From: Nitrososphaerota archaeon
GTDB taxonomy: Archaea > Thermoproteota > Nitrososphaeria > Nitrososphaerales > UBA57
DNA length: 32,000 bases
Assembly: GCA_016871995.1 (NCBI GenBank)
Contig: VHBL01000006.1
Coordinates: 1-32,000, forward strand
Direction of reading: 5' to 3'
Shown: piece after piece, positions 1 through 32,000 of the stretch
Layout of the letters: every line of letters starts with the position of its first letter
How positions within the stretch are numbered: position 1 is the stretch's first letter
Translations under genes and position numbers: made by a program
Notes under the pieces: generated by a model
What the model saw: the letters and a program-made list of their open reading frames with translations, nothing else
Told to the model about the DNA's origin: nothing
Database searches by the model: none

Positions 1-113
1 CAGATGCTGCTCTTTGCACCAATAGTAACATCTCCAATAAGCGTAGCACTTTTTGCGATGTATGCGCTCTTGTGAACCTTTGGCTTCTTCCCGCTGAACG
101 CAAGTAGTGGCAT
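1..113 (-). CDS. N-terminal part of a hexapeptide-repeat (LbH) gamma-carbonic-anhydrase-like protein; continues past the window edge
   Basis: Minus-strand ATG at 113..111 translates to MPLLAFSGKKPKVHKSAYIAKSATLIGDVTIGAKSSI, a typical gamma-CA/YrdA-type N-terminus. It starts 1 nt after the stop (115..117) of the upstream ORF. Confidence 0.55.
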   Translation of the reverse strand, partial: MPLLAFSGKKPKVHKSAYIAKSATLIGDVTIGAKSSI

Positions 114-114
114 G

Positions 115-549
115 TCATATCTCCATAAGGTTGAGGCCTGTCAATTTGTCATATTTGCGTTTGATCCTAAGGTTCTTGTATTCGTTCATCATCAATTCGC
201 ATGCAAAGAGCTCTGTCCCTTCAAGCAAATGCCCCCCAAACGCTCTGCCCTCCTTATCGCTCAGAACCAGATGTGCATGAACTACCATCTTCCCTTCTAA
301 TTCGGAAACATTGCCTATGCAGGAAACTATCTCCATCGGTTCATTGAACTCCAGCGAGTTATACTTCTTTGTTGTCTGGTCATAATAGCTCAACTTAGCT
401 TTTCGGACGGCCCCGATAGCAGTAAAGGATGCAGACTGAAGTTTTACTTTTGTCACGATGTCTTTTATTGAATTTAGAAGGTCTGATCCATAAGGAAGCT
501 TGGCTACATAGGATTTGGAGATTTCAGCTTGCACAAACGACATAATCAC
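115..549 (-). CDS. PPC/DUF296-domain protein (PD1-like DNA-binding family)
   Basis: 144 aa ORF. Pattern FTAIGAV...L.YYD...EI.S..GN......HAH..L.D..G.AFGGHL..G...FA.EL is characteristic of DUF296. The track start at 549 is GTG; the in-frame ATG at 543 is more likely. Confidence 0.6.
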   Translation of the reverse strand: MIMSFVQAEISKSYVAKLPYGSDLLNSIKDIVTKVKLQSASFTAIGAVRKAKLSYYDQTTKKYNSLEFNEPMEIVSCIGNVSELEGKMVVHAHLVLSDKEGRAFGGHLLEGTELFACELMMNEYKNLRIKRKYDKLTGLNLMEI

Positions 550-592
550 GCTTGCAAACCACTAAGCAATTAACTCTTTAATCTGCTGAACC

Positions 593-600
593 TTTTATAT
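593..600 (+). promoter_or_regulatory. TATA-like box for mdh (leaderless or near-leaderless transcript)
   Basis: TTTTATAT is centred about 27 nt upstream of the mdh ATG at 625. No Shine-Dalgarno-like spacer is present. Confidence 0.4.
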
Positions 601-624
601 CTACAAAAAAGGAAAGGGCAAGTT

Positions 625-1536
625 ATGATTGCGATTATCGGTTCAGGTAGAGTTGGCACATCAATTGCCTTGCAATTGATTAGCAGAGAACTCGATGACA
701 TTACGCTGATCGATATAGTTAAGGGCTTGCCTCAAGGGGAAGCACTTGACCTCGGTCACACGGCTTCAGAAATGGGCTCAGATGTCAGTATACATGGGTC
801 GAACGATTACGCAGACATTAAGGGAGCCAATATCGTGATCGTTACGGCAGGGCTGGCAAGAAAGCCCGGCATGTCAAGGTTAGACCTTGCAATGAAGAAT
901 GCTGAAATCATAAAGCCAATTTCGCTGGAGATAAAGCGTTATGCACCAGATTCAAAGGTCATCATAGTAACAAACCCGCTTGATGTGGTGACTTACGTTG
1001 CATTCAAGATAACGGGCTTTCCAAAGAACAGAGTCTTTGGTATGGGAGGGATGCTAGACCTCTCCAGACTGAAATATGCTCTAGCAACGAGATTGGGGAT
1101 GTCAAGGGCCTCTATTCGGGCCCTAGTCATTGGAGAGCATGGAGAGAACATGGTGCCTCTGGCTAGGTATTCCTCAGTTGGAGGAATACCAATAACATCT
1201 CTATTATCAAAAAATGATCTAGATGAAGCTGCAGAAGATGCAAGGAAGGTAGCTGCAGAAGTCATTGCGCTGAAGGGAGCTACAAACTTCGCACCTGCCA
1301 ACGGCGTAGCTGGGATGGTCGAATCCATTGCAAGGGATAGGAAGACGCTTGTTGCCGCTAGCACTTACCTTGAAGGAGAGTATGGAGTTAATGGTATCTG
1401 TATAGGTGTGCCGGTGATACTTGGAAGCAACGGCGTCGAAAAGATAGTTCAGATCGAACTTGACGCAGACGAGAAGAACAGGTTCATGGAAGGCGTGAAA
1501 GTCCTCAAAGAAGCAGTCGCCAGCATCACACTCTAG
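625..1536 (+). CDS. mdh: Malate dehydrogenase (LDH-like MDH family)
   Basis: 303 aa. N-terminal Rossmann motif IIGSGRVGTS, VTNPLD, and a catalytic-loop GEHG motif. Confidence 0.9.
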   Translation: MIAIIGSGRVGTSIALQLISRELDDITLIDIVKGLPQGEALDLGHTASEMGSDVSIHGSNDYADIKGANIVIVTAGLARKPGMSRLDLAMKNAEIIKPISLEIKRYAPDSKVIIVTNPLDVVTYVAFKITGFPKNRVFGMGGMLDLSRLKYALATRLGMSRASIRALVIGEHGENMVPLARYSSVGGIPITSLLSKNDLDEAAEDARKVAAEVIALKGATNFAPANGVAGMVESIARDRKTLVAASTYLEGEYGVNGICIGVPVILGSNGVEKIVQIELDADEKNRFMEGVKVLKEAVASITL

Positions 1537-2569
1537 CTGTAGCAGAATTTCCTTTAATTCTCTTGACTTCTTCTGTAATTAGAGGCAGAACCTTAAACAA
1601 ATCACCGACAATACCAAAGTTGCAGAACTTGAAGATTGGTGCGTTTGGATCGTTGTTTATTGCAACTATGAACTCCGAATTCTCCATCCCTACTCTATGT
1701 TGAACCGATCCTGAAATCCCTATCGCAAAATAGAGCTTTGGAGACACGGTCTTCCCACTCTGTCCTACCTGCCTATCTCTAGCCAGCCAGCCTCTTTCAA
1801 CTACGGGCCTAGAAGCACCTGACGAGGCTCCGATGGTCTTCACAAATTCCTCGAATATCTGCATATTCTCTCTGCTCCCGAAACCCATCCCTGCAGATGC
1901 AACTATTGGAGACTTTACAAGATCGTCTGAGCCTTCAACCCTAGCCTTCTCAACATTCAAAATTTTCGTACGTATGTCATCAGGTTTGAGTTCCACCTTG
2001 ACCTTCTGCACCTTTGTTTTTGAACTTCTGGGCTCGAGCTTTTTGAACGCACCCGGCCTTACAGTGACCATCTGTGGCCTTGTCTTTGTCAGTATTTCGG
2101 AGAGGTCTTTGCCGCCGAAATCTGGTCTTATTTGAATCAGCTGTTTACTTTCATTCACTTTCAGGTCCGTGCAGTCAGCAGCAAGGCCTGTCTTCAGCCT
2201 AGCAGCCATCTTAGAAGCTAAATCTCTGCAGTTCGGAGTCGCGGGGAAGAGAACTACGGACGGTTTGTAATCCAAGACTATCTTAGCTAGAACCTTGGTG
2301 TATGCATCTGAAGTATAATGCCCAAGAAGATCATGCTCTGCCACTATGACCTTCTCCGCCCCATATGCTGTCAGAATCTTCCCGAACTCAGATACATCAC
2401 TCCCTAGCATTACCGCCGTGATATCCTCCTGCAACAATTCCTTCAATCGGTAGGCAGCAGCCAAAAGTTCGAGGCTTGCATCTCTAGGCTTTCCACCCTT
2501 TGTTTCAGCATATACGAAGATGCCTTTCCAGTCATCGATCTTTGAAGCTGCAGGTGCTTGAGCCATCAT
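1526..2569 (-). CDS. etfA: Electron transfer flavoprotein alpha subunit (EtfA/FixB)
   Basis: 347 aa. C-terminal FAD-binding region LYFAIGISGSVQHRVGM...VAINNDPNAPIF. 4-nt start/stop overlap with etfB. Confidence 0.9.
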   Translation of the reverse strand: MMAQAPAASKIDDWKGIFVYAETKGGKPRDASLELLAAAYRLKELLQEDITAVMLGSDVSEFGKILTAYGAEKVIVAEHDLLGHYTSDAYTKVLAKIVLDYKPSVVLFPATPNCRDLASKMAARLKTGLAADCTDLKVNESKQLIQIRPDFGGKDLSEILTKTRPQMVTVRPGAFKKLEPRSSKTKVQKVKVELKPDDIRTKILNVEKARVEGSDDLVKSPIVASAGMGFGSRENMQIFEEFVKTIGASSGASRPVVERGWLARDRQVGQSGKTVSPKLYFAIGISGSVQHRVGMENSEFIVAINNDPNAPIFKFCNFGIVGDLFKVLPLITEEVKRIKGNSATARV

Positions 2570-3372
2570 TCAGAACCCTTGATTAGTTGCTTTTCAATTA
2601 GGATATTCATCAGTTCGCTTACAGATTCTTTCGAATCCCCTGATTTTATCATCCCGCCGGGCTTTGGCGGAGGGGGATACACCTTAGAAACCCACGTAGG
2701 AGAACCCTTCAGCCCGTAAAGGCTCAGGTCCCCTCCAAGCTCTGCAGCGTTCACGACGCGAATCTCCTTCTTCTTCGTCTTGATAACTTCTCGGAGGGTG
2801 GGGAGCCTCGGCTTGTTCAGACCCTCCATGACTCCTAGCAGAATAGGGGTTGGAGCTTCAACAGTTTCGATCTGGCTTTCGACCTCTCTTTTTACTATGA
2901 CTTTCTTCTGATCTGGAAAGACTTCCACGCTTTTGGCATATGCCACGTGTGGAATGTCGAGCTGCTCCGCAACTTGTATCCCAGTCTGCCCAGTTTCTGC
3001 ATCTATAGCCCTCCTCCCGCAGATTATAAGATCGAAATCTTTTCGAAACGTTTTGATCGCCTTTGCAAGAGTGTAAGCGGTGGCAAGAGTGTCAGCGGCT
3101 GCAAATGTTCTGTCGCTGAGAAGAATCGCATCATCAGCACCCATTGATAGGCATTCGAATAGAGCTGCTTTTGCCTGAGGGGGACCCATGCTCAAAATCG
3201 TGATTCTTCCTCCATGTTTCTCCCTGATTCGGAGAGACTCTTCAACGCCTATTCTGTCATCAGGGTTTACGATACTGGGCACTCCCTCCCTGATCACGTT
3301 GTGTGTGATCGGGTCAATTCTGAGCTCTGCAACATCTGGAACCTGCTTGACACAGACTACTATGCTGACCAA
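2566..3372 (-). CDS. etfB: Electron transfer flavoprotein beta subunit (EtfB/FixA)
   Basis: 268 aa. N-terminus IVVCVKQVPD...NPDD is typical of EtfB. Confidence 0.9.
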   Translation of the reverse strand: MVSIVVCVKQVPDVAELRIDPITHNVIREGVPSIVNPDDRIGVEESLRIREKHGGRITILSMGPPQAKAALFECLSMGADDAILLSDRTFAAADTLATAYTLAKAIKTFRKDFDLIICGRRAIDAETGQTGIQVAEQLDIPHVAYAKSVEVFPDQKKVIVKREVESQIETVEAPTPILLGVMEGLNKPRLPTLREVIKTKKKEIRVVNAAELGGDLSLYGLKGSPTWVSKVYPPPPKPGGMIKSGDSKESVSELMNILIEKQLIKGSE

Positions 3373-3378
3373 AAATGA

Positions 3379-3648
3379 TCACCCGAACCTAAAATTCACG
3401 CCCTTCCCTGCTGGTGGCGATGTAACCCTGATCTTGTCGAAGGGGCAGACAACCTCGCAGGCCCCGCATTCTAAGCACCCTTCATATGATATGATCAACT
3501 TCCCTTTATCCCAGTTGTAGTCATCTACGGGGCATACGAAGGTGCAGGGCTTAAGGCTGCATTCAGTACACTTGCTCGTATCTACGATTAGATGGTTCTC
3601 TTCATGCACGTTGAACCGGTCTAGAAACAGTCTCTCTTCCAGCTTCAC
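3379..3648 (-). CDS. fixX: FixX-type ferredoxin-like protein
   Basis: 89 aa with Cys clusters (CTECSLKPCTFVCP, CLECGACEVVCP). Lies between fixC and etfB and overlaps the fixC stop by 4 nt. Confidence 0.85.
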   Translation of the reverse strand: MKLEERLFLDRFNVHEENHLIVDTSKCTECSLKPCTFVCPVDDYNWDKGKLIISYEGCLECGACEVVCPFDKIRVTSPPAGKGVNFRFG

Positions 3649-4943
3649 GGTGCCATCCCTCTTACAGAATAGGCATCACGAATAGCCCTCAATACTCCAA
3701 CCTTCTGCCTAAATTTCTTTATCGCTCTTTTATGTTTTAGACTCTTCGGCTCGCTGTCTATATGTAGCATGTCTGCCAAAAGCTCTCCAACAAGGTCAGG
3801 GTAGACTCCAAATAGCCTTTGATTCTGGATTAACTGCTTGTGAGAGCTTGATTTTCTCTTCATCTCCTTCATCACATAACTCTCGTCAAGCATCTTCTGG
3901 TATATTGAAAGTGATTTTGCAGAAAAATCGTTGCTTTTCTTCGCATGTAAAGCTACCTTGCCAACCATCATTCCAGAGGCCATTGCGAGGTTAGTTCCCT
4001 CTGGATAAGAGCACAGATATGCTGCGTCACCAGCTATCATTACGCCATTACCATACATTCTTGGCAATCTGCTGTACCCAGCTTCAGGTATAAGGTGAGC
4101 AGAATATTCCTTGGCCTTGCCCCCAGCAATCAGAGGCTCGATCATAGAATGCGATTTGAATTCATCCAGGAGCTGGTAGGGTTTCATCTGCAGCTCCATA
4201 AGATGTGAAAGCAGGATTACTACTCCAACGCTCAGACTGTTAGAGTTTGTATAGACAAAGCCGCCGCCCATCTTACCATGCGTGCACCCTATAGTCTCCA
4301 TTCTGGCACCTTCGCCTTTTCTGAGATTGAACCTTGCCTCGATAGTTTCAGCTGGTAATTCGATGACTTCTTTTACGCCTATGGCGACCTCGTCTGGATT
4401 TGGAGCGCTTCTCAAGTTTGCTTTTACTGCTACGCTTGAGTTTACGCCATCGGCCCCTATGACCACATCTGCATAGAGCTCGTTTTCTGCACCCTGCCCT
4501 GCCCTTATGCCTACAACTTTACCATTTTCTTCTATGACATCGTCAACGGCAATTGAAGTTGCCAGCATGACTCCAGCTTCTTCTGCCCTTGATGCGTACC
4601 ATCGGTCAAACTTTGCCCTGATTGCTGTATAGCCGTTGTAAGGAGCCTTGCCCTTTCCATCTACCTTGAAGCTCATCAGGAGACCAGAGTCTTTCGACAT
4701 GACCATGAATCGCTGATCTACTATCTGCCTTTCTAGGGGAGCAGTCTCCCAGAACTTTGGAACTATCTCTTCCAGAGGCCATCGATAAAGAACACCGCCG
4801 AAGACGTTCTTTGCCCCGGGGTATTCACCCCTCTCCAGCAGGGCTACTCTCATTCCTTCTTTGGCCATTGTGAGGGCTGCGGTTGTCCCAGCAGGGCCAG
4901 CACCAACTACTATGGCATCGAACTTTTCTCCGTCAGCGTGCAT
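3645..4943 (-). CDS. fixC: FixC-type FAD-dependent ETF-quinone oxidoreductase-like protein
   Basis: 432 aa. FAD-binding motif DAIVVGAGPAGTTAA...LLERG and GDAA motif (IAGDAAYL). First gene of the fixC-fixX-etfB-etfA operon. Confidence 0.85.
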   Translation of the reverse strand: MHADGEKFDAIVVGAGPAGTTAALTMAKEGMRVALLERGEYPGAKNVFGGVLYRWPLEEIVPKFWETAPLERQIVDQRFMVMSKDSGLLMSFKVDGKGKAPYNGYTAIRAKFDRWYASRAEEAGVMLATSIAVDDVIEENGKVVGIRAGQGAENELYADVVIGADGVNSSVAVKANLRSAPNPDEVAIGVKEVIELPAETIEARFNLRKGEGARMETIGCTHGKMGGGFVYTNSNSLSVGVVILLSHLMELQMKPYQLLDEFKSHSMIEPLIAGGKAKEYSAHLIPEAGYSRLPRMYGNGVMIAGDAAYLCSYPEGTNLAMASGMMVGKVALHAKKSNDFSAKSLSIYQKMLDESYVMKEMKRKSSSHKQLIQNQRLFGVYPDLVGELLADMLHIDSEPKSLKHKRAIKKFRQKVGVLRAIRDAYSVRGMAP

Positions 4944-5053
4944 TTTGCAGCCCTTCTGTATAACATCTATTATTTATTTCGCAGAATCTCAGAAATGCTT
5001 GAATACCGGACAAACTAATATGCAACCCCTTTTCTTGCTGATAGGGTTGAACC

Positions 5054-7084
5054 TTGAAACTAAAGAGCTTCCGCGTCATGAACTACAGGAGCATCGAAGA
5101 CTCTGGAGATGTCCCAGTCAGTGATTATACCGCACTGGTAGGCAAGAACGAGAGCGGAAAGACTTCGTGTCTAAAGGCTATCCATAAGTTCAATCCCACT
5201 CAACCAGAACCTTTTGATGGATTGCGGGAGTTCCCTCGCAACCGTTTTCACGAATTTACGGGCACTGAGCCAGTAGTTTCATTGACCTTTGCCTTATCTG
5301 ATGAGGAGGTTAACAAGCTCGCAGCCATAAACCAGAGGTTCAAGGATTCCAATATTATCAGAATTACCAGAGATTACACAGGCGGCTACAGGTTCGAGTT
5401 TCCTGAAATCGATAACCCTCCGCATATAACGAAAGAGATCGTTGTTAACCTGATAGGCCAGATCAAGGATACTGGCTCAAACAGCTTAGGCGGGACTGCC
5501 GAAGGGAGACCGCTGCAAGAACAGCTTGTGGAAGTTCTGAACAAGATTATCGCTGGGCTGAGCGATACCTTCGATGCGAGGTCGCCTGAACAAAAGAAGA
5601 AGCTCTTGGAGCAGTTGCAGGACGTCCGTTCAATGATAGCATACTCCAACGCTGCTGTCGATACGACGCTAGTAGTAGATGTCATTGAGCAAGTTATACA
5701 AATCATAAATGGAGACACTCTGCCAGAGGTTCAGGCATATCTCAGGCAGGCGATGCCCAAGTTTATCTACTTCGACAATTATTCGATAATAAACAGCAGG
5801 ATTCACATACCATTTTACCTGCAGAGGCTGAAAGCTGGTGCCCTGACACCTGAAGATAAAACAACCAGAACGTTGTTCAGGCTTGTCAATCTTGATCCAG
5901 AGATTCTAATGAGACTCGGAAATGCGGAGGGGAAGAGCCCTGAACGACTGCAGAAGGATATTGACGAAAGAACGGTCAGGATGAGTAGGGCTAGCATGGT
6001 CATGAGCGGGGACCTTGCTGAAATCTGGGGGCAGAAGAGAAACAGGGTCGAATTCAGGCTGGACGGTGATTTTATCAGGCTCTGGATCGCGGATGCGGAA
6101 GGTTCTACCATCGAGCTTGAACAGAGAGGGAAAGGTTTCCAATGGTTTCTTTCGTTCTACGCAGTATTCAACGGAGAGTCCGAAGCAGGCCACAAAAACG
6201 CCATTCTGTTGCTCGATGAACCCGGTATGAACCTGCATGCTTCGAGTCAGGCCGCCTTGGTAAAGTTCCTTAGAAGGCTTTGCAAGAAGAACCAGTTGAT
6301 CTATACTACGCATTCGCCATTCATGATAGATATGGATGCGCTTGACACTGTAAGGACAGTTTCGGAGAGCAGAGGTACAGGAGCAACGATTTCTGCAGAT
6401 GCTTGGAGCAAGGACAAAGACTCTTTATTCCCGCTGCAGGCAGCGTTGTATTACTCTGTTTCCCAGCCGCTACTTGCCGCCCAGAACAACCTTATCGTGC
6501 AGGACATCACCGACTTCTGGTACGTGGCAGGCTTCTCTGATATGTTCAAGCAGCACAATCTGGCTCATCTCAGCGACAAAGTTGTCATAACGCCTGCAGG
6601 AGGGGCAAGCAACTGCGTCCTGCTCTCTGCCATGCTGTCGACTCAGAACCAGAACGTATGCGTGTTATTGAACTCTGATGCAGTTGGGGAGAAGGTCAAG
6701 GAGGATTTACTGAAGACCAAGATTTTGCAGCAGAACAAAATCATCTACGTAAACCAAGTTGGCGGGAAGAAAAGGGATATGGAGTTTGAAGATCTATTTC
6801 CAGAAGAATTCTACCTTAACTATGTCAATAGGGCCTATGCTAAAGAATTGGCAGACAGCCCCATGACTTCTCAAGTCCCCTTGCATGGTCCAACCATACG
6901 CAACAAGATCGAGCAGTACCTTACACTAAGAGGAGCGGAGTTTCACAGGAGCAGGCCAGCACGCATAATGTTAGAGGATTTACGTAGTATGAAGGCGAGC
7001 GATCTTCCAGAGGAATTTGTCAAGACTATGGAAAACCTGTTTACCATGATAAACGAAGCTCTGCTTCCGCCGCAGGGCGATTAA
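5054..7084 (+). CDS. OLD-family-like protein: N-terminal ABC/AAA15-type ATPase with a long helical insert, C-terminal Toprim-like domain
   Basis: 676 aa with a TTG start; the N-terminus MKLKSFRVMNYRSI matches the family. Walker A GKNESGKT (aa 30-37), signature-like RGKGFQWFLSF (358-368), Walker B ILLLDEP (384-390), H-loop TTHSPF. Toprim-like LIVQDITD (480-487), ITPAGGASN (512-520), VLLNSDAVGE (537-546). Confidence 0.7.
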   Translation: MKLKSFRVMNYRSIEDSGDVPVSDYTALVGKNESGKTSCLKAIHKFNPTQPEPFDGLREFPRNRFHEFTGTEPVVSLTFALSDEEVNKLAAINQRFKDSNIIRITRDYTGGYRFEFPEIDNPPHITKEIVVNLIGQIKDTGSNSLGGTAEGRPLQEQLVEVLNKIIAGLSDTFDARSPEQKKKLLEQLQDVRSMIAYSNAAVDTTLVVDVIEQVIQIINGDTLPEVQAYLRQAMPKFIYFDNYSIINSRIHIPFYLQRLKAGALTPEDKTTRTLFRLVNLDPEILMRLGNAEGKSPERLQKDIDERTVRMSRASMVMSGDLAEIWGQKRNRVEFRLDGDFIRLWIADAEGSTIELEQRGKGFQWFLSFYAVFNGESEAGHKNAILLLDEPGMNLHASSQAALVKFLRRLCKKNQLIYTTHSPFMIDMDALDTVRTVSESRGTGATISADAWSKDKDSLFPLQAALYYSVSQPLLAAQNNLIVQDITDFWYVAGFSDMFKQHNLAHLSDKVVITPAGGASNCVLLSAMLSTQNQNVCVLLNSDAVGEKVKEDLLKTKILQQNKIIYVNQVGGKKRDMEFEDLFPEEFYLNYVNRAYAKELADSPMTSQVPLHGPTIRNKIEQYLTLRGAEFHRSRPARIMLEDLRSMKASDLPEEFVKTMENLFTMINEALLPPQGD

Positions 7085-7284
7085 TGCATCAGGGTTTCTT
7101 CGGACTTCTCGTGCCTGTGCCTGTCCATGTGAATATAGCAGAAGGTTGCTCCGCATTCCCTGCAAGTCAGATAGTACCCATAACCCAGTCTCCTGCCGCA
7201 GTAGCCGCATGTGGGCCTTTTCTTCTGCTGTGTAGCTGGAGAGCTCAATTCTAACTCTTGCAGTTCTCCAGAGACTATTGACAT
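7081..7284 (-). CDS. Small zinc-ribbon protein (hypothetical)
   Basis: 67 aa with CGYCG...CRECG (two CxxC pairs) plus a His-rich tail HMDRHRH. An AT-rich TATA-like stretch lies about 20-28 nt upstream of the ATG. There is no homology support. Confidence 0.4.
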   Translation of the reverse strand: MSIVSGELQELELSSPATQQKKRPTCGYCGRRLGYGYYLTCRECGATFCYIHMDRHRHEKSEETLMH

Positions 7285-7537
7285 TAAATCGCAAAGTCAT
7301 AATAATTTTGCAATAATGTAATAGAAATTCCCTAAAAGGTTCATGCCTGCCTGTGCTTATTTGGCATATAGTACTAGTTATAGAGCTCATTTCCTTGTTT
7401 TTGTATATAAACTCAAAACACCTCATGCACTGCAAAATTTGCTATTGATCGTATTTAGACCCGAAAATTTGATAAGGTGAGAATTTTAGCTCAAAAAGTC
7501 CTATTTTTAGCGGTTGGGCTTTCCCCATTAAGCCAAG

Positions 7538-8485
7538 TTAGTGTGCTAACCCCTTGACGATCTCCAGCCAAGCTCTTGCAACGTTATCCAGATTGTAGCC
7601 GCCTCCTCCCATAGCAACAACCTTCCCTTTGCAGAACCTTTCGCTCATAGCGTACAGATTTTCCGCTGCGAATTTATGGCAATCTGGAGTATATCGTAAA
7701 TGAGTAATAGGATCGCCTGCTAGGCCGTCTGCACCGCACTGCAACAGGATCAGTTCTGGCTCAGCCCTTTTTGCAAACTGCATAACTCTTGCGAAGGCTT
7801 TTTTGAACTCTTGAAGTCCTGCACCAGCATCCATGACGATATTCATCTTCCTTCCAGAAGCCTTTCCAGAGCCGATTTCATTTTCGAAACCTGTTCCCGG
7901 GAATAGAAACCTTCCGTCCTCGTGCATGTCAGCAATCCAGACCTCTGGATCGTTGTAGAATTCGTAGAATACTCCGTCTCCGTGATGTGCGTCAATGTCA
8001 ACGTACAGAATTCTGTCAAGTTTGTACTTTGATTTGGCTATCATTATCGCTATCGCTGCATCGTTGAAGACGCAGAAACCCGAGGCTTTGTCTCTCCAAG
8101 CATGGTGCAATCCTCCAACGGGGTTGAAGGCGTTTGAGGTTCTGTCGGACATCACCATATCTAAAGCTCTGAGAGTAGTTCCTACTACGTAGAGAGATGC
8201 TTCAAAGACGCCTTTGAATGCTGGCGTGTCTCCTCTGTCTAAATAGCCACTTCCAACTTGCGAGGCTTTCTTCACGAACTCCACGTATTCCGGTATGTGG
8301 AATGACAAAACGTCAGTTTCGCTTGCTAATACTGGCTCACATACCTGCACCTTTTCGGATTTTGCAATTCCTTCTTGGTTTGCCAGCTCCCAGAACTTTT
8401 CTACCCTTTCTACCCTGAAGGGATGTCCTGCTGGAAAAGCGTATTTGCGGAGGGCTTCTCCGTAAAAGAGGGCAAATTTCTGCAT
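7538..8485 (-). CDS. Zn-dependent deacetylase of the histone deacetylase/AcuC/AphA family
   Basis: 315 aa. Motifs GGLHHA, DIDAHHGDG and GGGGY are characteristic of the HDAC superfamily. Confidence 0.9.
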   Translation of the reverse strand: MQKFALFYGEALRKYAFPAGHPFRVERVEKFWELANQEGIAKSEKVQVCEPVLASETDVLSFHIPEYVEFVKKASQVGSGYLDRGDTPAFKGVFEASLYVVGTTLRALDMVMSDRTSNAFNPVGGLHHAWRDKASGFCVFNDAAIAIMIAKSKYKLDRILYVDIDAHHGDGVFYEFYNDPEVWIADMHEDGRFLFPGTGFENEIGSGKASGRKMNIVMDAGAGLQEFKKAFARVMQFAKRAEPELILLQCGADGLAGDPITHLRYTPDCHKFAAENLYAMSERFCKGKVVAMGGGGYNLDNVARAWLEIVKGLAH

Positions 8486-8595
8486 CAGCAGGGAAACTTT
8501 AACATGAATAATTAAAGATAAGATCTAAGGCTGTTCAAACTATGGCCACTAGAAGACTATCAAAAATTTGGCAGGTTTGTATTTATTCGGCTTGC

Positions 8596-8793
8596 TCAGA
8601 TTTTTCCACTAGCTTTTCCTAGACCCCTAGCCAATATGAAAATAAAAACTGCAATGAATACTGCAGCAAGTATCAAGGAGGATTGCCAACCTAAATCAGT
8701 TAAAGCTTTGATACCGAATTGTTGTCCTGTAATAGAGAAAAATACAATTACGATTGCTATTACAAATATTAATGTAAATACCACTAAGGACAA
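8596..8793 (-). CDS. Small two-TM membrane protein (hypothetical)
   Basis: 65 aa with a TTG start and two hydrophobic helices (VVFTLIFVIAIVIVFF, LILAAVFIAVFIFIL). Supported only by ORF length and hydropathy. Confidence 0.3.
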   Translation of the reverse strand: MSLVVFTLIFVIAIVIVFFSITGQQFGIKALTDLGWQSSLILAAVFIAVFIFILARGLGKASGKI

Positions 8794-8924
8794 AGCTCAT
8801 GATTCCAGCCGTTTCTCGCTTAATTTGCACCTGCGAGATTAGAAAATGCAATTTGTACTTAACCCCGCCTATCGCTTGTCTATTTAGGATTTTAGTTAAA
8901 CTCTCCGGAAATAGCCATCCAATC

Positions 8925-10271
8925 TTATGTGCCATATTTCGCTATAAGGGGCATTGCCTTTCTGGCAACTTCCTCTGCATCCCTGCCTAACACTACTATC
9001 ATCGGCTCTTTTCCCCAGTCCCCTTCATGATAAATAATATCGGGAACCCTGCCAATTTTTCTAATCGCTTGCTCCGCACCCCAAGCAGTGCTCCTCCCTT
9101 CCTGTATCTTGATTTCTTTTGGTTCCTTCCTCCTGTCATAAGACGAAACTACAAACTTTGATTTTGCATTTTTAATCAAGGATTCATCGTACCTGATATT
9201 TATCGCAGAGCGCACTTCAGCATCATGCTTCATAGCAACCAAGACCATTTTAGCGACATGGGAAGAAGCCCCAAACGCAGGAAAAGAAGAAGCGCGAGCC
9301 TTATTCCCAATTCTAACAATCCTGCCGGGAATTGCTGCGACATCTTCGATGCCCTTTGCTTCAGGAAGGGCCATGGCAATATTAGACTGCGATTCAGGTA
9401 TTAGACCAGCAAACTTGCTATTTGCTTCAATGATGCTAACAGCCCTCTGGATGCTGGACAGCACCTGCACCTTTTGAGCGTCAAGATACAACTCTCCAGT
9501 AGGATTTACAGGGCCATGACCCTTTCCTATTTGTAATCCGAGTTCTATAGCCCTAGTGACAAACTTCTTTGCAATCCTAACCGATTCCTCAACATCTTTC
9601 CCTTTAGCTAAGTTAGCGGTTATAGCAGCAGAAAAGCAGCAGCCCGTCCCATGCGTATTTTTGCCCTTAACCCATTTCTCCTCAAGCCTCAAAGTCTTAG
9701 TCTTTGTCACAAGAGTGTCAATAGAGCTATTACCAACAGGCATGTGTCCTCCTTTTATGACTACTGCTTTTGCGCCCATCTTCAGTATTCTTTTCCCTGC
9801 CTTCTCAGCATCCTCAAGGGTTTTGATCTTTAGGCCAGAAAGAACCTCCGCTTCTGGAATATTGGGAGTTACAACAGCAGCAAGTGGGATTATCTTTGCG
9901 ATGAGAGCATCTCTGGCTTCTGGCAATAGTAAAACAGAGCCGCCTTTTGAAACCATTACAGGATCAACCACAAGAAGAAAACCGTACCTTCTTACTTCTG
10001 AAGATACCGCATCAATAATGGTGCTAGTATGTAGCATCCCCGTCTTTGCAGCATCAACCCCAATATCATCTGCAACTACCCTTATCTGCGCCCGAATCAC
10101 TTCGGGACTAGCGTCCATGACCTTGGTAACATCTCTCGTGTTCTGAGCAGTTATTGCTGTAATTGCGCTCATTCCGTGCACCCCAAAAGCAGCGAAAGTC
10201 TTCAAATCAGCCTGTATCCCAGCCCCCCCTCCAGAATCAGAGCCTGCAATAGTCAGTGCTCTTTTGACCAT
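8925..10271 (-). CDS. thiDN: Bifunctional ThiD-ThiN: HMP/HMP-P kinase fused to ThiN-type thiamine-phosphate synthase
   Basis: 448 aa. N-terminus [20 protein letters not shown] is ThiD-like. The C-terminal ~180 aa ([23 protein letters not shown]...AINIRYDE) is a ThiN domain, paralogous to the ThiR C-terminus in this window. Confidence 0.9.
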
Positions 10272-10279
10272 CTGACCAC

Positions 10280-10864
10280 CTATAACTCAATCACGATATC
10301 CATGCTCTTCTGAAGTTTATCCAGCAGCCTTCTCTCACGCCTTGAAATGCCCGTCCCCATGTCGTCTGCAGGAAACTTCCCTCTGTAACCATTTGCTACA
10401 AACGTAGAGCATTTTGAGATGACCTTCAAGAGCCTTGCCAGCTCCCCTCTGTGCAGAAAAAGCGTAACATCATTTATGAAAAGTATCTTTGAGCGCTTCT
10501 CCATGAATTCGGAGAATAAGGCCCCAATGTTCTTTGCGTTAGCCAATGCTAGCTTCTCCACCTGCTCCTTTGAACCCCCATCAAGTCTTGGCGCATAGAC
10601 ATTCTTCGGTGCCATGTACTGGACAAGGTCAAGGTTCTTCAGATAGTAACGCAGTGTCTTTCCCATAGTATAAGAGCCGACATCTCTTTTCCCCGGGGCC
10701 ATGTCAATGACAGTGATCTTAGCTCCCTGCTTCGAGTTTATGGCTTCATCAAGGAGTTTAGCCAGTAGAGCAGTCTTGCCAGAGCCTAGGTCTCCAGTTA
10801 TCAGGACTTTCTTGCCCAAGCAGTCAGCAAATCTATACTCCGAGCTTAATCCCTCTTTTTGCAA
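10280..10864 (-). CDS. Uncharacterised P-loop NTPase (SIMIBI/GPN-like layout without a GPN motif)
   Basis: 194 aa. Walker A GDLGSGKT (nt 10772..10795), ITVIDMAPG, Walker-B-like ILFINDVTLF. Overlaps the thiW 3' end by 32 nt, and its stop is 8 nt from the thiDN start. Confidence 0.7.
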   Translation of the reverse strand: MQKEGLSSEYRFADCLGKKVLITGDLGSGKTALLAKLLDEAINSKQGAKITVIDMAPGKRDVGSYTMGKTLRYYLKNLDLVQYMAPKNVYAPRLDGGSKEQVEKLALANAKNIGALFSEFMEKRSKILFINDVTLFLHRGELARLLKVISKCSTFVANGYRGKFPADDMGTGISRRERRLLDKLQKSMDIVIEL

Positions 10865-11357
10865 GGCCTGTTACCACCAAAAATCCAAGTATCGTGCCAG
10901 GAATGCTGCTGGCCCAGAAGCTCAGCAGGAATGCCATCCACTGTTCGCTGAAACCAAACACTGCTGGTAATGGTCGAGTCCCTGCAGCAGGTGCTACTAT
11001 GAATGCGCTGATCAATGCTCCGAGCCCCGTTCCAATTGGCTCCAGCAAGCCTACAAGGGGGCTCTTCTTCAAGTATTTGTATGCAATACCAACAAGCAGA
11101 ACTCCTGGCAACCCTCCAGGTATGGCAAATATCGAGCCCGTGCCCATGCCTATCCTTATCAAGCCTATCGTCAGCGCGACTCCTCCTCCCATCCATGGCC
11201 CCAACATTATCCCCGTTATGATATTGATCATGTGCTGGTAAGGTAAGACCCTTACTGGCCCTACTGGTATCGAGCCAGGGTAAATCGAGAGTGCTACACC
11301 TAAAGCTATCAATAAAGCTGCCAGTGCTATGTAGCGGGAAGTTATCATTTGGAGCAC
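10833..11357 (-). CDS. thiW: ThiW-like membrane protein (predicted thiazole-moiety transporter, ECF S-component-like)
   Basis: 174 aa, multi-TM. Pattern P.QH.IN...G..LGPW, IR.G.GTGS.FA.PGG and EPIGTG..GA matches my recollection of the ThiW family. The track start at 11357 is GTG; the ATG at 11348 is more likely. Confidence 0.65.
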   Translation of the reverse strand: MLQMITSRYIALAALLIALGVALSIYPGSIPVGPVRVLPYQHMINIITGIMLGPWMGGGVALTIGLIRIGMGTGSIFAIPGGLPGVLLVGIAYKYLKKSPLVGLLEPIGTGLGALISAFIVAPAAGTRPLPAVFGFSEQWMAFLLSFWASSIPGTILGFLVVTGLAKRGIKLGV

Positions 11358-11367
11358 AGGTTTTTGT

Positions 11368-11384
11368 AATGCTTATAAAGCATT
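11368..11384. promoter_or_regulatory. Inverted repeat AATGCTT-ATA-AAGCATT embedding a TATA-like core; candidate shared bidirectional promoter/operator for thiW and thiR
   Basis: Perfect 7-bp arms with a 3-bp spacer. The centre (11376) lies 27 nt from the thiR ATG (11403) and 28 nt from the thiW ATG (11348). Confidence 0.5.
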
Positions 11385-11402
11385 TAATAAGTCAGTTATA
11401 TC

Positions 11403-12347
11403 ATGCATCCTCCATGCGAGCTCATGACCGAAACCTTTCTTCCTGCTATGAGAGGACTCGTAGCACACGAACTGGCAAAGAAGGGCTTTTCGCAGTCCAA
11501 AATTTCAAAACTTTTAGGAGTTACACAGCCCGCAGTGAACCAGTATCTTGCAAAGCCCCAGGGTTTCTATTCCCAGAAGGTTTCAGTTCTGGGAATAGGC
11601 GAAGCAGAATCTGCAAGGTACGCATCCCTGCTTGGAGAGGATTTAGTGACAAATCAGGTCGCAGCCGTGCATACACTCTATACGGTTTGGAGGCAGCTTC
11701 TGCTGGAAGGGAAGCTCTCTGATCCAAGCAGAATTTTAGATGGACGGCCCCTGTGCGACATCTGGACACCTATGATGAATCCTGCTACGACGGGAGATGA
11801 GAGGGTAGCGATAATAGAAGAGGTAAAGAAAGCGGTAAGGATGATAGAGGGTTCAACTACCTTTCCCAGCATAATGCCCGAAGTCTCCGTGAACCTTGTA
11901 ATGTCTACCAGATCGCCGAAGGGCGAAGCCGATGTCGCTGCTATGCCAGGAAGGATAGTTAACGTAAAAGGCAGGGCCAGGGGCCTTCTGGCACCGGAAT
12001 TCGGGGTTTCGCATCATATGGCAAGAGTACTGCTTATTTTACATTCAAAGTTTCCCGCAATAATATCTGCGATGAACATACGCTATGATCAGTACGTTGC
12101 GAAGGTTCTGAAGCAAAACAAGATTGAATGCGTGATGACCGATCCCTCAGGCAGGGAGGGCTCAGATCCTGTATTGCATTCAATCCAGCAGCTCCTTCCT
12201 AAAATCAAGCAGCAACCTAAGGCAGTAATCGATGCAGGGGGGCAGGGAATAGAGCCGATAACATACATCTTCGGGGAAAGCGCATTGGATGTAGCCACGA
12301 GTGCGATAGCGATATCGCGACAGTATTCGACGCTGAGCACGAATTAA
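11403..12347 (+). CDS. thiR: ThiR-type regulator: N-terminal HTH fused to a ThiN-like ligand-binding domain
   Basis: 314 aa. HTH segment SQSKISKLLGVTQPAVNQYL. C-terminal AAMPGRIVNVKGRARG..FGVSHHMARVLL...AMNIRYDQ parallels the ThiN half of ThiDN. Confidence 0.8.
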   Translation: MHPPCELMTETFLPAMRGLVAHELAKKGFSQSKISKLLGVTQPAVNQYLAKPQGFYSQKVSVLGIGEAESARYASLLGEDLVTNQVAAVHTLYTVWRQLLLEGKLSDPSRILDGRPLCDIWTPMMNPATTGDERVAIIEEVKKAVRMIEGSTTFPSIMPEVSVNLVMSTRSPKGEADVAAMPGRIVNVKGRARGLLAPEFGVSHHMARVLLILHSKFPAIISAMNIRYDQYVAKVLKQNKIECVMTDPSGREGSDPVLHSIQQLLPKIKQQPKAVIDAGGQGIEPITYIFGESALDVATSAIAISRQYSTLSTN

Positions 12348-12410
12348 CTACGGACTCAAAACCGGTAGACCGAATAACTTAACACAAAGCTGCTGAACCC
12401 TGACGATTCT

Positions 12411-12743
12411 ATGTCAGCAGACGCCAAGAAACTCAGAGATTACGCTAAAGCACTGGAGGAGACAAAAGAGGCTTACAAGGAGGGCTTGAAGCTGGGCTCG
12501 CCTGTGAGAAAGCCTGTCAAACAACTAACAAACCCTTCTTCGCCTTGGAAAGGAATGGCCACTGCGGGTGCTGCAATACTGCTTTCGCCAGAGCCCTTCA
12601 GCGATGTTGTAGGAATTCCCTTATTTTTAGTCGGCACAGGCATGTCAAAGTATAGGTCGCCTGCAAAGCTTTCTGATGTTTACAAGCACCATCAGGCTTT
12701 AAACAAAACACTGAAAGAACTTAGAGAAGGGCTGCGCCTCTAA
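12411..12743 (+). CDS. Hypothetical protein with a central hydrophobic hairpin
   Basis: 110 aa ORF with an ATG start and a charged helical N- and C-terminus. No recognisable family. Confidence 0.35.
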   Translation: MSADAKKLRDYAKALEETKEAYKEGLKLGSPVRKPVKQLTNPSSPWKGMATAGAAILLSPEPFSDVVGIPLFLVGTGMSKYRSPAKLSDVYKHHQALNKTLKELREGLRL

Positions 12744-13372
12744 ACCCGCTTCAACTTCGAGGCTATCGTCCTAGCCTTCTCCATATCCTCAGCCTTGTCC
12801 ACCGTCATGAATGAATACAGATCTGGATCGAGGGGCTTTAGGTCTTCTTCAACGCTGACATACCTTACTGCATAAAGGTTGTCAATTATAGATGACATGT
12901 TTACGATGTCTGCCCCCCTATTTGCAACTTTGAGGAAAGCCTTTGTAGCGTAGACCGAGGTCAGGGACTCGATGTTGCCGTTTGTCCATCTTGGTATTGC
13001 AGCATCGTAGTTTCTTGCCGCTTCAAACAGAGCATGAATCACGTTCGGTTTAATGAAGGGGGCATTCCCAGATACCACAAAGCAGTGTTCCGCCTTTGCC
13101 GCTTGCAGTCCGCTTACAACCGCTGGAACTATCGAGCTGTCACCTTTGTGCACGATAACTTTGACGCCGAAAGGCGATATCGCTTCAACCAAAGATAGGT
13201 CAGGATCCCTCCTGAAGACGACGTAAATCTGATCTGCAACTGTCCATACCGCATCGAGTACATATTCCAGAAGAGTATTCTGCTTGGCAGAGTCGAGATA
13301 GTCAGTAGATGCCTGCTCGACATCTGGTTGATTGTCGAGTATTACCGCTGACCTTGCTGAAACATATGACAT
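12740..13372 (-). CDS. MobA-like nucleotidyltransferase-fold (NTP_transf_3-like) protein with a divergent N-terminal loop
   Basis: 210 aa. The core FVVSGNAPFI.P.VI..L.......DAAIPRW.NG..E.L..VY resembles the MobA/GT-A fold. N-terminus AVILDNQPDVEQ replaces the usual ILAGG.s.RMG. Confidence 0.5.
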   Translation of the reverse strand: MSYVSARSAVILDNQPDVEQASTDYLDSAKQNTLLEYVLDAVWTVADQIYVVFRRDPDLSLVEAISPFGVKVIVHKGDSSIVPAVVSGLQAAKAEHCFVVSGNAPFIKPNVIHALFEAARNYDAAIPRWTNGNIESLTSVYATKAFLKVANRGADIVNMSSIIDNLYAVRYVSVEEDLKPLDPDLYSFMTVDKAEDMEKARTIASKLKRV

Positions 13373-13456
13373 TTAGTACTTTTCAAGCGTAAAGATGGGC
13401 ATGATTTAAGATTTCATGGTAGAATTTGTATTGAATGTTGCTATGTTAGTAGAGCA

Positions 13457-13471
13457 AGGTTAATCTAACCT
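13457..13471. promoter_or_regulatory. Inverted repeat AGGTTA-ATC-TAACCT upstream of the small wHTH gene
   Basis: Perfect 6-bp arms with a 3-bp spacer, 23 nt upstream of the TTG start at 13494. Confidence 0.3.
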
Positions 13472-13493
13472 GCCTGCAGACCGACTGTCGTCC

Positions 13494-13733
13494 TTGGTTT
13501 ATACGTTACGCAACATTGTTTACGAGAAGATAAAGTCTGAAGGGCACATCACAGATATTGAACTGCTGGAAGCCTTGAAGAAGGCCGGAGTAGAGGCTAC
13601 CATGCGGGACATAAACAAGATCCTCCTGCATTTAGAAATCCTAAACCTAGTTTCCGTAAGGTGGGTAGGGAAGGACAAAAGAAGGATAGAGATAGCAACT
13701 AAAGAGGCCGAAAAACCCCACGCTATATGGTAG
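13494..13733 (+). CDS. Small winged-helix-like protein (hypothetical)
   Basis: 79 aa with a TTG start. Helix-helix-helix followed by a beta-hairpin-like VSVRWVGKDKRRIEI. Its stop abuts the stop of the convergent ABC ATPase. Confidence 0.45.
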   Translation: MVYTLRNIVYEKIKSEGHITDIELLEALKKAGVEATMRDINKILLHLEILNLVSVRWVGKDKRRIEIATKEAEKPHAIW

Positions 13734-14435
13734 TCAAGGAATCCTTTTCTTAACCTGCACGATTGTGTGAGCTATCTTGACTACTCTGTCATCATGAGTA
13801 GCGATGATGATGGTCTTCTTCTTCAAGGCATGGTCGCTCTTGACAAAAGCGACTACCATATCGGTCATGACAGGATCTAGTGCCTCCGTAGGCTCATCCA
13901 GAAGCATGATTGGAGGATCCAGCGCTATGCTCCTCGCAATGGCAATGATCTCCCTCTCGCCAACGCTCAGTGTCCCAACTATCCTGTTTCCCATTTTAGG
14001 AATTCCAATTCTCTGCAGAACTTCCTGAACCCTCCTTGCTCTGTCCCCTTTTGGAATATTCTGGAAAATTAATGGCAGTTCGATGTTCTGCGCAATAGTA
14101 AGCTCTGGAACAAGGTTCTGAGTCTGAGGAACTATCCCGAAGGTCTTGGCTCTGAAGACTGCCAACTCCTTCTCTGGCATTCGAACGATGTCGATGCCTT
14201 TTACGATGACCCTACCAGTATTTGGCTTCAAAAAACCTGCAACCATGTTCAATAGCGTAGTCTTCCCAGAACCTATCGGGCCCTTAAGGGCCACAAACTC
14301 TCCATCACGGAAGCCAATATTCACGCTTTCGAATATCCTGTGCGCCGAAACCTCTCCATAAGACTTGCTAACGCCCTCTAACCTAACAGCGTAGTTCACG
14401 GCCATCGCGGAGACCTTGAGTTTATTTTCCTGCAA
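13734..14435 (-). CDS. ABC transporter ATP-binding protein, FtsE/LolD/MacB-type
   Basis: 233 aa. Walker A GPIGSGKTT, Q-loop VPQ, variant signature LSVGE, Walker B IMLLDEPTEALD, H-loop ATHD. Confidence 0.9.
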   Translation of the reverse strand: MQENKLKVSAMAVNYAVRLEGVSKSYGEVSAHRIFESVNIGFRDGEFVALKGPIGSGKTTLLNMVAGFLKPNTGRVIVKGIDIVRMPEKELAVFRAKTFGIVPQTQNLVPELTIAQNIELPLIFQNIPKGDRARRVQEVLQRIGIPKMGNRIVGTLSVGEREIIAIARSIALDPPIMLLDEPTEALDPVMTDMVVAFVKSDHALKKKTIIIATHDDRVVKIAHTIVQVKKRIP

Positions 14436-14889
14436 GAGTCTCGCGTGTTCCGATATATGACCCTACCGTTGTTCCAGCAAGTGCTCCGAATACTAGCAGC
14501 GCATTTTCAAGTAAACCGGCTGTAAAGCCTGTCGTTTGCATGACAAACAGTGCACTTACCCCAAAGATGAACCCTGCAACAGAACCCAATAGACCGACCA
14601 TGACAACATTGACGAGTAATGTCTGCAGCAAAAGGGAATGGCTCGCACCAAGTTCTTTGAAGACTCTGATGTTCCTGTCAGATCTTTCTATCGACTGTCT
14701 TACAAGGTAATACTGAGAAAACCCAGCAAAGACGAATGCTAAAAATGGAACTGCAAACCTTGCTGGAGAGCTGATAGTTCCAACCAGAAGTGTAGAGTTT
14801 ACCATTATCATAGAAGAAATGATGAGTCCCAGTCTCAGCTGGGACCTTTCCATGTGGAGCCCCCTGATGACAATCTCCATTGGGAGCAT
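14422..14889 (-). CDS. Minimal FtsX-domain permease (4 TM, no extracytoplasmic domain)
   Basis: 155 aa. TM1 is followed almost immediately by the FtsX core (ERSDRNIRVFKELGAS....L..V.....LGS.AGF.FG). Overlaps the ATPase start by 14 nt. Confidence 0.7.
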   Translation of the reverse strand: MLPMEIVIRGLHMERSQLRLGLIISSMIMVNSTLLVGTISSPARFAVPFLAFVFAGFSQYYLVRQSIERSDRNIRVFKELGASHSLLLQTLLVNVVMVGLLGSVAGFIFGVSALFVMQTTGFTAGLLENALLVFGALAGTTVGSYIGTRETLAGK

Positions 14890-14908
14890 TTTTCCAACAC
14901 CAGCAGGG

Positions 14909-15544
14909 TTATACGGTTATTGTAGGAGCGATTTGATCCTGCTTTACTCCAGCATCGGAGCCTGTAAGCCAAGCAAGAATTCCTGAAATTTCTGCCTGCT
15001 CCTCTATATCGCTCTTCAGGATTCTGTTGACCGACTCCATGGCCGCTCTGTAAGCTTGCTCATCGATTTCGCCAGTCCTGTATTGAACCTTCAACCCAGC
15101 ACTGAACTTGCTGATCTGAGCGTTTCTGCGTTCTAGCATAGAGATCCTTTCCTTCAGTGCATCTGTTAGAGACGTGTACGTATTGCGGAGAGCTGTGATC
15201 TCAGAGTCATACACCATCTTCAGGTGTTCGTATGCTTCTGCAGATATTTCTCCTTCTTTGGAGAGGTTGTCCAAAACTGTTGCCCTTTTCTGGGCCAGAG
15301 TTGTATCCCTCTTTAGTCGTTCGACCTCCTCCTTCCAGTCTGGGAGGAGAACTACGTATTCGCCCTCGAAGAGAATGCGCTCGTTTGTGTATTCACCGAA
15401 GTCCCCTCCTGTATGCTCAACTGCCAAGGCCTTGATGTGCCCTGTGTTGTCCAGAGAGAAACCTATGACGTTTCCTATGTGCCTTCCGTAGCTATCCTTT
15501 ACTTGCTTCCGAACCAAGTTTACCAAGGTCTGAGAATGCATCAT
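14909..15544 (-). CDS. cdvA: CdvA-like cell-division protein (PRC-barrel plus coiled coil)
   Basis: 211 aa. N-terminus VKDSYGRHIGNVIGFSLDNTG is PRC-barrel-like, followed by LPDWKEEVERL...AQKR...EISAEAYEHLK...GEIDEQAYRAAME. This architecture is collinear with Sulfolobus CdvA as I recall it. Confidence 0.7.
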   Translation of the reverse strand: MMHSQTLVNLVRKQVKDSYGRHIGNVIGFSLDNTGHIKALAVEHTGGDFGEYTNERILFEGEYVVLLPDWKEEVERLKRDTTLAQKRATVLDNLSKEGEISAEAYEHLKMVYDSEITALRNTYTSLTDALKERISMLERRNAQISKFSAGLKVQYRTGEIDEQAYRAAMESVNRILKSDIEEQAEISGILAWLTGSDAGVKQDQIAPTITV

Positions 15545-15647
15545 TTTTTTGACCTATTCGCGAATTCAGCACAGATCGAACATAGCATATCATGTCAATT
15601 TGGTTGAGTAAGTAGGTTAAAAAATTCAACATGGCGTTAGGGCAAGG

Positions 15648-15658
15648 ATAAATAAAGC
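15648..15658 (+). promoter_or_regulatory. TATA-like box for ctaB
   Basis: GATAAATAAAG is centred about 25 nt upstream of the ATG at 15678. Confidence 0.4.
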
Positions 15659-15677
15659 AAATTCAGGTGCAGATACA

Positions 15678-16568
15678 ATGCTACTGGAGCCTAAAATGCA
15701 AGGCAGTTCATTTGCAAACTACTATGAACTGACAAAACCTAACATCTGGTATCTTCTGGTATTCACCGCTTTAGGTGCAGCCATAGCAGCAGGAGGATTG
15801 AAGAATCCTATAGGCGTAATATTGGTTATAGTTTCAACTGCTTTAGGTTCAGCAGGAGCAAATACTCTGACATGCTATATCGACAGAGATATTGACGCAA
15901 TCATGCAAAGAACAAAGCACAGGCCAATACCTTCTGGGAGGATCTCTCCTGCAAGGGCTCTTTATTTCGGCCTTGCCATATCAGCTCTTTCGATAGCACT
16001 TGCCCTGCTTCTCAATCCATTAAGCGCTCTGCTGATGTTTCTAGGCATCACGGACAATGTTGTAGTTTACAGCATGCTATTGAAGAGGAGGAACCCAATG
16101 AATATCATCCTTGGAGGTTTCTCTGGTGGTGCACCCGCACTGATAGGGTATGCAGGTATTACAAGTCAAATTTCGTTGGAGGCAATCCTTGTAGCATCAT
16201 TGGTGATGATATGGATTCCTGCGCACATCTGGAGCCTTTCTCTAAGGTTCAAGGACGATTATTCAAAGGTCAAAATTCCGATGATGCCGGTAATAACAAG
16301 TAATTCAACGGCGATCAGGGTAATTTCGTTCAGTTCCATACTTCTAGTAGTATTTTCATTGATACCATACGTGCTTGAAATATTTGGGTTGGTGTATCTA
16401 GTCAGCGCTGTAGTTCTTGGTGCTGGAATAATCTATCTTAGCATAAAGTTGCTCTTCCTCCCTACAGAAGAAAGAGCTTGGACGCTTTTTAAGTTCACGA
16501 GCCCGTATCTAGCCATAATCTTCGTTGCAATGATGGCCGATGCTGTGCTCAGGTCATCTTCTTTATAG
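15678..16568 (+). CDS. ctaB: Protoheme IX farnesyltransferase (heme O synthase, UbiA family)
   Basis: 296 aa polytopic protein. Asp-rich motif NTLTCYIDRDIDAIMQRTKHRPIPSG. Confidence 0.9.
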   Translation: MLLEPKMQGSSFANYYELTKPNIWYLLVFTALGAAIAAGGLKNPIGVILVIVSTALGSAGANTLTCYIDRDIDAIMQRTKHRPIPSGRISPARALYFGLAISALSIALALLLNPLSALLMFLGITDNVVVYSMLLKRRNPMNIILGGFSGGAPALIGYAGITSQISLEAILVASLVMIWIPAHIWSLSLRFKDDYSKVKIPMMPVITSNSTAIRVISFSSILLVVFSLIPYVLEIFGLVYLVSAVVLGAGIIYLSIKLLFLPTEERAWTLFKFTSPYLAIIFVAMMADAVLRSSSL

Positions 16569-16872
16569 CTTCTCTAAGCTCTTCTAAGCTCTTCCCTTCG
16601 ACATCGATTCCCAGAGCTCTTGCAGCCTTTTCCAATTTCTCTCTTTCTTCTTCCGAGTCCTTTTTGCCTAGTTTTTCAGTTTCCTTTGCAGATTCCACCT
16701 TACCCTTCTCGAATTCTCCCTTCGCCTTCCCCATAGATCTTGCAAGTTCTGGTATCTTCTTAGCACCGAAAAGCAGAAGGACGACTATTACGATCAAGAA
16801 AACCAGCTCTGTTGATCCTAGACCAGGTATTATCAGGATGTGTGTGTTAGACAACGCAACGAGATATAACAT
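16549..16872 (-). CDS. tatA: Twin-arginine translocase subunit TatA/E
   Basis: TM helix plus amphipathic helix: ELVFLIVIVVLLLFGAKKIPELARSMGKAKGEFEKG. The true start may be the in-frame TTG at 16854 (see finding). Confidence 0.85.
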   Translation of the reverse strand: MLYLVALSNTHILIIPGLGSTELVFLIVIVVLLLFGAKKIPELARSMGKAKGEFEKGKVESAKETEKLGKKDSEEEREKLEKAARALGIDVEGKSLEELREAIKKMT

Positions 16873-16876
16873 ACAT

Positions 16877-16911
16877 GTACTTTAGCATTACTAACAAAGA
16901 AATTAAAGTAC
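16877..16911. promoter_or_regulatory. Inverted repeat GTACTTTA-N19-TAAAGTAC in the tatA/rpl13e divergent promoter
   Basis: Perfect 8-bp arms (16877..16884 and 16904..16911). Each arm contains a TATA-like TTTA/TAAA core. Confidence 0.4.
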
Positions 16912-16930
16912 CTTCACACCAGCTGAGCGC

Positions 16931-17203
16931 ATGAGCAAGAAACCTGCGGCTCGAAAGCCGAAGGAAAAAGCAGCTGAAAAGAAACCAAAGATGCAGAAGC
17001 CTTCTGCTCCTGCTCCAGTAGCCAAGATTAGCACATGGGAACTAAAGGAGCGATTCCGTTCGGGGCGTGGTTTTTCAATGCAGGAGCTCAAGGAGGCTAA
17101 CATCTCTCTGGGCATGGCTAGGAAGTTAGGACTCTATGTTGACATTAAAAGGTCTACAAAAAGGGAAGAAAACATATCTGCACTGAAATCTTGGCTAAAG
17201 TAA
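16931..17203 (+). CDS. rpl13e: Ribosomal protein L13e
   Basis: 90 aa. GRGFSMQELKEANISLGMARKLGLYVDIKRST matches the L13e core (GRGFS..EL...G....A..LGI.VD.RR). Confidence 0.8.
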   Translation: MSKKPAARKPKEKAAEKKPKMQKPSAPAPVAKISTWELKERFRSGRGFSMQELKEANISLGMARKLGLYVDIKRSTKREENISALKSWLK

Positions 17204-18103
17204 AGTTCTTGCATAGTGGTAAATGTATTCTTGAGCATATCCTGCATATTTACCAAAATAATCCCGCATGGTCTTCGATATTATGTCATAATCTTTGAAA
17301 CTTAACGAACCTCTATGTCCTAGCTTGCTAAGAAATTCTTTGTCGAACAATCTGGCATATTGGTTAACAATAGTCCTGAGTATCCACACATCTATAGGCA
17401 AAGCTTCAAGCTTGTCAAGCGAAAATAATAGCACACAATCGGCTACTTTCGGACCTATTCCCTTGAAGATTTTCTTTTGCTGGAACTTTCTGAGTAATTC
17501 TTCTCTAGCTTCCCCGTAAGTATAAGTGCGGATTTTGTCGAAGATGGTAACGTCTTTAGCTATGACGTTTGCAGTAGCTTTAATGAACTCCGCCCTATAT
17601 CCCGCCTTGCAGTCACGTATTGATGCGACGCTAGCCTTTGCAAGCGTATCTGCACTTGGGAATGTATAGAATTCCTTAGCATCGAATGTCATGCGTTCTC
17701 CGAACGTTCTGCAGAGATTATCGAGCATTCTTTCAATTTGGGGTATGTTCGTGTTCGTAGCGCAAATGTAGCTCAGCATGCATTCCCATGGATCTTGACG
17801 CAGAATTCTAAGACCCCGGTACTTTTGCAGAGCGTGCGAAACGAACTTATCATGGCTTATTACCCTAGCGATTGATTTCAGGTCATCATCGAAACGGAAG
17901 TAGTTCTGGATTCTATCGTGCCAGTCTACTCCACTTGAGCCTGTAAATTCCAGATGCTCTCCAATCTGCCTGAGTTTTATTGCGCCATTGCCCAAAACAC
18001 CATGCCAATATTCTCCAATCTTCTTCCAGTGGAATACTTGCCCACATTCCAACGAATAATCAAGATTGAATGGTTCTGGAGTCTCAATCTTAGAAACTCG
18101 CAT
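17195..18103 (-). CDS. ogg: 8-oxoguanine DNA glycosylase/AP lyase, Ogg1-type (HhH-GPD)
   Basis: 302 aa. RILRQDPWECMLSYICATNTNI and GIGPKVADCVLLFSLDKLEALPIDVW parallel the eukaryotic OGG1 motifs. Confidence 0.85.
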   Translation of the reverse strand: MRVSKIETPEPFNLDYSLECGQVFHWKKIGEYWHGVLGNGAIKLRQIGEHLEFTGSSGVDWHDRIQNYFRFDDDLKSIARVISHDKFVSHALQKYRGLRILRQDPWECMLSYICATNTNIPQIERMLDNLCRTFGERMTFDAKEFYTFPSADTLAKASVASIRDCKAGYRAEFIKATANVIAKDVTIFDKIRTYTYGEAREELLRKFQQKKIFKGIGPKVADCVLLFSLDKLEALPIDVWILRTIVNQYARLFDKEFLSKLGHRGSLSFKDYDIISKTMRDYFGKYAGYAQEYIYHYARTLL

Positions 18104-18105
18104 TG

Positions 18106-18585
18106 CTAGGAATTCTGCTCACTTATCTTCCTAAGCCTTACGTTTAGTATTCCATTCACACATGTAGAACCTATTATTTCTACGGGATCAGCGAGTTCGA
18201 TTTCCTTTGCAAAATCGCCTGAACTCTTGACCCTAAGTTTTCCCTTCTTCAACTCTACCGAGACACTGGAATCTGGTCCGGGAACCTCGGCGACAAAAAT
18301 AATAGCATCGCTAGTCGGAATAAGATCGTACGTCCATCTTCTCTTTTGGTTATCAAATGGATTTGTGTTCTGCCTGAATATCTTCTTAAGTTCGAAAAGC
18401 CAGAATATTAACAACGCTCCTGCAAGTGCCGAAAGAACAATTGCCAGCAGTCCTCTTTGAAATCTTGTGATAACAACTACGATAACGCCAAGCATAGCTA
18501 TTCCTGCAACCATTAGTATTGAGTTTAGTACTGTGGCATAATTGGCCCCTTTTTTATTCACGGTATCCTCCTTTTCCCTTGGCAT
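18106..18585 (-). CDS. Membrane-anchored small heat-shock protein (Hsp20/alpha-crystallin domain)
   Basis: 159 aa. Two N-terminal TM helices (aa ~15-70), then an ACD-like region FVAEVPG...VSVELKKGKLRVKS...NGILNVRLRK. Confidence 0.7.
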   Translation of the reverse strand: MPREKEDTVNKKGANYATVLNSILMVAGIAMLGVIVVVITRFQRGLLAIVLSALAGALLIFWLFELKKIFRQNTNPFDNQKRRWTYDLIPTSDAIIFVAEVPGPDSSVSVELKKGKLRVKSSGDFAKEIELADPVEIIGSTCVNGILNVRLRKISEQNS

Positions 18586-18631
18586 ACGATACAGACTTTA
18601 TCACTATTAGAAGTCTTGCACATCATGTGTC

Positions 18632-18668
18632 CTTAATATGATTATGTGCGTTATTCAGACATATTAAG
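18632..18668. promoter_or_regulatory. Inverted repeat CTTAATATG-N19-CATATTAAG in the sHSP/CBS divergent promoter
   Basis: Perfect 9-bp arms (18632..18640 and 18660..18668). The arms are TATA-like. Confidence 0.4.
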
Positions 18669-18808
18669 CAAAGATAAACAGTCCACAATTAAAATAGGTG
18701 CAGGAATACGGTGAACGGGATACAGCAACTGAACAGTGTACCTGTTAATTCATTGATGAGTGAAGCCCTCTGACAGATCAGGAGACCGAGCTTTCTAAAG
18801 TAATAGGG

Positions 18809-19852
18809 ATGCTGAAGAAGAATGATTCCTACGAAATCTTCTCTGTTCAAGCAGGTAAGGTTCTAATGGTTACAGTTCGTGATTTGCTCAACGCCAAGAA
18901 TCTTTCAACGAGCAGGTTTTCAACCATAGCAGCAGTCGTACCAAAACTTTCTCCCGATGACAGGCTTGGCAGTGTAGTAAGGATTCTTAGCGAGTACAGA
19001 ATACGTGCCCTTCCTGTCGTTCAGAAGGGGAAGGTGGAAGGGGCATTGAAGATTAGGGATATCGTCAAAATGATGCAAGATTCCATGTCTTCCAGCGTTA
19101 AGGTATCAGCTATAATGACCCCGAATCCAATAACTATTGACTCTGGCGACACTGCTCTGAAGGCCAAGAATTTGATGCTGAGAAGAAAGATAGATCATTT
19201 GCCGATAATGAGGAATGGCAAACTTGCAGGCATTGTGGATTCGGATTCAATCTTATATGCCATAAGGTCTCCTGAAAGGCAGCCTGTGGCGTGGGGTTCT
19301 AGTACTTTTGAAATGAAAAGGACGCTGAACTTCCCTGTAGACGAAATAATGAGTGGTCATGCTCTGGAGGTTGCTCCAAATGATTCACTGCAGAAGCTTA
19401 TCGCAGAGATGCTCAAGGCGGGGACCAACGCGGCTTTGGTAACATGGGCTCATGAGCTGCAAGGCATAGTTACGTTCAGGGACGTTGTCAAGATTCTTGC
19501 AGAGAAATCGAAACAAGAGCCGCAGGTGTATATTGTCGGTTTGCCAGACGACCCATTTGAATCTGAGACCGCAAAAACGAAGTTTTCCAGAATAGTGGCA
19601 ACGCTGTCGAAGAGCATGAGGATAATCGAGGCTAGAGCCAAGATAAAAATGCAGAAGACTTCAAAAGATAGGGAAAGGCGAAGGTATCAAGTAATGGTTT
19701 CGATAGCGACAGTAAATAACATATACAACTTTTCTAGAGAAGGTTTTCAGCTATCTGATATATTCGATCAGCTGCAGCAGAGCATAAAGCGAATTAATGT
19801 AAAAAGGCCGAAGACGAAACCTACTGCACGTAAGATGTCTGAAACTGAATAG
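18809..19852 (+). CDS. Multi-CBS (Bateman) domain protein with a C-terminal HPF/RaiA-like domain; the 5' end is probably truncated by a frameshift
   Basis: 347 aa. CBS-type repeats (e.g. IMTPNPITIDSGDTALKAKNLMLRRKIDHLPIM.NGKLAGIV). C-terminal aa 238-335 have a b-a-b-b-b-a pattern. An upstream fragment at 18711..18773 in another frame continues the first CBS motif. Confidence 0.75.
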   Translation: MLKKNDSYEIFSVQAGKVLMVTVRDLLNAKNLSTSRFSTIAAVVPKLSPDDRLGSVVRILSEYRIRALPVVQKGKVEGALKIRDIVKMMQDSMSSSVKVSAIMTPNPITIDSGDTALKAKNLMLRRKIDHLPIMRNGKLAGIVDSDSILYAIRSPERQPVAWGSSTFEMKRTLNFPVDEIMSGHALEVAPNDSLQKLIAEMLKAGTNAALVTWAHELQGIVTFRDVVKILAEKSKQEPQVYIVGLPDDPFESETAKTKFSRIVATLSKSMRIIEARAKIKMQKTSKDRERRRYQVMVSIATVNNIYNFSREGFQLSDIFDQLQQSIKRINVKRPKTKPTARKMSETE

Positions 19853-19900
19853 AAATTAGAACCGAAGAGGCTTTATTCAATGGAGTCTATGTCTGCATGA

Positions 19901-21334
19901 TTGAAACTATTACTTTGCATGATGCTAGTATCGTTCCTCGTTCTTCCTACAGTCTTAGCCCAAGCCAACGATAATTCTCCATACATTGAGGAGTTTCCTG
20001 TTCCCAAACCATACCTCGGTCCTCTTGCGATAACCTATCACGAAGGAAATATTTGGTTCACTCTTGATGGTTCAAATGCTATAGGCGTTTTTAGCACTAA
20101 CAACAAATCTTTTAGAATGTACAGTCTACCTTGGCAGCCGACAAAACAGGCGGCACAGTATGGTATGGAGGGAATTGCTGTTGATAAAGATGGCATGGTT
20201 TGGTTCACTCATTCAAGTACATCACGAATAGGTAGATTCAATCCGCAATCCCAGATGTTTTCTGGAATAGTTGTAAGGCCCAACGCATCAATATTCAGAG
20301 TACTTCCTGACAAGGCTGGTAATATTTGGTACAGCGACGTTCAGAATAATAAGATAGGTCTTGTTTCACCCGAAGGTGCAGCAAGAGAATTTGATTTACC
20401 AACTGCAAAATCAGGCCCTGCTGGTCTGTTTTTTGATTCGTCTGGCAAGTTGTGGTTTACTGAAACCTTTGCAAAGAAGGTAGGAGTGCTAGACATTCAG
20501 AGCAGTTCGATAACAGAGTTTCCCGCACCGCGAGACTTCATCAACTCTCCTGTAGGCATAGTAGTCGACAACGCTGGCATTGTATGGGTCGCAGACCATG
20601 GGGGTGCTGCAATAGTGCGGTTCGATCCTAAAAACAATACGTGGAACAAGTTTATCACTTCAAGGCCTCCTCCAGACTTGTTCCCTGTATCCCTTCCAAA
20701 CGATCTTTTGTTGGACAGGCAGGGTAATATCTGGATTACAGAGCATGGTGGGAACAAGATTGCAAGGTTCGACCCCAAAACGAGCCTTCTTACTGAATAC
20801 CTCATTCCCAGTTTGCCTGCAATAACACTGTGGCTTACAATAGATGATGCTGCAAATATATGGTTTGCAGAGGCCGAGGGAGGTAAAATAGGTAAGCTTG
20901 ATACGAAAAAGCCGGTGCCGTTTACTATATCTATTCCTGCTGATACCGTTTCTATATCTGCGGGCAAAGAAGCAATCTTCTCTGCAAACGTAGAATCATC
21001 GCAAACTATTAACAAAATTTCTATGCTGAGCTATGGCTTTCCAACTGCGCTAAATGTCACCGCAAAGATCAAGGAACTTCCTGTTCAGCGTGGAGGTTCG
21101 CAGACTATTGATTTCTTGGTTAGCATCAGGCACGAAATAGATCAGGGGAAATATGGCTTTGCGATCAGTGCGAGCGATGGAAAGGTTCTCCAGACCAGAA
21201 CCATAACAATCGATGTCGAGGCTTCAAGACCTAATCAAGACTTGGTTGTCTACACTTCTGTTGGCATTGCAGGTGTGACTATTGCAGCAATAGTAGTGTT
21301 CTTACTCGTATTCAGACGCGTATGGAGAAGCTAA
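19901..21334 (+). CDS. Secreted, C-terminally membrane-anchored seven-bladed beta-propeller (Vgb/streptogramin-lyase-like repeats) with an Ig/CARDB-like stalk
   Basis: 477 aa. Signal peptide, then 7 repeats of the x-[IVL]-W-[FYIV]-[TSA] motif with Trp at aa 52, 101, 143, 185, 229, 277 and 321. Beta-rich region at 340-440 and a TM helix at 451-471. Confidence 0.75.
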   Translation: MKLLLCMMLVSFLVLPTVLAQANDNSPYIEEFPVPKPYLGPLAITYHEGNIWFTLDGSNAIGVFSTNNKSFRMYSLPWQPTKQAAQYGMEGIAVDKDGMVWFTHSSTSRIGRFNPQSQMFSGIVVRPNASIFRVLPDKAGNIWYSDVQNNKIGLVSPEGAAREFDLPTAKSGPAGLFFDSSGKLWFTETFAKKVGVLDIQSSSITEFPAPRDFINSPVGIVVDNAGIVWVADHGGAAIVRFDPKNNTWNKFITSRPPPDLFPVSLPNDLLLDRQGNIWITEHGGNKIARFDPKTSLLTEYLIPSLPAITLWLTIDDAANIWFAEAEGGKIGKLDTKKPVPFTISIPADTVSISAGKEAIFSANVESSQTINKISMLSYGFPTALNVTAKIKELPVQRGGSQTIDFLVSIRHEIDQGKYGFAISASDGKVLQTRTITIDVEASRPNQDLVVYTSVGIAGVTIAAIVVFLLVFRRVWRS

Positions 21335-22104
21335 AGCAGTTTTAGAGTCATCAGTATCCTGTCAAATGATTCTCTTGACCTGCCGTTTTTGTAGTTCCTC
21401 AAAACCGCAACAATGTCAGAAACATCAGTAAGCCCAAGCCTTCTCCTTATTGTTGATGCCACAGGTCCTCCGATGAGAAGGTACTGAGCGGCTGCAGTGA
21501 CATTTGACACTCTTCGGGTAAGGCTTGCAGTTTCAAAATCAAGTATGGTTGTCCTATCGCCAACTATCACATGCTTTCGAAGGTTGCTCAACTCGCCATG
21601 ATCTAGCCTTATAGAATCCAATGCAAAACACTGCTGCAGTATCTCCCGAATGCGACCTCTCAGCACGCCAGTCGAACCCTTGCCTTGGAGACCCTTGACC
21701 CATTGCAAGATATCGGTTCCATCTGCAAGCTCCATAGCTATTACATTTCTTGACGCTGCAAAGACCGTCGGCCCGACCCCTGCCTTGTTTGCAAGTCCCA
21801 GCAGTTGTACTTCCCTAGCAACACTGGGCCTGTTCGAATCGGTTCTGCGTATCTTCAATACAACCTTTCTCTCAGCTAATAGGGCCTTGACGACTAAGCT
21901 TGTGCACCCTTTGCCCAGCACTCGCACATTGCCTATCCTGACATTGCCGGAGAATTCCACCTTTTTTACTCCTAAACTTCTGAGCTCGTTTATCCTGCTC
22001 TTGCACGTTCGAGAATCTCCTCTAGGGTATGCTAGAATGTTATTCCAAGGTTGCTCAGCAAGACCTTCAATCGAAACAAGCGATGACTCTGTTTGTTGAA
22101 GCAA
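21331..22104 (-). CDS. Archaeal RIO/Bud32-like predicted Ser/Thr protein kinase (COG2112-like)
   Basis: 257 aa. LGKGCTSLVVKA...VVLKIRR (ATP-binding Lys), DHGELSNLRKHVIV (catalytic loop) and ILDFETAS (metal-binding DFx). Confidence 0.65.
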   Translation of the reverse strand: MLQQTESSLVSIEGLAEQPWNNILAYPRGDSRTCKSRINELRSLGVKKVEFSGNVRIGNVRVLGKGCTSLVVKALLAERKVVLKIRRTDSNRPSVAREVQLLGLANKAGVGPTVFAASRNVIAMELADGTDILQWVKGLQGKGSTGVLRGRIREILQQCFALDSIRLDHGELSNLRKHVIVGDRTTILDFETASLTRRVSNVTAAAQYLLIGGPVASTIRRRLGLTDVSDIVAVLRNYKNGRSRESFDRILMTLKLL

Positions 22105-23452
22105 TCTCTGCTACGGCCTCCTTCAACCATTTTCTGCTATTTGCAAATTGCAAAATCTCTTTACCAACAAGTATGCGGTTCGTTGTCCTAACTTCTTCGC
22201 GCAGACCTGCGGAGATTCCTGATGATGCGATGCTGGAGCCTAGAATGAACTCCAGAGTGTCTGCAATATTTAGGAAATCTCTTTTATTCAATGAATGTAC
22301 CTTTCCGTCCGTGCCTATCCATAGAAGATCTGACCTCCTTTTGTTTGCTTCAGCGAATTTTATGCTATCTTGGGAGAATGTAGTTTCTGGTCCTGCTCTA
22401 TCCTTCCTTTGTGAAAGTTCGGTATCTTCTAAAAGGAACAGAAATGCGCTTTCCTTTTTGTCGCTACTGGCAGATATGCTACGCAACACGTGGAAGTCTT
22501 TCTCTGCTAAATGCATTTCAAGATGGTAGAGACTCTTATTCAGCTGCCCCCAAAGTTTATCGACTGTTCTTTCTTGATGTTTGAAGGTAACTACTACAAC
22601 ATTACCCAGATTCTGACTTTTTAATTGTAGAAGATGTTTTCGGCTAAAGAAACTTGCGCTTGGCCTCTCGAGGAAGAGGCCCGCACCAAATATGAACTCT
22701 GCTACTCTCTGCTTCGAAATAGCAGCTCCAAGATTTCTTCGGGGGTCTACAGGGTCTAGGATTATTAGCGGAGTGTTGTGTAGATTGGCATATATCTTGT
22801 CGCTCTCTGCAGGTACTATACTCTCGCCAAACTTGATCGCACGGACGTTTCTCAAAACCTCAAGAAAGCTCCCAAATTTCAGAATCAAAACTTCGGCGAC
22901 ATATCCGCTGAAACCCCGTGTTTTAATTTCTGCACCATAAATTCTCAAACCCTTCAGAAAACTCTTAAGCAGTCTAGTTTCTCGTTTCATATCAGCGTTG
23001 AATTTCCGCTTTATCAGTTCTGTGTGATATGGAGACCTATCGGCAGCACTCTTCCATTCTCCAATTGGGACATCATAGCAAGCAACAATATTGGTCTTAA
23101 TTCCTTCAACCCAAGCCTCAACGTACGGATGTTCAGAATAACGGAGATATGGAGAATACCCATGCAGCGCCTGCTTGCCTATTTCTATACCAAGTTTACC
23201 AAGCTCAGCCTTGTTTAGATCTGGTGGGACCTTTACGAATATATCAATGTCAGCGTCCCCAGCAACCCATGTTCCTTTAGCAAAGGATCCTGCAAGCAAA
23301 GGTGTAATCTGCATCTTTTTGTTCTTGCTGGCGTTTTGAACCCTCCGCATAAGATGTTTTGTTATTTTGGCTATTCTTTCCTCTTCCTGTTTGGATGGTT
23401 CAGAGCGCTTTATTTGAGCTGCGATTATCTTTGCGAGAGTAGCCTGCGACAA
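22067..23452 (-). CDS. cca: CCA-adding tRNA nucleotidyltransferase, archaeal class I
   Basis: 461 aa with a TTG start. Pol-beta motif GSFAKGTWVAGDADIDIFV. The start lies 2 nt after the thpR stop codon (23455..23457). Confidence 0.9.
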   Translation of the reverse strand: MSQATLAKIIAAQIKRSEPSKQEEERIAKITKHLMRRVQNASKNKKMQITPLLAGSFAKGTWVAGDADIDIFVKVPPDLNKAELGKLGIEIGKQALHGYSPYLRYSEHPYVEAWVEGIKTNIVACYDVPIGEWKSAADRSPYHTELIKRKFNADMKRETRLLKSFLKGLRIYGAEIKTRGFSGYVAEVLILKFGSFLEVLRNVRAIKFGESIVPAESDKIYANLHNTPLIILDPVDPRRNLGAAISKQRVAEFIFGAGLFLERPSASFFSRKHLLQLKSQNLGNVVVVTFKHQERTVDKLWGQLNKSLYHLEMHLAEKDFHVLRSISASSDKKESAFLFLLEDTELSQRKDRAGPETTFSQDSIKFAEANKRRSDLLWIGTDGKVHSLNKRDFLNIADTLEFILGSSIASSGISAGLREEVRTTNRILVGKEILQFANSRKWLKEAVAEIASTNRVIACFD

Positions 23453-23454
23453 AG

Positions 23455-24051
23455 TTATCCCAGCTTGAAACTGTAGAGGTCTGTGTATATAGGCCCTGCA
23501 GAGGTAAGTTCACTCTTTTTCAACTTGAACTCCTTGAGTTGTTGACCGCCAAACCGCATGGAGGAGTTGCTGCTAACAACATCTAGAATTTTCTCCCTGG
23601 CCTTCCCGCTTTTTATCCGTGCAACCGTTAGATGAGGTTCAAAAGGCTTGTCTGGCTTGAACCTTGAGCCTGAAAGTGCTTTCACGATGTTATCCGCTAT
23701 GACCTTCAAATTATTTGCTACGTTACCATCTACACCTACCCACACAACGGTTACCCTGTTGGGATTAGGAAACACTCCAGTCCCTACAAGTTCCCCCTCG
23801 AAAGCTTGCTGCTTGACAGCAAACAATCTCTCTTTCAATGACAATGTCTCTTCTTCGGAGACTTCGCCAAGGAATAAGAGGGTAAAATGCATGTTCTGTG
23901 TGTCCACTATTTTCACGTCTCCTCCTGTCTGTTTTATCTGCTCCTGAAACTTTTGTATCGCAGCAAGGGTTTCAGGGTTATCGATGTCCATGGCTATAAA
24001 GGCCCGCATTAACAATTCACAAAAGTAAGGAGTATTTATCGGTGAATCCAA
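23455..24051 (-). CDS. thpR: 2H-phosphoesterase, RNA 2',3'-cyclic phosphodiesterase / 2'-5' RNA ligase (ThpR/LigT)
   Basis: Two HxT motifs (HFTLLFLG and HLTVAR). The true start is probably the internal ATG giving MRAFIAMDI (about nt 24009). Confidence 0.85.
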   Translation of the reverse strand: MDSPINTPYFCELLMRAFIAMDIDNPETLAAIQKFQEQIKQTGGDVKIVDTQNMHFTLLFLGEVSEEETLSLKERLFAVKQQAFEGELVGTGVFPNPNRVTVVWVGVDGNVANNLKVIADNIVKALSGSRFKPDKPFEPHLTVARIKSGKAREKILDVVSSNSSMRFGGQQLKEFKLKKSELTSAGPIYTDLYSFKLG

Positions 24052-24095
24052 ATAGAAACGGTATTAAGATCGTTGTGTAATGGTTTTGGGTTCTA

Positions 24096-24656
24096 TTGAT
24101 TCAGCACAAGATTGTCTGCATCACTGGCATGCCAGGAGCTGGTAAATCTACGGTAGCAAGTATAGCTCAGTCTATAAGCTTTGAGATGATAAACATGGGT
24201 GATGCGGTCAGGGAGGAGGCCAGAAGACGGAATCTACAACCGTCAGATGCAAATCTAGGCAAGATCATGCTGTCACTGAGGAGAAAATATGGCAAATCTG
24301 CAGTTGCAGAACTATGTGCAGAAAAAATCAAGAATTCAAAAAGCAGTTATTTTGTAGTAGACGGGATAAGAAGCACCTATGAAATTGACGCCTTTAGAAA
24401 ACTTGGAAATGTTATCCTACTTTCAATACAGGCATCTCCAGCCACTCGATTCAGTTTTCTGACTTCGCGTAAGAGGAAGGATGCGCCTCTGGATGAGAAG
24501 TCTTTTGACTCGAGGGATTCAAGAGAGTTAAAGGTTGGAATTGGAGAAGCCATTGCCTTAGCAGACTTTGTTATAGTGAACAACGGAGTTACCATTGACG
24601 AATTAAAGAGGAAAGCGGAAGATTTCCTACGCCGTGTCAAAGAGGAAAAACAGTGA
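24096..24656 (+). CDS. UPF0200-type P-loop nucleotide/nucleoside kinase-like protein (dephospho-CoA-kinase-like fold, function unknown)
   Basis: 186 aa. A TTG start is required because the next Met lies inside the P-loop ITGMPGAGKST. The stop overlaps the GTG start of the next gene (GTGA). Confidence 0.7.
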   Translation: MIQHKIVCITGMPGAGKSTVASIAQSISFEMINMGDAVREEARRRNLQPSDANLGKIMLSLRRKYGKSAVAELCAEKIKNSKSSYFVVDGIRSTYEIDAFRKLGNVILLSIQASPATRFSFLTSRKRKDAPLDEKSFDSRDSRELKVGIGEAIALADFVIVNNGVTIDELKRKAEDFLRRVKEEKQ

Positions 24657-25060
24657 AGAACTTAGATGCAGTGGTTCAGGTAGAGGTTTCCGCACATCTT
24701 AACAATTCTGAAAGCCTCGAGAAACTCTCCGCAGCGATCGCTAACGTATTTACTGATTATCCAATTAAGCAAAATGAGAATTTTTTATTGGAATCAGACA
24801 GTGTTGGGAGTCTTTCAAAACTCTATGATTACATTAGATCTAAGCAGACAATAGGCGTGGTCCGAAGCAGGTTGTTGAGAAATCTTGCTGGAAATGAAAC
24901 CTTTCTGCTTTTGAACAGACAAGCAGCTTACGCTGGGTCTATTGTAATTTGCGATAGCGAGGCAGAATCGCCTTTGGGTGCCATCAAACTCACCCTAAGA
25001 TCTTCTGCCATTCCGAAAGTTATCGACTGGCTTGCACCTCGTCTGGATAGGGAACATTGA
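24653..25060 (+). CDS. UPF0201/COG1931-like predicted RNA-binding protein
   Basis: 135 aa. LNRQAAYAGSIV......SPLGAIKL......VIDWLAP matches the UPF0201 signature as I recall it. Translationally coupled to UPF0200. Confidence 0.65.
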   Translation: MKNLDAVVQVEVSAHLNNSESLEKLSAAIANVFTDYPIKQNENFLLESDSVGSLSKLYDYIRSKQTIGVVRSRLLRNLAGNETFLLLNRQAAYAGSIVICDSEAESPLGAIKLTLRSSAIPKVIDWLAPRLDREH

Positions 25061-25952
25061 TTCGCATCATGTCATCGGCTGCTATTGTGTCTGGATGAAC
25101 TTCTCGAGCCTCTTCGACAAGAGAAGAGACGTCTTTGTACCTTGAGCTGAAATGTGTCAAAACGAGTTTCTTGACCTGTGCCTTCTTTGCGAGTTGTGCA
25201 GCTTCCCTCGCAGTCGAATGGTATCTTTCAATGGCAAGTTCTGAATGTTTTTCGCTGAAGGTAGAATCGAATATGAGCAAATCTGCTCCTCTAAAGAATT
25301 TTACAAGCTTCTCTGTTGGTCTTGTATCGCCAGATATCCCTATCTTCCTGCTAGGCCTCTGATGACCCATTACGTCGCTCGGCTTGAATGTTTTTCCTTT
25401 GATCTTGATTTTTTTGCCGTGCTGAAGTATACCCCATCTTTCCTTCGGAATGCCAAGTTTGACCGCCTTTTCTGGGTAGAAGACACCACCTCTGGGAAAC
25501 TCTTCCAGCAAATATGCATAATTTATTGTGGTATGCATTCCTTGGCAAGCTTTGATAGCATATTCGTCCGTCCTGACGATAATCCCCGCTTTTACTTCCT
25601 TGACAATCAGCTCATAAGTAAGGCCGAAACCCAGAATCTCCCTGTTTCTCTTCACGAATTCGACTATGCCTTTGGGTCCAAAGACACGCACGGGTCTGCT
25701 TCTGTCGTACATTGCCATGCTCTGTAGAATTCCCAGCAACCCTATTGAATGGTCACCATGCATGTGGGTTACGAATATCTTTGTCTCCCTGTTCACGCCA
25801 ACTTTGGCATTAAGCAAGTTCCTCTGGGCACCTTCCCCAGCATCGAAAACCATGAGTTCTGGACCCCTTCTAATCGCTATGCAGCTCAACCCCCGTTCCT
25901 TGGTGGGAACTGCAGAGGATGTCCCCAGAAACACGATAGTGAGATCAACCAT
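25020..25952 (-). CDS. rnz: Ribonuclease Z (tRNA 3' endonuclease, metallo-beta-lactamase)
   Basis: 310 aa. FLGTSSAVPT, HMHGDH and a C-terminal LTHFSSRY. Confidence 0.9.
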   Translation of the reverse strand: MVDLTIVFLGTSSAVPTKERGLSCIAIRRGPELMVFDAGEGAQRNLLNAKVGVNRETKIFVTHMHGDHSIGLLGILQSMAMYDRSRPVRVFGPKGIVEFVKRNREILGFGLTYELIVKEVKAGIIVRTDEYAIKACQGMHTTINYAYLLEEFPRGGVFYPEKAVKLGIPKERWGILQHGKKIKIKGKTFKPSDVMGHQRPSRKIGISGDTRPTEKLVKFFRGADLLIFDSTFSEKHSELAIERYHSTAREAAQLAKKAQVKKLVLTHFSSRYKDVSSLVEEAREVHPDTIAADDMMRINVPYPDEVQASR

Positions 25953-25961
25953 ATTCTAAAA

Positions 25962-27002
25962 TCACGAACTATGTTGGTATTCCGCAATTACCCTTGTAAG
26001 ACTCCTATGCACCCTTATCTTATGGTTAGCGATCATGCTGAAACCTTCTACAGAGAATTTCATGGGTTCAGGATAAACTAATACCATGCGCTTACCTGGT
26101 TCTAAAATATCTACAGCGCTCTTGAAGAAATCCTCTAACATTTCTCGGCTGCTATTGCCCGTGAACGCGGAAGTCTTGCCATAAGGAATGTCTGTTGCTA
26201 TCCCACTAACACTGTGTAATGGAAGGTTTCGTGCATCGGCCTGAACTACTGTGTAAGTCGGTAATCCTAAAGCTTTCAAGTTCAGCAGGGATCCTCTACA
26301 GAGTTCGTCAAAAATGTCTATTCCTACGGCATCAACTCCCATCAGTGTAGCTTCCGTGACAATGGTACCAGAGCCGCAGAAGGGATCAAGAAATGTTTCG
26401 CCTCCTCTGGCTTTAGTTAGATTGACCAAGCACCTTGCAAATTTAGGAAACAGAGCCGCTGCATAGAAAAACGGTCGTGTTTTTGGCCTCCTTCTTTCCC
26501 AATGCTGCTTGACCTTTTCTGCTAGAGAATAACCAAGATGTGCAATGCCATCCCTGATCGCAGCAACAAAAGTTGCGTCAGGACTTTTCATCGAAACCCT
26601 CAGTCTTGGATGATTTTGCTTGATTATTGCAGATATCTTCCTTTCTACTAAGACCGATGAAATGATGTTAGCAAGGTCGTAGCAGTCGATGCGGAACGTT
26701 TGGATATTCTCCACGATGCTAGATAGGTCAACGCTCTGAAGTTTTTGCAGGTTATCCAGTTTGGCACTACCTAAATTTTTGCAGCCTGCCAAAACATAAG
26801 ACCCCCTATCCAGAACTTCCTTTATGTTCTCTAGTTTCGTTGCTCGCAATGTTAGAAATCTGTTATTCCCAAACACTGCAGAAAAATCATTGCCGTAAGT
26901 TTCGAGCAAGGCATAAAGCTCAGAATGTGCCAGTGTTCCTCCATCTCCAGAAAAGACAAAGAAATATTCATCCTCAGGCCCCAGATTATTATAAATTATC
27001 AA
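25962..27002 (-). CDS. THUMP-domain tRNA guanine-N2 methyltransferase (Trm-G10/Trm11 family)
   Basis: 346 aa. SAM motif I DPFCGSGTI and motif IV TDIPYG, with an N-terminal THUMP-like region. Confidence 0.8.
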   Translation of the reverse strand: MIIYNNLGPEDEYFFVFSGDGGTLAHSELYALLETYGNDFSAVFGNNRFLTLRATKLENIKEVLDRGSYVLAGCKNLGSAKLDNLQKLQSVDLSSIVENIQTFRIDCYDLANIISSVLVERKISAIIKQNHPRLRVSMKSPDATFVAAIRDGIAHLGYSLAEKVKQHWERRRPKTRPFFYAAALFPKFARCLVNLTKARGGETFLDPFCGSGTIVTEATLMGVDAVGIDIFDELCRGSLLNLKALGLPTYTVVQADARNLPLHSVSGIATDIPYGKTSAFTGNSSREMLEDFFKSAVDILEPGKRMVLVYPEPMKFSVEGFSMIANHKIRVHRSLTRVIAEYQHSS

Positions 27003-27901
27003 CTGCTTTCAAGGCTTTTGTAGTGTTCCGCTATCATCGGGGCAACATCTATTTTACTTGCTGGGCTGGGAACCGAATTCGTTGCTATCACTTCTTCTAC
27101 ACCTGAAGCCAAGATTTCTTGCATTGCATTACCCAATAATAGCGCATGGGTACACAAAGTAATGATTCTTCCTGCACCGTTTTTCTTCAGAAACCTAGTT
27201 GCTCTTTGTATGCTTGTGCCTGTACTTATCATGTCATCGACAATGATCAAATCCCTGCCCTCCAATGGAGGTATGCTGTCCTCTATTGTAACCTCACCAG
27301 TAACCCTGTCACGAACCTTCTTCAACGAAATACTTTCAAGATTGAGCAGCTTTGCAAATGCCTGAACCCTGTTCTGTCCTCCATAGTCTGGAGAAAGTGC
27401 CAATGGGTTTGAAAACTCGAAGTTCTTCCTGACATGCTCTGCAAGAAGTGGAATGGCTGAAGCGCTGTAGGCTGGAAATGTGAAATATCCTAAACCTCTG
27501 GTGCTGTGTATGTCGATCGTCAAAAGAGACTTTATGCCTGCCGAGCGCAATAAATGCGATAAAACGCCAAGACTGATTACTTCGCCTTTCTGGAACTCTC
27601 TGTCCTGCCTTGCATAGGCCAAGTATGGAATGAATGCGTAGACTTCTGCTCCCTCTTCACTTAGTTTGTGGCACAAAAGGAAGAGCTGCATAAGATGGGA
27701 ATCAGCAGGATAATATGTGCTTTGTACAACGATCACCTTCTTATTTCTCACGTCCGTAAGAAGGCGGACTTTGTTCTCCCCATCTGGGAAGACTTTGTAC
27801 TCAAGACTGACGGTTTCCGTATTTAGAGCCTTGGCCATCTTTTCACCCAGCTCGGGAGAGGCTGGTCCCGGGGCTACTAGCCAATTGCTCATCGCAGACA
27901 A
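26999..27901 (-). CDS. prs: Ribose-phosphate pyrophosphokinase
   Basis: 300 aa. PRPP-binding loop IIVDDMISTGTSI. The track start is TTG; the ATG at 27892 is more likely. 4-nt overlap with the downstream methyltransferase. Confidence 0.9.
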   Translation of the reverse strand: MSAMSNWLVAPGPASPELGEKMAKALNTETVSLEYKVFPDGENKVRLLTDVRNKKVIVVQSTYYPADSHLMQLFLLCHKLSEEGAEVYAFIPYLAYARQDREFQKGEVISLGVLSHLLRSAGIKSLLTIDIHSTRGLGYFTFPAYSASAIPLLAEHVRKNFEFSNPLALSPDYGGQNRVQAFAKLLNLESISLKKVRDRVTGEVTIEDSIPPLEGRDLIIVDDMISTGTSIQRATRFLKKNGAGRIITLCTHALLLGNAMQEILASGVEEVIATNSVPSPASKIDVAPMIAEHYKSLESS

Positions 27902-28042
27902 GAGAAGGGCGTTTGGAGCCCTTAATAACCCATATCCTAAAAATTTTTATGCATAGGATGCCGTAGTACTGGACTAATTTTTGGTTGTTGCAGGATTTTC
28001 TGCAGTTTCTTGAACTAATTCTGTCTTTACACGTGCAATAAA

Positions 28043-29368
28043 TCAGAAGTTTTCTAGCAGGTCTCCGCCTTCGTTCTTGAAGAGTTCATTTATTGTTTCG
28101 CCCTTCCGTATAAGTTGAATTTCCCCATTCATCCTGCGCATCAGAATTGGAGGTTTGGTCTGGCAGTGAAATGGCATATTGAAGACTATAGAATACGCCC
28201 CAATATTCTTGAAGACCACAAGTTTATCCTTTTCAGCACCAGCAAGATTGGACGCAGGCGAAGTTGGGAAGATGTCATATGTGTCGCAGAGCCTTCCTGC
28301 AAGATTTAGTTTCATCTCTTCAACCTTGTCAGACTTTGGAATCACTTCTTGGGGATACATCTGGTGCAATAAAGCAGCATCAAGGAGTAAATGATACCCT
28401 GCATCTACAATAATAAACTTCTGCCCTCCGTAGACCTTTGTATTTACAATCTTTGAAATTAATATTGCGGCTTCAGCAGCAAGATACCTCCCACTCTCGA
28501 TGAAGAGTGTGAATCTTGAACCAAGAGCCTCACAAAGCGCATTGAGCCTTCCTGCCACTAGCAGTCCGATCTCCTCTGGCATTGGTACAGGTGTACCATA
28601 GAATACTGGAGTTCCTCCCCCGATGTCAAGAACATTAATCTCAAGGTCAGGGACATCCTTCCGCATTTTAATAACAAATGCTTCAAGCTTGTCCAGTGCA
28701 TTGATGAAGCAAGTAGGATCCTCGATTTGTGAGCCGAGGTGGAAATGGAAGCCGTCAAATTTTAGTGATGGAGTAGCAACAATTTTTCTGATCATGTTCG
28801 TAGCGCTGTCAGTTGTATTTCCGTTGAACGGGACTCCAAACTTTCCGTGCCTGTATGAAGCTCTGACTTCTGCTTTTACGCCGACTTCTGGATTAATCCT
28901 AATCATCGTGCTTACTTGAATGCCGAGACCATCTGCAACTTCTATAAGATTGATAAGGCCGTTATAAGAACTTACGACGATTCTCTTGACACCAGATTTG
29001 ATTACTGTTTCGTACTCTGGTTTCTCCTCCGTTACACTAGTATAAATGACATTTTCTGCACCGCCTCCAGTTCTAAGGAAGAATTCCAACTCTCCTATTG
29101 ATGTCAAATCGAAGATGATGCCTTCTGACTGGAATACTTTCATCACTGCAGGATTGAAGTTGGCCTTTATCGAATATGCTACGCGTACTGGGCCGTTGAA
29201 GGTACTGTATGCATTCTCAAGCGTTGCTACTTTCTTTCGTAGTGTATACTCATCGATAATGTATATTGGAGTACCATATTTCTCGACGAGCTGCTGAATT
29301 TCCAGTTCTGAAAAAATTGGAATATACGAGTTGATCCGTGTTAACGGCTGATATGATGTTTCAACCAA
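28043..29368 (-). CDS. lysA: PLP-dependent fold-III Orn/DAP/Arg decarboxylase, probably diaminopimelate decarboxylase
   Basis: 441 aa with a TTG start. PLP-Lys motif YSIKAN, plus HFHLGSQ, DIGGG, ESGRYL and CDTYD. Confidence 0.75.
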   Translation of the reverse strand: MVETSYQPLTRINSYIPIFSELEIQQLVEKYGTPIYIIDEYTLRKKVATLENAYSTFNGPVRVAYSIKANFNPAVMKVFQSEGIIFDLTSIGELEFFLRTGGGAENVIYTSVTEEKPEYETVIKSGVKRIVVSSYNGLINLIEVADGLGIQVSTMIRINPEVGVKAEVRASYRHGKFGVPFNGNTTDSATNMIRKIVATPSLKFDGFHFHLGSQIEDPTCFINALDKLEAFVIKMRKDVPDLEINVLDIGGGTPVFYGTPVPMPEEIGLLVAGRLNALCEALGSRFTLFIESGRYLAAEAAILISKIVNTKVYGGQKFIIVDAGYHLLLDAALLHQMYPQEVIPKSDKVEEMKLNLAGRLCDTYDIFPTSPASNLAGAEKDKLVVFKNIGAYSIVFNMPFHCQTKPPILMRRMNGEIQLIRKGETINELFKNEGGDLLENF

Positions 29369-29464
29369 TTTTGCTTGGTCATTTGCACTCCCTAGAAATT
29401 GCTTAAAAATATTATCCCTCTAGGAAATGAGGGAAGCCTCATTAAAATTGCTGTTGTATAAAGT

Positions 29465-29512
29465 AAAAAAAAGAAAATAAAAAATAGGCGTATGTAGAGT
29501 TAGGTTCGCCTA
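29465..29512 (-). terminator. Hairpin plus long oligo-T tract downstream of alba
   Basis: Read on the minus strand: alba stop, 5 nt, stem TAGGCG/CGCCTA (29507..29512 and 29485..29490) with a 16-nt loop, then TTTTTTATTTTCTTTTTTTT. Confidence 0.55.
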
Positions 29513-29517
29513 ATTTT

Positions 29518-29841
29518 CTACTTCTTGCCGATGATTATTTCGATCGTTGAAACGTTTCTTGCGTCTTGACCCTCTCCAACCCTCTCCGTATCTATCTTGA
29601 TATCCTTGATCGAATAGCTGTCTGCTCCCAGTCTTTTCGTAGTTATTTGAGCTACATCGGCCGCTCTTGCTATGGACATTCCTCGAGCCTTAATTACAAC
29701 TTCTCCCATTTGGGCAAGCTGAATCAATGCAGACATTGCGTAGCTCATAACTGGCTTTTTGCCTATATAGATGTGGTTCGGAGGTGAGGTCCTTGGAGGT
29801 CTTACCTCGGCTGTATTACTGGTTTCTGATGCTGTTGACAT
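29518..29841 (-). CDS. albA: Alba chromatin/RNA-binding protein
   Basis: 107 aa. IYIGKKPVMSYAMSALIQL...VVIKARGMSIARAADVAQI, with a ~20-aa Ser/Thr/Pro-rich N-terminal extension. Confidence 0.9.
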   Translation of the reverse strand: MSTASETSNTAEVRPPRTSPPNHIYIGKKPVMSYAMSALIQLAQMGEVVIKARGMSIARAADVAQITTKRLGADSYSIKDIKIDTERVGEGQDARNVSTIEIIIGKK

Positions 29842-29936
29842 GTTTGATCTAAATGAAATAAACTTGGTTCTAATTATATAAAGATACTGTGATAGGCTTT
29901 AGGAAGCGTTATATTGTATTGCTCCGATTGTAATGA

Positions 29937-30368
29937 TGGTGCAAATTTCTGCCGTCCGAACAATATGATGCTTTACTTCATAGGTTAAGCGACAATCTGA
30001 AGAAGGTTACTACCGTTGGTAAGGTTACAAGACTTCAAGTCCCTAATCCAAGCGTATTCTGGATAGGTAATAAGAGCATATTCAGGAACTTTAGTGAATT
30101 CCCCAAGATTCTCCGAAGGGATGCAAACCATCTGTTGATGTTCCTTGCAAAGGAGCTTGCAACTGCTGCTTCTCAGGATGGTGACAGGGCCATATTTATA
30201 GGAAGAAAGGATCCCCAGTCGTTTTCTGTTCTAATCAACAGGTACATGAAGCGTTTTGTTATTTGTCCTGTGTGTGGCAGCCCCGATACACATCCAGACA
30301 AGGAGCACAGAGTCCAGATTTTGATCTGTGAAGCTTGTGGCGCTAGATCTCCTACTGGGCAAGGTTAA
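29937..30368 (+). CDS. eif2b: Translation initiation factor aIF2 beta subunit; start codon unresolved
   Basis: A continuous open frame gives LPSEQYDALLHRL...RLQVPNP...IGNKSIFRNF.EF...LRRD..HLLMFLAKELAT...CPVCGSPDT...CEACGA. There is no in-frame ATG/GTG/TTG before 30135. Confidence 0.85.
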   Translation, partial: WCKFLPSEQYDALLHRLSDNLKKVTTVGKVTRLQVPNPSVFWIGNKSIFRNFSEFPKILRRDANHLLMFLAKELATAASQDGDRAIFIGRKDPQSFSVLINRYMKRFVICPVCGSPDTHPDKEHRVQILICEACGARSPTGQG

Positions 30369-30678
30369 TTTTGTGAAAGACGAATTCAGCATGAGGATTA
30401 TTGCAGGTAGTGAGGCTACCATAGTCAGCGTCTGCGATGCCGAATTGTTAGGTACCACTGTAAAAGGTGATGGCCTTGTGATGAATGTTTCGAAGGAATA
30501 TTATGGAGAGGAACTCGTCGGTGCAAATGATGCCCTGACGATGATAAAGAAATCGGACGTTGCCAACTTGGCAGGGGAGAGGATTGTAGATTTAGTCGTT
30601 AGTCATAATCTGGCTAGCGAAGAAGCGGTGAAATTTGTGGGCAAGACTGCCTTCCTTCTGATATACAGGTTTACTTAA
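30328..30678 (+). CDS. DUF424-family protein
   Basis: IVSVCDAELLG...YYGEE is a DUF424-like core. The real start is probably GTG 30373 or ATG 30391 rather than 30328, which would overlap aIF2beta. Confidence 0.65.
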   Translation: MKLVALDLLLGKVNFVKDEFSMRIIAGSEATIVSVCDAELLGTTVKGDGLVMNVSKEYYGEELVGANDALTMIKKSDVANLAGERIVDLVVSHNLASEEAVKFVGKTAFLLIYRFT

Positions 30679-30698
30679 TCTGCAGAACTGATCAAGTC

Positions 30699-31517
30699 TT
30701 GAATTCTGAAGAAAGTACAAATGAGATTGTCATGAAGAGAGCACTCAGGCAGGTATTCAAGCATGAGAAGGAGAACCGCTTCCTGACTAGAAGATCTGAA
30801 GATTTTCAGGTCATTGAAGAGGTCTTTGACAAGCCTACATTAATGACTCTCTATTCCATGATGAATTCTGGATTTTTTGCACACCTAAACGGCGTAGTAG
30901 GTTCTGGAAAGGAATCGAGGGTGTACTGGGGTGTCAGTAATGTGGGTAAGGACGTTGCAGTGAAGATTTACCTTATGGTTTCTGCAGACTACAAGAAAAG
31001 AACACTCTACATTTCTGGTGATCCTCGATTCAGAACTACGAAACGTTGGTCGCATAGATTGGTGGAAATCTGGGCTCAGAAAGAATTTAGAAATCTTAAA
31101 ACTGCATTTGTAAATAGCGTAAGAGTTCCAAGGCCTATTGCCGTCAGAAGAAATATCTTGGTTACAGAGTTCATTGGGGAGAGGGGAAAACCTCCACCAT
31201 TGCTTGCAGAAAGTGAGGTTACTAAATCTGACTACAAGAGCATCATTGAAATGATCACAAAGCTGTACAGGAAGGCGAAGTTAGTCCATGCAGACTTGTC
31301 GGAGTTTAATATATTCAAGGGAAGAGAGCTCGTTATATTCGATATGGGCTCTTCTGTCGATGTGCGACATCCTATGAGTCGAGAATTCTTGACACGGGAT
31401 TTAACCAACATTAACCGTTTCTTTTCTAAAAACAGAATACCTATAGTCCCGCTGGATGATCTTGTTAAGGAGATTGTTGGAGATGAGCTTTCGTCAATCA
31501 ATTCGAGTCCCGTCTGA
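30699..31517 (+). CDS. rio1: RIO1-type atypical serine protein kinase
   Basis: 272 aa. VGSGKESRVYWG, VAVKIY, HADLSEFNI and IFDMGSSV. Confidence 0.9.
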   Translation: MNSEESTNEIVMKRALRQVFKHEKENRFLTRRSEDFQVIEEVFDKPTLMTLYSMMNSGFFAHLNGVVGSGKESRVYWGVSNVGKDVAVKIYLMVSADYKKRTLYISGDPRFRTTKRWSHRLVEIWAQKEFRNLKTAFVNSVRVPRPIAVRRNILVTEFIGERGKPPPLLAESEVTKSDYKSIIEMITKLYRKAKLVHADLSEFNIFKGRELVIFDMGSSVDVRHPMSREFLTRDLTNINRFFSKNRIPIVPLDDLVKEIVGDELSSINSSPV

Positions 31518-32000
31518 CAGGCTTGGTGCACTGGTCGGCAAACAGGGTAAGGTGAGGAAGTGGGTAGAAGAGATTTGCTCAGTAAAATTGGAGATAAACA
31601 GCGACTCTGGAGAGGTTAACGTAATTTCAGGTGCAGATTTGGAGAAATCTGATCCTTTAAAGGCTGTTCAGATTGTCAATGCGATTGCCAAAGGTTTCTC
31701 TCCTGAAAGGTCTGCAAGGCTGCTGAAAGAGGATAATTTGCTCGACATTATGGATCTCACTGCCTATGCTGGGAAGTCAAGGAATTCGATCGAACGCATT
31801 AAAGGGAGAGTTATTGGGTATCGGGGGAAGGCAAGGAGAGTAATCGAGGAATTGACAGGAACTTATGTTTCGGTTTATGGACATACCGTCGCTGTGATAG
31901 GAACTTCGAACCAGATCAGGCAAATGCAAGAAGCGTTAGATATGCTAGTTTCGGGAAGCCCCCACAAGGCGGTTTATTCGATGCTACAAAGAAAACGATC
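31483..32000 (+). CDS. KH-domain RNA-binding protein (archaeal Dim2/Pno1-like); 3' end beyond the window
   Basis: The ATG at 31483 gives MSFRQSIRVPSDRLGALVGKQGKVRK... (KH GxxG motif) and a second KH-like region IGYRGKARRVIEELTG. Overlaps the rio1 end by 35 nt. Absent from the ORF track because no stop lies in the window. Confidence 0.8.
   Translation, partial: MSFRQSIRVPSDRLGALVGKQGKVRKWVEEICSVKLEINSDSGEVNVISGADLEKSDPLKAVQIVNAIAKGFSPERSARLLKEDNLLDIMDLTAYAGKSRNSIERIKGRVIGYRGKARRVIEELTGTYVSVYGHTVAVIGTSNQIRQMQEALDMLVSGSPHKAVYSMLQRKR

Follow-up and report, generated by a model that had tools for sequence, protein, structure and literature searches.

The 194-aa P-loop protein encoded between thiW and thiDN in a Nitrososphaerota archaeon, here called X, is probably an ATP-dependent hydroxyethylthiazole (HET) kinase, a non-orthologous replacement of ThiM whose scaffold is a small P-loop domain of the RecA-like type. 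In some relatives, fusion to ThiW (ThiW~X) or to EcfT (EcfT~X) appears to anchor X at the transporter. The role as HET kinase (EC 2.7.1.50) is proposed from genomic context alone, from which we also infer the substrate, the phosphotransfer chemistry and the metabolic trapping. Thiazole salvage requires a kinase. In the operons containing X, genes are present for the two importers, for the HMP kinase and for the synthase, which leaves HET phosphorylation as the only salvage step that has no assigned gene. In the proposed pathway, ThiW would admit HET (or carboxy-HET) to the cell, and X would convert it to HET-P, trapping the thiazole and feeding the ThiN domain of ThiDN. HMP-PP would be supplied by ThiD, with HMP obtained through import by CytX or synthesis by ThiC, and ThiN would join HET-P and HMP-PP to give thiamine phosphate. 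Thiamine phosphates would then shut the operon off, via ThiR in this archaeon and via TPP riboswitches in many relatives.

In the window, the whole 32-kb stretch of DNA analysed, three genes form a tight operon on the minus strand: thiW (10833–11357), X (10280–10864) and thiDN (8925–10271). X overlaps the upstream thiW by 32 nt, and an 8-nt gap separates its TAG stop codon (10280–10282) from the ATG of thiDN at 10271. ThiW is an ECF-type S component and predicted HET importer, matching PF09512 (5.7e-36) and TIGR02359 (1.6e-38; 132 bits, cutoff 84). Its true start is more likely the ATG at 11348 than the GTG at 11357, because the sequence MITSR is conserved in relatives. The thiDN product is an HMP/HMP-P kinase (PF08543, 2.4e-95) fused to a ThiN thiamine-phosphate synthase (PF10120, 2.4e-65), and it scores 580 bits against NF006346 (cutoff 528). 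Divergent from the operon lies thiR (11403–12347, plus strand), encoding a transcriptional regulator whose N-terminal part is an HTH and whose C-terminal part is a ThiN-like effector domain. The latter matches PF10120 at 1e-41 over residues 140 to 301, and the HTH matches at residues 18 to 55 are weak (E about 0.01). A 17-nt palindrome, AATGCTTATAAAGCATT, read from the sequence over a TATA-like box between thiW and thiR (11368–11384), is a candidate ThiR operator and shared promoter. The divergent ThiR is kept in L010, L011 and L013. L010 has the same palindrome arms, L011 differs at one arm base, and the counterpart in L013 keeps the symmetry with different arms.

An earlier note on this DNA had described the same minus-strand operon of thiW, a P-loop gene and thiDN; reading frames, overlap and gap were all verified by coordinates and profiles. 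The matches given above bear out the identities it had assigned to thiW and thiDN, and the ThiN domain of the divergent gene agrees with its placement of a ThiR regulator there. Its suggestion that the three genes are coupled and linked to thiamine is strengthened by the overlap and gap and by recurrence in about 150 loci. It had also seen no ThiM, and a search for PF02110 across the 32-kb window found none encoded.

The open reading frame of X begins with TTG, and no alternative in-frame start is found upstream of the conserved residues F12 and D14. Its Walker A motif, or P-loop, GDLGSGKT, spans residues 24 to 31 (10772–10795, minus strand); in alignment A1, T31 never varies, and conservation reaches at least 90% at G24, G29 and K30. 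The VIDMAP motif at the end of strand 2 (residues 52 to 57; 10694–10711, minus strand) contains the invariant P57 and D54, a putative catalytic carboxylate aligned with the first of the two catalytic Glu residues in KaiC (FEESP). Walker B, ILFIND (residues 127 to 132; 10469–10486, minus strand), is part of ILFINDVTLF at residues 127 to 136, with N131 and D132 at least 90% conserved. These are the motifs that had been picked out before as GDLGSGKT, VIDMAPG and ILFINDVTLF. A conserved C-terminal block specific to the X family, ANGYRG...D..GTGISRRERR (residues 157 to 179; 10328–10396, minus strand), includes E177, invariant in A1, and may bind the substrate or phosphate. Many further positions, beyond the nucleotide motifs, are invariant and hold polar, aromatic or glycine residues.

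X has 93 close homologues and 357 cluster representatives, and its family is uncurated. Pfam and NCBIfam scans of X and all 46 aligned members returned scattered P-loop matches and no family. PDB sequence and profile searches with X gave P-loop-level matches only, the best profile match being KaiC (E 0.0027), in which the P-loop and the strand-2 acidic motif are aligned. Literature searches on ThiW, thiazole/ECF uptake, archaeal hydroxyethylthiazole kinase and Methanosuratincola thiamine turned up no account of the family.

The AlphaFold (AF2) model of X has a pLDDT of 90.2. Foldseek places RecA-like proteins at the top (FlaH, KaiC, Rho, TK1 thymidine kinase and CobA), led by FlaH 4yds (E 1.6e-5); TM-scores against the structural neighbours are only 0.45 to 0.57, with CobA highest at 0.56–0.57. 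Judged by this model, X is a member of the RecA-like ASCE P-loop class (KaiC/FlaH/Rho/F1), as all top Foldseek matches are RecA-like and the Walker A, Walker B and acidic D54 are in place. The modelled fold is considered compatible with a kinase because the neighbours include TK1 thymidine kinases, CobA and the autokinase KaiC. RecA-like proteins are oligomeric ATPases more often than small-molecule kinases. The best structural class for X is that of the KaiC/FlaH (ArlH)/RecA-like ASCE proteins, and KaiC transfers phosphate to hydroxyl groups. However, sequence similarity between KaiC and X is limited to about 60 residues, KaiC has a catalytic Glu-Glu pair where X has the single Asp, and X consists of one domain of 190 aa, without signs of hexamers or protein substrates. 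TK1 and CobA/BtuR are likewise small RecA-like P-loop proteins of similar size, and both enzymes act on small molecules, but profile homology with X does not extend beyond the P-loop, and X has no zinc or lasso domain.

The earlier note had judged from its motifs that X looked more like GPN/SIMIBI-type NTPases than small-molecule kinases and had drawn from this likeness an argument for an energising role. Neither point is supported: the Foldseek top 50 include no GPN or SIMIBI protein, and the confident model matches RecA-like ASCE proteins. X has no GPN, DxxG or NKxD motif, and its Walker B reads ILFINDVT. NF010340, presumably a model of archaeal GPN-type GTPases, reaches an E-value of 0.03 only, over residues 19 to 81. 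Other assignments were rejected as well. As a G3E GTPase (CobW/HypB/UreG, PF02492), X shows a partial match of 22.8 bits (cutoff 20.7) covering residues 20 to 53 only and profile positions 3 to 33 of 180, with no conserved NKxD; five of the 46 family members match this profile. Membership in the KaiC/FlaH family proper is contradicted by sequence scores below the curated thresholds, with NF004723 (FlaH) at E 0.064 and 12.8 bits (cutoff 194), and with PF06745 matched by one of the 46 members (1.3e-4) and below threshold for X itself. A TK1-type thymidine kinase is not indicated either, as hhalign gives 0.3% against E. coli Tdk and the 194-aa protein has no Cys4 cluster. Against E. coli BtuR, hhalign gives a probability of 1.7% with residues 17 to 55 aligned only, which speaks against CobA/BtuR. 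X is not an EcfA, as PF00005 is absent among the families listed and LSGGQ from the sequence. Finally, X is not a member of the ThiM family: neither PF02110 nor NF006830 appears at an E-value of 1 or below among the best 25 of 30 matched families, and the model is not ribokinase-fold. The PF02110 approach detects a true ThiM in L163 at 3e-85.

X is encoded in 305 species-level genomes, archaeal and some bacterial. The complete genomes CP130488.1, CP070659.1, CP070640.1 and CP070828.1 are among them. Synteny was analysed in a sample of 80 species-representative genomes. ThiW is found in the locus of X in 72 of the 80, and in 62 it is the immediate upstream neighbour on the same strand. Other thiamine genes in these loci are ThiD(N) (55), CytX (27), ThiC (13) and ThiR (16 of the 80, divergent as in the window). 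The linked taxa comprise Nitrososphaeria, Bathyarchaeia, Methanomethylicia, Korarchaeota-labelled MAGs, Brockarchaeota, Thermoproteales and Methanocellales among the archaea, and also Dehalococcoidia. Gene orders include thiW-X-thiDN, cytX-thiDN-thiW-X, thiDN-X-thiW, thiW-X-thiC-thiDN and thiW-X alone. The arrangement recurs in about 150 independent loci, with rearrangements and fusions, far beyond chance. The conservation of thiW-X-thiDN synteny, which had been suggested as a check, is thus seen as conserved linkage in variable order.

TPP riboswitches (RF00059) directly precede X operons in both archaea and bacteria, scoring 55 to 69 bits with a gathering score of 54.3 (L001, L007, L008, L009, L018, L033, L045, L047, L049, L052, L073, L091, L096, L104, L147, L156 and L160). 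Four of these (L049, L052, L033 and L018) are two-gene units of riboswitch, thiW and X. X belongs to the thiamine (TPP/ThiR) regulon. This bears on the view that X is a generic P-loop protein with no dedicated thiamine role, inherited along with thiW. Such a protein would account for distant family members outside thiamine loci (among them bacterial X in L002, and an X~MnmA fusion in the sulfur/selenium-trafficking locus L092), for the solitary X of two MAGs, one from Thermoproteota and one from Methanomethyliaceae (L012 and L016), and for L081, as well as for the inconsistent automatic annotations as GTP-binding, FlaH, SAR1 or EcfA2. It is nevertheless highly improbable, as the linkage survives rearrangements, two kinds of fusion, control by both ThiR and TPP riboswitches, and both domains of life.

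The distribution of ThiM points in the same direction as the operon context. A metagenome scan for ThiW was performed with a four-sequence ThiW alignment as query. Across 174 loci and 1.52 Mb, ThiM is absent except in seven thiW loci that have no X, arranged as riboswitch-thiC-thiW-cytX-thiM-thiE-thiL, with thiM matching PF02110 at 3e-85. None was found within the 4–8 kb around X at about 150 X loci, and no thiW-X-thiM operon was seen there. When only loci offering 500 nt or more of sequence downstream of thiW are counted, the two-by-two table of X against ThiM reads 0/51 versus 7/2. The ThiM proteins of the seven loci are 80–100% identical and form a single clade, which makes the seven loci about one independent event. 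Weak tblastn matches with the E. coli and L163 ThiM queries in L046, L060, L061, L066, L069 and L087 fall on ThiD and were rejected as ribokinase-fold cross-matches. Within the loci examined, X and ThiM are mutually exclusive; the anti-correlation with thiM that the earlier note had proposed to look for is therefore seen locally only. ThiM shares with X the operon slot near thiW, cytX, thiC and a thiD-type kinase with a thiamine-phosphate synthase, the regulation by TPP riboswitches, and the proposed reaction, and in related thiW operons it is present exactly where X is absent. The two differ in that ThiM has the ribokinase fold (PF02110) and X is a 190-aa RecA-like P-loop protein, with no kinship in sequence or fold. 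In the loci seen, X is found with a ThiN-type synthase and ThiM with ThiE.

A different function, in which X is an accessory NTPase on ThiW or EcfT that energises, gates, assembles or regulates the thiazole importer, is unlikely but deserves discussion. ThiW is the most constant neighbour of X, with reading frames that usually overlap. In-frame ThiW~X fusions occur in P0096 and L045, and an EcfT~X fusion occurs once (P0230); these would fit a transporter-associated ATPase equally well. FlaH, the top structural match, binds ATP and serves as an accessory protein of a membrane complex. Most X loci have no EcfAA'T nearby, and ThiW could therefore be without a conventional energiser. X resembles EcfA/EcfA' in being a P-loop protein of the cytoplasm whose gene lies with that of an S component. 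In contrast to them, it lacks an ABC_tran domain, the ABC signature and any known feature for coupling to a T component, and it accompanies genuine EcfAA' rather than replacing them. L091 reads riboswitch-thiW-ecfAA'-ecfT~X-thiDN, and in the Methanocellales loci L067, L087 and L088, as well as in L175, thiR-ecfT-ecfA'-ecfA is divergent from thiW-X(-cytX-thiDN); genuine EcfA/A' genes were detected beside X in L087 and L091. Because X persists where its own operon or divergon also encodes a complete EcfAA'T, it does not stand in for the ABC ATPases. Furthermore, X follows a riboswitch together with thiDN and without thiW in L073, and in L130 thiDN-X is set apart from riboswitch-thiW. If X were an accessory NTPase, moreover, no thiazole kinase would be present in salvage operons that are complete in every other respect, and among about 150 loci none pairs thiW and X with thiM. 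Of the two options raised in the earlier note, the thiazole kinase is thus favoured by the co-existence with EcfAA'T, the X-thiDN unit of L073 and the local exclusivity with ThiM. The leaning of that note towards an energiser loses its fold argument and is disfavoured by context; the energising role is weakened yet alive, because the fusions show physical proximity to the transporter.

X could also be a thiamine-pathway enzyme with another substrate or chemistry, for instance a thiamine kinase, a kinase acting on some other cargo of ThiW, or an ATP-dependent enzyme that transfers an adenylyl or adenosyl group onto thiazole as CobA does onto its own substrate. The substrate of ThiW is a genomic prediction, restated in PMC6593275, and the riboswitch-thiW-X pairs do not by themselves reveal the cargo. 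The thiamine regulation and linkage of X are solid, and the best geometric match, CobA, is a transferase that does not perform simple phosphorylation. Such a role is nonetheless improbable. The partners ThiDN, CytX and ThiC belong to precursor salvage and would be superfluous for a thiamine kinase, sister thiW operons place ThiM specifically in the slot of X, and the low hhalign probability against BtuR/CobA argues against this type of transfer. X as an analogue of ThiD, ThiN or ThiL was rejected: ThiD, ThiN and, in L081, a ThiL-like (AIRS-type) ORF near X, judged by eye, co-occur with it, and X therefore does not replace them.

The HET kinase reading has parallels in pairs of a transporter and a trapping kinase, namely PnuC-NadR, PnuT-thiamine pyrophosphokinase and thiW-thiM. 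As in X/ThiW, a facilitator or S component stands beside the kinase for its cargo, with co-regulation by the end product. Unlike the kinases of these pairs, X is sometimes covalently fused to ThiW or EcfT; to our knowledge, no such transporter fusions exist for the three known pairs. This raises the rather improbable idea that X docks on the cytoplasmic face of ThiW/EcfT and phosphorylates the emerging thiazole, giving a two-protein vectorial-phosphorylation system for uptake that could do without EcfAA'T. Such a system would be composed of an ECF-type S component and a non-ABC RecA-like kinase, and the natural fusions ThiW~X and EcfT~X would represent it in a single chain. In a more radical variant, the ATP turnover of X itself would gate or drive the S component.

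If X is a HET kinase, it would fill a hole in the reconstructed thiamine pathway of large archaeal groups that are still uncultured, among them Bathyarchaeia, non-ammonia-oxidising Nitrososphaeria, Methanomethylicia, Korarchaeota-labelled MAGs and Brockarchaeota, and the same hole in some Methanocellales and some Dehalococcoidia. Without this assignment, genomes bearing X would be counted as incapable of using thiazole from outside. What is predicted for sediments and groundwater about vitamin auxotrophy and cross-feeding would change accordingly. A new family of about 190 aa without a Pfam model would join the short list of RecA-fold small-molecule kinases, and a name would become available for the proteins that now carry conflicting labels. 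The fusions of X with ThiW and EcfT make direct coupling between transporter and kinase testable.

The minus-strand operon in the window encodes ThiW, a predicted hydroxyethylthiazole (HET) importer (10833-11357; PF09512, 5.7e-36; TIGR02359, 132 bits, cutoff 84), a 194-aa P-loop protein, referred to here as X (10280-10864), and ThiDN, the HMP/HMP-P kinase ThiD fused to the thiamine-phosphate synthase ThiN (8925-10271; PF08543, 2.4e-95, and PF10120, 2.4e-65). X starts with a TTG 32 nt inside thiW, and its TAG stop lies 8 nt from the thiDN ATG. As the window offers no in-frame alternative start upstream of F12 and D14, which are kept in distant homologues, the overlap is real. The compact operon of the earlier note, with its overlap and its gap, is borne out by these matches and positions, and so is its remark that ThiM, the canonical HET kinase, is not visible beside X: neither ThiM nor EcfT is encoded in the whole 32-kb window. 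The true thiW start is more likely ATG 11348, fitting MITSR..., which is conserved in the related loci L010 and L011, than GTG 11357 of the mechanical ORF call (11346-11357). Neighbouring genes are of the housekeeping type, e.g., CdvA, ETF, and CCA-adding enzyme. At a distance of 3 kb, a 676-aa AAA_15/AAA_21 ATPase with an OLD/AbiEii-like N-terminal ATPase architecture (5054-7084, plus strand) is possibly a defence gene.

Divergent from the operon lies a ThiR-type gene (11403-12347; weak HTH matches and a ThiN domain, 1e-41). Sequence inspection of the intervening region of about 50 bp revealed a perfect 17-nt palindrome, AATGCTTATAAAGCATT (11368-11384), over a TATA-like box. Its arms are identical in L010 and differ by one arm base in L011, while the more distant L013 retains the symmetry with changed arms. 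The palindrome is a likely candidate for the ThiR operator, which would autoregulate thiR and control the operon. In relatives, TPP riboswitches scoring above the Rfam gathering threshold precede thiW-X in Methanomethylicia (L049 7299-7412, L052 7313-7427, L033 1477-1591, L018 7354-7472, and L001 5369-5487) and Bathyarchaeia (L047 7422-7533). Further Bathyarchaeia riboswitches precede DUF2284-thiW~X-thiC (L045 6527-6629; ~ denotes a protein fusion) and X-thiDN (L073 6225-6333). Bacterial riboswitches lie directly upstream of thiW-X in L007, L008, L009, and L091, and several metagenome loci show the same placement. X is thus a firm member of the thiamine regulon, and two unrelated systems control it. 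TPP riboswitches of archaea have been regarded as confined to Thermoplasmatales, with ThiR used elsewhere; the above-threshold examples here come from the TACK lineages Bathyarchaeia and Methanomethylicia, the latter including the complete genome CP130488.1. The first gene of the L045 operon (6623-7375) encodes a predicted metal-binding DUF2284 protein and may be another thiamine-related gene.

X matches no curated family in Pfam and NCBIfam scans. Its sole above-threshold Pfam match is cobW (22.8 bits), covering only residues 20-53, i.e., the P-loop, and every NCBIfam match falls far below its cutoff. Among 46 aligned family members, Pfam matches are scattered over the P-loop (DUF87 in 16, cobW in 5), with no consistent family. 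A word search returned 93 homologues, and when all of 1.84 billion cluster representatives were searched with a profile, 357 matched at E<=1e-3; the family is thus small, and nearly all members are 170-210 aa long. T31, P57, R93, N109, and E177 are invariant, and the Walker A motif GxxGxGKT, D54 in VIDMAP, N131/D132 of Walker B, and the block ANGY.G...D..GTG.S.RER are nearly so.

The confident AlphaFold2 model (pLDDT 90.2, pTM 0.88) matches exclusively RecA-like ASCE P-loop proteins among the top 50 Foldseek results against the PDB, namely FlaH (E 1.6e-5), Rho, F1 beta, KaiC, TK1-type thymidine kinases, and CobA, the last with the best TM-scores (0.56-0.57). KaiC is also the best PDB-sequence profile match (E 0.0027); its P-loop aligns, VIDMAP lies over FEESP, and D54 matches the first of two catalytic glutamates, the second being without a counterpart. 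X shares the RecA-like class of KaiC/FlaH, TK1, and CobA, yet is no sequence member of these families, and hhalign detected no homology beyond the P-loop to E. coli Tdk (0.3%) or BtuR (1.7%). A deposited protein 100% identical to X is named "GTP-binding protein [Thaumarchaeota archaeon]". ABC, GPN, and G3E assignments were rejected. The earlier note had seen a GPN/SIMIBI resemblance and leaned on it to favour an energising or assembly NTPase for ThiW. No GPN-loop or other SIMIBI protein occurs among the top 50 matches, and the GPN, DxxG, and NKxD motifs are absent from X, so that this structural argument fails.

In a scan with one genome per GTDB species, X is present in 305 genomes, of which 80 loci were retrieved for neighbour counts. 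They are labelled Nitrososphaeria/"Thaumarchaeota", Bathyarchaeia, Methanomethylicia (including CP130488.1), Brockarchaeota, Thermoproteota MAGs named Kor1 and Kor2, Thermoproteales, Thermofilaceae, Calditenuaceae, and Methanocellales; further X contigs belong to Dehalococcoidia and other bacteria. ThiW is encoded in 72/80 loci, directly upstream on the same strand in 62 and downstream in 8; in four of the eight loci without it, the contig ends no more than 600 nt from X. ThiD(N) accompanies X in 55/80, the HMP permease CytX in 27, ThiR in 16, ThiC in 13, and ThiM in none. Gene orders include thiW-X-thiDN, cytX-thiDN-thiW-X, thiDN-X-thiW, thiW-X-thiC-thiDN, and thiW-X alone. The linkage to thiamine genes is thus conserved and withstands extensive rearrangement. 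Next to thiDN-X on a Bathyarchaeia contig, a thiaminase II resembling TenA and an S component resembling ThiT were recognised by eye (L035 1223-1897 and 2164-2682); this would be a further salvage variant. An opposite-strand block of FdhD-like, ATP-grasp (RimK-like), metallophosphatase, and coiled-coil genes downstream of X in 10-15 Bathyarchaeia loci (L003, L021, L027, L043, and related) probably reflects lineage synteny, not a functional link.

With CytX or ThiC, ThiD, ThiN, and ThiW, X operons carry an otherwise full set for converting external HMP and HET to thiamine phosphate. X coexists with ThiD and ThiN, and in one case with a ThiL-like ORF, and thiazole phosphorylation is the only step without an assigned gene. 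The "HET auxotroph" signature is ThiC-ThiD-ThiE-ThiM (PMC6593275); X operons match it with X in the place of ThiM and ThiN in that of ThiE. Searching metagenomes with ThiW yielded a second set of 80 loci. X immediately follows thiW in 66 of them, none of these with ThiM. Nine have at least 500 nt of downstream room yet no X, and seven of the nine read riboswitch-thiC-thiW-cytX-thiM-thiE-thiL (ThiM confirmed by PF02110, 3e-85), providing a positive control for the ThiM search. These ThiM proteins are 80-100% identical to one another and therefore represent about one evolutionary event. Across 174 loci (1.52 Mb), every ThiM lies in a locus without X, making the two mutually exclusive locally, over the 4-8 kb inspected around X.

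Two in-frame ThiW~X fusions (P0096, 387 aa, and the L045 ORF) and an EcfT~X fusion (P0230) show X physically near the transporter, at its cytoplasmic face. They fit a tethered trapping kinase and an ECF/ThiW accessory ATPase alike. The latter role is doubtful given the company X keeps. In L091 (riboswitch-thiW-ecfAA'-ecfT~X-thiDN, with two ABC_tran domains in ecfAA'), X is joined to the C-terminus of the CbiQ/EcfT domain, and in Methanocellales (L067, L087, L088, with cytX and thiDN after thiW-X) and the metagenome locus L175, thiR-ecfT-ecfA'-ecfA is divergent from thiW-X. Retained beside a full EcfAA'T energising module, X is no substitute for the ABC ATPases. It can also be linked to ThiDN without ThiW, as in L073 (riboswitch-X-thiDN) and in L130, where thiDN-X lies apart from riboswitch-thiW. 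Together with the local ThiM exclusivity, these arrangements favour the kinase over the energiser that the earlier note had preferred.

A bacterial fusion (P0225; L092 1597-3234) combines an X-family domain (aa 3-176) with a full MnmA-type tRNA 2-thiouridylase. Its neighbours, TusA, YeeE-like, Se/S-carrier, and AIRS-family genes, form a sulfur/selenium-trafficking context, and L092 contains no thiamine genes or riboswitch nearby, which suggests a different role. X is encoded on its own in L002, L012, L016, and L081. The thiamine context is thus not obligatory for distant members, which speaks mildly against one fixed function; a family member such as X in the window having no thiamine role is nevertheless highly improbable. 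In L012 and L016, no thiW precedes X, and the preceding 250-800 nt gap lacks ORFs of at least 70 aa, save a spurious-looking 78-aa ORF in L012. Several Methanomethylicia/Thermoproteota loci carry a short gene of the phage-integrase family immediately after X (L012 8650-9249, L016 8663-9259, L001 7697-8269).

X is thus probably a HET kinase replacing ThiM; it is unlikely that it acts on another thiamine-related substrate or by other chemistry. As a kinase, it would resemble ThiM functionally, yet it belongs neither to the ThiM sequence family nor to the ribokinase fold. ThiW would admit HET, and X would phosphorylate its hydroxyl group to HET-P, with ATP as the presumed donor because a guanine-specificity motif is absent. 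D54 would probably act as the carboxylate base; K30/T31 together with D132 are the candidate ligands of Mg-ATP, and the RERR helix and conserved R93 those of phosphate. HET-P would be trapped and used by the ThiN domain with HMP-PP from ThiD, and high levels of thiamine phosphates would silence the operon through ThiR here and through the TPP riboswitch in relatives. A literature search found no published description of the family, although earlier mention in the ThiR regulon literature or curated subsystems is possible. X would represent an undescribed protein family performing a known reaction within known salvage logic, with unusual transporter fusions.

Follow-up and report, generated by a model that had tools for sequence, protein, structure and literature searches.

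Bacterial FtsEX is a type VII ABC complex of the division site, where it acts with FtsA and FtsZ and activates EnvC, PcsB or RipC. Its superfamily relatives MacB, LolCDE(F), YtrEF and BceAB carry large periplasmic Porter, Sabre or equivalent domains and act on extracytoplasmic substrates. In ESCRT-type division of archaea, CdvA is the first protein at the division site, and a central question is by what means it gets to the membrane and stays there.

In Crenarchaeota, the cdvABC genes are adjacent, with cdvB and cdvC following cdvA (PMC8970359). The winged-helix (wH) domain through which Sulfolobus CdvB binds the E3B peptide of CdvA is lacking in thaumarchaeal CdvB proteins (PMC11188069). Structural work on Sulfolobus CdvA described filaments that did not bind membranes in vitro and had no membrane-binding surface, and it postulated unidentified tethering or activating partners (Drobnic et al. 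2026, PMC12818579). The CdvA of N. maritimus is reported to localize to mid-cell and to be needed in division (reviewed in PMC5840170). In haloarchaea, the division ring is anchored by membrane or adaptor proteins, CdpA and the PRC-barrel protein CdpB (PMC10120694, PMC12126565); the involvement of a PRC-barrel is a point of likeness to the locus described below, but these proteins are unrelated to it, act on the FtsZ/SepF system, and work without an ABC ATPase.

We analyzed a 32-kb stretch of a Nitrososphaerota genome (the window), in which cdvA is followed by genes for a small permease and an ABC ATPase. Among the lineages sampled, these three genes form a conserved unit specific to Nitrososphaerota (Thaumarchaeota). 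We propose, with a probability of roughly one in two, that the stripped-down type VII ABC complex encoded by this unit is an ATP-gated receptor to which CdvA docks at the membrane. As an earlier note on this DNA had supposed, a literature search found no described link between CdvA and an ABC module, and a search on the N. maritimus locus tags around Nmar_0700 returned nothing.

Layout of the locus and its three proteins

The earlier note had described three tightly packed genes on one strand, and all three open reading frames were found at these coordinates, following one another in the same direction along the minus strand (Table 1). The spacer that it reported ahead of the permease gene is likewise present, with the GGTG lying 8 nt 5′ of the ATG. 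Its 14-nt overlap between the permease and ATPase genes depends on the start codon: the overlap exists if TTG 14435 is used (233 aa), whereas the likely start, ATG 14405 (223 aa), leaves a 16-nt gap. The ATG start gives the N-terminus MAVNYAVRLEGV, which lines up with where homologues begin and with the start used in the sister clade (L002 and L005), so the gap is no less probable than the overlap. The two genes are tightly packed with either start. In homologous loci, the spacer between cdvA and the permease gene measures 18 to 98 nt, and the spacing between the permease and ATPase genes ranges from −41 to +16 nt.

Table 1. Features of the cdvA locus, in window coordinates
Feature	Coordinates	Strand	Basis
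Candidate promoter and transcription-factor site, bipartite element 5′ of cdvA	15579..15624	-	Alignment of 14 lineages
cdvA, 211 aa: PRC-barrel (~14-66), three-helix coiled-coil domain (69-194), disordered tail (197-211)	14909..15544	-	Pfam, NCBIfam, AF2, Foldseek
cdvA-permease spacer, 19 nt, with GGTG Shine-Dalgarno-like motif	14890..14908	-	Read from sequence
Predicted mini-FtsX, 155 aa, 4-TM type VII ABC permease	14422..14889	-	Pfam FtsX, profile search, family alignment
ABC ATPase, MacB/LolD/FtsE/YtrE type	13734..14435	-	Profile matches and motifs
Candidate operon end, short stem and T-run (weak)	13704..13719	-	Consensus scan (bacterial) and sequence

The 211-aa protein is a true full-length CdvA and an orthologue of the crenarchaeal division scaffold, which settles the earlier note's concern that it might be only a generic PRC-barrel protein. 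Pfam CdvA (PF18822) matches residues 86–197 and, at 75.3 bits, lies well above its cutoff of 30. The curated Sulfolobales-based model cell_div_CdvA (NF041007) aligns end to end, with residues 3–198 on positions 3–197 of 235, at 100.5 bits against an equivalog cutoff of 350, a shortfall expected because this is a thaumarchaeal orthologue at ~30% identity. Pfam PRC scored below threshold (15.5 bits vs 21.2). The AF2 model (pLDDT 88) contains the beta-barrel, the three long helices and the disordered tail within the limits given in Table 1. Foldseek matched this model to full-length S. islandicus CdvA (9s9i/9s9g; E 6e-14, TM 0.80/0.87), on which the three long helices superpose, and also returned PRC-barrel matches to MTH1859, reaction-centre H subunits and A. 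fulgidus PRC domains (E 1e-4 to 1e-3). The Sulfolobus protein thus shares the fold at 29–30% sequence identity. The C-terminal E3B peptide, which completes the CdvB winged helix, is probably absent from this thaumarchaeal-type CdvA because thaumarchaeal CdvB has no wH domain (PMC11188069).

By its profile matches, the permease is assigned to the type VII (MacB/Lol/FtsX) superfamily as an FtsX-domain TMD. Pfam FtsX recognizes the window protein marginally (25.6 bits vs a cutoff of 25.5) and matches 9/9 aligned homologues. When compared with the PDB, the family profile matched only LolF, LolE, MacB, LolC, YbbP, YtrF and FtsX, and it is closer to LolF (2.9e-7, the best E value), LolE (2.6e-6) and MacB (5.8e-5, over TM2–TM4) than to FtsX (0.39). 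The predicted layout begins with a cytoplasmic helix at the N-terminus, followed by TM1, which ~6 residues separate from TM2; next come a coupling helix with the motif LGA and TM3 with its Gly-zipper, which a short loop connects to TM4. Four hydrophobic segments can be read from the protein, and its basic residues cluster at the N-terminus, in the TM2–TM3 loop and at the C-terminus. The AF2 monomer model is poor (pLDDT 57, pTM 0.26), so the fold assignment rests on the profile matches and on topology reasoning. No extracytoplasmic insertion between TM1 and TM2 was found in the 21 aligned family members, which also share a conserved polar Asn in TM1 and the Gly-zipper helices. Few such proteins exist: among 1.84 billion sequences, a profile search recovered only 24 representatives, none of them longer than 170 aa, for a family range of 150–170 aa.

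The ATPase is an NBD of the MacB/LolD/FtsE group with a family-specific, non-canonical signature. It matches ABC_tran with 105 bits, and its best NCBIfam matches are FtsE, L_ocin_972 and LolD, all under their equivalog cutoffs (for FtsE, TIGR02673, 153.8 bits vs 264.85), with DevA scoring similarly. Among solved structures, YtrE is the closest relative, and MJ0796, BceA, MacB and LolD are also near; FtsE is likewise among the best matches. The catalytic motifs (Walker A, Q-loop, Walker B and its catalytic Glu, H-loop) are all intact and do not vary in the family. In place of the expected LSGGQ, the signature reads LSVGE in the window and LS[V/E]GE across the family. An E follows Walker B (DEPTE), and the C-terminus carries a conserved basic KKRIP.

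These assignments place the pair within the type VII superfamily but outside FtsEX orthology. With FtsEX it has in common an FtsX-domain 4-TM permease with a MacB/LolD/FtsE-type NBD, a genetic tie to a cell-division scaffold, and no evident transported substrate. It differs in the TM1–TM2 loop, which is ~100 aa long in FtsX, in the absence of the extracytoplasmic domain by which FtsX binds hydrolase activators, in the subthreshold FtsE score and altered signature of its ATPase, and in its genomic partner, which is CdvA of an ESCRT-type system rather than FtsA/FtsZ. Both subunits are matched best, by profile and by sequence, among MacB, LolCDE(F), YtrEF and BceAB, whose LGA coupling-helix motif and N-in 4-TM topology are predicted here as well. 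In contrast to those systems, the mini-FtsX family is short and restricted to cdvA loci, and the missing extracytoplasmic domain is its main departure from the known type VII kind. The earlier note's overall reading is thus partly supported. Its FtsEX-like pair survives at the level of the superfamily and not as orthology, with no ectodomain, closer matches to LolF/LolE/MacB and a failed FtsE cutoff; the CdvA identity, the conserved adjacency and the absence of a published link are borne out.

Conservation of the three-gene unit

We examined the adjacency from each of the three proteins. Starting from CdvA, 12/12 looked-up or scanned loci (34–93% identity) carry the pair downstream; this sample comprises CdvA homologues with retrievable context among relatives reachable from our query. 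A scan of genome contigs based on the CdvA alignment, which used narrow peptide patterns, contributed three close loci. Starting from the ATPase, a CdvA-independent DNA pattern for its signature recovered 24 family loci from metagenomes, with the mini-permease in 21/21 assessable cases and CdvA upstream in 17/17. One pattern match (L019) was rejected as an unrelated LivF-like ATPase (34% identity, GTLSVGEQQML) that fitted the pattern by chance on a 1-kb contig, and the same signature scan of viral contigs gave no match. Starting from the permease, all six of the divergent representatives sampled (of 24) sit between cdvA and the ATPase gene.

The synteny that the earlier note had asked about thus holds in both directions in every Nitrososphaerota-type lineage sampled. 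The triad recurs in ~13 lineages, where CdvA can be as little as 34% identical, which is far beyond chance, and it is kept across locus GC contents of 27–64% and with changing flanks (L007, L009, L038–L043). Among the loci sampled, the ABC pair occurs only directly downstream of cdvA; the CdvA-independent searches (ATPase pattern in metagenomes, permease profile) did not find it elsewhere. Taxonomic labels on the relatives are sparse and consist of MAGs named Thaumarchaeota, Nitrososphaerales and Nitrosopumilales. Crenarchaeal CdvA differs in having cdvB and cdvC where the ABC pair lies here, and it works without such a neighbor, so the ABC module is not a universal CdvA requirement.

Putative role of the ABC pair

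Since the pair is found only beside cdvA, it is at present the leading candidate for a link between CdvA and the membrane in Nitrososphaerota. A need for such a partner is suggested independently by the lack of membrane binding in Sulfolobus CdvA filaments (PMC12818579) and by the missing wH domain of thaumarchaeal CdvB (PMC11188069). Gene order suggests that cdvA and the ABC pair are co-transcribed, and it also points to a physical or functional interaction between CdvA and the complex. We envisage that a conserved promoter element 5′ of cdvA drives all three genes, with cdvA in first place as in the Sulfolobus division operon, and that a (mini-FtsX)2(ATPase)2 complex works at the cytoplasmic face as the ATP-gated membrane receptor of CdvA. 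The cytoplasmic side is favored because a complex with no ectodomain could not work outside the cell; its output would have to be cytoplasmic or intramembrane. ATP would drive the NBD dimer to close and open, and the coupling helices together with the conserved N-terminal helices would relay this motion, so that CdvA polymers are recruited to the membrane, oriented there or released from it. This would in turn license assembly of the ESCRT-III (CdvB) ring. The complex would then be a functional analogue of bacterial FtsEX acting on FtsA/FtsZ, with no orthology implied. More tentatively, the pair may be both membrane tether and ATP-dependent CdvA switch, and the founding example of a type VII complex with cytoplasmic-face output onto a cytoskeletal scaffold.

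The pair could instead be a transporter or flippase for a lipid, a lipid-linked envelope precursor or a small hydrophobic molecule, serving membrane and S-layer remodeling at division and co-timed with cdvA while not binding CdvA. Operon linkage accounts equally well for such co-timing, the nearest solved ATPases belong to extractor or efflux-type systems (YtrE, MJ0796, BceA, MacB, LolD), the permease profile is best with LolF/LolE/MacB, and the TM1 Asn together with the Gly-zipper helices might form the wall of a lipid-facing groove. To our knowledge, however, the type VII systems characterized so far (MacB, LolCDE and FtsEX) work via the extracytoplasmic domain that is missing in 21/21 aligned members here. 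An exclusive two-way linkage with one cytoplasmic scaffold protein would also be unusual for a transporter, and genes for substrate-binding, adaptor or envelope proteins are not regular neighbors of the triad in the loci examined. We therefore consider transport unlikely. The remaining possibility that the adjacency is inherited gene order, with a housekeeping or resistance-type ABC system lying beside cdvA throughout the phylum and no functional coupling, is very improbable. Database annotation of the genes is generic, and there is some neutral synteny in the region, because cdvA frequently has tatA and UbiA/heme O synthase genes as conserved neighbors too; but the triad never breaks where these are lost (L007, L009, L038–L043). 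Spacers that are tiny or overlapping, the small size of the family and its confinement to cdvA loci in searches independent of CdvA all argue against mere inheritance.

The module might also act after CdvA assembly, as an ATP-driven disassembly or turnover factor, or as a checkpoint, that removes or remodels membrane CdvA filaments and provides no anchor. The synteny evidence applies to this reading just as well, and the intact catalytic Glu and H-loop imply real ATP turnover. Against it, we know of no unfoldase or segregase activity in ABC NBD dimers, and Cdv systems already have a disassembly ATPase in Vps4/CdvC. The filaments of S. islandicus CdvA are constitutive and very stable and would need a regulator (PMC12818579), but no sequence feature separates a disassembly factor from an anchor, and we regard this role as quite unlikely.

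If the tether-and-switch reading is true, one ABC superfamily has been drawn into division twice, in the ESCRT-type and in the FtsZ-type system, each time to regulate the divisome. The two-protein module beside cdvA, predicted to sit in the membrane and to run on ATP, is a concrete and testable tether candidate, and the host group includes cultivable, globally abundant nitrifiers in which experiments are feasible, although the labeled relatives here are MAGs. A minimal type VII complex with no ectodomain would further show what the conserved TMD/NBD core of MacB, Lol and FtsEX can do alone.

Flanking elements and neighboring genes

The bipartite element upstream of cdvA is a candidate promoter and transcription-factor site of the predicted operon. 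In the window it comprises repeat 1, TTTTTTAACC (15624–15615), repeat 2, (AAA)TTGACA (15598–15593), and an A/T-rich, TATA-like stretch, ATATGCTATGTT (15590–15579). In an alignment of 14 lineages, the columns T.TT.A and TT.AC are invariant, lie at a distance of ~24 nt and precede the TATA-like box. The conserved element sits only 5′ of cdvA and is present there regardless of which gene comes before. A loose regular expression for it was ~3-fold enriched over shuffles, with about half of its matches at cdvA. At the other end, the stem and T-run directly follow the ATPase stop, within the 3′ end of a convergent open reading frame; the sigma-70 promoter and terminator consensus scan that contributed to this call is bacterial and says little for an archaeon.

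Two neighbors were rejected as further components. The 79-aa convergent open reading frame (13494–13733) is conserved only in the window's own clade and is on that account not a component. A small TM and Zn-ribbon protein is kept near the triad in the marine and L007/L035 clades, and it falls outside the core because it is missing from the window. No Snf7 or Vps4 genes lie within the 32 kb. A tatA gene and a heme O synthase gene are located near cdvA in the window.

CdvA and the layout of its locus

The earlier note had called the window's 211-aa protein CdvA-like, and its identity as CdvA was supported by profile and structure searches. The protein was matched by Pfam CdvA at 75.3 bits (cutoff 30) and aligned end to end with NCBIfam CdvA at 100 bits, under an equivalog cutoff of 350 that was tuned on Sulfolobales. 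An AlphaFold2 model computed with 21 homologues as input was confident (pLDDT 88), with a beta-barrel at residues 14-66 and three long helices at 69-194; its tail was disordered. In Foldseek, it matched the S. islandicus CdvA crystal structures 9s9i/9s9g (2026) at E 6e-14 and TM 0.80/0.87, with 29-30% identity across ~190 residues, and PRC barrels were the next matches. The protein is therefore an orthologous CdvA, and these scores and the structure match rule out its being only a generic PRC-barrel protein.

CdvA tails in the marine clade (L006 6001-7146, L032 548-1792, L028 4687-5739, and L001 3361-4233; L numbers denote homologous loci fetched from other contigs and metagenomes) are long and variable, with tandem Pro/Glu-rich repeats (PEPIVHAE / PEPTPE). 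After the repeats comes a conserved C-terminal module (…DFAN.HPDLSP.ED…NGWKISF), which could be a lineage-specific partner-binding peptide and which the window CdvA does not have.

Features of the cdvA locus in the window
Feature	Position	Strand	Basis
Bipartite element	15624-15579	minus	non-coding, alignment of 14 lineages
cdvA	15544..14909	minus	ORF, 211 aa
Mini-permease	14889..14422	minus	ORF, 155 aa
ABC ATPase	14435..13734	minus	ORF, 233 aa counted from TTG
Heme O synthase (UbiA family)	upstream of cdvA, divergent		NCBIfam 299 bits, over cutoff
TatA gene	upstream of cdvA, divergent

The three consecutive minus-strand ORFs of the triad (cdvA, mini-FtsX permease, ABC ATPase) were present where the earlier note had placed them. 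Its 19-nt cdvA-permease spacer was also read in the sequence, with GGTG 8 nt ahead of the permease ATG. The 14-nt overlap it described between the permease and ATPase genes holds if TTG 14435 is used; however, because an alternative ATG at 14405 (MAVNYAVRLEGV) agrees with homologue N-termini and with the start position in the sister clade L002/L005, a 16-nt gap appears at least as likely. A 79-aa plus-strand ORF (13494-13733) is convergent with the ATPase stop codon at zero spacing. This ORF shows a weak Fur/wHTH-like match and, at 78-99% identity, is kept only by members of the window's own groundwater clade. DNA near-identical to the window is carried by MAGs from groundwater that bear the label Thaumarchaeota or Nitrosopumilales.

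Conservation of the triad

Adjacency was tested from CdvA, from the ATPase, and from the permease, the latter two without CdvA as query. From CdvA, each homologue with a fetched contig (L001-L007, L009, L035-L037; 38%-93% identity to the window CdvA) was followed by a 150-175-aa four-TM protein and an ABC ATPase. For the ATPase, a DNA-level search pattern was built on GTLSVGE-(19 aa)-DEPTE and found all known loci; run on a metagenome collection, it gave 25 matches, 24 of them family members at 246-377 bits. The other match, L019, was an unrelated LivF-like ATPase. The mini-permease lay directly upstream of the ATPase in 21/21 loci with contigs reaching that far, and CdvA directly upstream of the permease in all 17 assessable metagenome loci (nine called via HMM, eight via tblastn of CdvA C-terminal tails). 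Six divergent permease representatives were looked up, and all six lay between a CdvA gene and an ABC ATPase gene (the L042 contig stops ahead of the ATPase, and L041 holds the CdvA tail and ATPase N-terminus only). CdvA and the ABC pair are linked exclusively, in both directions, and the synteny seen in the window is conserved in the relatives sampled.

This survey covered ~13 lineages, with taxonomy from sparse MAG labels, from marine water, groundwater, and metagenomes without a habitat label in their records. Outside the window's own clade, identity to the window was 34-63% for CdvA, 40-69% for the ATPase, and ~20-56% for the permease. Locus GC ranged from 27% to 64%, and spacers measured 18-98 nt (cdvA-permease) and -41 to +16 nt (permease-ATPase). 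UbiA and TatA are missing beside the triad in L007, L009, and L038-L043, and despite such changing flanks the triad was unbroken in every locus surveyed. NCBI protein accessions of the triad in MAGs run consecutively, in line with adjacency, under generic annotations (“CdvA-like protein,” “hypothetical protein,” “ABC transporter ATP-binding protein”).

All 14 aligned lineages (the window, L001, L003, L005-L007, L009, L032, L035, L038-L040, L042, and L043) share a bipartite element upstream of cdvA: TTTT(G/A)AC, ~24 nt, (A)TT(C/G)AC, 7-8 nt, and a TATA-like box. It is kept whatever gene adjoins upstream and over loci of 27-64% GC, and nothing like it was found in the short spacers ahead of the permease or ATPase genes. 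A loose regular expression for it matched 20 sites over 300 kb, compared with 6.9 ± 2.8 in shuffled sequence, and about half of the 20 were located at cdvA. From this alignment, we infer a putative operon promoter with a transcription-factor site; the element may serve as a cell-cycle promoter or transcription-factor site.

The marine and L007/L035 clades share a conserved gene 0.7-1.5 kb downstream of the triad for a small 81-82-aa protein that has two TM segments and ends in a CxxC…CPxC zinc ribbon (L035 10696-10941, L007 3424-3669, L001 6836-7084, L006 9637-9885, and relatives); none was found in the 32-kb window.

The ABC pair

The window permease matched Pfam FtsX marginally (25.6 bits, cutoff 25.5), but 9/9 aligned homologues were also matched by this model. 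Against the PDB, a 21-member permease profile matched only permeases of the type VII (MacB/Lol/FtsX) superfamily: LolF (E 2.9e-7), LolE, MacB (over TM2-TM4), LolC, YbbP, and YtrF, with FtsX at E 0.39 only. The order predicted from the sequence is a basic N-terminal helix, TM1 with a nearly invariant Asn, a ~6-residue loop, TM2, a basic coupling helix with an LGA motif (G invariant, A near-invariant), a Gly-zipper TM3, a short loop, and TM4. Canonical MacB, LolC/E, and FtsX place a large extracytoplasmic working domain between TM1 and TM2, whereas this domain is absent from every member of the family alignment. The fold predicted from the profile matches is that of a type VII ABC permease, here without an ectodomain. 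Searching 1.84 billion representative proteins with a permease profile (E <= 1e-3) returned only 24 matches, each <=170 aa; the mini-permease is a small, discrete family without an ectodomain.

The ATPase is a MacB/LolD/FtsE-type NBD, nearest among solved chains to YtrE (140 bits), MJ0796, BceA, FtsE, MacB, and LolD, and under every NCBIfam equivalog cutoff (e.g. FtsE, 153.8 bits vs 264.85). Walker A, the Q-loop, Walker B with the catalytic Glu, the D-loop, and the H-loop are invariant, and E directly follows Walker B (DEPTE). The signature reads LSVGE (LSEGE in one lineage) where LSGGQ is canonical. Judged from these motifs, the signature is family-specific and the catalytic residues are intact. 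In some eukaryotic ABC proteins, similar signatures occur at degenerate ATP sites with low turnover; by analogy, and speculatively, the ATPase may run a slow, switch-like cycle. Its C-terminus is a conserved basic (K/R)(K/R)(K/R)IP-COOH (window 13734-13760, L001, L002, L007, L009, L035, L038), a candidate docking motif because other ABC NBDs lack it.

The label “FtsEX-like” therefore stands in concept, since both are type VII ABC complexes linked to a division scaffold, but not in detail: the pair lacks the superfamily's working domain while belonging to it, the ATPase falls below the FtsE cutoff, and the permease is nearer Lol/MacB.

Possible roles and neighbouring genes

Crenarchaeota have the order cdvA-cdvB-cdvC, while thaumarchaeal cdvA is separate from cdvB/C (PMC8970359); here the ABC pair follows cdvA instead, and no Snf7/CdvB or Vps4/CdvC genes were found within the 32-kb window. 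In agreement with the earlier note, which knew of no described functional link between CdvA and an ABC module, no CdvA link to an ABC or FtsX-type system was reported in the literature searched. That literature included the 2024 ESCRT survey, in which Vps4 served as the anchor for gene neighbourhoods, together with the PRC-barrel survey, a review from 2018, and the structure paper of 2026.

Because the complex would be unable to work outside the cell, its ATP cycle most likely acts on the cytoplasmic or membrane face, where CdvA would be its sole constant partner. Sulfolobus CdvA filaments show no membrane binding in vitro and no membrane-binding surface, and tethering or activating partners, as yet unknown, have been postulated (PMC12818579). 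Thaumarchaeal CdvB lacks the wH domain that couples CdvB to CdvA in Sulfolobus (PMC11188069). Since a CdvA-directed complex would fit this independently stated gap, as well as the cytoplasmic output and constant partner, we favour an ATP-gated membrane receptor or regulator of CdvA assembly, at a probability of about 0.5. A lipid or precursor flippase timed together with division seems rather unlikely, and a factor that remodels or turns over CdvA would be slightly less probable again. Neutral synteny of cdvA and the ABC pair is very improbable. Under the receptor or regulator reading, the pair would make the CdvA membrane-tether question directly testable.

Besides the triad's surroundings, the window's other genes are housekeeping. 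For a 676-aa AAA_15/AAA_21 (OLD/ABC-like) ATPase (5054-7084, plus strand), a cell-cycle role and a defence role are equally conceivable. Recent work linked related ATPases of the OLD family to progression through the cell cycle in Saccharolobus (Cran1, PMC12796447). Genes for both subunits (alpha and beta) of electron-transfer flavoprotein adjoin an ETF-quinone oxidoreductase-like FAD protein (1526-4943, minus strand), which may be relevant to whether or not the window's thaumarchaeal lineage is strictly ammonia-oxidising. A thiamine cluster (8925-12347; ThiD-ThiN fusion, ThiW transporter component, and second ThiN-domain protein) again adjoins the cdvA locus in L002.
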